Part shown: positions 1-64,000 of the stretch, piece by piece
How positions within the stretch are numbered: the first letter of the stretch is position 1
How the letters are laid out: every line of letters starts with the position of its first letter
Assembly (NCBI GenBank): GCA_965263295.1
Contig: OZ253665.1
Location: 320,001 to 384,000, forward strand
DNA: 64,000 bases
Source of the DNA: Spirochaetia bacterium
GTDB lineage: Bacteria; Spirochaetota; Spirochaetia; SP-2023
Direction of reading: 5' to 3'
Notes under the pieces: model-generated
What the model was told of the DNA's origin: nothing
What the model saw: the letters and a program-made list of their open reading frames with translations, nothing else
The model's database searches: none
Made by a program: the position numbers and the translations under genes

Positions 1-57
1 GATACATCCATATATTGCAATGTTGTCGGCAATGTTGTCGATATTGCCAATAATTGT

Positions 58-585
58 ATGATGAAATTTATGGAAGTGGAGCCCCGTTTTATGGTCTTTG
101 ATTTGTACTTGTTGACCCACCTGTGGTTGTTGTGGATTGCTCTGTTAATTTTGTTTTTAGCTGCGGAAGGTATATCGCAGAATTTTATTACCATTTGGCT
201 GGCTTTGGGGGCTTTGGCCGGCTTGTTGGCGGAGCGGCTGTCATTGTCGTTTACTTGGCAGGTTGTATTTTTCGCCCTCAGCTCGCTGCTGTGCATAATA
301 TTTTTGCGACCGTTTTGTATGCGTGTGCTGCATAGTAAGACTCAGCCGACCAATATAGCGGCGCTGATCGGCCAGAAAGCCCAGGCCCTCTCGGATATTC
401 AGGGGAGTGAAATAGGGCAGGCGAAAGTGGGTAGCCAAATCTGGAGTGCGGTTATGGCTTCCGACGCCGAGCGATTGACGCCAGGCGAAAAAGCAGTTGT
501 CCGCGAAATCCGTGGGGTCAAGTTGGTTCTGGCAAAAGAACCGGACGCAGGAGAAATTGCGGGCAACAGCGAGCCGAGTTCCTGA
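58..585 (+). CDS. NfeD-family membrane protein (short NfeD, C-terminal OB-fold)
   Basis: Three N-terminal hydrophobic segments, then TN..LIG...G.AKVGSQIWSA...GEKAVVREIRGVKLV; lies directly upstream of an SPFH gene, the usual pairing. Start codon uncertain. Confidence 0.85.
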   Translation: MMKFMEVEPRFMVFDLYLLTHLWLLWIALLILFLAAEGISQNFITIWLALGALAGLLAERLSLSFTWQVVFFALSSLLCIIFLRPFCMRVLHSKTQPTNIAALIGQKAQALSDIQGSEIGQAKVGSQIWSAVMASDAERLTPGEKAVVREIRGVKLVLAKEPDAGEIAGNSEPSS

Positions 586-688
586 CTAGGCAAGTCAAAA
601 TATTTGTAGTAATATGATTTAGACTTAGGAATGCCAAAAACGCAGGCACATTTGTTGTACTGGTTGTTTTTTGTAAAAAGGAGTTTTT

Positions 689-1573
689 ATGAGCGTTATT
701 GCCATAATCCTGATTTTGATTGTGCTGGTTCTGGTATTTGCCAACCTGCGCATTGTCTCTCAGTCAAATTCGTATGTATTGGAACGCCTGGGATCTTATC
801 TGTGCAACTGGGAGCAAGGCCTACATTTTAAGATGCCCTTGATTGACCGCATTGTGGCCAAGGTATCGCTCAAGGAACATGTGGTCGATTTTGCCCCTCA
901 AGCTGTGATTACCAAGGACAATGTGACAATGCAGATCGATACGGTGATTTTTTATCAGATCACTGACCCGAAGCTGTTTGTCTACGGTGTTTCCAATCCG
1001 CGCACGGCTTTGGAAAACCTCTGTGCCACTACGCTGCGCAATATTATCGGTCAGCTGGAGCTTGACGACACGCTTAGCTCGCGCGATGTGATCAACACGC
1101 GAATGCGCACAATTTTGGATGAGGCCACCGATCCTTGGGGCATTAAAGTCAACCGTGTGGAAGTTAAGAACATTCTGCCACCTGAGGATATTCAGAATGC
1201 AATGGAAAAGCAGATGCGCGCGGAACGCGAACGCCGCGAACAAATCTTGCGGGCTGAAGGTCAGAAGACGGCGGCTATTTTGGAGGCGGAGGGTAAGAAC
1301 AAAGCTGTGATTCTGCAAGCTGAAGCCGACAAAACGGCAAAAATACGCCGTGCCGAGGGAGAAGCCGAGGCTTTGTTGCGCGTACAGGAGGCCACGGCTA
1401 AAGCTATCGGCTTGATTAAACAAGCCGCACCCGATCGCGGTTACCTAGCATTGAAGAGCCTGGAGGCCATAGGGACTCTGGCGGATGGCCAGGCGACCAA
1501 GATCGTGGTACCTGCGGACATGAAGGATCTCTCCGCCTGGGCGGTCTCGCTCAAGGAGCTGGGCCACAGCTAG
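689..1573 (+). CDS. SPFH/band-7 (stomatin-like, QmcA-type) protein
   Basis: N-terminal TM, VITKDNVTM.ID, TTLRNIIG, WGIKVNRVEVK and AMEKQMRAERERR motifs; RBS AAGGAG upstream. Confidence 0.95.
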   Translation: MSVIAIILILIVLVLVFANLRIVSQSNSYVLERLGSYLCNWEQGLHFKMPLIDRIVAKVSLKEHVVDFAPQAVITKDNVTMQIDTVIFYQITDPKLFVYGVSNPRTALENLCATTLRNIIGQLELDDTLSSRDVINTRMRTILDEATDPWGIKVNRVEVKNILPPEDIQNAMEKQMRAERERREQILRAEGQKTAAILEAEGKNKAVILQAEADKTAKIRRAEGEAEALLRVQEATAKAIGLIKQAAPDRGYLALKSLEAIGTLADGQATKIVVPADMKDLSAWAVSLKELGHS

Positions 1574-1582
1574 AATGATTAG

Positions 1583-1646
1583 ACCAACAAACTAATTAAA
1601 CGGCAGCGACAGCTCGCTGTCGCTGCCGTTTAATTAGTTTGTTGGT
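1583..1646. repeat. Perfect 31-bp inverted repeat with 2-nt spacer (64-bp hairpin/cruciform)
   Basis: accaacaaactaattaaacggcagcgacagc (1583-1613) + tc + exact reverse complement (1616-1646). Confidence 0.97.
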
Positions 1647-1685
1647 GACTGTGGTCAATCCAAGCATGGTGGCCAGAATACTTGC

Positions 1686-1714
1686 TTGTCGATTCATAAT
1701 CGACGTGCTATAAT
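1686..1714 (+). promoter_or_regulatory. Sigma70-type promoter of dapF-dapL, overlapped by a palindrome
   Basis: TTGTCG (1686-1691), 17 bp, TATAAT (1709-1714) with TGn extension; perfect palindrome gtcgatt-cat-aatcgac at 1688-1704. Confidence 0.7.
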
Positions 1715-1746
1715 TTCGAGGAAAAACTCACTGAGGAATTCTTTAT

Positions 1747-2706
1747 ATGCAAGCTGCGGATTATTTTCGTTATCACGGCTTGGGCAACGACTATCTGGTC
1801 ATGGACCCGGCCTTCACAGGGGTGCCGATTAACAAGGAAACTGTTCGGTTGATCTGTCACCGCAATTTGGGTGTCGGTTCAGATGGCATTTTGTACGGGC
1901 CACTGCCCAACCCCAAAAGTAGTGCGCCAGATGGGCCGCGATATTTCCAGATATGGAATCCGGACGGTTCTGAGGCTGAAAAGAGCGGTAATGGGATCCG
2001 CATATTTGCCCAGTATTTGCTTGATCAAGGCTATGAGCAGGGGCCGGGATTTTTGCTGGAAACTTTGGGGGGCCGGGTCCACGTTGAAGTCGTGGATGAT
2101 AAAAAGCACATTCTGAAGGTGCAGATGGGCTATGCGACCTTGCATGCCGAGGAAGTTCCCGTGGATGTGGAACAACTGAGTTCTCACAATACGAATGAGC
2201 GCGGTGAAGTGGTGGCCTTGACCTTGGAGGCCGGCAAGCGCGATTTTACGGTAACCTGTGTCAGTATAGGCAACCCGCATTGTGTGGTGATTGACGATGG
2301 AGGCCGGGAGGGTATCTCGGCCGAAGAAGCCCATATTTATGGGCCTTTGATTGAAAATCATGCGGCATTTCCCAATCGTACCAACGTGCAGTTTTTGAGA
2401 GTTCATGATAAGAATACGATACAGATTGAAATATGGGAGCGGGGTGCCGGCTATACTTTAGCCTCTGGTTCAAGTAGCTGTGCCGCGGCGACTGCCGCGT
2501 GGCGCAATGGGCTGGTTGAATCGCCGGTGCGGGTGCGAATGCCTGGCGGTGAATTTAGCATCTCCATTAAGCCGCTAGCTGAAGCAGAAAGTTGCCCGGA
2601 AATTGAGTGGCAATACGCTTGTGCCCGCCTGGAATTGACCGGGCCGGTCTCCGCCATCTGCGGCGGCATGTTCTTGCCGGATTTTAAACAGCAGTTAAAA
2701 CAGTAA
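1747..2706 (+). CDS. dapF: Diaminopimelate epimerase family protein, Ser/Ser active-site variant
   Basis: HGLGNDY, GVGSDG, NPDGSEAE, VSIGNPHCV, RTNVQF and WERGAG motifs; catalytic positions read EKSGNG and TLASGSS. Confidence 0.88.
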   Translation: MQAADYFRYHGLGNDYLVMDPAFTGVPINKETVRLICHRNLGVGSDGILYGPLPNPKSSAPDGPRYFQIWNPDGSEAEKSGNGIRIFAQYLLDQGYEQGPGFLLETLGGRVHVEVVDDKKHILKVQMGYATLHAEEVPVDVEQLSSHNTNERGEVVALTLEAGKRDFTVTCVSIGNPHCVVIDDGGREGISAEEAHIYGPLIENHAAFPNRTNVQFLRVHDKNTIQIEIWERGAGYTLASGSSSCAAATAAWRNGLVESPVRVRMPGGEFSISIKPLAEAESCPEIEWQYACARLELTGPVSAICGGMFLPDFKQQLKQ

Positions 2707-2740
2707 GTTACAATTCATTGATTCACTCTCAGGAGATGCT

Positions 2741-3922
2741 ATGGAAGTAATGTATTCCGAGCGCATTAGCGATACAAAGCCGTATCCTTTTGCCGAAATT
2801 GATAAAAAAGTAAGCGATTTGCGCGCCTCTGGGCAGCGAGTGATTGACTTTGGGGTCGGAGACCCCGCCAGTCCAACGCCGGATTTTGTGATTGATGCCT
2901 TGCTCGCAGCCGGTAGGAAGCATGCCTGCACAGGGTATCCGAGTTATATCGGTTCGCCGGGTTTTCGTGAAGCTGCGGCCAAGTATATGAAGGCTACTTT
3001 TGGCCTGAATCTCAATCCCGACACACAGCTCAGCTCGACTATTGGTTCGAAGGAAGCGGTGTTTAACTTCCCTTTGGGCTTTGTCAATCCAGGCGATGTC
3101 GTGATCTGCCCGACGCCGGGTTACCCGGTATATGAGACGGGTACAAGGTTTGCTGGCGCCAGGCCGTATATGGTTCCCCTGTTGCCAGAAAACAACTTTC
3201 TGATTGATTTAAAAGCGATTCCTGTAAAGATTGCGCAAAAGGCCAAAATTATCTGGACAAATTATCCCAACAGCCCTACGGGCGTCACTGCCCCCAAAGA
3301 GTGGCTGGAGGAACTCCTGGCCTGGAGCCGAAAGTACAATGTCATTATTGCCGCCGATGAGGGCTGTTACATTGATATTTATTTTGGCGAGCGGCCGTTG
3401 TCGATTTTAGAATTGGCTGGCGATGCTTACGATGGAGTGATTACTTTTTACTCGCTATCCAAACGCAATAATATGACGGGCTATCGCGCGGGCTTTGTAG
3501 CTGGCGATCAACGTATTATTGATGGCTTTAAAAAGGTTAAGACGAATATTGATTCAGGTACGCCTAATATTCTGCAAGATGTTTCTGCGCTGGCCTTGCT
3601 GGATATGGAGCATATTCGGCAGGTGCGCGAGGAATACCGCGAAAAACGCAAACTTATGATGGCTGCCTTTGAGTTTGCGGGCTTACCTAAAACCCCAGGT
3701 GATGCGACATTCTACTTGTGGCAACAAGGCCGGGCGGAGATGTCTGGCCTGGACTTTGCCGCTAGGTTGCTTGATCTGGGCATTGTCGTGACGGCCGGTG
3801 CAACAATCAGTCAAACTGTAGACGGTAAAAATCCGGGAGAGGATTTTGTGCGCTTTGCTCTCGTTCCTTCTATTGAAGATGTCAAATATGCCGCAGAACT
3901 TATTGAAGAAGGCTTTCATTAG
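2741..3922 (+). CDS. dapL: PLP-dependent class I/II aminotransferase, probably LL-diaminopimelate aminotransferase
   Basis: PYPFAEID, IDFGVGDP, IGSKEA, NYPNSPTG and SLSKRNNMTGYRAGF (PLP Lys); immediately downstream of dapF. Confidence 0.78.
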   Translation: MEVMYSERISDTKPYPFAEIDKKVSDLRASGQRVIDFGVGDPASPTPDFVIDALLAAGRKHACTGYPSYIGSPGFREAAAKYMKATFGLNLNPDTQLSSTIGSKEAVFNFPLGFVNPGDVVICPTPGYPVYETGTRFAGARPYMVPLLPENNFLIDLKAIPVKIAQKAKIIWTNYPNSPTGVTAPKEWLEELLAWSRKYNVIIAADEGCYIDIYFGERPLSILELAGDAYDGVITFYSLSKRNNMTGYRAGFVAGDQRIIDGFKKVKTNIDSGTPNILQDVSALALLDMEHIRQVREEYREKRKLMMAAFEFAGLPKTPGDATFYLWQQGRAEMSGLDFAARLLDLGIVVTAGATISQTVDGKNPGEDFVRFALVPSIEDVKYAAELIEEGFH

Positions 3923-4015
3923 GTTGATTTATTGGTTTTAAAAAAAACTGGGAATATTGCAAACGATAGCTAGAAACGTGTAGCAGTTGCAAGATGCTGT
4001 AGGCAGGTACCGAAG

Positions 4016-4519
4016 ATGAAGAACACCAACGCACAAGATAAAAAACGACAACGGGAGCTTAATCTGGGTGTCGTTACGTGTTATCTGGTGGCTAGTGCGG
4101 CTCGTCTCTGTGGAATTTTTTGGCGGCGACAAGCTGTTGCGAGTGAGAAGGTTGAGCTATCTGGCTCTTCTGTAGTTTTGGATGAGACGGAACGACAATT
4201 AAGAGAATATTTTGAGGGTGAACGACAAGGCTTCGACATCCCTATAAATCTGGCCGAGCTTGAAGGAACGGAGTTCCAACGGCAAGTCTGGTCTCAGTTG
4301 CAGACGATACCTTATGGAGAAACCTGTTCTTACAAGGAGCTGGCAACTTCGTTGGGCAAGCCCAAAGCTTGGCGGGCAATCGGGACGGCCAACGGGCGAA
4401 ACCCGCTCAGCATAGTGATCCCTTGTCATCGTGTCATTGCTGCTGACGGGAGCCTGGGGGGCTATGCGGGCACTTTGTCTGTAAAAAGAATGCTGTTGGA
4501 ATTAGAACAAGCTGAGTAA
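4016..4519 (+). CDS. ogt: Methylated-DNA--protein-cysteine S-methyltransferase
   Basis: [27 protein letters not shown] and IPCHRVI (active Cys). Confidence 0.92.
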
Positions 4520-4540
4520 AAAACTTAATATGCTGTTAAA

Positions 4541-4580
4541 TAATAAAAGATGGGAGAAATTTTCTTCCCATCTTTTATTA
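4541..4580. terminator. Bidirectional intrinsic terminator between convergent ogt and eno
   Basis: taataaaagatggga ... tcccatcttttatta, 15-bp inverted repeat with A/T-rich ends. Confidence 0.85.
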
Positions 4581-4607
4581 CGGCTTTATATGTGCCTGCT
4601 ATAGTCT

Positions 4608-5915
<1,308 letters not shown>

Positions 5916-5979
5916 TCACTCCTTTTCATCAGCGGGTTTACCGCTTGGCTTTTGCGTAACTGGAATGTTATGAGTTTGA

Positions 5980-6007
5980 AGTATAAGCGTTTCAGGCTTT
6001 AGGTCAA
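5980..6007 (-). promoter_or_regulatory. Sigma70-type promoter of eno
   Basis: Minus strand reads TTGACC (6007-6002), 16 bp, TATACT (5985-5980). Confidence 0.6.
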
Positions 6008-6137
6008 GGGAAATGGCGTGTGTAATGACTAGCAATAAACACTTTATAATTTGATTGCCATTTTAATAGATATCTGAAACTATGGGTTTATTTTCTGTGC
6101 AAAATATTCTAAAGAATTTTTGCCGGGGTTGCCGGCT

Positions 6138-7349
6138 TTAATTCTTAGATAACTTGCTATTCTTAATTCGTACATTTTCCAATCCATAAATAAATAATCC
6201 TAAGCTATTTTTGGTTCTTCGTTGCAACTTGTCAAATTTTACATGGATGTGACACAAACCATCATGGGTTTGATCAATAAAACTGGTGATGCGGGTAATG
6301 TGTCCGACCATCTGATGGAATGGCTCCTCATCTTTATTGTTATATGTTCCAGAACGAAGGGCGAGAGGATTGTTACAGCGCACCAGAACTTTTTGCCCGC
6401 GTTCAAAGAAAGCTTCATACTTAGAGTTCGAAACAATGCTGCAGCCCCCGAGCGAAATGTCCATGATCAGGACATTAATTTGTTGTGGAATAGTTTTGCT
6501 TTCGACAGGTCGAGGGGGTGAAAGCAATTTAATTTTTCCCGGTTGAGTAAATTGTACGCGTTTGTGTCTGCGCGTAATATTATTGGGAGCTTCTTTACGC
6601 CAGCTGTGGGATAAAAAGTATTCTTTGCGCCCAGATTGGGGATAACTACGAATTTTTTTCAGTTTAACATTGTAAGTAGCGTAACCATTGCCGTTATTAC
6701 CCATCAGCCACAACGTCAGCTGATGCCCGGCCTTTTGTAGATATTCATCGTTGTTTTTATCCGAGAATTTATAGTTGAGGACTAGTGCCCGGGGAGTAGC
6801 GCGGTTTACCGACATCTGAATCCGGAAATGATTATTAAGATCAGATAGGAAGACTATGGCAGTAGGTTGTATTAAATAAGTACTCAGTGCAGCTGAAACA
6901 GATTGAAAGTGTTCTTCCAGTATGTCAATGGCATCAATTAAATAAACAATCTTCTCCTGGAATTTCACAGGGTCACCTTTTTTCCAAAGCTTTTCCTGTT
7001 GATAAATGCCTTTGAAAATCTGCAACATATTGGTATAATTAAAAAAAATTAGCATAGGATTATGGTTAGTATGAGACCGTACATGTTGGAATAGATATTG
7101 AGTTATATCGCGTGGCAAGCCGGAGCGGGAGGCAAAGGTAAAAAAATTATCTTTATTGAAAGGAGGAACTTCCTTGACCCCCTTCAGTTTTTTACGCAAT
7201 TGTCCCAGGATAATCGGAACAATAGTGAATAGCGAACCGATTATTAGGATTAATATGATCAGCCCTGGAAAATTTTGATTTGTGTCGCTGTTAATGAATG
7301 GCTCAAGTTGAAAGTTGGATGTCTGTAAGAATAAAATATCGTATTGCAA
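6138..7349 (-). CDS. Membrane-anchored PilZ-domain protein (c-di-GMP receptor)
   Basis: One N-terminal TM helix; RxxxR (RRHKR) and DxSxxG (DISLGG) motifs in the C-terminal domain; TTG start; visibly AT-richer than neighbours. Confidence 0.8.
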   Translation of the reverse strand: MQYDILFLQTSNFQLEPFINSDTNQNFPGLIILILIIGSLFTIVPIILGQLRKKLKGVKEVPPFNKDNFFTFASRSGLPRDITQYLFQHVRSHTNHNPMLIFFNYTNMLQIFKGIYQQEKLWKKGDPVKFQEKIVYLIDAIDILEEHFQSVSAALSTYLIQPTAIVFLSDLNNHFRIQMSVNRATPRALVLNYKFSDKNNDEYLQKAGHQLTLWLMGNNGNGYATYNVKLKKIRSYPQSGRKEYFLSHSWRKEAPNNITRRHKRVQFTQPGKIKLLSPPRPVESKTIPQQINVLIMDISLGGCSIVSNSKYEAFFERGQKVLVRCNNPLALRSGTYNNKDEEPFHQMVGHITRITSFIDQTHDGLCHIHVKFDKLQRRTKNSLGLFIYGLENVRIKNSKLSKN

Positions 7350-7547
7350 AATAGTCTTCCCTCATCTGTCATTAATAAATTTCGATGTCAACATCAAATG
7401 AAAACAAATAACATCATTTATATTCAATCAGCTCAAGAACATAGCTTATGTTAATTAAATTAAGTGATTTGAACACATATTTTTACTTTATTTCTATAAA
7501 TTTGTTAAGGTCTTCTAAAATTTCAATGAATGAAGAATGCGCTCATT

Positions 7548-9302
7548 TTATTGCGAGTTATCGGCAGGACGATGACTGCGGCTGAAGTCGTGATACATTT
7601 CTAGTTGTTTCTGAGTCAAGAAATCTTCTGGTCTATATAAAAGCGCCAGGTTTTTAGCGCTGTGGCGTAGAGATTCAATTTCATCGAGAATATTTTGGGG
7701 GTGTTTCAGGTTTTGCAAGCGAAAGAGCTGGGCTCCCACGGTCAGGGAAATGGTTCCAAAGCCCAGGATATTTAGATACTCCAACCGAATATCCTGTATT
7801 TCTCGAATTGGAATGCGGCGATTACCTCGATAGCCGAGAAATTTGTCTGAGCAGAACAAGAATTCTTCGTTGATCCTCCAGCTGTAGCGTGACCAGCGCA
7901 TTACCTGGAAGATGAGCAACAGGCCTAAGGCAATCAGGGGAATGGTCAGGTAGATTTTATATAATTCCGATTTCTGGCTATATAACAGGCCGACCAGGGC
8001 CAGTAGGGCAATTGGCCCCGTCTGTAGTAGCAGTGCCCGCAGGCTTCGCTGTAGGCGACCTTCTAATTTGTCATTGCGGTAATCAATTTCTTTGATCAGT
8101 TCAGGCTGTAACTTATGCCATTTTTGAAATTGTTTCAGCTGGGCACTGTTTTGTAAGTGTTCTTGCAATTCGCGAGCCTCTTTAAGGCTAGTTTGAAGAA
8201 CGGTTAACCATTTTTTTACACGATCTATGGGAAAAATCTGCACGACTTCGCCGTTGTACGTATGTAGTCGCAATCCTCCAAACTGGAAAAAACGGGTCAT
8301 GACGGGGATTTTTAATAATTCGACTTGGCTAATGCTGAGTAGTGGATAACTTTTGATCTTACTGCTGAGACCCAATAGGTCTCGCTCCGTGATATGCAAT
8401 AAGCTGCGTTTCAGTGTGTATTCGCAGCGGGAGCGCTGCATCACGACAAAGCCCAGGGTCAGCAAGGAAAACAGAGCCAGAATAACGTTGAAAAAAGGTA
8501 TCGCTTCCCAGTGCAGTTGGGAAAATTGCCAGATATTCATCACTCCCAGGACAAAGGATGCGACGATGCTGTTAAGCCAGCTATTGTGGCTGCGCAGCAA
8601 GGATCTGCGTTGTAGCCATTGTTTGCCAAAGTTGCGAGTATGCGGCGGTGGTACTTCGCTCATCTGTTGCCAGACGGGCATGGGAAGCCCTGAAACTAGG
8701 TAACCTTCGACATTGTAAAGCGGACGGAGGGCGCGGTGGATCTTGGGTTGTTGCTGGGCTAGCTTGGCTAGGTGAAAGGCCGTCATGCACAGGACTTGGG
8801 TATCATCTTCAAGTGAGATAATTTCATTTTGGGCAATCAATTCTTCGGTCAGGGCATGGACGTTGATTAGGTCTCCGGGGTAAAAATAACGCAGCAAAGC
8901 TTTGTTTTTTTGCGAGAATTCAGCATCTTCATTGGCGGGTATTTCTGCCGTTGCCGGTGGCTGCAGCTCATCGGAGTTGGAATGTGAAATCCCGCTTTTT
9001 TTTGCTTCTGTCTCTTCACTTGTATCCTCTGTGCTAGGATTTGAGGCTGAGTCTTGCTCGCAGGCTTCTCGATAATGACATTTTTGTGTTTTATCTTGGA
9101 AACGGGCTTGTTTCTCACTGTACTCAGCCAGGCGACCGCGCACAACAATCCACAGAACTTCCTGCAGTTCATTGGGCAGAACCAGGTAGGAATTTTTGGG
9201 ACAGCGGTAGAGTTCTATATAGTGGGCCAGTATGCGGCGCTCATGTTCAAACAGGGCGCAGAAAAAGGGATGTTCGGCCAAAAAGCGGTCGATTAGTGTC
9301 AT
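7548..9302 (-). CDS. Membrane protein with degenerate cNMP-binding domain and two TM-pair/bacterial PH modules
   Basis: FLAEHPFFCAL...LWIVVRGRL...YFYPGDLI (cNMP fold); two units of 2 TM followed by bPH_2-like sequence (YPLLSISQV...FGGLRLHT; IPIREIQDI...LGFGTISL). Confidence 0.65.
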   Translation of the reverse strand: MTLIDRFLAEHPFFCALFEHERRILAHYIELYRCPKNSYLVLPNELQEVLWIVVRGRLAEYSEKQARFQDKTQKCHYREACEQDSASNPSTEDTSEETEAKKSGISHSNSDELQPPATAEIPANEDAEFSQKNKALLRYFYPGDLINVHALTEELIAQNEIISLEDDTQVLCMTAFHLAKLAQQQPKIHRALRPLYNVEGYLVSGLPMPVWQQMSEVPPPHTRNFGKQWLQRRSLLRSHNSWLNSIVASFVLGVMNIWQFSQLHWEAIPFFNVILALFSLLTLGFVVMQRSRCEYTLKRSLLHITERDLLGLSSKIKSYPLLSISQVELLKIPVMTRFFQFGGLRLHTYNGEVVQIFPIDRVKKWLTVLQTSLKEARELQEHLQNSAQLKQFQKWHKLQPELIKEIDYRNDKLEGRLQRSLRALLLQTGPIALLALVGLLYSQKSELYKIYLTIPLIALGLLLIFQVMRWSRYSWRINEEFLFCSDKFLGYRGNRRIPIREIQDIRLEYLNILGFGTISLTVGAQLFRLQNLKHPQNILDEIESLRHSAKNLALLYRPEDFLTQKQLEMYHDFSRSHRPADNSQ

Positions 9303-9311
9303 CTGGCAACA

Positions 9312-10133
9312 TTATTCCCTTGCAGTGTTTGTGTTTGTGCGAACAGCGCGCACAGTTAGCACTTTCTTGCGCGGCGGTGCGCCGGAACTCAAATTCGGAC
9401 GAGGTCCTCTGGATCCATTTCTGAGTTTTGCTTGAGATTTTTCTTGAGTCCTTTCTTTGACGAGCTCCTTATGTGCCTTACTGGGTTGCTCTTGTTCAAT
9501 TTCCAGCCATTTTTCGATGCTTTGAATTAGAGTCTGGCTAAATTGACCGGCTATATTTTGTGGTATTTGTAATTGCTCTTGCAGGGGCTTGCCGTAGTGA
9601 TGGCTATCTTCACGTATGATTAGTAGTCTGTTATGACGTTTGCACTGAGTTTGAAAGCTAAATTGGCGCTGCAGACTTTCTGCTTGCCCGCGATAGTCCT
9701 GACCTTCGCCTAGAGCTTCCAATGCGGCCAGGCATTCGCGGGCAAAGCCTTGACGCTGTTCGCTGAAGATCAGAATGGAATGTCGTTTGAACAACGTTTC
9801 TTCGTTTGAGGTGTATGAAATATTGCCGCCCGGTCTTACGTGTACTTTATTTTGATTGCGGCTTTCAACGATATTCAAATATATGTCACCTTCGCGGTTT
9901 TGTTTTAGGTTGAAAAAAAAGCTGGACTTGGTATCGCATTTTAGGCGTCGGGAGTACAGTTCGCCACGGTAGTTGCCCCCTGCGTCATATTCATCATTTG
10001 TATACTGCTGAAACTTTTTTCCACGATCTCGCTCGCTTGCATTGCGCCTTGGCGCATGGTGGCCCTTTGAAGTAAAGTCCCTTGGAGTACAATCCCTTGG
10101 TGGATGCGAGAAATGATTATGCCTGTCTTTCAT
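9312..10133 (-). CDS. PUR-alpha-like (DUF3276/BpuR-like) nucleic-acid-binding protein, probably two PUR repeats
   Basis: ELYSRRL..FFFNLKQNREGDIYLNIVES..RHSILIF..F...L..AL matches the PUR repeat pattern; a second similar unit lies at residues ~146-210. Confidence 0.72.
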   Translation of the reverse strand: MKDRHNHFSHPPRDCTPRDFTSKGHHAPRRNASERDRGKKFQQYTNDEYDAGGNYRGELYSRRLKCDTKSSFFFNLKQNREGDIYLNIVESRNQNKVHVRPGGNISYTSNEETLFKRHSILIFSEQRQGFARECLAALEALGEGQDYRGQAESLQRQFSFQTQCKRHNRLLIIREDSHHYGKPLQEQLQIPQNIAGQFSQTLIQSIEKWLEIEQEQPSKAHKELVKERTQEKSQAKLRNGSRGPRPNLSSGAPPRKKVLTVRAVRTNTNTARE

Positions 10134-10224
10134 GTGCCATTTATCCTGTCTTTGCTGTAATTACGATTCGTAAGACGTCTGCATATCTGTTTAAAGTGGA
10201 TAGAAACTCCTGTGCTAAGCCATT

Positions 10225-10256
10225 GCTATGGTTTTAGCTATGGTTTTAGCTATGGT
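10225..10256. repeat. 12-bp tandem repeat (gctatggtttta) x2.7, intergenic
   Basis: Read directly from sequence. Confidence 0.9.
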
Positions 10257-10390
10257 CTGCTCTACATTATTCCCCAATTTATAAGGACCAAGGAAAGTTA
10301 ATACTTTTTGAAACATTTGTATTTACTGCAAGAAACCAGCGCTGAATTTTAGAGGCCAGTGCGTATTTCATTCTCTTGGTGGGGCAGAAT

Positions 10391-11995
10391 CTAGATGGGA
10401 AAGCCGCAATCACGTCGTAATACTTTGGTGTAACCGCTGGAAAAACTGCGGGCTAAATTTGTCAGGTCCTGCAGCGCAGGGTTATCGGCATAGCGCTGGA
10501 GCTGATAGCTGGTATTGACGAAGGCCTCCAATTGCAATTTGGCCGCCAAGAAATGATCCTCCTTGCGCACGGCACCGATCAGCACTGAGTTCAGCAGGCC
10601 GATGACTTCCCATGTGACTTGTTCCACCTGCCAATAATGTCCGCGATCTTTACTTTGTTCTGAAATACGCAGCGGCAAGCTGGCGATAATATGATCAATT
10701 TTTTGCAGCAAGGCTTCCAGATCAAAGTAGCCAATGGCACAGTTAAACAGTAAATCTTCACCTTTGTTTTCAGCCACTTCCAGTATATCCTTGTCGACAC
10801 CAACGCCGATATCAAAACAGTTAAGTCGACTGTGTCGTGGCTGCCTGGGCCGCAGCAGCACTCCGCCTTTAATGTCAACTGCTGTGCGATAAGAGCAGAT
10901 GAAAAGACCATTGCGACCACTCAGGGCCAAAAGGCCAATAAAGCTGGGCTGAGGATTATACGCAACGTTGTCGATGTTGCCCAGGGAGATATATCGCGTG
11001 CCTTGCCGGTAGAGTTCATGCAATAGTTTTTTTAGGGCAAAAAAACATTGTCCGTGGCCGCCGGGCATAGGCACGTAAGCGCCATTTTTATCACGAAAAA
11101 AATTCCAAGATTGGGGGCGAGAGTTTTTGTCTCGGTCAAAAGTAGCTATTAAGGGCTGCTGTTTTGAAAAAATTTGTTCGTCCGGTCGCCATTTCAGTTT
11201 GCTTGCGAGTTCCTTTAGCACGGCTGGATCGCGTTGCCAGCCTCCGTTTGTAATGTAGTCTTGCAAGGGGGCGTGGGTCAATTGACTGGTCATCTGGAAA
11301 AATTTAGTCTGATCATTGGGCACAGATGCTAAACCGAGATTTTGGCGTAGCTTTTCCTGTTTTTGAAGCGTGCTGAATAGGGCTCGGAGTTTTAGACCGA
11401 TAAAGCTCGGACCAAAACTTGGGCCAGTACTTGGGTCATGGCCGCCGTCGTTATTTAGAAACGCTGGGCAGAGTGCCTTGGGTTGGGAAGCAAATTTATT
11501 GGAGAGGAACTCAAATTCGTCTTGCAGTATTTGAAACAGCTCAGGAGAAAATCCGCGGTTTTTTTTACGGTCAAAATAAGAGGAGGCAGAACCGCCGTTG
11601 AGGACGCCAAAGGCGAAACGGGGGCTGAGTAGTAGCCCGACCTCACTGAGTTCGGCCTCATTCAATTCGACTTTTGAGTGCTCTATGTCTCTTGCACGCC
11701 GGGCCATGGAACTGGCTGCCAATTCTGGATACTGCGATAATAGCTCCTCAATACGTTGCCGCGAGACTTTGTAATTAATTCCACTGGAAAAATCTATGAT
11801 ACTTTGCCCATCTGTGACGGGAATTTCAAAATCTTTGCAGTCGGTAGATTGTCCTTTGCTAGATATCAGCTGGTTTTCTCGTAGGATTTGCAACATCTGC
11901 AGACTCAGCCCGACGTCGATGTTGGCGCGGCGCATGGCTTTTTGCTCTTCTTGAGAAATACTCCTCAAAATATTTTCTGATAGATCTATGTTCAT
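10391..11995 (-). CDS. UTP--glucose-1-phosphate uridylyltransferase (UDPGP type 1 family, spirochaete form)
   Basis: GVLNGGSASSYFD.KKN, QMTS, MPGGHG, LGNIDN, KGGVL and FNCA motifs. Confidence 0.75.
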   Translation of the reverse strand: MNIDLSENILRSISQEEQKAMRRANIDVGLSLQMLQILRENQLISSKGQSTDCKDFEIPVTDGQSIIDFSSGINYKVSRQRIEELLSQYPELAASSMARRARDIEHSKVELNEAELSEVGLLLSPRFAFGVLNGGSASSYFDRKKNRGFSPELFQILQDEFEFLSNKFASQPKALCPAFLNNDGGHDPSTGPSFGPSFIGLKLRALFSTLQKQEKLRQNLGLASVPNDQTKFFQMTSQLTHAPLQDYITNGGWQRDPAVLKELASKLKWRPDEQIFSKQQPLIATFDRDKNSRPQSWNFFRDKNGAYVPMPGGHGQCFFALKKLLHELYRQGTRYISLGNIDNVAYNPQPSFIGLLALSGRNGLFICSYRTAVDIKGGVLLRPRQPRHSRLNCFDIGVGVDKDILEVAENKGEDLLFNCAIGYFDLEALLQKIDHIIASLPLRISEQSKDRGHYWQVEQVTWEVIGLLNSVLIGAVRKEDHFLAAKLQLEAFVNTSYQLQRYADNPALQDLTNLARSFSSGYTKVLRRDCGFPI

Positions 11996-12292
11996 ATTGA
12001 CTCTTAAATTTTGCCCATAAATTCAACCCAAATTCTAATCCAATTCTATCTATGGACTTTGCACAGATGAGCCTAAATCCAAAGGGGAAGCAAAAATTAC
12101 ACCTAGAAATTATACCGTTAAATTTTCCTTCTATCTATTCTAGATTCTATTGCTAAGATCAATAGCAATAAGTCAACGTCAATTATTACATAAAGTATTC
12201 ATTCTGTAAAGAGAAAAATTCAGCTCATACCTGCTTGGCTTCGCGGCTGTAAAGATAGGAAAATTGTAAGATAAAAAAGTTTAAGATGAGCC

Positions 12293-14221
12293 TTAATTCT
12301 GCTTTCCCTTCTGCTTTTCCTTCTGCTTTTCCTTCTGCTTTTCTAAGGGCAGCCGTAGATACAGTACACCTGGTATATTTGCTTCCAGGCGTTCAATAAT
12401 TTGCCCTTGTGGGCCAATAACAGCTGTTTGGCCTGAGGTGCTACCACGCAGGAAGTAGCGGTGTTGTTCCACGGCGCGGCTAACAGCGCTGCTGAAGTGT
12501 TGTAGGCCACCGATGGGAGAGGGGGCCCAGGAGTCGTTGGAGACTGACAATAAGACATCAAAGTCTTGTTTTTGAAGGGCTTGGAGCAAGTCGGGAGGGG
12601 CTAATAGCTGCTGCGGCCAATATAGGGGGAGCGAATCTTCATAGCAGATCATTGCAAAAATTTTTAGTTCCGTATACAGCTTGTTTTGTAGGGGCACATG
12701 TATTATTGGGCTTCCCTGTCCGGCATTATATTGGGCAAAGCCGTTGCGTTTTAAAATGGCGTTGATGCGTGGTAGCAGCTCAGGCCATTTGGCTTCTTCC
12801 GTGAAGGGGACCAGACGGTGCTTGTGGTAGGTCGCCAAGATCTTCCCGCCTTGAATTAGGAGCAGAGAGTTGTATTGAGCCCATCGCTGTTCATTCGGGA
12901 AAATATCTGGTTGGCCGTAATCGTTTGTGCCGATCAGGTATATCGCTTGGGCCTGCTCTAAATATTTTTGTAATTTACGCGTTAAAAAATGTTCGCGGTA
13001 GGTTCGGAGGAGATATAGAAGCCTATTCTTTAAGTCTTGCCGTTCTCCCACAGTCTGGGCGTTTGCCAACTGTTCCTTTAGGTGGCTTATGCTTTCGTCA
13101 ACCGGTTCCAGGTCGATATTGCGATTGAAGCGGAAGAACGGAACAAAGGCGGTCTCAGACCATACGATCAGTTCGGCACCGGCTTGTTCAGCCAGACGGC
13201 TTAGCTGTAAAAGGCGCTCAAGGGCTTGGCGGCTGGTGTCTTTTTCAGTTTGCCAAGAGTTTATATTATGTTGCAGTAGTGCGATGTTTAGTTTGTCCGG
13301 GGCAATGGGGAGCTGTATGCGCGATGTAAGGCTAGAAGTTCGGCTTGAATCCGCTGAGAGCGTTTGTTGTCCTGATTCTTGGCTCAGGAGCGTAATCTGC
13401 TTGCGGAATGCCAGCTGTAATATGGCTATTGCGGCCACAATACTGAAGCAGGTCAAACCGAGCTGTCGCAGCATAGGCTTTTGGCTTTGGGCAGTTGTAC
13501 CCCAGCTTGCGTACCAGCGTTGCGCAAAACTATGGATAGCCATTGCCGGGTAAAGGATCAGTAAATCAGCTATGTTTTTCAGGATAAAATTATGGCTAAA
13601 GTACAATGGTGCTGGCTGGAGGTAGTGACTGTAGAGGAGGCTGCCGTATGTGTAGGCGACCCAACCGACGGACTTGAAATATTCAAGTAAAATCCAAGCT
13701 ACGCAGAAGGCTAAATAGCTGAGATATTCAGGGAGACCGTGCCGCAAGATATATTGGTCTAGCAGATAGTACGTGGAAAAAAAGATGCTGAAGTAATACA
13801 AGTAGATGCCGGGGATCAAGATAAAAGCGATCCAGTCATAATCCAACAGCCATAAACTAAGGAGTAGGTAGCTGATGAAGCCGTAAAATGCCCCATAAAA
13901 TATGGCCTCACGCAAACTGCGTAGCTGCCGGCAAGCTTGCAGCAAGGGAAGGGCAAATATATAGATCAATACGGGTAAACCGCGTTCCCAAGTGGCATTG
14001 CCTTCAATGAAATTGCTGGGAAAGCTCAAAGCAAACAATAAGGCCGAGAGTGTGAGTAAGAATAACGGGCTACAGCATAACCATAGCGTAAATTTGCTGC
14101 CAGAGCTGCTTCTCGTTTGGGTCTGCCGGGATAAGCTGCCAGGATCAGACAGAACGGAAATCTTACGCTTAGGACCTGGTCCCAGTTTCAGGCGAGATAC
14201 CATATCATGGATTGATTGCAT
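12293..14221 (-). CDS. lnt: Apolipoprotein N-acyltransferase
   Basis: Multi-TM N-terminal region; nitrilase triad WSETA (E), KHRLVPFTE (K), ICYED (C); SNDSW and RAVE motifs. Confidence 0.92.
   Translation of the reverse strand: MQSIHDMVSRLKLGPGPKRKISVLSDPGSLSRQTQTRSSSGSKFTLWLCCSPLFLLTLSALLFALSFPSNFIEGNATWERGLPVLIYIFALPLLQACRQLRSLREAIFYGAFYGFISYLLLSLWLLDYDWIAFILIPGIYLYYFSIFFSTYYLLDQYILRHGLPEYLSYLAFCVAWILLEYFKSVGWVAYTYGSLLYSHYLQPAPLYFSHNFILKNIADLLILYPAMAIHSFAQRWYASWGTTAQSQKPMLRQLGLTCFSIVAAIAILQLAFRKQITLLSQESGQQTLSADSSRTSSLTSRIQLPIAPDKLNIALLQHNINSWQTEKDTSRQALERLLQLSRLAEQAGAELIVWSETAFVPFFRFNRNIDLEPVDESISHLKEQLANAQTVGERQDLKNRLLYLLRTYREHFLTRKLQKYLEQAQAIYLIGTNDYGQPDIFPNEQRWAQYNSLLLIQGGKILATYHKHRLVPFTEEAKWPELLPRINAILKRNGFAQYNAGQGSPIIHVPLQNKLYTELKIFAMICYEDSLPLYWPQQLLAPPDLLQALQKQDFDVLLSVSNDSWAPSPIGGLQHFSSAVSRAVEQHRYFLRGSTSGQTAVIGPQGQIIERLEANIPGVLYLRLPLEKQKEKQKEKQKGKQN
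12297..12343. repeat. 12-bp tandem repeat x~4 at the lnt 3' end, encoding (KQKE)n
   Basis: ttctgcttttcc units start at 12297, 12309, 12321 and 12333. Confidence 0.9.
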
Positions 14222-14235
14222 CCTCTGGAGGCGTG

Positions 14236-15558
14236 TTATCCCAATTCAGGAAAATAAATTCCGAAAGGTATTTGCTCATCAATAAAAGATTGTCGCAACT
14301 GCGATTTGGCGCGAAGCCGCCATTGGCCTGCCTGGGGGAGATAATTTAAAACATTTAGGATATTATTAGCACCGCCCATATAGCCCTGGATAGAGAGCGT
14401 TGAACCAATGAAATATAATTGACGATAGAGATGATTTTTGTGAATGAGATTCCGAGTTGCTGGATACTGCTCAAAAGTATTTAGGTAATAGCCTAGCAGA
14501 TTGAAACTATATATTGGATCAACTTCCTGGATTTTAGCAATGATTTGGGGGAGTTGAGTATCTGGGTTTTTTAAGGTCAGATCTTCTAGATTCCACGCCA
14601 AAGGATAATCAATGCCGATACTCTTAAGGTCACTGCTGAGTTTGTTGATAACATATTCAGGGCTAATGTCAAATAAATCTTTGGCATTTCGTGGTATGCG
14701 CGTGATATATTGCTGCTGCCTCAGGTAATCAATGCCTTGAGACATGGTGGAAATGACAGAATATAGCCCCAGGCGCAAAGTGTCGTTGTAGTAACCTTGC
14801 TTATAGTAGTAGAGAGCAAGCTCATTAAGGGCTGGGATTATGTGCGAATAGTTGTCACCATAGTAATATAATACCTCGTCAATTCCTTGCTCCTGAAGCA
14901 TACTGCGTATCTGTCGGCCTTTGCGCAGTTCGTCTGCTGTGGCCGGGAGCTCCATAGTTATAACTTTAAGCAGGGTCGCTTCGTATTGCTGGTAATCCTG
15001 TTTACGAAAATAGAGGTTGGCCAAAGTCATGTACAAGTTATAAATATCATTGGGATCATAAAAAAAATCTTTTTGGTCAAGGGCTTCTTGCATTTGAGAG
15101 ATTGCCAGACTGAGATTGTTGTCCGTATTAAAAATACGACCAATCAAATAATTGGCTTCGGGTGCATAGACAGTTGACCTTTTCGTCAGTAGAAATTTAC
15201 GTAAAGCCTCGCCATAGTCACCTTGTTGATACAGACTCTTTCCTTGCTCTAGCAGTAGCCAGCTAGGAATGCGTTGTTCGGCCACGACAGGAGATAGCTT
15301 GTCTTCAAGCACTCCGGTACCGCTAGATTTTGTCGGATGCGGGACCTCGGTTTCTTGAGCGCCTAGACTGACAGTGAAAAGTATGGCCAATATCGGAAGG
15401 TGGAACTTAGACGGGCAAAGGAGAGCAGAAAAACACAGCGGTTTATTTGGCAGTTGTCGCGGCAGAGTATGGCTTTCAAAATATTGTTGACCAGTGTGTT
15501 GGCTGGTTTTTGTTGCCAGGGGTGTTGCCCTGTGCTGCCCGGGGAAAAAATTAGACAT
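14236..15558 (-). CDS. Exported tetratricopeptide-repeat protein
   Basis: Signal-like segment LPILAILFTVSLGA-Q; TPR-like helices (GKSLYQQGDYGEAL, EANYLIGRIF). Start uncertain. Confidence 0.7.
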   Translation of the reverse strand: MSNFFPGQHRATPLATKTSQHTGQQYFESHTLPRQLPNKPLCFSALLCPSKFHLPILAILFTVSLGAQETEVPHPTKSSGTGVLEDKLSPVVAEQRIPSWLLLEQGKSLYQQGDYGEALRKFLLTKRSTVYAPEANYLIGRIFNTDNNLSLAISQMQEALDQKDFFYDPNDIYNLYMTLANLYFRKQDYQQYEATLLKVITMELPATADELRKGRQIRSMLQEQGIDEVLYYYGDNYSHIIPALNELALYYYKQGYYNDTLRLGLYSVISTMSQGIDYLRQQQYITRIPRNAKDLFDISPEYVINKLSSDLKSIGIDYPLAWNLEDLTLKNPDTQLPQIIAKIQEVDPIYSFNLLGYYLNTFEQYPATRNLIHKNHLYRQLYFIGSTLSIQGYMGGANNILNVLNYLPQAGQWRLRAKSQLRQSFIDEQIPFGIYFPELG

Positions 15559-15567
15559 GTAATTACC

Positions 15568-18500
15568 TTAATAATCCATCGTTTCCTGCAATGAGTTCGG
15601 GTCTAATATATCGACCCAATAAGGCTTTACTTCTAGATTGAAGGTTGGAATCCCGATTTTGTTTTCCAAAATTTGCTTCAAGTTGTGGTCCGGCAAACTA
15701 CCCGGTACTAGGCCTTGGGCGGGAATGGAATTCTCCAACAAGTCAATGGTCTTCTTGGTAAGCAGTCGGGGGCGGAACAATAATTCGGGCGGGAGCTTTA
15801 ACTCTACTGTTTCTTCGCGGCTTAGTATATCAAGGTAGCCCATGGCTTGCATTAAATAGGCGAGGGCAATTTCTTCATTGCTAATCTTGGGACTTTGCAA
15901 GGTCTCGCGGTAGTAGGCAACACCAAGGTCATTTGCTAGACGCACCAGCATAAAGAGTCGGTCCCTAGCCTCCTGTGAATTTTGCGGGTCAAGAAGGAAA
16001 CTCCTGCGCAGGTCTTCTTGGATGTTGGAATATACTTCTTCCAGAATACCTTGTGCGCTATTATAGTTGCCTATCTGCAGTAAGCTGTTGCCCAGTGCGT
16101 ACTTGACTTTATAGTTATCAGGCAAGTGCAACCCGCTCTGGCGAAACTGTTCTACGGCGTGTTCAAAATTTTCTTGCTGATACAACTGTTGGCCGTAGCG
16201 ATAACGTAAATAAGAATCTTCAAAACCCATACTGCCGGCTTTTTGATAGTATGGAATGGCGCTGAGGGCATGGGGAATATTTTGATAGTAAAAATTGCCA
16301 AACATCCCGTAAACTTCAGCCATCTGCAATTGTTCAATGGGCAATTGACGCTCCTCCGCCTCTTTAACTTGCCTCAACAATTTATTGAGTACGTAACTGG
16401 CGTTAAAAATCTGTTCACTGCTGGAAATATATTTTGCTCTTTGTTCAGTCAGTGCCAGGTTCTCCAGTAAGTTGGGGGAAGTATTGCGATCGTCGCGGTA
16501 ATTGAGGAAAAATAGCGACATATTCAAAGCCTCTAACTCTTTGGCTCTGTCTCCGATGCGGGCATAATACTGAGCAAAAGAGCGATATACTTCCATACTG
16601 TCACTACTAATTTGGGAAGCATTCAGTAAAAGTTTTTTGGCTATTTCGACTTTGCCACGGTTTAGATAGTAATCTGCAGTCTCGCTCATAATTTGAGCAT
16701 AAAGTTTAGATGGTACTTCAAGTTCACGGGGGTTGGATTCCATAAAAAATGAGGTCAGCTTCTGTAACTGGTTTTTATGCGTGCTGAAAGGGGAGATGCG
16801 GATGTAATAGTCAAGCAGATACAGCAGTGGCAAGTCGTCTTTACTCTCAAGGGTGTAAGTTGCCGCAAAAACTTGACGAGCTTCTTCGTAATAGGCCGGA
16901 TCAATTTTCCCCCAATAAAGGTAGTTCTGCCCACGGATGATTAGAGACTGGTAGTCGCGACCAAAACGGTTATAATATCGTTGAATAGCTTCTTCGGCTT
17001 TGGCAAATTCTCCCATCTGTTCACTGAGTAACGAAATATATTGAAACCAGGCCGCCCTATAATTGGGATAGTGACGCAGGGTTTCGCGCAGTTTGAAAGT
17101 TGCTTCGGCAAAATCTTTACGTTCTGTATAAGCTTTTGCATAAAGTAGATACCAAGATTTATAAGGCCAACCTTTGACAAATAGGGAGTCGCCAAACAAC
17201 TGCCAGCCATTGGTTGCGAGAGTAAAATAACGTTCCGCATCGTTAAATCGGTCATGAAGAATTTCAGAGTGCCCTTTTTGATAGTACAGATAAGCCTGAA
17301 CAGGACGATAAAGAAAATAAAATGGGAGACCTAATAATAGGGCTAGTATTGAGATTCCGAAAAAGGCACGTCGGAGCAGAGGTATGCCGAGTTGGACAAA
17401 CTGCCGATAAAAAAGGTTATTGATTTGATCCCGGTCAATCGCATGGTAGCGCTGACCTTTGGGAAGCAATATGCGTTTGCCCGTTTGTGAGAAAAAGTAG
17501 TTGGCAACGTGGCGTGGATTGACGCCTGAGCTCACCATTTCAATCAGGGTTTCGACTGCTTCTTCGCGGAGCTCATTCTCGCCAATTTCTTCTTCGATAG
17601 CCAGTTTTAGGGCAATGGGGTAGGCGCAGAGCTGTAACAGAAACTCCCGGGCATTTTCATGAGAAATGCGGAATTCAAGCTCTTCAAATTCGTTTTCTTT
17701 GGCCTCGACTTCCTCTTCATTGATATTGAGCAAATCAATGCTGCGATGTTGATTTAAGGCCTTTTCCAATTGAGAAACACTCTCCAGTGTGGAGAGATTT
17801 TCAGAGTTTGGCGCGAGCAATTCGTCTGGTTCTCTGTCGCGTGACCCTCGGTCCGCCTTGGCTACTGTGCCGGATTCAGAACCTTCGCCTTCGGTCCCTC
17901 CGTCGAAAGAGCCAATCTGCGTCGTCGCTTCGGCTCCTAAATCCCCTGGTTTTTCTTGGATGTCTCCCTGTGTTTTGTAGGCAGGCTCAGCTGTGGGCGC
18001 TGGCTCATTCGTGGTTTCTTTAGTGGAATACTCAGGCGTTTCAAGCGCCTCGTCATTAGCGGATTGCTCTACTTGATCAAGTCCTGTTTGCGCAAGTGTA
18101 TCTGGGACTCCCTCGCCCGAAGGTTCAGAGCTGAAGCGCTCGCTGTCTAATTCTCCAAACCTTGTATCCAGCATCTTGTAAACATCCAATGGGACTTCCG
18201 GTGGAGCCGTAGCTTCTTCAGTTTGAAAATCTTCTTGCTCTATCGCCTCTAACTCTTGTACTGGCAGTTCATCCTCAGTTTCCTCAAGACTTTGTAAGAG
18301 TTGATTGATATCTGGTTCAGAATCATTGTCTGGGTTATTGACATCCTGGCCGTCATTCTGGTCGCCAAGCAAATCTTCAAACTCCCGCGGCACGGTATAC
18401 AGCGACTCTTCTTTTGGTTCATCGTCATCGTCCATGACAATTCCAGAGTCGGATTGCGCTTCCAGAATTTCGGGGTCTGAATTGAGCTCATCTAACCTGG

Positions 18501-18705
18501 TGCTGAGCTCTGCTTCTTCGGTATCAGCCTCGGTTTCTCCTCCGATTATTTCCCGCATCGTGGAGAGCTCAGGCATTAGTGGATCAGCACCCTCGTTTGG
18601 TTGAATATCTTCTAGCACCTCGTCGCGCGACTCTACGACAGCTGGTTCGTCACCTAGCTGATTTACCGCATTCTTAAAGGAGTTGAGATCCTGGATAGAT
18701 GGCAT
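15568..18705 (-). CDS. flcA: Periplasmic flagellar collar protein FlcA-like (acidic N-terminus, TM, TPRs)
   Basis: N-terminus MPSIQDLNSFK..LGDEP resembles spirochaete FlcA; long acidic linker, central TM (FYFLYRP), C-terminal TPRs; follows flgG. Confidence 0.72.
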   Translation of the reverse strand: MPSIQDLNSFKNAVNQLGDEPAVVESRDEVLEDIQPNEGADPLMPELSTMREIIGGETEADTEEAELSTRLDELNSDPEILEAQSDSGIVMDDDDEPKEESLYTVPREFEDLLGDQNDGQDVNNPDNDSEPDINQLLQSLEETEDELPVQELEAIEQEDFQTEEATAPPEVPLDVYKMLDTRFGELDSERFSSEPSGEGVPDTLAQTGLDQVEQSANDEALETPEYSTKETTNEPAPTAEPAYKTQGDIQEKPGDLGAEATTQIGSFDGGTEGEGSESGTVAKADRGSRDREPDELLAPNSENLSTLESVSQLEKALNQHRSIDLLNINEEEVEAKENEFEELEFRISHENAREFLLQLCAYPIALKLAIEEEIGENELREEAVETLIEMVSSGVNPRHVANYFFSQTGKRILLPKGQRYHAIDRDQINNLFYRQFVQLGIPLLRRAFFGISILALLLGLPFYFLYRPVQAYLYYQKGHSEILHDRFNDAERYFTLATNGWQLFGDSLFVKGWPYKSWYLLYAKAYTERKDFAEATFKLRETLRHYPNYRAAWFQYISLLSEQMGEFAKAEEAIQRYYNRFGRDYQSLIIRGQNYLYWGKIDPAYYEEARQVFAATYTLESKDDLPLLYLLDYYIRISPFSTHKNQLQKLTSFFMESNPRELEVPSKLYAQIMSETADYYLNRGKVEIAKKLLLNASQISSDSMEVYRSFAQYYARIGDRAKELEALNMSLFFLNYRDDRNTSPNLLENLALTEQRAKYISSSEQIFNASYVLNKLLRQVKEAEERQLPIEQLQMAEVYGMFGNFYYQNIPHALSAIPYYQKAGSMGFEDSYLRYRYGQQLYQQENFEHAVEQFRQSGLHLPDNYKVKYALGNSLLQIGNYNSAQGILEEVYSNIQEDLRRSFLLDPQNSQEARDRLFMLVRLANDLGVAYYRETLQSPKISNEEIALAYLMQAMGYLDILSREETVELKLPPELLFRPRLLTKKTIDLLENSIPAQGLVPGSLPDHNLKQILENKIGIPTFNLEVKPYWVDILDPNSLQETMDY

Positions 18706-18745
18706 TTCTAGTCGGCAATAATTGGTTTGTCAGTTGCAAGGGGTT

Positions 18746-19540
18746 TTAACGCTTGATATTGATAGCTGTATTGAGCATGCTGTCGCTGGTTTGTATTGCG
18801 CGCGAGTTAAATTCATAGGCACGATTTGCGACAATCATGTTGACCATTTCTTTAGCCATATTGACGTTTGAATATTCGAGAAAGTGCTGGTATAAAGTGC
18901 CCATACCTTTACCATCTTCGGGGCTGCCTTGAATTGCCTCGCCAGAGGCTGGGGTTTCCTGAAACACATTTTCACCGATGGCTTTTAGCCCCGCTGGGTT
19001 GACGAAGCGAAAGAGTTCAATATGACCTACGTCTTTCACATCGTTGTCAACGCGCACGTTGACCTTGCCGTCGCGGGTAATCGCCAGGTCATTTTCCAAA
19101 CTAATATTTTCCGGCAAGATGATTTCCGGCGACAGGCGGAAACCTTGTGCTGTAACAATTTGCTTGTTGGCGTCAACTTTGAAGGCCCCATTGCGAGTGT
19201 AGGCATATTCGCCATTCGGCATTTCCACGCGGAAAAAACCTTCGCCCTGAATGGCTATGTCCACAGGACTATCACTGGCTTTGACGACACCCTGATTAAA
19301 GATGCGCTGGGTTGCGGCAACGCGACTGCCGTGACCGACAGAAACGTCTAAAGGACGAAGAGTTTCGTCCGTGGCTGGGGTTCCGGCAAGTTTCTGATGG
19401 GCGTAGAGCAAGTCTTCGAACTCTGCTCGTACCTGGCGGTAGCCGACGGTATTTACGTTGGCCAAGTTGTTGGCTATCGTGTCAAAATATTGCTGAGTGC
19501 TGTTCATGCCTGAGGCGGCTGTCCAAAGGGAACGTATCAT
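18746..19540 (-). CDS. flgG: Flagellar distal rod protein FlgG
   Basis: MIRSLWTAASGM, IANNLANVNTVGY, FEDLLY and YTRNGAFKVD; C-terminal EMVNMIVANRAYEFNSRAIQTSD. Confidence 0.97.
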   Translation of the reverse strand: MIRSLWTAASGMNSTQQYFDTIANNLANVNTVGYRQVRAEFEDLLYAHQKLAGTPATDETLRPLDVSVGHGSRVAATQRIFNQGVVKASDSPVDIAIQGEGFFRVEMPNGEYAYTRNGAFKVDANKQIVTAQGFRLSPEIILPENISLENDLAITRDGKVNVRVDNDVKDVGHIELFRFVNPAGLKAIGENVFQETPASGEAIQGSPEDGKGMGTLYQHFLEYSNVNMAKEMVNMIVANRAYEFNSRAIQTSDSMLNTAINIKR

Positions 19541-19618
19541 AACTTTCTCCTTAAATTATATTTTGCATTTACGCTTGATTGGCTCGCCAAGACTTTAAAA
19601 TAAAGAATCCAGTTGATT

Positions 19619-20488
19619 TTATGCGTAAGTGCCGACTCCGTTGATTAAACGTCCCAGCAGCTGGTCGTCCGTCTGAATTACTTTTTGATTGGCTTCGTAG
19701 GCGCGCTGAATTTCGATCATATTTACCATTTCGGAAACGGCATTAATATTGGATTTTTCCAGCATCTTCCAGCGCACGACTGGGCGCTGATTCCCAGATA
19801 GCAATTGCGGCTCACCGCTGAGTGGAATATGTAAATTGCTTTCGTAGGCAGGCTTAAATAGGGAAGAACCCATTTTCTCTAAATGTTGGGGGCGATCAAA
19901 ATTGACAATTTTAATTCTGTCGAGCAGTTCTTCCGAATTCCAATTGTTGTCGCGTTCTGCCACCAGGCGTTGCGAATCATCTTGTAATTGAGGGTTGTAG
20001 TAAATACCGCCGTCACGTTCAATGCGGAAATTATTCAATTTTAGAGAGATAGGACCTGCCTCGCCCATGACTCGCAGGCCTTCTTTGGTCTCAAGAAAGC
20101 CTTCTGTCCCCAAGGTGAATTCGCCATTGCGGGTGTAGCGCTCACCCTGTGGCGTTTCAATTGCGAAAAAACCCTGGCCTTCAAGACCTATGTCATAGGG
20201 GTTTTCTGTCTCCACCAGGCTGCCTTGAGTAAAGTCGATAAATGTCTGGTTAGACTCAACACCGGTACCCATCATGCCAATTACAGGTGCATTGTCAATG
20301 CTGCCAATGGGCAGGCGCTGTACTTGGTCATTTAGGCGGCTGATTAACATTTCGGGGAATGCCTTCATGACTGAAATATCACGTTTAAAACCTGTCCGGT
20401 TGACGTTAGCCAAATTATTGGCCGCATTGTTCATGCGTTGTTCCTGGGCTTTTAGGCCGCTAGTGCTGGTATAGAAACTCCGTAACAT
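19619..20488 (-). CDS. flgF: Flagellar rod protein FlgF (FlhO-type)
   Basis: ANNLANVNRTGFKRD, YTRNGEF and LEKSNINAVSEMVNMIEIQRAYEANQK; upstream of flgG. Confidence 0.88.
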   Translation of the reverse strand: MLRSFYTSTSGLKAQEQRMNNAANNLANVNRTGFKRDISVMKAFPEMLISRLNDQVQRLPIGSIDNAPVIGMMGTGVESNQTFIDFTQGSLVETENPYDIGLEGQGFFAIETPQGERYTRNGEFTLGTEGFLETKEGLRVMGEAGPISLKLNNFRIERDGGIYYNPQLQDDSQRLVAERDNNWNSEELLDRIKIVNFDRPQHLEKMGSSLFKPAYESNLHIPLSGEPQLLSGNQRPVVRWKMLEKSNINAVSEMVNMIEIQRAYEANQKVIQTDDQLLGRLINGVGTYA

Positions 20489-20591
20489 AAGCTGGGCCCT
20501 CTCTTGAATAAAATAGAATGGATCTAGACAGAACGCCTGAATTTTTGCTGAAAAACCCGTAATTTTATTTCGGGGCCTAGCTTTGAATGCT

Positions 20592-20912
20592 TTAGCTTTT
20601 TCTGAAATCCTGCTTTGAAAAAGTCTCGCTATGGGCTTGCTCCTGTCCTTGAGAATTTACGCTTTCCTGAGAAGGTGGGGAAGGTTTGGGAGGTTCTGGC
20701 TGTAATTTCGCCATGATGGTCGAGACGCTGGGGCAAGCCCCTCGATGGCTACAGGACTGACATTTGAGCGAGGCCGGACTTCGTCCCTGTCTCCATATCT
20801 GGCCGCTATTGCGCAACCAATGCAGGAGCCAAATTAGAACGGGAACACAAAGTATTACAAGCAGGGCTATACTGATCCACAAGCTGGCAGTTTGTGTCAT
20901 AATTTTCCTCAT
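20592..20912 (-). CDS. FeoB-associated small Cys-rich membrane protein
   Basis: Abuts the feoB stop; one TM followed by CQSCSHRGAC; low-complexity tail. Confidence 0.65.
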   Translation of the reverse strand: MRKIMTQTASLWISIALLVILCVPVLIWLLHWLRNSGQIWRQGRSPASLKCQSCSHRGACPSVSTIMAKLQPEPPKPSPPSQESVNSQGQEQAHSETFSKQDFRKS

Positions 20913-23198
20913 TTAGCCAAACAGCAGTCGGCTGAATTGAAAAAACATTAGGCTGGCGACGTAGGGTATAAGGAGGTAGGCAAAGGTTACACCCGTGACA
21001 AATTTGGCGCCAAATTCCTGGCGCATTGCCCCCAGCACTACGATGCAGGGAACTACGAGCAAGATGAAGATGGCAAAGCTCAGCGAGCGGATCGGTGCCA
21101 ACGGGTCGCCTTGCCAGAGATCGCGGACGGCACCGATAATGCCGCGGCCGTAGTCCGATTCGATGGCGCTCTCCGAACTCCCGCTAATGAAGCCAATAAT
21201 GTCAAAATGGAAGGCCTCCTGGATGCTTTCCCAGAGTAGGAAGCCCTGTTCGGCTAAACCCACGTGAAAATTGGTGACTGCGTCATCGCTGCCAGCTTCG
21301 GGCGCTGTGCTACCACCCATGAATTGACCCAGAGCCGCCAGGGCGCCCTCCTTAGCGATTATGGATGTCGGCATGGCTCCGATTAGTTGCCAACGATTGC
21401 CAAAGCCTAGCGGTTCAAATACGGGTTGAATCCACTTGGCAAAGCTGGCGGCGTAAGACTTTTCGATGTCGCCGTGGGCGGGGAAAAAAGTGAATAGCCA
21501 CAAGGCAATTAGCAACGCTAGAATGCGTGTCGAAGCGCGCTTGACGTAGCTCCAGGTGCGAAAGCCGGCGGTTTTGCCTAGAGACTGGAGCAGGGGCCAG
21601 CGATAAGGGGGCAAGTCTATGACAAAGGCTTTGCCGTCATTTTCGAAATAATGTAGGCGCTTGAGTAATAGACTGACCAGTACGGCTACCAATATGCCCA
21701 GCAGGTACAGGGAGACTACGGCAAAACCGGCCCACGGGCCGAGGAATGTCGCTGTAAATAAACCGAGAACAGGCATGCGTGCGCCGCAAGACATAAAACC
21801 AGCGAGAAAACCTGTGATGCGTTTCTCGCCTTCAGACTCAAGAGTGCGGGTGGCATAAATGGATGGGACGTTACAGCCAAACCCCATGAACAGCGGGATC
21901 AGGGATTTTCCAGAAACACCCATGCGTGCCATGCCGCGGTCGGCCATAAAAGCAATGCGCATCATGTAGCCACTTTCTTCCATAATACCGATCAGAATAT
22001 ACAGAATTAACATCAATGGTGTAAAGCTTAAGATCAGACCGAGGCCGGTCAATATGCCGTCGCGGATTAATGAGTTAAGCCAGAATGGCGCGTTGCCAGT
22101 TATCTTGCCGACTTGATCGTATAGAAAGCCCGAAAAGAACTGGTCCACAAAGCCAATAAAAGGATCGGCGAAGCTAAAGGTAATACTAAATACGATCAGC
22201 ATGGAAAATATGCCTAAAAAGGGTCCTAAAACGGGATGCAAGAGGACGTGGTCGGCCTTTTCGCTGTGGCTGAGGCGATGCTTGTCTTGTCCGCGAAACA
22301 AGCACTTTTGGGCGACTTCAGATGCCCGTTCCTTGAACCGCAGGAAACGTTGTTCAAAGTATTGATAATTGTGTTTTGGTTCTAGTTCATTGGTAGCGGC
22401 CTCCAGCAAGCCTAATTGCCGGTTCAGATTGGGCCGTTCACTCTCGGGCAGAATTTCCTGCAGGTTTTGCAGGCGGAGCAACTGTGGGAATTCGGCAAAA
22501 ATCTCGTGCCAGGTCAAAGGAGGAGGGGAGGCGTCTTGGCGCTGCGCCGCTTGTAAAACTTCAGCCAGGTTCGGCTGGCTCAGTAAATCTCTTTTAAGCA
22601 TGATGCGCCAGCCGGTTTGGTTTTTTGTGGATTGGGCTGTGACCTGGCTGTACAGTTGTTGTATTTTCTCCTTCAATTTGTCGACACCCGTTCTCAAACG
22701 GGCGGAAACCATCACGACGGGGTAAGCTAATTCGGCTTCCAGAGCCTGAGTATCAATGGTCCAGCCAAGTTTTTCCAATTCGTCGGCAAAGTTCAAGGCT
22801 ATAATCATGGGCACGTCCATGCTCTGGAATAACTCCCGCAGGCGCAAGGTCAGGCTTAAATTCTCGCGCAGATTGGATGCTTCGACGACGTTGACGCAGA
22901 CGGCCAGACTCTCGTCGAATAAAAAGTTACTGGCAATACATTGATCCTGGGTACTGCAGGAAGTGTCTCGGAGGCCAGGCAAGTCCATGAGATGCAGGTT
23001 TTGAGTTTGACCCTGCCATTGCCACTGAGTGTGGGCTTCGTAGCGTTCTACGGTGACACCCTGCCAGTTGCCCACGCGCAAACGGCTGCCGGCAAGGGCG
23101 TTAATCAGGGCGCTTTTGCCTACATTAGGCTTGCCACAAAACGCGATTACCGGGCGGCTGGCGGCACTTGTTTTTTCGTTAGTGTCTTCATTGGTCAT
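20913..23198 (-). CDS. feoB: Ferrous iron transporter B
   Basis: G1 GKPNVGKS, VGNWQGVTVE, DLPG; EESGYM.R.AF; GFGCNVP and FMSCGARMP gate motifs. Confidence 0.97.
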   Translation of the reverse strand: MTNEDTNEKTSAASRPVIAFCGKPNVGKSALINALAGSRLRVGNWQGVTVERYEAHTQWQWQGQTQNLHLMDLPGLRDTSCSTQDQCIASNFLFDESLAVCVNVVEASNLRENLSLTLRLRELFQSMDVPMIIALNFADELEKLGWTIDTQALEAELAYPVVMVSARLRTGVDKLKEKIQQLYSQVTAQSTKNQTGWRIMLKRDLLSQPNLAEVLQAAQRQDASPPPLTWHEIFAEFPQLLRLQNLQEILPESERPNLNRQLGLLEAATNELEPKHNYQYFEQRFLRFKERASEVAQKCLFRGQDKHRLSHSEKADHVLLHPVLGPFLGIFSMLIVFSITFSFADPFIGFVDQFFSGFLYDQVGKITGNAPFWLNSLIRDGILTGLGLILSFTPLMLILYILIGIMEESGYMMRIAFMADRGMARMGVSGKSLIPLFMGFGCNVPSIYATRTLESEGEKRITGFLAGFMSCGARMPVLGLFTATFLGPWAGFAVVSLYLLGILVAVLVSLLLKRLHYFENDGKAFVIDLPPYRWPLLQSLGKTAGFRTWSYVKRASTRILALLIALWLFTFFPAHGDIEKSYAASFAKWIQPVFEPLGFGNRWQLIGAMPTSIIAKEGALAALGQFMGGSTAPEAGSDDAVTNFHVGLAEQGFLLWESIQEAFHFDIIGFISGSSESAIESDYGRGIIGAVRDLWQGDPLAPIRSLSFAIFILLVVPCIVVLGAMRQEFGAKFVTGVTFAYLLIPYVASLMFFQFSRLLFG

Positions 23199-23252
23199 TA
23201 ATTTATTCCTTTTCGCATTGTTATGGTCTAAGTGCCTAGCGCTAGGGGTTGA

Positions 23253-23498
23253 CTAATGGTTTGATTGAATATTGGGCAATAACTCAATTTGAATTTTCTG
23301 GGCAATATTTTTGCGTATTGCCACCATGTTGTCGCCAATTAGAAACGCTAACGGGTTGCCCAGCGGGGCTCTGCGCAAGAAACGAACTTCTGAGTTCAAA
23401 CTGACTTCCAGATTGAGAAGTTTACGGCGCAGCCCGACATCTCCATCAATTCTGACAATGCGGGCAATGTCACCTTTTTCCAACTGATTAAGGGTCAT
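23253..23498 (-). CDS. feoA: Ferrous iron transport protein A
   Basis: MTLNQLEKGD..RRKLLNL..RRAPLGNPL..AIRK; start moved to ATG 23498, which has an AGGAG RBS. Confidence 0.92.
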   Translation of the reverse strand: MTLNQLEKGDIARIVRIDGDVGLRRKLLNLEVSLNSEVRFLRRAPLGNPLAFLIGDNMVAIRKNIAQKIQIELLPNIQSNH

Positions 23499-23722
23499 AG
23501 GAAGCTCCTGAATATGGTATTGTGGCACAACTTCAATGTGCTGAGTCGCAATGTTGAATTGAGACTCTCTGTTTCTCAATGTTAAAATATGCAATAAAAT
23601 AGTTTATATTAAATTTTTAATTGTTGTGACATTTTGATAAAATTGGTGGTTGAATTACCTTACTCGGCAAGGGAAGCCAAAGTTTGTAAAGACCAAATCA
23701 CACAGATGGAAAAGATAGCACC

Positions 23723-23741
23723 ATTGATATTCATTGTCAAT
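23723..23741. promoter_or_regulatory. Fur-box-like palindrome upstream of feoA
   Basis: tgatatt-c-attgtca (23725-23739) has 2 mismatches to the 7-1-7 TGATAAT-N-ATTATCA; palindromic flanks. Confidence 0.6.
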
Positions 23742-23957
23742 ATCTTAACATAAATATCTGCGAAAATTGTTATTTGGAGGCATTTTGAATATTAAACTTT
23801 CAATGGTTGTGGCAGTCTCCCAAAATTTAGAGCTAGGCTTCCTAGCCTTTTGGTCGATTCTTGCTTATTATAGCCGCGAATATGCTTCCGGTTCGCAGCG
23901 CCCTCGTCTTTGTATCCCGGCGCCTGGAGCCGCCTTTGCCGATTACAGGAGATACTT

Positions 23958-25394
23958 GTGAATATTGATTTTCCCAAATTGATTTATTACGACCAGGATT
24001 TTATCCAAGCTTATCAGAAAACCTGGTTGAATTTAGAAGACTTCTGGAGTCCGAATCCCAAGGACGCCAGATCGTATTTTTTTCACAAGCCTGATTCTAG
24101 CGTTTTAAATCAATTTGAGGTCACGATGTCCGCATTCTCGTTGGTATATCAAGGCAAGCCTCAGCTAACGGTGCAACAGGTCGACTATTTTTACCAACAG
24201 CAGGAAGAAAACGGAGCCATTCGGGCCAATTATGATTTTAAAAGTGGTGCGGTAGTCGAACAAGAAGGCAACCCAGAGAATGTCAATCCCCCTCTGTTTG
24301 CTTGGCTAGAGTTTCATCTCTATTATAAGGTGGGATTGAAAAAGCGTATTCAGGAAATTTTTCCAAAGTTGGAGCGATATTTTCAGTGGATTGATGGCCA
24401 GTTCCGCGATGAAGAACTGGGCCTACTGAGGGCGCCGTTGGCCGCCGTTGGCTGGCAGAACTCGGTACGGCAGAAAGACGGGGCCGTTTACCTGATTGAC
24501 TTCAACGCTCAGCAATTGCTTAATGCTCATTACATGGCCATTATTGGTGACTTGCTCAACGATAAGGAAATAGCTTTCCGTTATCGGAAATACTATTTCT
24601 CGCTGAAAACTCGGATCATGAATCTGATGTGGGACCCTGCAAAGAAATTTTTTTATGATTTGGATGCCCAAGCTAAGCCAATTGCTTCGGCGACTCTTTG
24701 TAGTTATTGGATTATGCTCAGCGAAGTGCTGAATGAAGAGCGCTTGGAGCAGCTCATTGCAAAATTGAAGGATCCAGAGTGGTTTGGTTCGGATAACCCT
24801 TTCCCATGTTTGGCGCAGCATCACCCCGAATTTAGTCCCGAAGGCCGGGGCCACCATGGTTCGGTGTATCCAGAGCTCAGTTTTGTGGTGATCAAGGGTC
24901 TGGAAGTTTATCAGTATTATCGCCAGGCCCGTGAATTTGCCATTATGCACATGTACCATATACTTGATACATACTTTCTGGAGAGTGAATTTCAGCATGG
25001 TTTCTGGCAAGCGTACATGCCGTATGAAAATAAGCCCGCACTGGTCATCGAGTCGAACAGTCAGGACCGCATGGTGCAAGCCAGCGGTAATTTTGCCCAC
25101 ATGATTTCCTTAATTACAGTCAACCTGTTCATTGAGACGATTATCGGTTTAAATATCAGCTTGCCGCGCAAGACAGTGGACTGGGTGGTTCCGACTCTGG
25201 AAGAAATGGGGGTCCGGAATTTGTCCCTGCGGCGCAATATTATTTCGATCCAAACGCGCAAGAGTGTGCGTGGTTGGGAAATTCGTCTGGAGTCGGAGAA
25301 ACTATACTATTTTACAGTGGATATCCTGGACTACAAAAAAAAGACCTTACCCATTCCTTCGGGTAAATGTTCAATGTTGGTGGATAAGTTGTAA
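23958..25394 (+). CDS. (alpha/alpha)6 glycoside hydrolase-like protein (GH63/MGH1 or trehalase-like), possibly non-catalytic
   Basis: NPPLFAW, LERYFQW, GWQNSVR, MWDP.KKFFYD, FGSDNPFP, GSVYP and FWQAY; start moved to GTG 23958 with AGGAG RBS. Confidence 0.7.
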   Translation: MNIDFPKLIYYDQDFIQAYQKTWLNLEDFWSPNPKDARSYFFHKPDSSVLNQFEVTMSAFSLVYQGKPQLTVQQVDYFYQQQEENGAIRANYDFKSGAVVEQEGNPENVNPPLFAWLEFHLYYKVGLKKRIQEIFPKLERYFQWIDGQFRDEELGLLRAPLAAVGWQNSVRQKDGAVYLIDFNAQQLLNAHYMAIIGDLLNDKEIAFRYRKYYFSLKTRIMNLMWDPAKKFFYDLDAQAKPIASATLCSYWIMLSEVLNEERLEQLIAKLKDPEWFGSDNPFPCLAQHHPEFSPEGRGHHGSVYPELSFVVIKGLEVYQYYRQAREFAIMHMYHILDTYFLESEFQHGFWQAYMPYENKPALVIESNSQDRMVQASGNFAHMISLITVNLFIETIIGLNISLPRKTVDWVVPTLEEMGVRNLSLRRNIISIQTRKSVRGWEIRLESEKLYYFTVDILDYKKKTLPIPSGKCSMLVDKL

Positions 25395-25409
25395 GGTAGA
25401 TAGTTTCAT

Positions 25410-26048
25410 ATGATTACTAATTTTAGTCTTACATCGCAAATTTTTGCGTTGCTGTATCATTTGCTAAATATTTATTACTTCATGGTTCTAATGCGCGTTG
25501 TGCTTAGTTGGTTTGTCAATAGCTATACTTTGGAGCGTCACTCATTCGGTTACTGGCTGTGTTTATTGACCGACCGTTTCCTCGGTTTTTTCCGGCGTTT
25601 ACCTTTTGCCGTGCTGGGCGGAGTCATAGATATTTCCCCGATCTTTGCCTTGTTGTCGATCAATCTGCTGCAGCGCTTTGTGCGCGGGTTGGGGGCTACG
25701 CAAAGCGCGTCTTTTGGCGTGGTGTTTGTGGGAATGCTTTTTCAGCTTTTGCTGGGGGCTGTTTCAATTGTGAAAACCGCAGTTCTCATCGTCACCTTGA
25801 TTTTATTATTCAGATTGTTGCATCTGCTGTTTAGCAAGCGGGCGAGCTACAATGTGGTATTGAGTCATATAGATTTTTACATTCGCAAACTGGTGCAGGG
25901 CCCTTTGTCTTTTCTAAATATTTCTAGCGGCAATTTTGGCATGCAGGTCACGGCACTATTTGTGATAGCTGTGCTGCTAACTTTTGCGCTTTCTTTAGGC
26001 GAGTCTGCCTTGGGTGCCTTTTTCTTGCGCGTTTTAGCGAATTTATAA
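25410..26048 (+). CDS. YggT-family membrane protein
   Basis: RVVLSWF...LTDRFL..FRR...IDISPI motif. Confidence 0.85.
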   Translation: MITNFSLTSQIFALLYHLLNIYYFMVLMRVVLSWFVNSYTLERHSFGYWLCLLTDRFLGFFRRLPFAVLGGVIDISPIFALLSINLLQRFVRGLGATQSASFGVVFVGMLFQLLLGAVSIVKTAVLIVTLILLFRLLHLLFSKRASYNVVLSHIDFYIRKLVQGPLSFLNISSGNFGMQVTALFVIAVLLTFALSLGESALGAFFLRVLANL

Positions 26049-26052
26049 TGGC

Positions 26053-26940
26053 TTAGCTCATTGTCTGCTTGGCCTCTTGCCACAGGGCTTCCATTTCGTC
26101 TAGGCTGCTCTCTTGCAGTGAGCGGCCCTGGGCGGCCAACTGCTGTTCAATGTACTCAAAGCGGCGTCGAAACTTTTGGGCACTGCGCTCCAGGGCTAAC
26201 TCTGGGTTCAGAGAATGGACGCGGGCCATGTTGACCACGCTGAAAAGCAGGTCTCCGAGCTCCTCTTCTAGCCTTTGATCCTGTGTTTGGGGTTGTGAAT
26301 TTGGCAATAGCTCTTGCTGGAATTCGGCCAATTCTTCGGCAATCTTGTCGGCGCTGTCTCGACTGGCTGACTCAGCTGGCCAGTCAAAGCCCAACTGAGC
26401 CGCCCTTTGCTGCAGTTTCAAGGCATATAATAGGCAGGATGCTCCCTGATGGATGGCGCCTAGTAGCGATGGCGTTTGATCTCTGGTCCGGAGATTGGAC
26501 TCTTCGTCTTCTTTGATTTTCTGCCAGTTACTTAGGGCTTGCTCGGCATTGTCGGCATGAGCTGTGCCGAATACATGTGGATGGCGACGGATCAGCTTGG
26601 CCCGCAAATCAGTGATTACCTGGTTGAGGAAGTGGCTTGGGCCAAACTGCGCTTGGCGCCCAGCGCTGTCCGGGGTTTGTTGAGAATTGGCAATGTCGCT
26701 CAGAAGTATTATATTTAGCAGCAAGTCGCCCAGCTCTTCGCGCAAATGCGGCAGGTCTCTGCAGTTAATGCTGTCTATGACTTCCCAAGATTCTTCTAGC
26801 AGGCAGGAGCGCATACTCTCCAGAGTTTGTGCGCGATCCCAGGGACAGCCGTCAGGGCCTCGCAGCTGGGCAACGACTTGCAGCAATCGCTCAAATACGA
26901 CACGGATATCTGACTGCTGTGGGCTTACTTTTGTATCCAT
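26053..26940 (-). CDS. mazG: Nucleoside triphosphate pyrophosphohydrolase MazG
   Basis: LRGPDGCPWDRAQT, EELGDLL, KLIRRHPHVF, GFDW and a second EELGDLLF. Confidence 0.95.
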   Translation of the reverse strand: MDTKVSPQQSDIRVVFERLLQVVAQLRGPDGCPWDRAQTLESMRSCLLEESWEVIDSINCRDLPHLREELGDLLLNIILLSDIANSQQTPDSAGRQAQFGPSHFLNQVITDLRAKLIRRHPHVFGTAHADNAEQALSNWQKIKEDEESNLRTRDQTPSLLGAIHQGASCLLYALKLQQRAAQLGFDWPAESASRDSADKIAEELAEFQQELLPNSQPQTQDQRLEEELGDLLFSVVNMARVHSLNPELALERSAQKFRRRFEYIEQQLAAQGRSLQESSLDEMEALWQEAKQTMS

Positions 26941-27042
26941 AATATTCTCCCCTCCCTACATCTATCTATAGAGGTGTTTTTTCTCTAAAATCATCGGTAG
27001 TTGGTTTAGAGTAAATTTGAATCAAGCTAGGTGAAAATGAGG

Positions 27043-27095
27043 GTTTATGCAAGTCCCTCCAAACATTTGTTTTGGCCATAAAAACTTGCATAAAC
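27043..27095. repeat. 53-bp element bounded by a perfect 12-bp inverted repeat
   Basis: gtttatgcaagt (27043-27054) / acttgcataaac (27084-27095); inner ccaaa/tttgg pairing. Confidence 0.85.
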
Positions 27096-27111
27096 AATTG
27101 CATGGAAATTT

Positions 27112-27630
27112 GTGGTGAATGACGAGAACAACTGCTTTGAGTGTAAGGAGAAATGGCACAGCTGTAGCCCGCGCAACAAAGCCCTAAGGTTTTTAAGCAT
27201 AATCTGGTGCGGATCTTTGGTTATGTTAGCCCTAGTGATCTCGGCTTGTCTGGATACGAGTCAAGAAAGTTTTGCAGTGCGCAATACGTATTGGACTGGA
27301 GAGACCCCAATTCCTGAGTATTTTATAGCTACAGGTCCGCCTATAGATATAAAAATAAGATTTGGAGTGAGCCAAGTACATATCTCTTATGGGAATTCTA
27401 CTTACGATGCCTCTTATACTCACGATGCCCGCCAACTTCAGGGCGGTATTTTCATTGAGGATTTTAAGTTCGATGACGGCAGCTCAAAAGATGTCTTCTG
27501 GCTGTTTACAGTGGCAAAAGATACGCGATCAATGTCGCTTACAATGTTCCCCGCCGATCCGAGCATTAGCTGGTCTCTTTTCAGCCTCCCTGGTGAATAT
27601 CCGAAGGTATCGGTGGTATTATCACGCTAA
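27112..27630 (+). CDS. Hypothetical lipoprotein
   Basis: Basic then hydrophobic segment ending LVISA-C (Cys codon 27247); small beta-rich mature domain; start uncertain. Confidence 0.55.
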   Translation: MVNDENNCFECKEKWHSCSPRNKALRFLSIIWCGSLVMLALVISACLDTSQESFAVRNTYWTGETPIPEYFIATGPPIDIKIRFGVSQVHISYGNSTYDASYTHDARQLQGGIFIEDFKFDDGSSKDVFWLFTVAKDTRSMSLTMFPADPSISWSLFSLPGEYPKVSVVLSR

Positions 27631-27848
27631 AATTGAAGATGCCAGCCGCCTGCAACTTATGTGGCCCCCAGCTGAGACCTGTTGGAGACCTAGCGAGCCA
27701 AAAGGACGCGGCGACAAACATTTTCAGTAATTTTAATTCGGTCTTGATAAGTTTGCCTTGACAGAGAACCTTTTCATGTTGAATTCTTTTATTGTTTTTG
27801 TTATAAACTCAGCAGATTTTTGCAGCAGGTATACATGAGGAACCCACG

Positions 27849-28976
27849 ATGGAGCAAGACCTTTCCCTGGCTCTGGTCACCTGTCCCGGGGGGGCGGCCT
27901 TTGCCAAAAAAATCGACCATTATTTGTATTCGCGTTACACCAATGCCAAACTTTCAGGTACTATCCATCCCCAAAGTTTTCTCGTCCCCTGTGAACATAC
28001 TGTGTTTGCTAACGGTGAAGTTAAAGCTTCGGTTGGGTCTTCTATTCGGGGCAAGAATGTTTTTATCATTCAAGATGTAACTAATAATCAGCCAATTACA
28101 ATCAACGGCAAGCTGCACCAGTTTTCCATCAACGACCACTTGCTATCGTTATTTGTAACCTTGGATGCCGTTTACAGTAGTGATGTCGAGCAAATATCCC
28201 TGATATTACCATATTTTCCTTACAGCCGGCAACACGTGCGCAAGGGCCGTGAAGGCCTGGCCGCCGCTCGTATTTCACGGCAGCTGGAAGACCTTGGCGC
28301 CAAGCGTATCATTACCTTGGATATCCACTGCAAGGAAATTGAAAACGCCTTTCACAAAACTAATTTGGAGGATTTACACGCTTCATATCAGATCATGCGA
28401 GAGCTGCTTTATAAGGTGAAGCGCAAAGATCTGATGATTGTTTCACCGGATGTCGGTGGGCTCGGACGCAATCGTTTCTTTGCCAATGCCCTCGGCTGTC
28501 CCCTCGGGGCCATATATAAGGAGCGCGACTACAGCCGTGTCTCGGCTAATGCCGAGGATAATAATATTATCAATATGCGCCTGCTGGGGGATGTCCAGGG
28601 GGCTACCGTGTTTATTGCGGACGACATTTTGGGCACGGGCGGCACTATGATTAAGGCCATGCGCATCCTTAAAGAACATGGCGCGAAAGATATACTTTTA
28701 GGTATATCCTTGCCGCTGTTTAATGGCGATTCTATTGAGCATTGTGACAAGGCGTATGAAGAAGGTTTGTTTTCGTATCTGATCGGTACTAACGGGGTTA
28801 TGTTGCCACCAGAAGTGCTTACCAAGCCTTGGTTTGTCGAGGCTGATGTCTCGAAATTTTTCGGCCAAGTCATCGACCATATCTATCATAACCATTCTGT
28901 GACTCACCTGTTGGATAACCGCGAAATGATTTTGCGTCTTTTTTCCCGCCATCCCAAGCTGGCGCAAGAAGACTGA
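27849..28976 (+). CDS. prs: Ribose-phosphate pyrophosphokinase
   Basis: FANGEVK, PYFPYSRQ, TLDIH, VSPDVGG and ADDILGTGGT motifs. Confidence 0.95.
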   Translation: MEQDLSLALVTCPGGAAFAKKIDHYLYSRYTNAKLSGTIHPQSFLVPCEHTVFANGEVKASVGSSIRGKNVFIIQDVTNNQPITINGKLHQFSINDHLLSLFVTLDAVYSSDVEQISLILPYFPYSRQHVRKGREGLAAARISRQLEDLGAKRIITLDIHCKEIENAFHKTNLEDLHASYQIMRELLYKVKRKDLMIVSPDVGGLGRNRFFANALGCPLGAIYKERDYSRVSANAEDNNIINMRLLGDVQGATVFIADDILGTGGTMIKAMRILKEHGAKDILLGISLPLFNGDSIEHCDKAYEEGLFSYLIGTNGVMLPPEVLTKPWFVEADVSKFFGQVIDHIYHNHSVTHLLDNREMILRLFSRHPKLAQED

Positions 28977-28982
28977 TTTTTT

Positions 28983-30566
28983 GTGATCCTAGCCTGCGAT
29001 ATCGGCACTACCTATACTAAATGGGCACTGCTGTGCAATCCGCGGGAAGAGAAGCTAGGCCAGCCTATTGTTTATACTAGCCACCGTAAGTATTTGCCTC
29101 TTGAACGACAAAACGGTGAAAGCTGGCGGGCTCTACTTCAAGATATTGCTTTAATTCTCAGGCTTGTAAGTGATCCTGCTTATGCAGCTGCCAGGTTTCC
29201 AGGCTCTTGCGTGTCGGCTTCTGACATTGCGACTGTACGGCGCCTGGAAGCTCTCAGTTTCTCCAGTCATGGTCCCAGTCTGCTGGCCATTGACCGCGAT
29301 GGCCAGCCTATTGCCAGCTGTCATAACCCTGTGCATCGCACTGATCCCGGCCTTGCACAGTACCGCAGGGGGGCTTCTTTTTACCTGCCGCTGGCCCGGG
29401 CCCTGTGGGACCGTTTAAGCCTAGAGCAGCGCGGCCAGGTGGCTTGTATTCTCCCTCCGGCCAATTACATGTGCTACCTACTCGGCGGCGCTCTTTGTGT
29501 CCCTATCCCACGACACTATCAGAATTTTTACTGGCCCGAAGCCACACAGGAAGGCACAGAGGCAGAGATTAAAATAAACAGCAGTGTCAAAGATGCAGAG
29601 CTTTTACCTCTTTTGCCTCGGCTCTGCGACTTTAGTGCCAGCGTTGGGCGGGTACAGGTTTCAGCCCTGCGTCTACACGGCTTGCCGCCAGAGTTGGAGG
29701 CCCTGCCACTGTTCTGCCCTGGTGTGGATTTTTTTGCCGCCGAAGCGGGTCTGAGTCACAGCTGCGATACTCTATTGCGCAATCGTACTGGTACCTCCGA
29801 AGGATTTAATCTCTTTCTGCCGCGACATTATACGATTGATGCAGAAGCCAAGAGTTTGCGAAATCCGCCCGGCTATTTCCTAAATTACCATGTGATCAAT
29901 AAGCGGCCCGTCCTCTCTTACGTACAGGAAGGTAGTGGCAAGCTATTCGGGCAGTTATTTGAACTTTGGCAAGCCTACAAGCAGCTTCCATCTGGAGGTC
30001 TGCCCGCAAAACCGGAGCCTTGTTCTCTAGCCGGCTTTGTGAAGGCCGAAACGCATGCCAATGCTCCGCATTGTTCAGCTTGGCAACGTAGTCAGGAAAA
30101 CCTGATGTTGCAGGAAATTATTTTAAATGCTAGCTCAAATGAGCTGCGTAGGGCAGAACAGTATGCACAGAACTTTGTCCAGGCCAGACACCCGATTAGC
30201 GAATTTTTGAGTTCTCTTTCAGACGCTTTTCCTGTCGTTGAATTTCCCTTGTTGGGATTGTATGGAATTCAATTGTTGGTACAGTTTTTTGTGTGGCACA
30301 GTCAGATCATATTTGAATTGTACAGGCAATATTCTGGCAGGCCATTCTGCCAAGAGCGGCAAGCCCTGCTTTCGGGAGGGCAGGCCTATTATCCGGTTTG
30401 GCTGAATTGGAAGGCCCGACAAAGCGGCATTGTCATTCATACACCGAGTATTTGTGATGCCGAATTTATTGGAGCGGCTGCGATCTGCTACTACCGTTTG
30501 GGATATTTTGACTCCATTGAAATGGCCAGCAAACATTTACTTAAAATTTCATACACCTACACCTAA
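28983..30566 (+). CDS. Divergent FGGY-family carbohydrate kinase
   Basis: ILACDIGTT (phosphate-1), SFSSHGPSLLAID..G, GVDFFAA, RTGTSEG, SGGQA and AEFIGAA. Confidence 0.7.
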   Translation: MILACDIGTTYTKWALLCNPREEKLGQPIVYTSHRKYLPLERQNGESWRALLQDIALILRLVSDPAYAAARFPGSCVSASDIATVRRLEALSFSSHGPSLLAIDRDGQPIASCHNPVHRTDPGLAQYRRGASFYLPLARALWDRLSLEQRGQVACILPPANYMCYLLGGALCVPIPRHYQNFYWPEATQEGTEAEIKINSSVKDAELLPLLPRLCDFSASVGRVQVSALRLHGLPPELEALPLFCPGVDFFAAEAGLSHSCDTLLRNRTGTSEGFNLFLPRHYTIDAEAKSLRNPPGYFLNYHVINKRPVLSYVQEGSGKLFGQLFELWQAYKQLPSGGLPAKPEPCSLAGFVKAETHANAPHCSAWQRSQENLMLQEIILNASSNELRRAEQYAQNFVQARHPISEFLSSLSDAFPVVEFPLLGLYGIQLLVQFFVWHSQIIFELYRQYSGRPFCQERQALLSGGQAYYPVWLNWKARQSGIVIHTPSICDAEFIGAAAICYYRLGYFDSIEMASKHLLKISYTYT

Positions 30567-30733
30567 TTTTTTTAAGATTCACAGTTTTTTTATAAAAAAT
30601 GGCCCTGAAATATAATTCTTTGCCAATATCATCAAACAAAATATTTATACAGAGTAAATATCAGCTTCAAACTATAACAATTAAATAATATATAATATTT
30701 TATACTGCAAGTAGTTTTTATTGATTGTCTTTA

Positions 30734-30750
30734 TTGAGACTCATTACCAA
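30734..30750. promoter_or_regulatory. Fur-box-like site upstream of PFOR
   Basis: tgagact-c-attacca (30735-30749) has 3 mismatches to the 7-1-7 consensus. Confidence 0.4.
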
Positions 30751-30802
30751 GTTAATGATGTTTATTTAATTTGTATATCAGTTATTTTAAAAATGTACTA
30801 TC

Positions 30803-30859
30803 TTGATATTTTAGATTTGAACTGTTATAATTACCAAGCTTGTGAAAATTATTTCGCAA
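30803..30859 (+). promoter_or_regulatory. PFOR promoter with downstream palindromic operator
   Basis: TTGATA (30803-30808), 17 bp, TGn-TATAAT (30826-30831); TTGTGAAA-ATTA-TTTCGCAA at 30840-30859. Confidence 0.7.
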
Positions 30860-30887
30860 AATATGTAATAGTGAGGAACATGTACTT

Positions 30888-33800
30888 ATGGCTAAGGTAA
30901 CATTGGATGGTAACCAGGCGACGGCTTATATTGCCTATCAACTGAGTAGTGTTGCCGCGATTTATCCGATAACCCCGTCGTCACCGATGGGCGAGCATTC
31001 AGATGAGTGGGCGGCACAAGGAATTAAAAATCTGTTTGGCGAAACAGTAAATGTCATTGAGATGCAGTCCGAAGCTGGTGCTGCTGGCGCGGTTCACGGT
31101 TCTTTGGTCGCCGGCGCTTTGACCACGACCTTTACAGCTTCGCAGGGTCTGCTACTGATGATTCCGGACATGCACAAGATTGCCGGAGAGATGCTACCTA
31201 GTGTTTTTCATGTCTCGGCTCGCTCTATAGCGGCGCAATCCCTTTCAATCTTTGGCGATCATTCGGACGTCATGTCCACGCGCAACACCGGTTTTGCCAT
31301 GTTGTCCTCGGCGGGCGTACAGGAAGCCATGGATCTGGCTCTAGTGGCCCACGCCGCAACTTTGGAGGGAGAGATACCCTTCCTGCATTTTTTTGACGGT
31401 TTCCGCACTTCCCACGAAGTGATGAAAATTGATCAGATTCCTTACACTGTAATCAAAAAAATGATTGACCCGGCCTGGATACAGCGTTTTCGCGATCGCG
31501 CCATGCGCCCCGAAAAGCCAGTGGTACGCGTCGCCGCCCAAAATCCAGATGTGTATTTTCAGGGGCGTGAAACCAGCAACAAGTACTACGACGCTCTCCC
31601 GCAAATTGTTCAAAACGCTATGGATAGGCTGGGCGAGCTGATCGGGCGCCACTATAAGCTCTTTGACTACGTCGGTGTTCCTGACGCTAGCGATGTGATT
31701 ATTGTCATGGGCTCGGCCTGCGACACGGTGAACAAGACCGTGAATTACCTCAACGCCCGCGGACAGAAAGTGGGGGCGATCAAAGTCCGTTTGTATCGCC
31801 CTTTCTCGGTTGAACACTTTGTCGCAGCGATACCTGCCAGCTGTCAGCGCATCGCGGTATTGGACCGCACTAAGGAGCCGGGCAGCCACGGTGAACCGCT
31901 ATATCTGGATGTCGTCAGCGCTTTGGTTCAGGCCGGCCGCAGTGGCGTCAAGGTCGTCGGTGGCCGCTATGGCTTGTCCTCAAAGGAGTTTACTCCCAGC
32001 CATGTCAATGCGGTATATCAGTTTTTGCAAACTGAAGGCCGTCATAACTTCACTGTCGGTATTGAGGACGATGTGACTCACTTGTCTATTCCCGTCGCCG
32101 AGCATATTGACATTACGCCCGCTTCTGTCAAGAGTTGCATGTTTTGGGGCTTGGGTTCGGATGGTACGGTCGGCGCCAACAAAAACTCAATCAAAATTAT
32201 TGGCGGTAGCACCGAGCAGAATGCACAGGGTTACTTCGTTTACGACTCGAAGAAATCCTACGGTGTCACCGTATCGCACCTGCGCTTTGGCCACGATCCC
32301 GTCAATATGCCGTACCTGATTACCGACGCGGACTTTGTCGCCTGTCATCACCCCAGTTATCCAGGACGCTATGACATTTTGGAGCCATTAAAAGAGGGGG
32401 GGACCTTTCTGCTGAATACGGTCTTGGGGCCCGATGAAGTCCTAGCCAGCTTCACGGAAAAAGACCAGAAACTGCTGCGTGAAAAAAAGATACAATTTTA
32501 CATTGTCGATGCCTTGAAAATTGCCAAAGAAGTGGGCCTTGGTATCCGCATCAACACTGTGATGCAAGCCGCATTTTTTCACCTTTCGGAAGTTTTGCCC
32601 GCCGAACGCGCCACTAAGCTGATTAAAGACACCATCCATAAGTCCTACAAAAATAAGGGCGAAGACATTGTCAAGATTAATTGGGCCGCGGTGGATCAGG
32701 CTATTGCCGGTTTACAAAAGGTTGAAATTCCGCCGGTTTTTTCCGTATCAGCTCCTGAACGCAATACTCTGGCCGATATTAGTGACAGATTCGCGGCCGA
32801 GGTCATTGAGCCGGTTGCCCGCATGCAGGGCGATCAACTGCCAGTCTCCAAGATGAATTACGATGGTACCCTGCCCATCGGTACCAGTCGTCTCGAGAAA
32901 AGGGAAATGGCTCTGGATGTGCCGAGGTGGTTGGCGGACAACTGTATTCAATGTAACCAGTGCGTTATGTCCTGTCCGCATTCCGTCATTCGCGCCAAGC
33001 AAATTGTGCCAGCAGACCTCCAGGAGGCGCCGTCTAGCTTCAATACCATTCCGGTCAGGGGCAAGGTCAGCCAAGGCCTGCGGTATCGACTGCAAGTTTA
33101 TACCCAAGACTGTACCGGTTGTGGCGTCTGCATTGATGTTTGTCCGGCCAAGGAAAAAGCCCTGACATTTTCGAGCTTGCCACTGGAACAGGAGGCGGGA
33201 CAGGTTGAAAACTTTACTTTCTTCGATAGGCTGCCGAATAACAACGAGGGCGCCCCAGCCAACTCAATCAGGGAAATTGGTCTGCGCAAGCCATACTTTG
33301 AGTTTCACGGAGCTTGTGCCGGCTGTGGTGAGACTCCATACTACCGGCTCGCGACCCAGCTTTTTGGCAACCGCATGATTATTGGTAATGCCACGGGGTG
33401 TTCGTCGATCTACGGCGGTACTTTTCCGACTATTCCATTTGCCAAAGACAGCAAGGGGCGCGGGGTCTCTTGGGGTAACTCTTTGTTTGAAGATAATGCC
33501 GAATACGCCTTGGGGATGCGTTTGGCCGTAGATCAGAATCGTAAAGCTTTACAGGCCGTCTGCGAGAAGTTGCTCGTTGCAGGCGTCGAGTTGGATGGTT
33601 TGTTGGCCGCGGCCCTGGCCGACTACAACGATAAGTCGGAAGAAGCTTTTGACCGCCAGGTGGCTATCAAGAAAGCGGCTCAAGAGATTTTGCCGTCTGC
33701 CGTGGCCGAGGTCAAACCCTTGTTGGAGAAATTGATTGAGTTGGGAGACTACTTTGTCGACAAGAGCGTCTGGGCCATTGGCGGAGATGGCTGGGCTTAC

Positions 33801-34400
33801 GATATTGGTTTTGGCGGGCTTGACCACGTTCTGTCGCAGAACTTTAATGTCAACATATTGGTCATGGATACTGAAGTTTATTCTAACACGGGTGGCCAGG
33901 CTTCAAAGTCCACGCCCATAGGCTCGACGGCGAAATTCGCGTATAAGGGGCGCCGAATGGGCAAAAAGGATATGGGTTTAATTGCGATGTCTTACGGCCA
34001 CGTGTATGTGGCTTCAGTGGCGATGGGGGCCAACCGCAATCAGGTCATTAAGGCATTTCTGGAAGCGGAGGCTTACAATGGCCCGTCAATAATTCTGGCT
34101 TATGCTCCCTGTATTGCGCATGGTATTGACATGGGGAAGACGCAAAGCGAGCAGAAGTTGGCCGTTGGGACAGGCTATTTTCCGCTGTATCGCTACAACC
34201 CGAACGCTTTACAGGGCGAGCGCCTGGCCTGGGAAAGTAAAAAGCCTGCACGTCCGATCAGCGACTTGTTGAATAACGAACGCCGTTATACGGCTCTAAA
34301 GAAGATTGCACCGGAGGCCATGGAGCAGCTGTTCCAAGAGGCAGACCTCGATGCCAAACGTCGCCATGGTTTTATGGAGGAGATTTCCAAGTATCTTTAA
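30888..34400 (+). CDS. nifJ: Pyruvate:ferredoxin (flavodoxin) oxidoreductase
   Basis: YPITPSS, EMQSEAGAAG, CIQCNQC...CP, CTGCGVC...CP, GACAGCGE and GGDGWAYDIG motifs. Confidence 0.98.
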   Translation: MAKVTLDGNQATAYIAYQLSSVAAIYPITPSSPMGEHSDEWAAQGIKNLFGETVNVIEMQSEAGAAGAVHGSLVAGALTTTFTASQGLLLMIPDMHKIAGEMLPSVFHVSARSIAAQSLSIFGDHSDVMSTRNTGFAMLSSAGVQEAMDLALVAHAATLEGEIPFLHFFDGFRTSHEVMKIDQIPYTVIKKMIDPAWIQRFRDRAMRPEKPVVRVAAQNPDVYFQGRETSNKYYDALPQIVQNAMDRLGELIGRHYKLFDYVGVPDASDVIIVMGSACDTVNKTVNYLNARGQKVGAIKVRLYRPFSVEHFVAAIPASCQRIAVLDRTKEPGSHGEPLYLDVVSALVQAGRSGVKVVGGRYGLSSKEFTPSHVNAVYQFLQTEGRHNFTVGIEDDVTHLSIPVAEHIDITPASVKSCMFWGLGSDGTVGANKNSIKIIGGSTEQNAQGYFVYDSKKSYGVTVSHLRFGHDPVNMPYLITDADFVACHHPSYPGRYDILEPLKEGGTFLLNTVLGPDEVLASFTEKDQKLLREKKIQFYIVDALKIAKEVGLGIRINTVMQAAFFHLSEVLPAERATKLIKDTIHKSYKNKGEDIVKINWAAVDQAIAGLQKVEIPPVFSVSAPERNTLADISDRFAAEVIEPVARMQGDQLPVSKMNYDGTLPIGTSRLEKREMALDVPRWLADNCIQCNQCVMSCPHSVIRAKQIVPADLQEAPSSFNTIPVRGKVSQGLRYRLQVYTQDCTGCGVCIDVCPAKEKALTFSSLPLEQEAGQVENFTFFDRLPNNNEGAPANSIREIGLRKPYFEFHGACAGCGETPYYRLATQLFGNRMIIGNATGCSSIYGGTFPTIPFAKDSKGRGVSWGNSLFEDNAEYALGMRLAVDQNRKALQAVCEKLLVAGVELDGLLAAALADYNDKSEEAFDRQVAIKKAAQEILPSAVAEVKPLLEKLIELGDYFVDKSVWAIGGDGWAYDIGFGGLDHVLSQNFNVNILVMDTEVYSNTGGQASKSTPIGSTAKFAYKGRRMGKKDMGLIAMSYGHVYVASVAMGANRNQVIKAFLEAEAYNGPSIILAYAPCIAHGIDMGKTQSEQKLAVGTGYFPLYRYNPNALQGERLAWESKKPARPISDLLNNERRYTALKKIAPEAMEQLFQEADLDAKRRHGFMEEISKYL

Positions 34401-34543
34401 TATAATCGGACTTATTTTGTCCATATAAGTGCCTGATTATTAGGAGCTGAGCAGGTCCTACCAGTAATTTTTGTGTTGGAGGCTTGCCCTTTAGATATAG
34501 CTGTAAAAAGAGTATTTCAGGTTTTTTGGTGGCAAAAAAGAAA

Positions 34544-34570
34544 AAAGGACTCCGATAAACGGAGTCCTTT
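34544..34570 (-). terminator. Intrinsic terminator after tRNA-Leu
   Basis: aaaggactccg-ataaa-cggagtccttt, followed on the minus strand by a T run. Confidence 0.85.
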
Positions 34571-34572
34571 AG

Positions 34573-34656
34573 TGCGGCGAACTGGACTTGAACCAGCACG
34601 ACATTACTGCCACTAGCCCCTCAAGCTAGCGTGTCTACCTATTCCACCACCGCCGC
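34573..34656 (-). tRNA. tRNA-Leu(GAG)
   Basis: gcggcggtggtggaataggtagacacgctagc-ttGAGgg-gctag, long variable arm, gctggttcaagtccagttcgccgca; CCA not encoded. Confidence 0.96.
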
Positions 34657-34877
34657 AGGCAGAGCTAAAATTTTTAAGCATGATACGGAGGCCAGAGACA
34701 CTTGTCAACAGTTTATTGTATTATTTGCTTGACTTGAAATTATGTGGGTTGACTTTCGGGGCTTTAAAAATAGACTTCTATCAAACAGGCTAAAACGGTA
34801 TAATTCCTAGATTTTGCTGTAGTCTTGACAAATACCTTTTGGGGGGTATGGTATTAAATATATGGAGTGGCCTCATT

Positions 34878-36029
34878 ATGAATATCACAGTAAAACTTAG
34901 AACTTTATTTATACTTTCGTCCTTTGCTTATATCTTTGCTCTTGTCACATTATTCTCCTGTAGCAAAAAAGCCAGTTCAAGTAATGTCTCCGCCACAGGT
35001 GCACAAGTTGAAGTCACCGTCAGGCTGGGTACCGATGGATCTGGTGTCGATGACAAATCTTTCAATGCTTCGGCTTGGCGCGGTATCACTAACTTTTATG
35101 GCGACACTCCGGAAAACCCCAGCAAACGTGGGATTTATTATGATTACATAATCTCCAGCCATATGGACAAATATGTATCTAACTTGCGTTTGATGTCTGA
35201 AGGTGATTATGATCTGGTAATTGTCAACGGATTTACCTGGGCCGATGCCCTATCCCAGGTGGCACCTGAATACCCCGAACAAAAATATTTAATGGTTGAT
35301 GTCGATTGGCTGGCGAACGAAGCCCATAATGTAATGGAGGCTATATATGCCGAGGAGCAGGGGTCTTTCCTCGTCGGTGTCGCCACGGCTTTAAAGGCTA
35401 AGGAAATTGATGCGACGCCGAAATTTGGCTTTATTGGCGGGATACCTGGGGCTGTAATCACGCGCTTCCAGGTCGGATATATGCAGGGGATTCTGTCGAT
35501 ATCTCCAGATGCCGAGATTCTGGATTATTATGCTAACGATTGGGCTGACCCGGCGAAAGCGAAAGTCAAGGCTGAAGCTTGGTTTGACAATGGCGTATAT
35601 GCAATCTTCTCTGCTGCTGGCTCTACTGGCAACGGCACGATTCAAGTCGCGAAAGAGCACCGTCAACGGGGTGAAGATGTCTGGGCTATCGGTGTCGATT
35701 CTGATCAATACGCCGAAGGCATTTACGAAGAAGGCAAGTCGGCCATTCTGACTTCAATGGTTAAACGCGTTGACGCTGCCGCAGAACTTGCCTTGCGCAA
35801 TGTTAGGGAAGGAAAATTTAAGGCAGAAGTGATTCGCCTGGATTTAAGGAGTCATGGAGTGGGCCTCCCTGAAGCTAACCCCAACCTTTCCGATGAGATT
35901 ATGCATGAGTTGGGGAACTACGAAAAGAAAATAATAAATGGTGATATCGTAGTTGATCGCACTGTTTCTGAGTTTACCTCGGCTGGACATCTAGGTGAAG
36001 GTCTGATTTTACAGGCACAGGATGATTAA
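34878..36029 (+). CDS. BMP-family (TmpC/PnrA-like) ABC substrate-binding lipoprotein
   Basis: Lipobox LFS-C; DDKSFNASAW.G, EEQGSFLVG, FGFIGG, WAIGVDSDQY and ILTSMVKRVD; start set at MNITVK. Confidence 0.92.
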   Translation: MNITVKLRTLFILSSFAYIFALVTLFSCSKKASSSNVSATGAQVEVTVRLGTDGSGVDDKSFNASAWRGITNFYGDTPENPSKRGIYYDYIISSHMDKYVSNLRLMSEGDYDLVIVNGFTWADALSQVAPEYPEQKYLMVDVDWLANEAHNVMEAIYAEEQGSFLVGVATALKAKEIDATPKFGFIGGIPGAVITRFQVGYMQGILSISPDAEILDYYANDWADPAKAKVKAEAWFDNGVYAIFSAAGSTGNGTIQVAKEHRQRGEDVWAIGVDSDQYAEGIYEEGKSAILTSMVKRVDAAAELALRNVREGKFKAEVIRLDLRSHGVGLPEANPNLSDEIMHELGNYEKKIINGDIVVDRTVSEFTSAGHLGEGLILQAQDD

Positions 36030-36140
36030 GATTGGTCGTTAATTGACGGCTATATTAAATGAGCGAAATGACTTGCGTTGAATCTCAATTTTTTATATTT
36101 GGCAAAAGTGAAAAAACTTGTATTGACATGGCAAATATAC

Positions 36141-36169
36141 TTGACATAACTGAATCGGTTCCGTATGTT
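36141..36169 (+). promoter_or_regulatory. Sigma70 promoter of the tRNA-Thr/rpmG operon
   Basis: TTGACA (36141-36146), 17 bp, TATGTT (36164-36169); a second TTGACA at 36123. Confidence 0.7.
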
Positions 36170-36186
36170 ATCGCCAGTCTTGCCAA

Positions 36187-36259
36187 GCCTCTGTAGCTCA
36201 GTTGGTAGAGCACAACCATGGTAAGGTTGGGGTCACCGGTTCGAGTCCGGTCGGCGGCT
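36187..36259 (+). tRNA. tRNA-Thr(GGT)
   Basis: gcctctgtagctcagttggtagagca-caacc-atGGTaa-ggttg-gggtc-accggttcgagtccggt-cggcggct; no CCA. Confidence 0.95.
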
Positions 36260-36311
36260 TTGGTATTTGTTTATTTAGCCTTTCAGGGCTATTTTTGGGG
36301 TATTTAAGGGT

Positions 36312-36488
36312 ATGGCAAAAAGCAAGAAAACTGCAGTTGAGTTGATTTCTTTACGTTGCGCCGTTTGTGGGCACAGAAACTACACAACGCGTAAGAATCG
36401 TCGTAATACGCAGGAAAAGCTGGAATTGAAAAAGTACTGCAAATGGTGTAAGGCTGCGACAACCCATAAAGAAGGCAAGATTAAATAA
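36312..36488 (+). CDS. rpmG: 50S ribosomal protein L33, Zn-ribbon form (58 aa; absent from the ORF track)
   Basis: Manual translation: MAKSKKTAVELISLRCAVCGHRNYTTRKNRRNTQEKLELKKYCKWCKAATTHKEGKIK. Confidence 0.97.
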   Translation: MAKSKKTAVELISLRCAVCGHRNYTTRKNRRNTQEKLELKKYCKWCKAATTHKEGKIK

Positions 36489-36494
36489 GACAAT

Positions 36495-36567
36495 AGGTCA
36501 GTAGTTCAATTGGTAGAGCACTGGTCTCCAAAACCAGGTGTTGCAGGTTCGAGTCCTGCCTGGCCTG
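36495..36567 (+). tRNA. tRNA-Trp(CCA)
   Basis: aggtcagtagttcaattggtagagca-ctggt-ctCCAaa-accag-gtgtt-gcaggttcgagtcctgc-ctggcctg. Confidence 0.96.
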
Positions 36568-36651
36568 TCTTTTATGGGTTGCGCTGTTAAAGTTTGCAGC
36601 CTTTGTTTTGAAGCTTGCTTTTTGTGTGTCTTGTGCGTAAAGATTTGGGTT

Positions 36652-36834
36652 ATGAATATGTTGAGATTTATTCGCGAATGTGTGGCAGAGTTTAAAAAGG
36701 TTACTTGGCCCAGTCGTGAGACGGTTGTTTCTGCTTCCAAAGTGATGTTGTTGTCTACTTTTGTTTTTGTGTTGTTCTTTCTGGGGGTGGATAATCTGAT
36801 ACGTACTCTGCTATTACTCCTCTTGGGGGCATGA
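36652..36834 (+). CDS. secE: Preprotein translocase subunit SecE
   Basis: EFKKVTWPSR followed by one TM; lies between tRNA-Trp and nusG; start moved to ATG 36652. Confidence 0.93.
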   Translation: MNMLRFIRECVAEFKKVTWPSRETVVSASKVMLLSTFVFVLFFLGVDNLIRTLLLLLLGA

Positions 36835-36931
36835 TTTGGGGGCATGATTGTCGAAATATGTTTTGTGTTTGGCTGTGTAATGCCGGAGATGTAGGGCGGA
36901 GTGAGAGACGAGCAAGGAAAGGCGGCAGATT

Positions 36932-37489
36932 ATGGCAAAGGGCTGGTATGTTCTACAGGCTTTGACAAGCCAGGAGAGTAGAGTTGAGAAATATATTCAA
37001 AACATTATTAATAGTGCGAAGTTTGAAGGTGTTTTGAATGCGGTGAAAGTCCCTTCTGAAACTGTTGCGGAAATTCGTAATGGTAAGAAAAGAAATGTAA
37101 ATAAAAAGTTTTTGCCAGGTTATGTCCTGGTGGAGATGGACCTGCCGCATGAGAACTGGCAGCCTGTTTGTTCCGAGCTGCGTGCTTTGCAGGGTGTTAC
37201 TGGTTTTGTCGGGTATGGCAAGCAGGTAAAACCGCAACCTATTTCTAAGGAAGAAGCACGTGCAATTTTACAGCGCAGTGGTGATATTAGGTCAGATGTG
37301 AAGTTTCAAGTGCGCCAGGATTACACCGTCGGAGAAGAGATCAAAATTATTTCAGGTCCTTTTGAAAGTTTTGCGGGTCGTATTGATGAGGTGTTTCCAG
37401 AGCATAGCAAGTTGAAGGTTATGGTGGCAATTTTTGGTCGCGATACTCCTGTAGAACTTGATTTTGAAGAAGTGGAAAAAGTAATTTGA
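36932..37489 (+). CDS. nusG: Transcription termination/antitermination factor NusG
   Basis: WYVLQ, KKFLPGYVLVEM, GVTGFVG, KOW motif ISGPF and IFGRDTPVEL. Confidence 0.98.
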   Translation: MAKGWYVLQALTSQESRVEKYIQNIINSAKFEGVLNAVKVPSETVAEIRNGKKRNVNKKFLPGYVLVEMDLPHENWQPVCSELRALQGVTGFVGYGKQVKPQPISKEEARAILQRSGDIRSDVKFQVRQDYTVGEEIKIISGPFESFAGRIDEVFPEHSKLKVMVAIFGRDTPVELDFEEVEKVI

Positions 37490-37514
37490 GTCCTTTCGTT
37501 TAGATTGGAAATTT

Positions 37515-37563
37515 TGTGGGAGCTGCTTTTCCCTTTCGATATAAAAGTAGCGCGATTACCACA
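37515..37563 (+). promoter_or_regulatory. L1-binding autoregulatory leader of rplK-rplA
   Basis: tgtgg/ccaca outer helix, GGGAG motif, inner helix gctgctttt/aaaagtagc; directly before the rplK RBS. Confidence 0.7.
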
Positions 37564-37573
37564 TGGAGGAATT

Positions 37574-38011
37574 ATGGCAAAAAAAAGAAAGGAAGTAACG
37601 GCAATTGTAAAATTGCAAGCCCCTGCAGGTAAGGCCACGCCTGCGCCGCCTATCGGTCCAGCTTTGGGTCCTCATGGCGTCAGTGCTCCGCAATTCGTGC
37701 AGCAATTTAATGATGCCACTAAAAATATGGAACCGGGTCTGATTATCCCGGTTGAATTAACGATTTATAATGATCGTACTTACGAGTTTATTTTAAAAAC
37801 TCCACCGGCTTCGGTTCTACTTAAAAAGGCCGCCAAGATTGACAAAGGTTCCAAATTGCCCCACAAGGAAAAGGTCGCGACCATCACCCGTTCTCAGGTG
37901 CAGCAAATTGCAGAAACTAAGATGCCGGACTTGAACGCCAACGATATGGAAGCTGCAATCAATATTGTGGCGGGGACGGCCCGCAGCATGGGCATCCTGG
38001 TTGAGGGTTGA
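37574..38011 (+). CDS. rplK: 50S ribosomal protein L11
   Basis: [26 protein letters not shown] and KMPDLNA; start moved to ATG 37574 (GGAGG RBS). Confidence 0.98.
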
Positions 38012-38015
38012 CTAT

Positions 38016-38702
38016 ATGGCAAACAAAGGTAAAAAATTTCGTGCGGCAGCGGAAAAGGTCGGGGAAAATCCTTTGCCTGTCGATGAGGCAATCAAATTGA
38101 TAAAAGGAATTTCTTTTGCCAAATTTGATGAGACAATTGAAGTTGCCGCTAAGTTGAATCTGAAGAAAAGTCATTCGGTCCGTGATATAGTGGTTTTGCC
38201 TAACCAGTTTCGCCCTGAAGCTCGCGTGCTCGTTTTTGCCCAGGGGGACAAGGCAAAGGAAGCTGAAGAAGCGGGGGCGATTCATGTCGGAGGGGCAGAG
38301 TTGGTGAGAAAAATTCAAGGCGGCTGGCTTGAATTTGACGTGTGCGTGGCGACGCCCGACATGATGAAAGATGTCGGTAGGTTGGGACAGGTACTGGGGC
38401 GCCGGGGTATGATGCCTAACCCAAAGACCCGCACGGTGACGATGGACATTAAGGGTGCTTTGGCAGAATTGAAGTTGGGGCGCACTGAATTTCGTGCGGA
38501 TAAAGGCGGTGTTGTGCACTTGGCGATTGGTAAAGTAAAGTCGATGGACGATGAAAAAATCAAGCAGAACTTGTTGTCTCTAGTTGAAGGTTTGGAGGCT
38601 AAGCGTCCGACTGATGTTAAAGGTGATTACATCCGTACTCTCTCTTTGTCTTCGACTATGGGGCCGGGTGTTCGCGTCGAATTGAGCAGCGTACAGACTT
38701 GA
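38016..38702 (+). CDS. rplA: 50S ribosomal protein L1
   Basis: AKFDETIE, ATPDMM, LGRRGMMPNPK and LSSTMGPGV; start moved to ATG 38016. Confidence 0.98.
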   Translation: MANKGKKFRAAAEKVGENPLPVDEAIKLIKGISFAKFDETIEVAAKLNLKKSHSVRDIVVLPNQFRPEARVLVFAQGDKAKEAEEAGAIHVGGAELVRKIQGGWLEFDVCVATPDMMKDVGRLGQVLGRRGMMPNPKTRTVTMDIKGALAELKLGRTEFRADKGGVVHLAIGKVKSMDDEKIKQNLLSLVEGLEAKRPTDVKGDYIRTLSLSSTMGPGVRVELSSVQT

Positions 38703-38716
38703 GTTCGACAGGAGTT

Positions 38717-39250
38717 ATGATCGTGGAAAAAAAAGTTCAACAGTATAAGAAGGATGCCGTCTCTGAGTTGCGAAAGCTTCTGGAGGACAGCCAAAGCTAT
38801 GTTCTTGTCAATTACCGAGGCCTGGCCGTAAAGCAGATTACCAGCCTGCGCAGAAAACTGCGTGAGGAAGGGGCGAAATTTCACGTTGTCAAGAATAATT
38901 ATTTGAAAATCGCTTTAGATCAGAGTGAAAAACCTTACGAGGACAGTGCTCTGAAGGGTCCCACAGCTATTGCTGTCATGGCCGGCGATGCCAGTGCTGC
39001 GGTTAAGGTCATTGCCGAGTTCCCGCACGAACAGGCTCTGGAAATGAAGAGTGGCGTTATTGATGGTAGTGTTTTTGACCGGGCCGGCCTGCTTGAGTAC
39101 TCTAAACTGCCGAGTAAGTCTGAACTTATTGCTAAACTTTTGGCTGTGCTCAATGCTCCAGCTCGGCAGACAGCGGGGGTCCTACATGCTTCGGTGGCTC
39201 AATTGCTATATGCTTTGAATGCGCTCAAAGATAAGCAGGAAAAGACTTAG
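38717..39250 (+). CDS. rplJ: 50S ribosomal protein L10
   Basis: NYRGL.V.QIT.LR, VVKNN, LKGPTAIA and LPSKSELIAKLL; start is 38717 or 38723. Confidence 0.95.
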   Translation: MIVEKKVQQYKKDAVSELRKLLEDSQSYVLVNYRGLAVKQITSLRRKLREEGAKFHVVKNNYLKIALDQSEKPYEDSALKGPTAIAVMAGDASAAVKVIAEFPHEQALEMKSGVIDGSVFDRAGLLEYSKLPSKSELIAKLLAVLNAPARQTAGVLHASVAQLLYALNALKDKQEKT

Positions 39251-39348
39251 TTTTATTTTCAAAAGATAGGCAGTCAGCCTTCAGCAATTTCTGTTATCGT
39301 CATGCTGCTGTCTAAAACAAAAATTTATATATTTAGGAGGAAGTTAAT

Positions 39349-39717
39349 ATGACGGTAGAAAATCTGGTTGAAGAAATCAGTAAGTTGACTGTGCTTGAAG
39401 TTTCCGAGCTGGTAAAGGCACTGGAAGACAAATTTGGTGTCAGCGCCGCAGCTCCAGTTGCAGCTGTTGCCGCTCCGGCTGCCGCTTCTGCTGAGGAAGA
39501 ACAGACAGAGTTTGACGTAATTCTGACTGGTGTCGAGGATGGCAAGAAGATTGCCTTGATCAAAGAAGTCCGAGCATTGACTGGTTTGGATCTTAAAGGC
39601 GCCAAGGAGTTTGTTGAAAATCCGGGTAAGGCTGTCAAGGAAGCCGTTTCTAAGGATGAGGCCGCTGAGCTAAAAAGTAAGCTGGAAGCTGCCGGAGGCA
39701 AGATCGAAATTAAATAA
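39349..39717 (+). CDS. rplL: 50S ribosomal protein L7/L12
   Basis: [33 protein letters not shown] and KLEAAGG. Confidence 0.99.
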
Positions 39718-39780
39718 TTGATTGGTGCCGTTTGGCTACCTACCATCAAGTGAGTTTGCTGAGCCTTTAGAATCTTGTTG

Positions 39781-39817
39781 AAGGATGGAATAGAGCATTG
39801 TCGTCATTCCATCCTTT
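39781..39817 (+). terminator. Hairpin/attenuator between rplL and rpoB
   Basis: aaggatggaat / attccatcctt, 11-bp stem, short T tract. Confidence 0.55.
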
Positions 39818-39929
39818 CTGTGTCATTTCGTTTGCGGAATGGAGAGAAGCTGTGATGGACTGAGATGAGCATACAAGTACGACAAATGTATAACTACCTC
39901 TTATTGGGTTACGCTGCGAGGAGAAGCCT

Positions 39930-42900
39930 GTGGGCAACGAGACAAAAGACATTGCTTTAGAGAAACTGATGAGCAAGATAGAGCGGAATTATGTCGGCGA
40001 AGAATATAGTGAAGTTCTTGCTCTGCCGAATCTCGTGGAAGTGCAAACATTGTCTTATGAACGTTTTCTTTCTAATTCTATTCAAGGAGAGCAAAAAGTC
40101 AGCGAAAATTTGCAGGATGTCTTTAATTCTGTATTCCCGATTGAAAGCCCTAATGGCGATCTCTTGATTGAGTACGTTGATTTTTCTCTTGATTATCATG
40201 GTGTCCGCTTCTCGGAAGCCGAATGTAAAAGAAAAGGTCATACTTACGCCGTGCCATTGAAGGCCAGAATTAATCTGGTGTTCCAGCACACCGGAGAGAT
40301 TCGTCAAAAAGGAATTTATATGGGAGATATTCCCATTATGACAGAACGTGGTACCTTTGTTATTAACGGTATTGAACGTATTGTCGTTTCACAATTGCAC
40401 CGTTCGCCCGGTGTCATTTTCAATAATGACAAAGGTGTGTATTCTTCGCGAATTATACCTTATCGCGGCTCTTGGCTGGACTTGGAAGTAGACTCTAAAA
40501 AAGAAGTTGTATATACTAAGATAGACCGCAAAAAACGAATTTTAGTCACGATGTTCTTGCGCGCTCTGGGGCTAAGTACGCGTGAAGAGATCATTGACGC
40601 TTTTTACAAGTCCAAGACGGTGCGTTTGTCGCAGAAGGCCGTCAAGGATTTGCCGGGTTCATATCTGGCCAAGGCGGTCTACGTCAAAGACGAAAACGGT
40701 AGTGAACGCAAGTTGTATCGCGCCGGTGAAAAACTGATGCCTCACGATATTGATGACTTGCAGCACAGCAAAGTCAGCTCAATCAGCATTATCGACATGT
40801 TGGCGGAAGGTTCACTGAACTCGGCTGTGATTTTAAACTGTTTTAAGCGCGAAGCCGGTCTGTTTGCCGAGGACCTTGAAAACAAAAAGGATGAGCCTTC
40901 GCGCGAAGATGCATTTGGCATAGTTTATTCGACGTTGCAGCCTGGTGATCCCGTTACAGTTGAAGCGGCTGATCGCGAGCTACAGAGTATTTTTTTCTCC
41001 GCCCGTCGCTACGACCTGGGCAAGGTGGGGCGTTATAAATTAAACAAAAAGCTCGAAACAAAGGCGCCCAGCACGCTTCAGGTACTGACAATTGAAGATA
41101 TCATTCTTACCGTCAAGCACTTGATTAAAGTCTACGAAGGCTACGAGTCCATAGACGATATCGACCATATGGGCAACCGTCGTGTACGTTCGGTAGGCGA
41201 GCTAATGGCCAACCAGCTCAAGACGGCTTTTAGCCGTATGGAGCGCATTGTGCGCGAACGCATGCCGCTCAAAGATGCCGAGACTTTGAATCCGCAGGAT
41301 CTAATTTCAACTAAGCCGATCGTTTCTGCGATCAAGGATTTTTTTGGTTCCAGCCAGTTATCCCAGTTCATGGAACAGGTCAATCCTCTGGCGGAATTGA
41401 CCCACAAACGGCGCTTGAATGCTTTGGGCCCCGGCGGCTTGTCGCGCGATCGCGCCGGTTTTGAAGTGCGTGATGTGCATTATTCTCATTACGGTCGCAT
41501 GTGCCCGATTGAAACCCCTGAAGGACCGAATATTGGCCTTATCGTTTCACTGGCTAATTATACTCGTATCAATGAATTCGGTTTTTTGGAAACGCCTTAT
41601 CGCCGAGTTGTTAATGGCAAAGTGACCGATCAGATTGAATTTTTGTCTGCCATGGATGAGGAGAAGTGTTACATCGCCCAGGCTTCTGCCGCAATTGATG
41701 AAAGGGGCAACTTTACCGATGAACTAGTGGCTGTGCGCCGTTCTGGAGATTATACCAACAAAACTCCAGATGAGATTGAATATATGGACGTTTCGCCACG
41801 GCAGATCATTTCCACGGCGGCTTCGTTGATTCCTTTTCTGGAGCATGATGATGCCAACCGCGCTTTGATGGGTTGTAACATGCAGCGTCAGGCTGTGCCT
41901 CTGTTGTTCCCTGAGGCCCCCGTTGTCGGCACCGGCATGGAAGCCAAAGCCGCTTATGATGCCGGCATTGTCGCAAAAGCTTGTGAGAGTGGGGAAGTGA
42001 CCTATGTTACTTCGACAGAAATTCGCATTCGCCATGAAGGCGAAGATAAGGACACGAGTTACCCTTTAATCCAGTATGGCCGCACCAACCAGGATACTTC
42101 TTTCCATCAGCGTCCTCTGGTGAGTTTGGGCGATCGTGTCGAGAAGGGGGAATTGATTGCCGATGGTCCGGCAACGGACAAGGGTGAACTGGCTCTGGGT
42201 CGCAACTTGCTGGTCGGTTTTGTGCCTTGGAACGGTTATAATTTTGAGGATGCCGTTTTGATATCGCAGAAAGTCGTCAAGGAAGACTGCTACACTTCAA
42301 TCCATATTAAGGAATTTTCGATTCAGATTCGTGAAACTAAGTTGGGCCTAGATAAAATTACGCGCGACATTCCCAATATTGCGGATAAGAGTCTGGGGCA
42401 TTTGGACGAGGAAGGTATTGTGCGCATCGGCGCTCAAGTCAAATCGGGAGATATTCTAGTCGGTCGCATTACACCAAAATCGGAGTCTGATAGCACGCCC
42501 GAATTCCGTTTGTTGAACTCTATATTTGGAGAAAAGGCCCGTGACGTGCGCGATACTTCGTTGAAATTGCCTCACGGTGTGGAAGGTACAGTTGTGGAAA
42601 TTCAGCGTCTGGCCCGTTCGGCTGGCGACAACTTGGACCCCGGAGTCAATGAGGTGATTAAGGTCGTTCTGGCTACTAAGCGCAAACTGAAGGAAGGTGA
42701 CAAGATGGCCGGTCGCCACGGGAACAAAGGCGTGGTCGCCCGCATTTTGCCCGAAGAGGACATGCCTTTCTTGGAGGATGGGACACCTCTGGAGGTTTGT
42801 CTGAATCCCTTGGGTATTCCATCCCGTATGAACATCGGCCAGATTCTGGAGACTATGTTGGGGCATGCGGGCAAGCGCCTGAACAAATTTTACGAGGCTC

Positions 42901-43439
42901 CGGTTTTCCTGTCGCCAGATGTCGAAGAAATCAGTGCCCTACTCAAAGAATCAGGAGTGTCGGGGGCTTCCAAAATGACAGTCTACGATGGCTTGACCGG
43001 TGACGCCTTTGAAAGCCCAATTTTAGTGGGATATATGTATTATCTGAAATTGCATCACTTAGTCGACGATAAGATGCATGCTCGTTCGACGGGTCCTTAC
43101 TCGTTGGTGACGCAGCAGCCTTTGGGTGGCAAGGCCCAGTTTGGTGGTCAGCGTCTCGGGGAGATGGAAGTGTGGGCACTTGAGGCTTACGGCGCTTCTC
43201 ATACGCTTCAGGAGTTGATGACAGTAAAATCAGATGATATGAATGGTCGTGTTCATGTCTACGAAAGCATTGTCAAAGGAGAGCCGGCTTCGGCCTCTGG
43301 TATTCCTGAGTCGTTTAACGTATTGGTGCAAGAACTTCGCGGCCTAGCCTTGGATGTTTCGGTCTACGATAGCAAAGGTAAGCCATTGCCGCTGACTGAG
43401 CGCGATGATGAATTGATTAATCGTCAGGATTCTTTCTGA
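39930..43439 (+). CDS. rpoB: RNA polymerase beta subunit
   Basis: [29 protein letters not shown] and [20 protein letters not shown] start with GAGGAG RBS (alternative ATG at 39969). Confidence 0.99.
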
Positions 43440-43465
43440 GAAGCCAGGTAAGGAGTTTTACGGAA

Positions 43466-46400
43466 ATGAGAGATATTCAGGAATTTGATAGCTTGAAGAT
43501 CCGCTTGGCATCGCCAGAGCAGATCCGCAGTTGGTCTTATGGCGAGGTCAAAAAGCCAGAGACCATTAACTACCGTAGCCTGAGACCGGAAAGAGACGGT
43601 CTGTTTTGCGAACGTATTTTCGGTACCACGAAAGAATGGGAATGTTTCTGCGGCAAGTTTAAATCAATTCGTTATAAGGGTGTTGTCTGTGATCGTTGTG
43701 GCGTAGAGATCACCCACAGTCGTGTCCGCCGCGAGCGCATGGGGCATGTCGAGCTGGCCGCTCCGGTTTCGCACATATGGTACTACCGCGCGATCCCATC
43801 GAGTATGGGAGCGTTGCTTAGCCTGTCGCAAAGTGCGCTGCGCGCCGTACTGTACTATGAGAAATACATTGTAGTTGATCCGGGGAACACGGAACTGGAA
43901 CTGCATCAACTTCTGACAGAAGGGGAATACACTGAGGCTCGCGATCGCTTTGGCGAAGCCTTCAACGCCGGTATTGGCGCCGAATGTATTAAACAGATGC
44001 TCGAAAATCTCGACTTGGATGCCCTGTCGGCGGAGCTGCGTGCCAGGATGATTGAAAAAGGATCTAAGGCGGATAAAAAGCTGCTCAAGCGTATTGAAAT
44101 TGTTGAGAATTTTAATCGTTCGGACAGTGAAGCCAAGTGGATGATTCTGGATGTAATACCGGTCATTCCGCCCGATCTGCGACCGATGGTTCAGTTGGAT
44201 GGTGGCCGTTTCGCCACCTCTGATCTGAACGATTTGTATCGCCGCGTGATCAACCGCAATAATCGTCTAAAACGTCTGTTGGCTCTTTCGGCGCCAGAAG
44301 TCATCATTCGCAACGAAAAATGCATGTTGCAGGAGGCGGTGGACGCGCTTTTAGACAACTCCAAGCGCAAAAAAGTCAACAAGGGTCCGGCCAATCGTCC
44401 TTTCAAGTCGCTTTCTGATCTACTGAAGGGCAAGCAGGGGCGCTTTCGGCAGAATCTGCTGGGTAAACGCGTCGATTATTCTGGCCGTTCGGTAATTGTG
44501 GTGGGTCCACAGCTCAAGCTACATCAGTGTGGCTTGCCGACCAACATGGCTCTAGAGTTGTATAAACCCTTTATCATGCGCAAGTTGGTAGAGAAAGGGA
44601 TCGTTTTTAACATTAAAAAAGCCAAGACTTTGGTGGAGCAGACCACCACTGAAGTTTGGGAAGTTCTGGATGAAGTGGTATGCGAGCATCCTGTGCTGCT
44701 GAATCGCGCCCCGACGTTGCACCGCTTGGGTATCCAGGCATTTGAGCCTGTACTCGTCGAAGGCAAGGCCATCCAGCTCCATCCGCTCGTCTGTCATGCA
44801 TTTAACGCTGACTTTGACGGCGACCAAATGGCGGTGCATTTGCCCCTGACCCAGGCGGCACAGGTTGAGTGTTGGTCTCTGATGTTGGCCTCTAAAAACC
44901 TCATGAACCCGGCCAATGGCATGTCTGTGGTGTTCCCTTCGCAGGACATAGTCCTGGGTATCTATCTGTTGACCAAGCCGCGCAAGGGAGACAAGGGAGA
45001 GGGCCGCCATTTCTCCAGTTTTAATGAGGTGTTAAAGGCTTTGGACTTAAAGCAAGTCAGCTATCATTCGCTGATTAAAGTTCCCAATCCGGCGTTTGCC
45101 AAAGAGAATGCTGAAACGAAACCACGTTGGCTGGAGACGACTCCGGGGCGTGTCGTTTTTAATATGGCGATTCCCCATATTGCTGGCTTTGTGAATGAAA
45201 CATTGGGTGATAAGGGTTTGCGCAATTTGATTGAGCGCTCTTTCGAGGAGAATGGAGCTGCGCTTACCGTGGAGCTGTTAGATAATATCAAGGCCGTTGG
45301 TTTCCGGCATGCTACGTTGCTCGGTTGTTCCATTGGCATCGACGATATCCTGATTCCCGATGAGAAGCGTGAGCTGATTGAGAAGTCCAATCAAGATGTG
45401 GCCAGGATTCAAGAGCAGTATCGTTCTGGCCACATAACCAACGAAGAACGCTACAATCGCGTAGTCGAAGTTTGGAGCAAGACGAATGAAGACTTGACTC
45501 GCCTGATGATGGACTTGTTGTCGGAAGATCAGCAAGGGTTTAATAATGTTTATATTATGGCAGACTCTGGGGCTCGTGGGTCGCGCAACCAAATCCGCCA
45601 GTTGGCGGGCATGCGCGGGCTGATGGCGAAGCCCTCTGGTGATATTATTGAGCTGCCGATTCGCTCCAATTTTAAAGAAGGCCTTTCAGTAATTGAATTC
45701 TTTATTTCGACTAACGGTGCCCGCAAGGGGCTGGCTGATACGGCCTTGAAGACGGCGGATGCCGGTTACTTGACTCGCCGTTTGGTCGATATTTCACAGG
45801 ATGTAGTCGTCAATCAGGAAGACTGCGGCACTATTAACGGCATTGTGATGTCGGCGCTGAAGGGGAGCGGCGAAGAGATTGTTGAGAGCCTCGCGGATCG
45901 AATTCGCGGTAGTTATACCCTAGAACGTGTCAAGCATCCAATCACTGGCGCTTTAATTCTTGATGTGAATGAAGAAATTACCGATGCCATTGCCAATCAT
46001 ATTGAGCAGATTGGTATTGAAGAGGTTCGCGTGCGCACTGTGCTGACTTGTGAAGCCCGTTACGGCGTGTGTTGCAAGTGCTATGGTCGCGATCTTTCGA
46101 CTCGTAAGACTGTCAACGTCGGCGAAGCTGTCGGTATTTTGGCGGCACAGTCCATCGGCCAGCCGGGGACTCAGTTGACCATGCGTACTTTCCATGTCGG
46201 CGGAACAGCCTCGACCGTCGCCGAAGACAACAAAATTGCTTTGAAATATCCCGTGCTGGTGCGTGACATTCAGGGTCATTACCTGGATATGGGGGAGAAG
46301 CGTTTGCTCTTTACTCGCAAGGGTTACATCTTCGTTTCCAAAATTCTTGAACAGCACAGTTTGGCCGCAGGTGACAAATTTCTGCTGGAAGATGGGGAGC

Positions 46401-47902
46401 GCGTCGTCAAGGGCGTGCCGATTATTGAGCGCAATGATGAAGTGATTGAAGCCCAGCAGACGGCCTTTATCGTGCGCAAGCCAGATAGCTTGCTGCTCGT
46501 TGCCCAAGACCAGCGTTTGGAAGTCCGCAACGGTTCAAACGTTGGCGTCAAGATTGGCCAGATTGTTGGTATTGACGAACCGATTGCTGTATTTGATCCT
46601 TTTAGCGATCCAATTATTGCTGAGCAGGGCGGTAGAGTTCGGCTTGTCGACTTAATTAATGGTGTCACCTTGCGTGAGGAGCTCAATGAGGAAACGGGCA
46701 ACATTGAAAAGAAGATTGCCGAGCAGTTCTCGCAAAGCCTGGAGCCCCGCATTGAGTTATTAGACGACAGCGATGAAGTGATTGGCAATTATTACTTGCC
46801 GGGTGGTTCTTACTTGAGCGTTGAAGATGGGGCCAGAATTGCCGCGGGTCGCGTTCTGGCCAAGTTGCTGAAGGAGAATGCCAAGACTCAGGATATTACT
46901 GGCGGTTTGCCGCGAGTGGTTGAACTGTTTGAAGCTCGCCGGCCCAAGAATGCTGCGATTCTGGCCAGTATAACGGGCACCGTGCATTTTCGCGGCTTGT
47001 TTAAAGGTAAGCGTCTGGTGATTGTCGAAGACCCATATGGTAACGAGAGTCGTCACCTGATCCCCCAAGGGCGTCATTTGCTGGTACGCGATGGTGACCC
47101 TGTGGTCGTCGCCGAGCCACTTTGTGATGGCCCGATTGATCCGCACACAGTGCTGGAAATTCAGGGTGAAAACGCTTTACAGCGCTTCTTGGTGGATGAA
47201 GTTCAGGAAGTATACCGTATGCAGGGGGTAAATATTAACGACAAGCACATAGGTGTAATTATCCGCCAGATGATGAGCAAGGTAGAAATCGTAGATGTAG
47301 GTGATACCCAGTTTATTTATGGCCAGCAAGTCGATAAGTATACCTTTCGCACGCAGAACGAAAGTGTTCTCCGTGAGGGGGGGCGCCCAGCTGTAGCCCG
47401 GCCATTGCTCCAAGGTATAACTAAGGCCTCGCTGAACATCAACTCGTGGGTTTCGGCCGCATCGTTCCAGGAAACTACGCGGGTACTCACCAATGCAGCG
47501 ATTGCTGGAAGTACCGATCCTTTGAATGGTTTAAAGGAAAATGTGATCATTGGCCACATGATTCCAGCAGGTACGGGTATGAAGAAGTACCGCGATTTAC
47601 AGCTTTATACTGAGGATATGGAAGACTTGGACGCCCATATTCAGGAAATTTTGGAGCAGCGTCGCATTGAACAGGAAGAGGCTGAGCGTTTGGCTTTAGA
47701 GCAGGAGGCAAAAGAGGACCTGATTCTAGAGGATGATCCTTTCCCATTCTTTGATGATTCTGCACCGGCGGAAACAGTTAAGGCTCCCAAGTCTTTTGAA
47801 AGTAATGACAATAGTCCTTCAGATGAAAGTGATTCTACTTGTGATGAAGATGAGGAAACGTATGATGACTTCGCGGACACAGAAGGAGATGTCGGGGCTT
47901 AG
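43466..47902 (+). CDS. rpoC: RNA polymerase beta' subunit
   Basis: Zn finger CFCGK...[16 protein letters not shown] and TQLTMRTFH; long acidic C-terminal tail. Confidence 0.99.
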
Positions 47903-47920
47903 AGTTTGAGCTGTCATCTG

Positions 47921-47952
47921 AAAAAGAGAGGAGCGAGTGCCTCTCTTTTTTT
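47921..47952 (+). terminator. Intrinsic terminator after rpoC
   Basis: aaaaagagagg ... cctctcttttttt. Confidence 0.88.
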
Positions 47953-48079
47953 GCGTATTTTATCACCCTCCAAGGCTTTTAATTGTAATAAGTAATAAAA
48001 TTGTGATAACAAATTGGCATAAACAGGCAGTATTGTGCCTATTTTGCAAATAATGTAGGGGAGAAATGATTCCAAATAT

Positions 48080-49510
48080 ATGAAAATACTACCCTCTTGG
48101 CAGAGTATTGTAGCTGATTACAGGAAGATTGTCTTGTTAGCCTTTCCTGTGGTTTTTAGTAATGCCGTCGATACTGTGATGATGATGCTAGATCGCCTGT
48201 TTCTGGCTCGGGTGGTTGTTGATGGTGGCAGTGAGGTATTGCTGGGAGGGGCAATGGGTGGGGCTGTTATAAGCTGGCTGGTACAGGCTCCACTCGTCGG
48301 CTTGCTCTTGTATACCAATGCTCTGGCTTCACAGAATTTTGGGCGCGGTAATTTGCCGCGCTGTACTCAGGTAAGTGCGCAAGCTATGTATTGGGCTCTT
48401 GCGCTCTATCCATTTATGTTGTTTTTGGCTGGCTTTACTCCAGATATTCTGATCTGGATGGGACACGACCCCGTTATGGCGGATGCGGAGTGGACTTATT
48501 CTCGGATTCTAATATATGGGGGACTATTTTCGCAGTTGCGAATTCCACTGAACAGTTTTTTTATTGCCAGTAACCGATCAAGCCTGGTCATGAGAGTTTC
48601 GTTTATCGGTCTTATGTTCAATATCCCGATGGATTACTGGCTTATATTTGATGTCCCTTTCAGCTTGAATATGGGTGCCTGGGGGAATTGGAATCTGCAG
48701 CCCAGCGCTTTGGGGCTAAGCACTGGTATTGCCGGGGCAGCAGTTGCCACGCTAGCTGCACAGTCATTGACGTTTTGTTTATTATTTGTGCTGTTCTTGC
48801 GCCAGAGACGTGAGTATCGTGTCGCGGAATCTTGGTATCTGCGCCTAGATATTCACAGTGAGTTGCTGCGTTTTGGCTTGCCAGCCTCCCTGGAAGGCTC
48901 TTTAGTCTCGTTTTCCTTTAATATCTTCCTGATGCTGTTTAATGCGATCAGCCCTTTGGTTGCGGCCGCAGGTACCATCACTTTTAGCTGGGACCTATGC
49001 AATTTCATTGTTTTAATGGGTATTGGCACGGCGACGACGACTTTGGTGGGGCAAAGTTTAGGAGAAGGCAATATTTTGCGAGCCAAACGCTACACGTGTT
49101 TGATTCTTCTTGGAGCCTTGAGTTTTTCGGGGTTTATCAGTCTATGGTTTATCTTTGCGCCGGATTTACTGAGCCGGGTTTTTGTCTCGGAAGCGGCTTT
49201 GGAACGGGAAGCATTGCTGGCCATGAGCCACAAAATGCTACGTCTGGCCACGTTTTACCTGCTGGCGGATGCTGTGGGGGTTGTGATGAGGGGAGCGCTG
49301 AACGGGGCTGGCGATACGTTTGCCGTTATGCTTATTTCCGCGTCATGGCACCTATTGTTACTCGTTGGAGCCGTTGTTGTACTGCGTGTTCTTCATTTAG
49401 GCGCTATTGAAGTTTGGACTTTTTTTGTTGTTTATGTTTTGTTTATGAATGCGACCTTTGCCCTGCGGTATATGAGTGGGCGCTGGTCTCGGCGTTGGGC
49501 TTCGCTGTGA
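48080..49510 (+). CDS. MATE-family efflux transporter
   Basis: LAFPVV...DRLFLA, ASQNFG, NIPMDYWLIF, GIAGAAVAT, LRFGLP and GALNGAGDT; about 12 TMs. Confidence 0.93.
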   Translation: MKILPSWQSIVADYRKIVLLAFPVVFSNAVDTVMMMLDRLFLARVVVDGGSEVLLGGAMGGAVISWLVQAPLVGLLLYTNALASQNFGRGNLPRCTQVSAQAMYWALALYPFMLFLAGFTPDILIWMGHDPVMADAEWTYSRILIYGGLFSQLRIPLNSFFIASNRSSLVMRVSFIGLMFNIPMDYWLIFDVPFSLNMGAWGNWNLQPSALGLSTGIAGAAVATLAAQSLTFCLLFVLFLRQRREYRVAESWYLRLDIHSELLRFGLPASLEGSLVSFSFNIFLMLFNAISPLVAAAGTITFSWDLCNFIVLMGIGTATTTLVGQSLGEGNILRAKRYTCLILLGALSFSGFISLWFIFAPDLLSRVFVSEAALEREALLAMSHKMLRLATFYLLADAVGVVMRGALNGAGDTFAVMLISASWHLLLLVGAVVVLRVLHLGAIEVWTFFVVYVLFMNATFALRYMSGRWSRRWASL

Positions 49511-49726
49511 GTGCGTAACTTGAGGGGTTGTTGTTGCCGCAATAGCGACTGAAATAAACTTGCATTTTTTGAAAAAACGATATTTTTTCTTTGTCAGACT
49601 GGGTGATCTTGATTACAGTTAGTAGTTGCAGGTTTCAGGCTTGAATTTTTTACAGCCGGTTTTGCATTTCTGGAGGGGAAAGCATGACTCAGCTCCTGTT
49701 TTGAGCACAAGTTATGTGAAATTTTT

Positions 49727-51976
49727 GTGATGAAAAGAGTTCTTTCGGCCTTGTTGGTATGGGGCGCGATAATGACTACAGAATTGGTTCCGCCACTGTG
49801 CGCGGATGTTGTATATCACCTTTCTATTCTAGTTGACCCTAATCTTAATGACTCTGTCGCGCTGGTCAATCTGTTTCCAGGTAACAGTTCGGTTAGTGTG
49901 GCTAATGCGGATACGGGGCGGCGCGAGGTCTTTACTGTTCAGCAGCGCAATTCAATTGGACGTAAAATTGCACTTTCTCCGAATGCGGCTAAGCGCTTGG
50001 GTCTGGGTGAAGGCAGTATTGCTGAGGTGCGGATCGTTGAATTAGCTCTGAATGGCGATACCACAGGCAGAGACGTAAACCCTGCGGCGGAGTACCAAGA
50101 CATTGTGGCGAGTCCGATCGGCACCGATGGCTCTTTTTCACGCCCAACGTTAGAGCCTGTTTCCAGTGGCTCTTCTGCTTCTTCGGCAGCGCCAGATATG
50201 GAGGCTCACAGTCCTGCCGGTAACTTTAGTGGTCCCAGTCTCCCTGGCGCTCAAACCTCTGACCTACCCAGTGAGCCTATTGTCCAGAATGCCGTGCCGG
50301 AAATCTATACTGAGCCTTTGGCAGATGGTCTACCGCCGGCAGCCCAGGCTCCGGTGGCTAATGCGGCCAAACCCTCGAAACGTTCTGCCAACGCCAATGA
50401 TGAATCGTTGGTGATCAACATGCGAGATCAGGACTTGCATATCCCTCTGCCGGCCAAGGGTAAGGAATTGAAGGCGCAGAATCCAACACCTAATTCCATC
50501 GCAGGCAGCGGTACGCCAACGGAACCCTTAAAAAAAGATAGGCCTCCTGATGAGCCGCTTACGACTCAGCTCCCAGCAGGAGATCCGTTTGCCGCGCGTT
50601 CTAGAGCTGTGGACAATGATGACGGTGCGGATCTTACTGAGATACAATTTTATAGTCCGGTGACGAAGCGAAATACTCCACCTTTAAAATCAAAGAACTT
50701 GAATACGGTGGCCCCACAGGCAAACCCTAATGCCGCCAAAGCGGAATCAATATCCGGGACTGAGCAACCAAAGCTGGCACAGACGAATGAACCGCGAGCT
50801 ACTAGAAGATATGAACCTGAGAGTGGAGTAATATCGCCGATGGGAGATGTTCAATCCTTTAATGAAGCAACGGCAAGTCGTGCCCCTTCCGGGGAGCGGT
50901 CTTCTAGTGAGGGGAACTCAGTTTTGAATCGTCCTGCCGATTTGGGCTTGCGAGCGGGCGGTTCGGACGAGTTGCCGAGCGAAAACAAAAAGAAGCCTCT
51001 CAATGAGGCAATAGCCAGTCGGGCCCCTTCTGAGGAACAGTCTTCTTCTGCGGATAACTCGGTTTTGAATCGTCCTGCCGATTTGGGCTTGCGAGCGGGC
51101 GGTTCGGACGAGTTGCCGAGCGAAAACAAAAAGAAACCTCTCAATGAGGCAATAGCCAGTCAGGCCCCTTCTGGGGAACAGCCTTCTTCTGAAGGCAACT
51201 CGGTTCTGAATCGTTCTGCCGATTTGGGCCTGCGAGCGGGCGGTTCGGACGAGTTGCCGAGCGAAAACAAAAAGAAACCTCTAGATGAGGCGATGACAAG
51301 CCGTGTCCCTTTAAGGGAGCGGTCTTCTACTGAGGGTAACTCAGTTTTGAATCGTCCTGCCGATTTGGGCTTGCGAGCGGGCAGTCTGGACGAGTTGCCG
51401 AGCGAAAGCAGAAAAACCCCTCAAGTTGACAGTACCCCCGATAGTCCTCAAATTTACTTTCCAAAAGCGGCAGACATGAGTCCGCCACCTTCTAGTGGCA
51501 AGGAGTTATTAGAACCGCCAACTAGTGTCATTGCTATTAAGCCGCCTGTTAATTCCCCCAAGGATTCGCGTTTGGAGTCGCTAGCGACTCCAAACGCGAT
51601 GGTTACTTCGCCACGAGATAAGCGCAAAATGCAGCCTGTAGCTCCCACCCCCCTGGCTCCAACCGACAGTCGGGCTGCTTCCTCTGAGCCAGTCAGGGCA
51701 AAATCCGCCCCAGTTCATGTAATTGGTAGTCTGAACAACTTGGGACTGCCCACGGGTTATTACATTCAACTGGCCTCGTTCCAAGATGTGCGCAAGACTC
51801 GGCCGGTTTATCAGCAGTTTGTCAACGAATACAAAATGAATGTAGTCCCGACTGAGATTGACGGTCAGAAATACTATCGTTGTCTGATTGGGAACCTGAA
51901 TGAGTCGGAAGTTGCCTCAGTCCTACGCAAGGTCCGCTCGGCAGGTTATAAGGATGCTTTTGTGTATAAGAACTAA
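49727..51976 (+). CDS. SPOR-domain protein with degenerate RlpA-like DPBB N-terminal domain and repeat linker
   Basis: Signal peptide; FPGNSSVSVAN..TGR..IALSPNAAKRLGL; Pro/Ser-rich linker; C-terminal YYIQLASF...YYRCLIG...GYKDAFV. Confidence 0.8.
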   Translation: MMKRVLSALLVWGAIMTTELVPPLCADVVYHLSILVDPNLNDSVALVNLFPGNSSVSVANADTGRREVFTVQQRNSIGRKIALSPNAAKRLGLGEGSIAEVRIVELALNGDTTGRDVNPAAEYQDIVASPIGTDGSFSRPTLEPVSSGSSASSAAPDMEAHSPAGNFSGPSLPGAQTSDLPSEPIVQNAVPEIYTEPLADGLPPAAQAPVANAAKPSKRSANANDESLVINMRDQDLHIPLPAKGKELKAQNPTPNSIAGSGTPTEPLKKDRPPDEPLTTQLPAGDPFAARSRAVDNDDGADLTEIQFYSPVTKRNTPPLKSKNLNTVAPQANPNAAKAESISGTEQPKLAQTNEPRATRRYEPESGVISPMGDVQSFNEATASRAPSGERSSSEGNSVLNRPADLGLRAGGSDELPSENKKKPLNEAIASRAPSEEQSSSADNSVLNRPADLGLRAGGSDELPSENKKKPLNEAIASQAPSGEQPSSEGNSVLNRSADLGLRAGGSDELPSENKKKPLDEAMTSRVPLRERSSTEGNSVLNRPADLGLRAGSLDELPSESRKTPQVDSTPDSPQIYFPKAADMSPPPSSGKELLEPPTSVIAIKPPVNSPKDSRLESLATPNAMVTSPRDKRKMQPVAPTPLAPTDSRAASSEPVRAKSAPVHVIGSLNNLGLPTGYYIQLASFQDVRKTRPVYQQFVNEYKMNVVPTEIDGQKYYRCLIGNLNESEVASVLRKVRSAGYKDAFVYKN
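50861..51424 (+). repeat. Four in-frame 141-bp (47-aa) tandem repeats
   Basis: Units start at 50861, 51002, 51143 and 51284; core NSVLNRPADLGLRAGGSDELPSENKKKPL. Confidence 0.97.
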
Positions 51977-51978
51977 AA

Positions 51979-53391
51979 TCATAGTAGAGCTCTTAATACA
52001 CCGCCAGTGTCGGGCAGGGCTCGGCTCTCAAGGTTTTGCAGGTCGCGCAGTTGCCAACTAAAGTCGGCTTTCAACAGCAGGAGGTAGCGACAAGACTTGA
52101 CTTCGGCACGCTGGAAGAGACTGCTCATCTTTTTGCTGCGAGGCACCAGGTCGCAGGCTTGCCCCGCGGCCTGCAATTGATTGCTGATTTGCAGGCATGC
52201 CAGCTGGGCTCGGATTGTCTCATCTGTGGAGCTGGATTTCCAATCTGGGTCCAGGCTGAGCAGCAAACCGGAACGATCGGCCATGGCTTCTGTTTGCTGC
52301 GGCCCCTGTTTTTCTAGCTCTGCGAGGCCTGCTAGCAGGCGATCCAGGCCAATGGAAGCACCCACTCCGGGCATTGGGGCCTCGCGATATAACTGTGTCA
52401 ACTGGTCATAACGGCCGCCTGAACACACGGAGCCAAGACTGGGGAGGTTTTGCAGAAAGCTTTCAAAAACCATGCCGGTATAGTAATCCAGACCGCGGGC
52501 AATGCTGGGGTCAAAATGCAGGGGCATATCGTTTTGGATGGCAAATTGGGCAATATGTTGCAACTCGTTCAAAGCCTTGTCGGCTTCCGGTGGCAGACGA
52601 GAGCCCCATTTATTCTGGACAAGTTCGCCCAGCAGGAGCCGCAGACGCTGTAGTTCGCTTTCAAAATCTATATCTGACGCACTGTTTGTTTGAGGTCGCC
52701 AGCTTAGGAAAGGAATCAAGGTCTCTGTCGTTTCGCTGCCCAGCAGTTCTTCCAGTTTCTGTTGTACCGCTTCGGCTCCGATCTTGTGCCATTTGTCAAT
52801 AATGCGCAGAGCCGAAACGCGTTGCGCTGCCGTGGTGCCACAGGTATTCCAGAAGGCTGCGAGTAGACCTCGATGGTTTATGTGGATACGCAAGGGGCCC
52901 AGAGCGGGGAAGTCTTGCTGCAGCTGGCTGAAGGCCCGGTGAGCCATTTGCAGTATGCAAAGGTCAGCCAGAATGCTCTGGTCGCCGACAATGTCAAAAT
53001 CACATTGGAAAAACTCACGATAGCGGCCACGTTGGGCATTTTCACCGCGCCATACTTTGGCGATATGGTAACGCTTGAAGGGCAAGTTCAGCAGGGCAGA
53101 GTGCTGGACGACAAAGCGAGAAAACGGCACAGTCAGGTCAAAACGTAGGGCTACTTCACGCCCGCCATTGTCCTGAAAGCGATAGATTTGCTTTTCGGTT
53201 TCGCCGCCGGCTTTACCCAGTAGAATTTCGGATAGTTCTAGCGCCGGCGTATCAATCGGATCAAAGCCCCCTAGCTCAAAGAGTTGGCCGAGTCTTTCAA
53301 TGATGCGCCTACGACGTTTTTCGCCTTGGGGGCCGTAGGGCAAAGAGTCGCGAAAGCCTTTTAATACGCGCGGTTCAATGAGCTTAGACAT
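51979..53391 (-). CDS. hisS: Histidine--tRNA ligase
   Basis: PRVLKGFRD, ALRFDLTVP, WRGENAQRGRYREFFQCDFD, ARGLDYYTG and SGGRYD. Confidence 0.97.
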   Translation of the reverse strand: MSKLIEPRVLKGFRDSLPYGPQGEKRRRRIIERLGQLFELGGFDPIDTPALELSEILLGKAGGETEKQIYRFQDNGGREVALRFDLTVPFSRFVVQHSALLNLPFKRYHIAKVWRGENAQRGRYREFFQCDFDIVGDQSILADLCILQMAHRAFSQLQQDFPALGPLRIHINHRGLLAAFWNTCGTTAAQRVSALRIIDKWHKIGAEAVQQKLEELLGSETTETLIPFLSWRPQTNSASDIDFESELQRLRLLLGELVQNKWGSRLPPEADKALNELQHIAQFAIQNDMPLHFDPSIARGLDYYTGMVFESFLQNLPSLGSVCSGGRYDQLTQLYREAPMPGVGASIGLDRLLAGLAELEKQGPQQTEAMADRSGLLLSLDPDWKSSSTDETIRAQLACLQISNQLQAAGQACDLVPRSKKMSSLFQRAEVKSCRYLLLLKADFSWQLRDLQNLESRALPDTGGVLRALL

Positions 53392-53438
53392 ATATTTTGC
53401 TCTTTTGGGCTTTGTTGGCAGTGTTTTAGATGGATGAA

Positions 53439-53828
53439 TTAGCGCTGGGCGATGGCTTCAACTTCGACAAGTACACCCTTGGGCAGGTCGCGCACGGCAA
53501 AGCAGCTGCGGGCGGGGTATGGCTCATGAACATAGCGCCCATATACGGCGTTGAATTCGGCAAAATGGGCTATATCCGTCAGGTAGCAGGTGGTCTTGAG
53601 GATTTTGGCAAAAGAAGAGCCAGCCGCCTCAAGTACGGCCTGTAGGTTCCGCATTACCTGTTCACTTTGTTCGCCAATATTGCTGCCGACAACTTCGCCG
53701 GCTAGATTCAGGGGGATTTGGCCGGAAGTAAAGATCAGATCACCTAGGGCGTTAGCCTGGGAGTAGGGGCCGACGGCGGCTGGGGCCGCCTCACTGTGAA
53801 TGCTTGTGCGCTGCATGATAGTCTCCAA
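53439..53828 (-). CDS. ridA: RidA-family enamine/imine deaminase
   Basis: APAAVGPYSQA, SGQIPL, FAEFNAVY, PARS (catalytic Arg) and LPKGVLVEVEAIA. Confidence 0.93.
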   Translation of the reverse strand: METIMQRTSIHSEAAPAAVGPYSQANALGDLIFTSGQIPLNLAGEVVGSNIGEQSEQVMRNLQAVLEAAGSSFAKILKTTCYLTDIAHFAEFNAVYGRYVHEPYPARSCFAVRDLPKGVLVEVEAIAQR

Positions 53829-53973
53829 TAATTTTTGTGTTGGCTTGTCAACTGCTGAAACTTAAAAATAACGAAATCTTTTGTCTTTGTCAGCTGAGAT
53901 CAGGTTTGCGACGATAAAATTACACGGCTATTCGCCATGAAGAGACGACAATCAAGTGCGAGAGATTTCTCTA

Positions 53974-55248
53974 TCATACTTGCAGGCGCTGTAGTTTCTG
54001 CAACAGAGTCTGAGCCCAATTCGCTTCCCCAATTGTTTGGGCCTTTGGGACAACGGAATCTGAGTTCCAGAATTGTGGACTGTGATGCCACCATGAAAAG
54101 CGCAATGCGTTGCGCTGTCGTTCGGGATTTATGCCCATGGCTGCCAGTACTCTGCTGCCGGACTTGTCGTCTTGCGAACAGGCCGCGCCTCGGCCCGCCA
54201 CCAGTAGTTGGCGCAGGTTTAGTAGCGCTGATTCGGCGTCGATACCCGGTAGGCTGAGATTGGCGACGTGCGCCAAGGTTTTGTCCGGGTCGCCGTGTAG
54301 TTGCGGTTGCAGGGGGGCTAATAATTGCAGGAACTGTTTGCGAAATTCCTGATTGCGCGCTCGCCGCATTGTGCGCTGAGATTCACAGAGTTCCAATGCA
54401 TCGCGCAAGCTCAAAGCTAGGGCTAAAGGCAGGCTGCCCGGACGCAAGCCTTTGAGTTGGCCTTGCCCCTGTTGGCCCCCGCCGTGCCATAATGCTTGTA
54501 GCGGAGGAAACGAGTTCTGTCGTTGTATTCGCCGCGGACTATGGCGCGGTTTAAGTAGTAAAGCAGCGATGCCGCAAAGACCGTAAATCTTGTGTCCACT
54601 GATGCTTATCATGTCAATGCGCGGATGCTGGACAGTAGATTGGGGATAGATGGATGAGTCGATATGAGCTGCGCCCTGGCTGGCATCGACGTGCAAATAG
54701 GCATCGTGGCCATTGCGCAATAAAGTTTCGGCCAGCTCTGCTACGGGCTGTATTATGCCCGTTTCGTTGTTTACCTGCATACAGCAAATTAGCAGAGTCT
54801 CTGGCCTCAATTCCCGCATCGCGCTGGCTATATTAATTTGCCCACTGCTTTCTACAGGGGCCAGGCTCAATTCAAAACCATGATGACGCAGCAGATATTC
54901 GCAAGGCTGCAGCACGGAAGCATGCTCCAACTCGCTGGCAATAATATGCTTTTTCCCAGTGTCCAAACCTTGTGCAAGAAGCCCCAAAATAGCCATATTA
55001 TTGGCTTCAGTAGCACTGGCGCAAAAAAACACAGAATTTTCCACGCCGGTTGACCTCTCCATTGGAATACCCGCCCAACCGGCCAAATACTCGCGGGCCT
55101 CTTGCAGGGCCTTGCGTCCTCGTCGTGCGTGGCCGGCGCTACAATTGCCCCAATATTGGGGATCGGAAATGTAGGTTTGAAATTGGCGCAGGACTGCTGG
55201 CTCACAAGGTGTCGAACCGTTGCAGTCCAGGTAAAGTGGTAATTTCAC
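53974..55248 (-). CDS. Cysteine desulfurase (group I), DndA-like
   Basis: YLDCNGSTP, ATEANN, EHASV, VNNETG.IQP, HVDASQG, SGHKIYG (PLP Lys), LRPGSLP and GAACS (catalytic Cys). Confidence 0.88.
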   Translation of the reverse strand: MKLPLYLDCNGSTPCEPAVLRQFQTYISDPQYWGNCSAGHARRGRKALQEAREYLAGWAGIPMERSTGVENSVFFCASATEANNMAILGLLAQGLDTGKKHIIASELEHASVLQPCEYLLRHHGFELSLAPVESSGQINIASAMRELRPETLLICCMQVNNETGIIQPVAELAETLLRNGHDAYLHVDASQGAAHIDSSIYPQSTVQHPRIDMISISGHKIYGLCGIAALLLKPRHSPRRIQRQNSFPPLQALWHGGGQQGQGQLKGLRPGSLPLALALSLRDALELCESQRTMRRARNQEFRKQFLQLLAPLQPQLHGDPDKTLAHVANLSLPGIDAESALLNLRQLLVAGRGAACSQDDKSGSRVLAAMGINPERQRNALRFSWWHHSPQFWNSDSVVPKAQTIGEANWAQTLLQKLQRLQV

Positions 55249-55294
55249 GGCGGCTTCTCTTTGAAAATGAATGATTCATGTGATGGATTGGGGG

Positions 55295-56068
55295 CTATGA
55301 ATCCGAATCGCTCAAGCGACTATGATGCCCAGAGATATTCTGTTTTTGCTGAGCTTCTGGCTGGGCATTGGTGCTGCTGGTGCTGCGCCGGCATACTTGT
55401 TGTGAGTGCCGCTGCAAAACGCGTTTCAGTCTGTGACGCAAGGCTTCTGCCTGATGTGTACGCCCCCAGTAGCGTTGCATCAACTTGCTTTCGCGGCTGT
55501 GTGAATATAGAAAATATTGCATTAGCTCTGGCGAAACGGGGATTCCTCGCCAGATAAAGGCGCGAATAAGGCGCATGCTATTGCCAAAGCCTAAGCTCAA
55601 GGTAGCCGGACGCTCGTGGTGCAGCAGAAGGATAAAGTCGTATACAGGCTGTCTGCGTTGGAGTTTTTCGACGAAGCGCAGCTGGCGGATGGAGGTATAT
55701 GGGCAGTGATTTAGGCGGAAGTCGAGACCGCTACGCCAGTAAAAACGTCGCCTGCTTAAGACCACCCTTACGGCAAAGGCATAGTAGGCTGTCAGAAGCA
55801 GAAGGAGCAGGCTAAAGCCGAGCAGCAATAGGCCATACAAGGCTTGACCTGAATTCGCAGTAGCGGCGGCCGCAGGGTTGAGATAGAAGGTTTTGGGGAA
55901 AAGCACCAGATTTAGCAGCCCCAATAATACCGGATAGATACACAACAGGCTGAGTAATTTGCCATGATTCGGAAGGTAGAAATATAAATTTTGCCCTTGT
56001 CTCTGAGCTTTGTTTGCTCGTTGTTGGGCTGGCGATTTTGCATCCCGATCCAGATTGTCCGGTCTCAT
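55295..56068 (-). CDS. Hypothetical membrane protein (2 TM plus PH-like soluble domain)
   Basis: Start moved to ATG 56068 to avoid overlap with argF; two hydrophobic helices followed by VVLSRRRFYWRSG..CPYTSIRQL. Confidence 0.6.
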   Translation of the reverse strand: MRPDNLDRDAKSPAQQRANKAQRQGQNLYFYLPNHGKLLSLLCIYPVLLGLLNLVLFPKTFYLNPAAAATANSGQALYGLLLLGFSLLLLLLTAYYAFAVRVVLSRRRFYWRSGLDFRLNHCPYTSIRQLRFVEKLQRRQPVYDFILLLHHERPATLSLGFGNSMRLIRAFIWRGIPVSPELMQYFLYSHSRESKLMQRYWGRTHQAEALRHRLKRVLQRHSQQVCRRSTSSTNAQPEAQQKQNISGHHSRLSDSDS

Positions 56069-56075
56069 GTTTTTC

Positions 56076-57023
56076 TTAACTGCAGTGTTGCAATAGCCAG
56101 ACCATGATGGCTTTCTGCACATGTAAGCGGTTCTCGGCCTCGTCAAATATGACGGACTGCGATCCATCCATCACCTCGTCTGTAACCTCCTGGCCGCGGC
56201 TGGCTGGCAAGCAGTGCATAAACAGGGCATCACTCTTGGCTTGCCGCATCAGTTCTTTGGTCACTGTGTAGTAGGGCGAAAACACGGCTTTGCGCAGCTC
56301 GTAGTCCGTTTGCCCCATGGATATCCAGGTGTCCGTGACGACCAAGTCGGCATTATATACGGCCTCAGCCAAACCGTTTTCGGGGTCCATGTGTTGGACC
56401 ATGCTGCCGTCCTTGCCGGCTTGTTTCTGTTTGTGGGCCCAGCGCTGCACTGTGCCGACAAGTTGGTATTCGAGTGGAGTGGCAATGGCCAAATCAAAAC
56501 CGAAGAGGAAGGCTGCGTGTACGAAGGTATTGGCCATATTGTTCGCATCGCCGACCCAAGCTATTTTTTTACCACGGATGGCCCCTCGGTGTTCCATGTA
56601 GGTAAAGATATCAGCCAGCACCTGACAGGGGTGATTGTAGTCTGTCAATCCGTTGATTACCGGGATATCAGAGTGACGGGCAAGCTCCACCAAGTCGTCG
56701 TGGCTGTTGGCGCGCATCATGATCATATCTACAAAACGTGACATAACTTTGGCTGAGTCGTGTAAATTTTCTTTGCTGCCAATGTGGCTCCGGGAACTGT
56801 CGATGACCAGGCTGTGGCCTCCAAGCTGCTCGACGCCAACTTCAAACGACATGCGTGTGCGTGTGGAGCTCTTTTCAAAGATGAGGGCAATGTGTTTCTG
56901 CTCCAGACGGTTTTGCCAGGGCCTGGCCTTCAATTCGGCCGCCAGGGCCAGGATTTCTTCGACTTCCGTCCGATTGAAGTCACGCAAGTCAATAAAGTGG
57001 CGCAGTTTCATATCGCTCTCCAT
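56076..57023 (-). CDS. argF: Ornithine carbamoyltransferase
   Basis: FEKSSTRTR, NHPCQVLAD, DTWISMG, MHCLPA and EAENRLH. Confidence 0.96.
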   Translation of the reverse strand: MESDMKLRHFIDLRDFNRTEVEEILALAAELKARPWQNRLEQKHIALIFEKSSTRTRMSFEVGVEQLGGHSLVIDSSRSHIGSKENLHDSAKVMSRFVDMIMMRANSHDDLVELARHSDIPVINGLTDYNHPCQVLADIFTYMEHRGAIRGKKIAWVGDANNMANTFVHAAFLFGFDLAIATPLEYQLVGTVQRWAHKQKQAGKDGSMVQHMDPENGLAEAVYNADLVVTDTWISMGQTDYELRKAVFSPYYTVTKELMRQAKSDALFMHCLPASRGQEVTDEVMDGSQSVIFDEAENRLHVQKAIMVWLLQHCS

Positions 57024-57193
57024 CCTTGGGGATTTTTATTTTGGAAATTTTATTTGGGGAATTTTGCCTGATTCGGAATCGGTTTGTCTTTCCTGTTTCA
57101 CTCTATAGGGCTAAACGAGTTAGATCAAGATCTTGCCGCTTTTCACCTAAAATAGCAAGTTCTGCCAATTTTGTCTTGCCATTAGCTGTGTTT

Positions 57194-57937
57194 TTAGTCC
57201 TGTCCTTGGTTCTGTCCTTGGTTCTGTTTTGGGCCCTGGTAGCCTTTGCACAAGAAGTAAATTTCACATGATTGACTGCGCACGGCCTGGGGTTTCAGGC
57301 GCTGGCAAAGACGGAATATATTTCGCAGTTCTCTTTGTAAGTCTTGCTCTCCGCCGCCTTGAAACAGCTTGAACAGCAAATTACCCTCTGGTTTAAGGAA
57401 ACGTGGCAGCACAGCCAATACTTCTTGTAACAGAGCTTCCGAGCGGCCGGTATCCACGGTGCGGTTGCCTGTGGTGCGGGGAGCCATATCGCTGAGGACA
57501 AGGTCAAAGAGGCCGTGCTGTTGCAATTGGGACAAAATTAACTGTTGTATTGCCGGGCTGGTGAAGTCGGCTTGATAGAAAGTCAGATTGGCTGCCCGCT
57601 GCAGTTCTGGCCCCAGTCCCTGTAGGTCCACGGCGCAGAGCCAGGGGCTAACGTTGCCGTTTTTATAGCTTGAGCCGGCGCAAATGCGCTGTAATACATA
57701 GCGACTCCAGCTGCCGGGAGCTGCACCTAAATCAATGACCCGCATGCCGGGATGTAATAACTTGTGTCGCTGGTCGATTTCGCTCAGCTTGAATACCGAA
57801 CGGGCTGTGTAGCCATCTTTCATGGCTTGATCGGTATAGCTGTCATGTACATAGTTGCGGTTCTTGGGCCTTGTCGTTTTTTTGCGCGGGGGGATGTTTT
57901 GAGCTTGCAGACGTGAGTTGTGTTTATGCTTTTTCAT
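57194..57937 (-). CDS. rlmE: 23S rRNA (U2552-2'-O)-methyltransferase
   Basis: ARSVFKLSEID, DLGAAPGSWS, VLSDMAP, FKLFQG and KP.AVRSQSCEIY. Confidence 0.95.
   Translation of the reverse strand: MKKHKHNSRLQAQNIPPRKKTTRPKNRNYVHDSYTDQAMKDGYTARSVFKLSEIDQRHKLLHPGMRVIDLGAAPGSWSRYVLQRICAGSSYKNGNVSPWLCAVDLQGLGPELQRAANLTFYQADFTSPAIQQLILSQLQQHGLFDLVLSDMAPRTTGNRTVDTGRSEALLQEVLAVLPRFLKPEGNLLFKLFQGGGEQDLQRELRNIFRLCQRLKPQAVRSQSCEIYFLCKGYQGPKQNQGQNQGQD
57200..57227. repeat. 12-bp tandem repeat at the rlmE 3' end, encoding (QNQG)n
   Basis: ctgtccttggtt x2.3. Confidence 0.88.
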
Positions 57938-57974
57938 CGGATTGGTCAGAGAGTCTGGGTGATGGCGAGGGCCT

Positions 57975-58802
57975 TCAATCCATTGGACGGAAAGGATTCA
58001 AGAAATTATCCCACTCTTCATCGTAATCTAATTCGTCTTGCCAGCCTTCATCTCCTGGCAGTTCTTCCAAGATTTTGTGTTTGCCTTGTTGTTGAATTTG
58101 GGCTCTCTCTTTGGCGTCCTGTTCGCGAAGCTGTTGAAGTTGGGTCATTAAATTCTGATAGACTTCGGGATAACTTTGTTCCCAGTAATCTGCGGTCTGA
58201 GGGCTCGCTCGCTCGGCCAGTAGACTCAATACTGTAGCGATATGTCGCAGGATTGGTTTGCAGTCTTCAGTCGGAAATAGCAATACATGAACAATGCCAC
58301 TGCTTACCTGGGTGAGCAACAAGTCGACCGTTTCATTGTGGTTGTCGCAGCTTAGCTGCTTTTCTCCTTCAGCTTCAATTATCAACTGGACGAGCATATT
58401 TTTGAGTGGCCTGGTGCGTTTATGTATTAGCTCGCCAAGAGAGCGCCCTTCCTTGTCAAGTTTTAATATGAAAGCACTCTGGCTGACCAGTTCGCGGCGT
58501 TTTTCCCGACAAGAGATGACTATATGGCTTAGAATAAAACGAAGTCTGTGAATCGCCGCCAGCTCTTTGAGCTGGACTACTTTTTCATAATAGACTAAAA
58601 ATTCATCTGTAAATTGTTTGGATGCAAAAAATAGAATCTGATGTTTATTGCGGAAGTACTGGTACAAGGTTGGCCGCGCAATATGCGCGGCCTTGGCTAT
58701 ATCGGCTAGAGTGGTGGCTTGATAGCCTTGGGAAGAAAACAGCTCCAAGGCCTCTCGCAAAATTTCTTTCTTGCGTTGCTCATGGTCAATTTTCTTGGGC
58801 AT
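57975..58802 (-). CDS. TetR/AcrR-family transcriptional regulator
   Basis: RKKEILREALELFSSQGYQATTLADIAKAAHIARPTLYQYFRNK helix-turn-helix. Confidence 0.93.
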   Translation of the reverse strand: MPKKIDHEQRKKEILREALELFSSQGYQATTLADIAKAAHIARPTLYQYFRNKHQILFFASKQFTDEFLVYYEKVVQLKELAAIHRLRFILSHIVISCREKRRELVSQSAFILKLDKEGRSLGELIHKRTRPLKNMLVQLIIEAEGEKQLSCDNHNETVDLLLTQVSSGIVHVLLFPTEDCKPILRHIATVLSLLAERASPQTADYWEQSYPEVYQNLMTQLQQLREQDAKERAQIQQQGKHKILEELPGDEGWQDELDYDEEWDNFLNPFRPMD

Positions 58803-58843
58803 GACTGAAAGAACCCATCATAAAAATCGCGATGTTAAACCGC

Positions 58844-60031
58844 TTAAAGTTCGGGCATGACTGCGGGATCGACGTCAGCCTCATAGTCTATACCTGCAAT
58901 ACCAAAACCGTGAATGTGTAAGTAGCTTTCTCGAAAGCCAGCAATATCAGAGATCTCGGCCAAATTTTCGCTATTGACTTCAGACCAGAGCTTTGCCACT
59001 TCAGCTTGCACGTCATCGCGCATTTCCCAGTCGTCGATGCGGATACGGCCTTTTTCGTCCAGCTGCAAGCTATCGCCGTAGAGGCGACCGGCAAAGAGGC
59101 GATACATTTGCTCAATGCACTCTTCGTGAATTCCTTTGGCTTTCATCACTTTGTATAGCAGGGCCACATACAGAGGTACCACCGGAATTACGGATGAAGC
59201 TCGCGTAACGAGAGCTTTATTAACTGAGACATAGGCTTTGCCCCCAATAGTTGCCAGGCTCTGGCTGAGCTGGGCAGCGGTTTTTTCTAAGTCTGCCTTG
59301 GCTGCGCCAATTGTGCCGTTCCAGTAGATCGGGTAAGTTAGTTCTGGACCGATGTAAGAGTAGGCTACGGTCTGGGCTCCTGGGGCCAAGAGTCTGGCTT
59401 CCTGTAAAGCATGGAGCCACATCGCCCAGTCTTCGCCGCCCATGACTTTGATCGTGGCTTGCCGTTCTCGCTCAGTTGCCGGCTCTATTTTGATCGCAGA
59501 AACCTTGGCGCTCATAAAGTCCACGCTCTGGTTCTCAAAGGGCTGACCGATGGGCTTCAGTACGGAGCGGTAGGTCTCGCCCGTCTCAGGGTCGGTGCGA
59601 ACTGGCGAAGCGAGGCTGTAGACTACCATGTCAAAACCTGCGGGGCAAAGTCGTTTGGCCGCTGCGAGAACTTCTTGTTTCGTTTCGTTAGAAAATGCGT
59701 CACCGTTAATACTTTGGCTCTTCAGTCCGGCTTTGCTTGCCGCCGCATCAAAGGCGGCGGTGCTGTAGTGCCCCGGCGTCCCCGGACGCTTGGCTGATGC
59801 CTCTTTTTCAAAGGCCACACCGATTGTTGTGGCTTTGCCTCCAAATGCCAGGACAATGCGTGAGGCCAGGCCAAAGCCGGCTGAACTACCGATAATCAGG
59901 GCGTTTTTGGGGCCGTTGGGAATCGGTTTCTGGGCCTTTACGTAGTCGATTTGGCGTTTGACGGTGGCGACCACGCCGGCAGGGTGGGTCGTAATACATA
60001 CGTTGTTTAAAATCTTTGGTTCCAGTTTCAT
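58844..60031 (-). CDS. fabV: Enoyl-ACP reductase FabV / trans-2-enoyl-CoA reductase
   Basis: IIGSSAGFGLASRI, YSLASP, VMGGEDW, YSYIGP..TYPIYWNGTIGAAK and IRIDDWEM. Confidence 0.96.
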   Translation of the reverse strand: MKLEPKILNNVCITTHPAGVVATVKRQIDYVKAQKPIPNGPKNALIIGSSAGFGLASRIVLAFGGKATTIGVAFEKEASAKRPGTPGHYSTAAFDAAASKAGLKSQSINGDAFSNETKQEVLAAAKRLCPAGFDMVVYSLASPVRTDPETGETYRSVLKPIGQPFENQSVDFMSAKVSAIKIEPATERERQATIKVMGGEDWAMWLHALQEARLLAPGAQTVAYSYIGPELTYPIYWNGTIGAAKADLEKTAAQLSQSLATIGGKAYVSVNKALVTRASSVIPVVPLYVALLYKVMKAKGIHEECIEQMYRLFAGRLYGDSLQLDEKGRIRIDDWEMRDDVQAEVAKLWSEVNSENLAEISDIAGFRESYLHIHGFGIAGIDYEADVDPAVMPEL

Positions 60032-60098
60032 TTTATATTCCTCAAATATATGCGAAGATGATCTGTTGTATTTGAGACAGCGTCTCTGTTATTTAATG

Positions 60099-60530
60099 TT
60101 ATTCGGTATGGGCCCGGCCGACAATGCATTTCCATGAGGCTTCAGCGGCGACTTCGTCTCCGAGCATGGCCTTGCCAGACTGCACAATCATTTTGCTGCC
60201 GACGCGCTCGTTGGCAATTTCGAACCGTACCGTGTCTCCTGGGACGACCGGCTTGCGGAACTTGGCTTTGTCAATGCTGGCGAGGAAAAACAGACTGTCG
60301 CCGCCCAAGAGACCAGCCTTGCGCAAGCCGGCCCCGCCGCACTGGGCCATTGCTTCAATTAGCAGGACGCCAGGGACTACGGGATGTCCGGGAAAATGGC
60401 CAGCAAAGAAGGCGTCACGCTCTTTACTGTAGCTGCGTATGCCTATAATTTTTTCTTCATTGCTTTCTTGCAGCCGATCGACAAACAAAAACGGCTCGCG
60501 GTGGGGGAGCAGATTTTCTACTTCGGACAT
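60099..60530 (-). CDS. fabZ: 3-hydroxyacyl-ACP dehydratase
   Basis: LPHREPFLFVD, FFAGHFPGHPVVPGVLLIEAMAQ and KFRKPVVPGD. Confidence 0.97.
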   Translation of the reverse strand: MSEVENLLPHREPFLFVDRLQESNEEKIIGIRSYSKERDAFFAGHFPGHPVVPGVLLIEAMAQCGGAGLRKAGLLGGDSLFFLASIDKAKFRKPVVPGDTVRFEIANERVGSKMIVQSGKAMLGDEVAAEASWKCIVGRAHTE

Positions 60531-60542
60531 GAAGACCTCCTT

Positions 60543-61790
60543 TTATTCCGTGAAGCGCTTGACGACCAGACAGCCATTGTGCCCACCGAAGCCCAGTGAA
60601 GTTGAAATTGCAATTTCTACTGGGTGTTCCTGACCCTTGTTGGGGACAAAATCCAGGTCGCATTGTGGATCTGGATTTTCCAGGTTGATGGTCGGAGGCA
60701 CAAACTGATCGCGAATGGCACTGACACATGCCATCAGCTCAATGGCGCCGGCAGCGCCGATCATGTGCCCAGTCATTGACTTGGTGGATGACACTTTGAG
60801 CTTGTCGGCATGTGGCCCAAAGGCCAAACGAATGGCGCGGGTTTCGGTGGGATCATTAATTGGGGTGGAGGTGCCATGGGCATTGACGTAGTCAATTTCT
60901 TCGGGTCGGACACCCGCCATTTTCAGGGCCTTTTGAATGGCCTTGGCCGTGTAGGAACCATCTTCTTTGGGCGCGGTCAGGTGATAGGCATCACAGGTAA
61001 TGCCGTAGCCCAGCAGTTCGGCATAAATCGGCGCGCCGCGCTTCCGGGCATTTTCCAAAGTTTCTAGGATGAGTACGGCAGCACCCTCGGCCATGACAAA
61101 ACCGTCGCGGTCACGATCAAATGGCCGACTGGCGAGATGGGGCCTGTCGTTAAAGCCTGTACTTAAAGTCTGCAGTTTGGTAAAAGCGGCGATACCCAAT
61201 TCCGTCAGAGCTGATTCGGCCCCGCCAACTACTGCCGCTTGAATTTGACCAGACTTGATCGCATACATGGCTTGCCCGATGGCGTCTGTACCTGAGGCGC
61301 AGGCTGTGACCACGCCGTAATTGGGACCGTGAAAGCCATACATGGTTGCCAGAGTGCTGGAACCTTCATTGATAATCAATTTGGGAATGGACAGAGGCGG
61401 CACGCCGGCGGGGCCTTTGCGCTCCAACATGCGGGCGGCTTCTTCCATGACTTCAAAGCCTCCGACGCCATTGCCGATGATTACGGCAATCTCGTCATCT
61501 GGATAGAAATTCTGCTTGACCAGGGCGGCGCCTTCAATGGCCTGAGCCCCCGCGTTACAAAAAAACTCAGTAAAACGGGCCATTTTGCGGATTGCTTTTT
61601 TGTCGAAATACTTGCTGCTGTCGAGGTCAAGTACTTCTGCGGCTACTTTGGAGGAAAATAACTGTGGGTTGCAGCGGGTCAGTGGCCGCGTCCCGCTGAC
61701 ACCATTCTTCATGTTTTGCCAAGTTTCTTCCCAAGTGTGGCCGATGGGACTGACGGCGCCCATTGCGGTGATAACGATACGTGAATTCAT
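60543..61790 (-). CDS. fabF: 3-oxoacyl-ACP synthase II
   Basis: VTACASG, NAHGTST, SSTKSMTGHMIGAAG and SLGFGGHN. Confidence 0.97.
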   Translation of the reverse strand: MNSRIVITAMGAVSPIGHTWEETWQNMKNGVSGTRPLTRCNPQLFSSKVAAEVLDLDSSKYFDKKAIRKMARFTEFFCNAGAQAIEGAALVKQNFYPDDEIAVIIGNGVGGFEVMEEAARMLERKGPAGVPPLSIPKLIINEGSSTLATMYGFHGPNYGVVTACASGTDAIGQAMYAIKSGQIQAAVVGGAESALTELGIAAFTKLQTLSTGFNDRPHLASRPFDRDRDGFVMAEGAAVLILETLENARKRGAPIYAELLGYGITCDAYHLTAPKEDGSYTAKAIQKALKMAGVRPEEIDYVNAHGTSTPINDPTETRAIRLAFGPHADKLKVSSTKSMTGHMIGAAGAIELMACVSAIRDQFVPPTINLENPDPQCDLDFVPNKGQEHPVEIAISTSLGFGGHNGCLVVKRFTE

Positions 61791-61813
61791 AAAACCTCCG
61801 TGAATTCGCTTGC

Positions 61814-62584
61814 TTATATGGCCATGCCGCCATCGACAGGAATGACTTGCCCCGTCACATAGCTCGCTAGGTCGCTGGCTAAAAATAATACAATCCGGCT
61901 AACTTCTTCGGGCTGGCCCATTCGACCGAGTGGGATTTGCCCGAGAACTCCCGCGCGTTGCTTGTCGTTAAGTTTTTCTGTCATTGGGGTTGCGATAAAA
62001 CCTGGAGCGATGGCATTGACTCGCACACCGCGGCTGGCGAGTTCGCGCGCCACACTTTTGGTAAAACCGATCAAACCCGCTTTGGAAGCAGCGTAGTTAG
62101 CTTGTCCAGCGTTGCCAATCATACCGACGATTGAACTCATGTTGATGATGCAACCACTCTTTTTGAGCGCCATTGGGCGCGAGAGAGCTCGCGTCATGTA
62201 GAAGACACTGCTCAGGTTGACGTCGATAACGTCCTGCCATTGTTTGGTTTTCATGGCCAAAAGCAGGCCATCTCGGGTAATTCCAGCATTGTTGACCAGT
62301 ATGTCGATATGGCCCAATTGATCGGCGATCTGCTTGAGCAGTTCGCTCACTGTAGCTTCGTCGGCAACATTGCCTTCCAGGCCCTGCAGATGGACGTCAC
62401 TCTGCAGGGCGAGTTGTTCCATTTCGCTGTGTTCGGGGGAAAGGGAGTTGCTGATGTAAGCCACGTCAGCTCCTGCCTGCAGTAGCGTCTTGACGATATC
62501 TTTGCCGATGCCACGGCCACCGCCAGTTACCAGGGCCTTCTTGCCCTCTAAGGAGATTAAGTTACTTATTTTTTGATTTGGCAT
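61814..62584 (-). CDS. fabG: 3-oxoacyl-ACP reductase
   Basis: VTGGGRGIG, LVNNAGITRD, NYAASKAG and NAIAPGFI. Confidence 0.97.
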   Translation of the reverse strand: MPNQKISNLISLEGKKALVTGGGRGIGKDIVKTLLQAGADVAYISNSLSPEHSEMEQLALQSDVHLQGLEGNVADEATVSELLKQIADQLGHIDILVNNAGITRDGLLLAMKTKQWQDVIDVNLSSVFYMTRALSRPMALKKSGCIINMSSIVGMIGNAGQANYAASKAGLIGFTKSVARELASRGVRVNAIAPGFIATPMTEKLNDKQRAGVLGQIPLGRMGQPEEVSRIVLFLASDLASYVTGQVIPVDGGMAI

Positions 62585-62623
62585 ATTTACCTCATAATCT
62601 TTTTAGATTTATATAAACAAAAA

Positions 62624-63622
62624 TTACCAGCGGATCAAGTTGCCCCCATACGTCAGGCCAGAACCGAAGCCGACACACAGGACCAGATCGCCTTTCTTCA
62701 GCATGTTTTCTTCCTGCATTTTGCAGAGCGCGATCGGAATTGAAGCGGAAGATGTATTGGCGTAAGACGCAATATTTAGGTAAAAGCGCTCCAGGGGGAT
62801 ATTTTCTCGTTTGGCTACAGCCTGGATTATGCGTTTGTTGGCTTGATGTGGCACAATGTGGGCAATGTCATCTATGGACAGATTGTTGCGCTTCAGCAGG
62901 GCATTGATGATTTCTTGGTTGGCTCCGACGGCAAAGTTGTAGACAGCGCGACCATCCATTTCGAGTTTGTTGCGGATCTTTGCCTGCCCTGGCTGGACGG
63001 GGCTGCGGCTCCCGCCATCGGGGACTTGCAGGGCCGAATTTCCTTTGCCGTCGGCACGCAGGACAGAGTCGAGAATTGTGCCGCCTTCTGTCGCCGTCGA
63101 ACTCAATGTTGCGGCGCCAGCGCCGTCGCCGAGCAAAACCGCCGTGGAGCGGTCGCCCCAATTGGTGACGGCAGAAAGTTTTTCGGCAGCTATGACGAGG
63201 GCATGGCGGCAGGAGCGATCGCCGAGCAGCATGGCTTTGGCAATTTGTAGACCGTAAACAAAACCGGAACAGGCGGCCATGACATCAAAGGCGGCGGCTT
63301 TGCCGCAGTTAAGTTGTTCTTGCACCACACACGCCGTCGAAGGGAAGCCGTAGTAATCTGGCGCCGAGCTCGAAAGTATGATCAAGTCAATCTCGTCAGC
63401 CGATAAATTTGCCCGTTTTAAGGCCTTTTGGGCGGCTAGGGTGCCAAGGTCGGAAGACGCTTGTTCATCGGTGGCGATATGACGCTGCCGGATGCCGGTA
63501 TGTGAGACGATCCATTCGTCAGAAGTATCGATGTGCCGACTTAGCTCTTCATTACTGATCGTGCGCTCCGGGACGTAATAATCGACAGCTGTGATACGGA
63601 TGCTTTGGTCTAACGATGACAT
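62624..63622 (-). CDS. fabH: 3-oxoacyl-ACP synthase III
   Basis: TSDEWI..HTGI, AACSGF, HQANKRI, NTSSASIP and GFGSGLTYGG; start moved to ATG 63622 (AAGGAG RBS). Confidence 0.96.
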   Translation of the reverse strand: MSSLDQSIRITAVDYYVPERTISNEELSRHIDTSDEWIVSHTGIRQRHIATDEQASSDLGTLAAQKALKRANLSADEIDLIILSSSAPDYYGFPSTACVVQEQLNCGKAAAFDVMAACSGFVYGLQIAKAMLLGDRSCRHALVIAAEKLSAVTNWGDRSTAVLLGDGAGAATLSSTATEGGTILDSVLRADGKGNSALQVPDGGSRSPVQPGQAKIRNKLEMDGRAVYNFAVGANQEIINALLKRNNLSIDDIAHIVPHQANKRIIQAVAKRENIPLERFYLNIASYANTSSASIPIALCKMQEENMLKKGDLVLCVGFGSGLTYGGNLIRW

Positions 63623-63943
63623 AAATAATCTCCTTATTTCTGTCGGGCTGTCCAGTTTAGCCAAAGGCAGATATGTACAGCCGTTTCCTTGCAATCGTTA
63701 TTTTGTGCCCACATGCTCTGAGCGGCTCTCTAGCGCTTGATACGCTGAGTATACAAAAGCGATGAATAATACAAAATTGATCCTATGCCTCTCAATTCCC
63801 CAGATATTAACGGTTTTATTTGGAGAAAGTCAATAATGACGTTTCCTGTAATTCCGTCAAATAAAATAACGTATTTTTTAGGGCAGGTCTACTGTGACCT
63901 GTGATTTTCTGGGACTCGTGATTTTCTGGTCCTGGCTTGTTCG

Positions 63944-64000
63944 TCATTGTTTACCCCATTGCAGCAAGGTGCCCGCATAAGTCAGGCCAGCGCCAAAGCC
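63944..64000 (-). CDS. fabH: 3' end of a second KAS III/FabH-family gene (truncated by the window edge)
   Basis: Minus-strand translation GFGAGLTYAGTLLQWGKQ* matches the C-terminal FabH motif of the adjacent gene (GFGSGLTYGGNLIRW). Confidence 0.85.
   Translation of the reverse strand, partial: GFGAGLTYAGTLLQWGKQ

Follow-up and report, generated by a model that had tools for sequence, protein, structure and literature searches.

Can a diaminopimelate epimerase (DapF) that carries serine at both of its catalytic cysteine positions be the working enzyme of a cell, and what would its product then be used for? The question is raised by a dapF gene in a 64,000-nucleotide stretch of a Spirochaetia genome (contig OZ253665.1, positions 320,001 to 384,000; hereafter the window). 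The chemistry is striking, as two serines take over a task that was believed to require thiols; it has been in print since 2025, and members of the class are numerous. Lamer, van Belkum, Chen et al. (2025, J Mol Biol 437:169375, PMID 40774471; cited in PMC13728532) identified DapF enzymes that keep the fold but use two serines in catalysis, and this is the recent report to which an earlier note on this DNA had pointed. As described in PMC13728532, the Ser/Ser DapF of Anabaena sp. YBS01 is inactive once its serines are changed to cysteines, and this strain holds both DapF forms, possibly against oxidative stress, the physiological relevance being unproven. The distribution of the class, the genomes with a sole copy and the co-varying residues described below may already be covered by Lamer et al. 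(2025).

We consider it probable (about 85%) that the locus serves a complete route to lysine. The neighbouring aminotransferase would make LL-DAP from tetrahydrodipicolinate, the Ser/Ser DapF would invert one centre by two-base proton transfer between Ser80 and Ser240 to give meso-DAP, and LysA would decarboxylate meso-DAP to lysine. The serine catalysis in this scheme is taken from the cited report; the fold, the residues, the copy number and the pathway genes come from our analysis of the genome, whereas the activity of this protein is inferred. As the earlier note proposed, such an enzyme may also be oxidation-resistant.

The dapF gene and its two serines

The dapF reading frame (1747-2706, + strand), assigned by profile, alignment, model and tree, encodes an intact Ser/Ser-type diaminopimelate epimerase of 319 residues with no internal stop in its translation. 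The protein is a member of the TIGR00652 DapF family (200.9 bits, cut-off 114.65) and contains two DAP_epimerase stretches by PF01678 (163.6 versus 34.7). Residue 80 is serine (AGC, 1984-1986) within SEAEKSGNGIRI, and residue 240 is serine (TCT, 2464-2466) within GYTLASGSSSCA. Both align with the catalytic cysteines in the EMCGNG and TLACGTG motifs of Arabidopsis 3EJX and cyanobacterial 9MRO, in the columns of Cys75 and Cys224 of 9MRO as numbered in PMC12039745. Alignment and tree rows likewise place the Lys79-Ser80 pair (AAG AGC, 1981-1986, + strand) at the first catalytic Cys position and the Ser240-Gly-Ser-Ser stretch (2464-2475, + strand) at the second. The protein is therefore not a canonical DapF, having Ser80 and Ser240 instead of the two catalytic cysteines, and by sequence and model it has what marks the Ser/Ser form, namely serine at both positions in an intact DapF fold. 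Comparison with solved structures thus agrees with the earlier note, which had read both replacements in an undisrupted frame. Judged by its serines and fold, the window gene is a further ordinary member of the published Ser/Ser class. It and the Anabaena enzyme share serines at both catalytic Cys positions and the same overall fold, but the Anabaena form accompanies a Cys/Cys DapF (PMC13728532), whereas the form here is the sole DapF detected and lies 5' of a likely dapL. Among 17 PDB sequences matched, the five alignments examined contained no Ser/Ser chain.

The AlphaFold model of the protein (pLDDT 92.8, pTM 0.90) gave top fold matches that were all DapF, the best being 9MRO (E 3.6e-29). 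Canonical DapF enzymes (EC 5.1.1.7; TIGR00652, PF01678; 9MRO, 3EJX, E. coli 4IJZ, H. influenzae 1BWZ) have the same fold (TM 0.74-0.78 by query length) at 30-34% identity, with the DAP-binding residues kept. The modelled helices begin at residues 81 and 241, and Ser80 and Ser240 are predicted to sit at helix N-ends, as do the cysteines in 9MRO (PMC12039745). Using the DAP-binding residues listed for 9MRO in PMC12039745, we mapped by hand Asn13, Asn66, Gly76, Asn77, Asn164, Asn197, Glu215, Arg216 and Gly225 to the identical residues N14, N71, G81, N82, N176, N213, E231, R232 and G241, and the salt-bridge partner Glu73 to E78. Thr226, which becomes Ser242, is the one exception among the DAP-binding residues; the earlier note had read the remaining DapF motifs as intact. 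All of the mapped DAP-binding residues are invariant in an alignment of 120 homologues.

Around the serines that replace the thiol pair, the window protein differs from canonical DapF in having K79 for Met, Q215 for Glu or His, I86 for Cys, and GSSS for GTGA. Residue 79 is Lys in 96/96 Ser/Ser tree rows and Met in 20/22 Cys/Cys rows, while residue 243 is Ser in all 96 of the former and Gly in all 22 of the latter; the positions that divide the two sets include K79, I86, Q215, Y236 and S242-S244. In the proposed mechanism, Ser80 and Ser240, at the N-ends of two active-site helices, would remove and return the alpha-proton, and the clade-specific neighbours Lys79, Gln215 and Ser243 may help them to do so. 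The residues that change with the serines (K79, I86, Q215, S242-S244) offer direct targets for learning how serine is activated.

Sequencing error or a local mutation as the source of the serines is ruled out by the homologues, the congeners and public runs X1-X3. All 120 homologues listed are Ser/Ser, and one of them, encoded in a different assembly, is 99% identical to the window protein. The best named homologue belongs to Candidatus Haliotispira prima (74%), on which our search of the Haliotispira literature found nothing beyond a names list, and further named homologues are mostly from Bacillota, at about 50%. Both serines are kept in three congeners, the first as an AGY codon and the second as TCY. 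Contigs from runs X1 and X2 (one sample, which may be the one that yielded the genome) match positions 1617-4000 with no differing letter, and those from run X3 show nine differing letters, of which eight are listed and none of those eight falls in either Ser codon. Contigs from run X4 have 53 differing letters, among them one unplaced C>G that leaves position 2465 undecided for that run. The earlier note had taken cysteine in close orthologues or reads as grounds for abandoning its claim, and such cysteine did not appear in the homologues, the congeners or the identical runs.

Other cysteines were also considered as substitute catalysts, and alignment argues against each. C245, which the earlier note had singled out in ASGSSSC, is not the catalyst, since Cys/Cys enzymes too have a cysteine in this column, the second one of ACGTGAC, and 5 of 120 homologues do without C245. 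C179 likewise has a counterpart in Cys/Cys enzymes in addition to the catalytic pair, and C283 and C292 sit in an insertion missing from about 110 of 121 rows.

The gene is conserved and, as judged from sequence comparison, is under purifying selection rather than decaying. For congener dapF pairs, dN/dS was 0.059 and 0.066 in the two of six pairs that were measurable, dS being saturated in the other four, and 60 alignment columns are invariant over the 120 homologues. These values bear out the earlier preference for a selected Ser/Ser enzyme. We hold it highly improbable that the protein is inactive or on its way to decay, in the manner of the DapF-like relics seen in other Spirochaetia. Cys-to-Ser changes do hinder catalysis in Cys/Cys enzymes (PMC12039745), and the class has many degenerate DapF-like genes, with 60 of 201 genomes having only below-cut-off DapF matches. 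However, the relics that we read are without the motifs and binding residues that are invariant here, the dN/dS of about 0.06 is that of a constrained gene, and a natural Ser/Ser member is reported to be active (PMC13728532).

Spread of the Ser/Ser form

Named genomes were scanned with the seeds EAEKSGNG and YH[AG]LGNDY, which gave at least 587 confirmed DapF relatives, and the best 80 loci were analysed. The best 80 of these at least 587 relatives are all Ser/Ser and come from many phyla, the second serine being the only independent count as the first lies within one of the seeds (EAEKSGNG). In a quick tree, the 22 Cys/Cys rows are separated from the 96 Ser/Ser rows, window protein included, which make up a single clade (SH-aLRT 100); the rows were gathered by likeness to the query, and other Ser/Ser lineages may exist. 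The clade holds two cyanobacterial rows (L061 from Okeania, and L129), gathered in the same way, and the sister of the window protein's own seven-row group is not resolved in this tree. Across the best 80 loci, the codon is AGY at the first site in 71/77 and TCN at the second in 75/79 readable cases. The earlier note had taken the use of two Ser codon families as a sign of selection at this locus, an argument that does not stand, as the AGY and TCN pattern is clade-wide and inherited. Because the homologues and loci are all Ser/Ser, fall in one clade and share codons that run through it, the Cys-to-Ser swap is, by sequence comparison, inherited rather than made here, and predates this spirochaete genus.

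We then considered how carriers hold the gene. In the first 50 carrier genomes of the best 80, many of them incomplete assemblies, the Ser/Ser gene is the sole DapF match in 31 and is joined by further matches in 19. The 16 top-scoring extra copies are all Cys/Cys, giving at least 16 of 50 genomes with both forms, and in such genomes the Ser/Ser copy may have a side role. Among the 80 Ser/Ser loci (the best 80 of at least 587), only 12 have a lysine-pathway match within 4 kb, several of these matches being weak ones (24-29%) to aminotransferases or decarboxylases; linkage with dapA and dapB is seen in four of the same 80. Candidatus Bandiella (L077), with a 1.3-Mb Midichloriaceae chromosome, carries its genes in a tight dapB-dapA-dapF(Ser/Ser)-dapL unit, with ORFs on either side that by eye look transposase-like, and its Ser/Ser dapF is the only DapF match in that chromosome.

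DapF passed the cut-off in 19 of 201 Spirochaetia genomes, comprising 12 Cys/Cys, 4 Ser/Ser and 3 irregular forms, and the four Ser/Ser genomes all belong to the genus of the window. Elsewhere in the class there are degenerate DapF-like ORFs (L011-L017, L046-L056; about 280-295 aa) from which both catalytic motifs and most DAP-binding residues are gone, and several of these sit beside lysC, asd or a dapL-like gene. DapF domains also occur in very long frames of 1369 and 1436 aa (L027 in G131 and L034 in G194), with Ser/Cys and Ala/Cys at the catalytic positions, and a similar 1349-aa open frame with a DapF domain is present in G235.

The aminotransferase and the lysine pathway

The genome is a single contig of 2.41 Mb, rated 92.6% complete. 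Searches of it with PF01678 and tblastn found one dapF and no Cys/Cys paralogue at this completeness; the earlier note had proposed looking for a Cys-type dapF and lysA elsewhere, and of these lysA is present. DapA, DapB, LysA, one Asd model and two aspartokinases (lysC) passed NCBIfam cut-offs, no genome match to Ddh exceeded its cut-off, and an E. coli-type DapD was not found in the genome. By eye, three hexapeptide proteins read as a Vat/CatB-type acetyltransferase, a gamma-carbonic-anhydrase-like protein and GlgC, and the single M20 protein as PepD. With no Ddh or acylase route found, the one-step aminotransferase route therefore remains. A check for DapF2, the PLP-type epimerase, gave one genome match to an Alr motif; GapMind 2026 (PMC13759103) treats DapF2, an Alr2-like family, rather than the Ser/Ser form. 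Because this is the sole DapF of a one-contig genome, in an otherwise complete lysine route with no bypass found, the window copy provides genomic support that the Ser/Ser form can be a cell's working enzyme. As a separate observation, the Vat/CatB-like hexapeptide acetyltransferase (1558429-1559088 of the contig), so named by eye, could be an enzyme that modifies antibiotics.

The aminotransferase gene (393 aa, 2741-3922, + strand) starts 34 bases past the dapF stop on the same strand, and from this spacing the two genes would be co-transcribed. The protein is a class I/II PLP type whose PLP site, judged from the sequence, is the lysine of SLSK (residue 241). Its best-scoring families are LL-DAP aminotransferases, all below cut-off (PRK09276, 383.5 against 507; TIGR03540, 373.7 against 593.25), DapC TIGR03537 also falls short (338.4 against 453.6), and the nearest solved structures carry names other than DapL. 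No assayed close relative was found, and the only other aminotransferase in the genome by tblastn is 28% identical. Relatives at 47-49% identity stand in lysA-dapF(Cys/Cys)-dapL units in four genomes of one spirochaete genus, a relative at 60% is that of the Ca. Bandiella unit, and among named proteins from outside the genus those of Midichloriaceae come closest (59-62%). The two window genes are neighbours in three of the four genomes of the genus, the congener G002 being without the aminotransferase after dapF.

The profiles, the gene context of these relatives and the missing acylase route make the protein a likely LL-DAP aminotransferase (DapL). It stands in a lysine-pathway context without DapD/DapH, DapE or Ddh, in a genome rated 92.6% complete whose hexapeptide and M20 proteins were named by eye. 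With DapL of the PRK09276/TIGR03540 type it shares its best-scoring families, the PLP lysine motif and, among relatives, a dapF/lysA/dapA/dapB context, but it differs in lying below the curated cut-offs. The earlier claim of an operon of dapF with dapL therefore stands as to adjacency, strand and spacing, while the name DapL is only likely.

Could the epimerase have a different amino acid as its substrate, such as lanthionine or a diamino acid, with the meso-DAP for LysA coming from salvage or a PLP epimerase? The DapF fold does host other racemases (7VDY, an O-ureido-serine racemase), clade-specific changes lie near the site (K79, Q215, Y236, S243), and LysA need not imply DapF, as a LysA-like gene is found in 164 of 201 Spirochaetia genomes versus the 19 with DapF over cut-off. 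Yet N71, N176, N213, E231 and R232, which recognise the distal amino acid of DAP, are all kept, and the gene is linked to the DapL-like gene in three of four genus genomes and to dapA/dapB in 4 of 80 loci (the best 80 of at least 587). The genus's LysA also differs from the class-wide type, and the published Ser/Ser member acts as a DapF (PMC13728532). We regard this alternative as quite improbable. The earlier note had left a different substrate as an option, which the kept DAP-binding residues, together with our finding no other meso-DAP route, make unlikely, and DAP epimerisation is the reading that we prefer.

The lysine genes of this genus also appear to have an unusual history. LysA, present in all four genomes, is 23-28% identical to the common Spirochaetia form, which is its own clade of 13 rows (SH-aLRT 100). 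In a quick tree of 27 rows, the aminotransferase groups with Midichloriaceae (SH-aLRT 93), apart from five other spirochaete rows (99); the outgroup is a very long branch, and we claim no direction or donor. Because dapF, dapL and lysA group apart from the forms of other Spirochaetia, their trees, which are quick, sparsely sampled and improperly rooted, suggest that all three were imported into the genus from outside the class. The trees do not support a replacement in which a Ser/Ser dapF took the place of a relic gene ahead of a spirochaete dapL inherited vertically, as the aminotransferase groups with Midichloriaceae and not with spirochaetes. Recent transfer judged by composition was also set aside, the GC3 of dapF (55th percentile) and dapL (27th percentile) among 1307 long ORFs giving no signal. 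A fuller account, which we offer tentatively and think rather doubtful as a whole, is that the ancestral spirochaete DapF decayed and that the genus then rebuilt its late lysine pathway from imported genes, namely dapL, a Ser/Ser dapF and a lysA of non-spirochaete type. The thiol-free epimerase would then be the sole source of meso-DAP, for lysine only, with invariant Lys79, Gln215 and Ser243 letting the serine hydroxyls act as acid and base.

The common Spirochaetia LysA form (L201-L220) carries HTMVASNEL in place of HxHIGS. This form may act on salvaged meso-DAP or directly on LL-DAP, and the latter, if true, would account for dapF decaying in cells whose walls hold ornithine.

The use of meso-DAP and the flanks of the locus

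The earlier note considered a DAP route notable beside the ornithine walls of Borrelia, Treponema and Spirochaeta. Ornithine is reported in the stem peptide of treponemes and Borrelia (PMC8092773), and DapL-type lysine routes have already been described in Treponema (PMC4176475), which gives the DAP route a spirochaete precedent. The genome's MurE (563456-565198 of the contig, - strand) reads EDPR and not the DNPR expected of a meso-DAP-specific MurE, a four-letter motif being a weak predictor of wall chemistry. The solved meso-DAP ligases read DNPR and the Thermotoga lysine ligase reads DDPR. EDPR is found in 118 of 120 MurE homologues, of which the named ones are from Haliotispira, Treponema and Spirochaetales, and in 27 of 30 Spirochaetia MurE loci, the remaining rows lying outside the pattern. 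Because the MurE motif is the Treponema-type EDPR and not DNPR, meso-DAP here likely serves lysine rather than the wall, and with it the contrast drawn by the earlier note probably falls away.

An active DAP epimerase whose meso-DAP also enters peptidoglycan, so that the wall would differ from the ornithine type of Treponema and Borrelia, seems improbable to us. The genome does hold a full DAP route, its MurE is divergent within the class (370 bits, versus 380-524 for most full-length matches), and the database names of MurE homologues say 'diaminopimelate ligase'. That name, however, is also given to proteins of Treponema, whose walls hold ornithine (PMC8092773), and EDPR is what the named Treponema MurE proteins carry. 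LysA is, moreover, a sufficient use for meso-DAP, and lysine synthesis remains our preferred reading of the locus.

Upstream of dapF, an nfeD gene (with a C-terminal NfeD domain) and an SPFH/Band 7 gene form a pair (58-1573) in an ordinary arrangement. Between the SPFH gene and dapF lies a perfect hairpin with 30-bp arms (1583-1646), a sequence found once in the genome, which is likely the terminator of the nfeD-SPFH unit. This hairpin breaks assemblies, and its left arm differs in run X4; it is one of 20 perfect hairpins in the genome, with arms of 18-30 bp and mostly unrelated sequences. A sigma70-like promoter match follows (TTGTCG-17-TATAAT, with TG before the -10 box; 1686-1714, + strand), identified by consensus alone at 10/12, in a region where six promoter-like matches were found versus 4.6 expected by chance. 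Shine-Dalgarno-like sequences precede both genes on the + strand, GAGGAA (1733-1738) eight bases 5' of the dapF ATG and AGGAGA (2731-2736) 5' of the aminotransferase ATG. Downstream of the aminotransferase are ogt, for an O6-methylguanine methyltransferase (4016-4519, + strand), and, convergent with it, the enolase gene (4608-5912, - strand).
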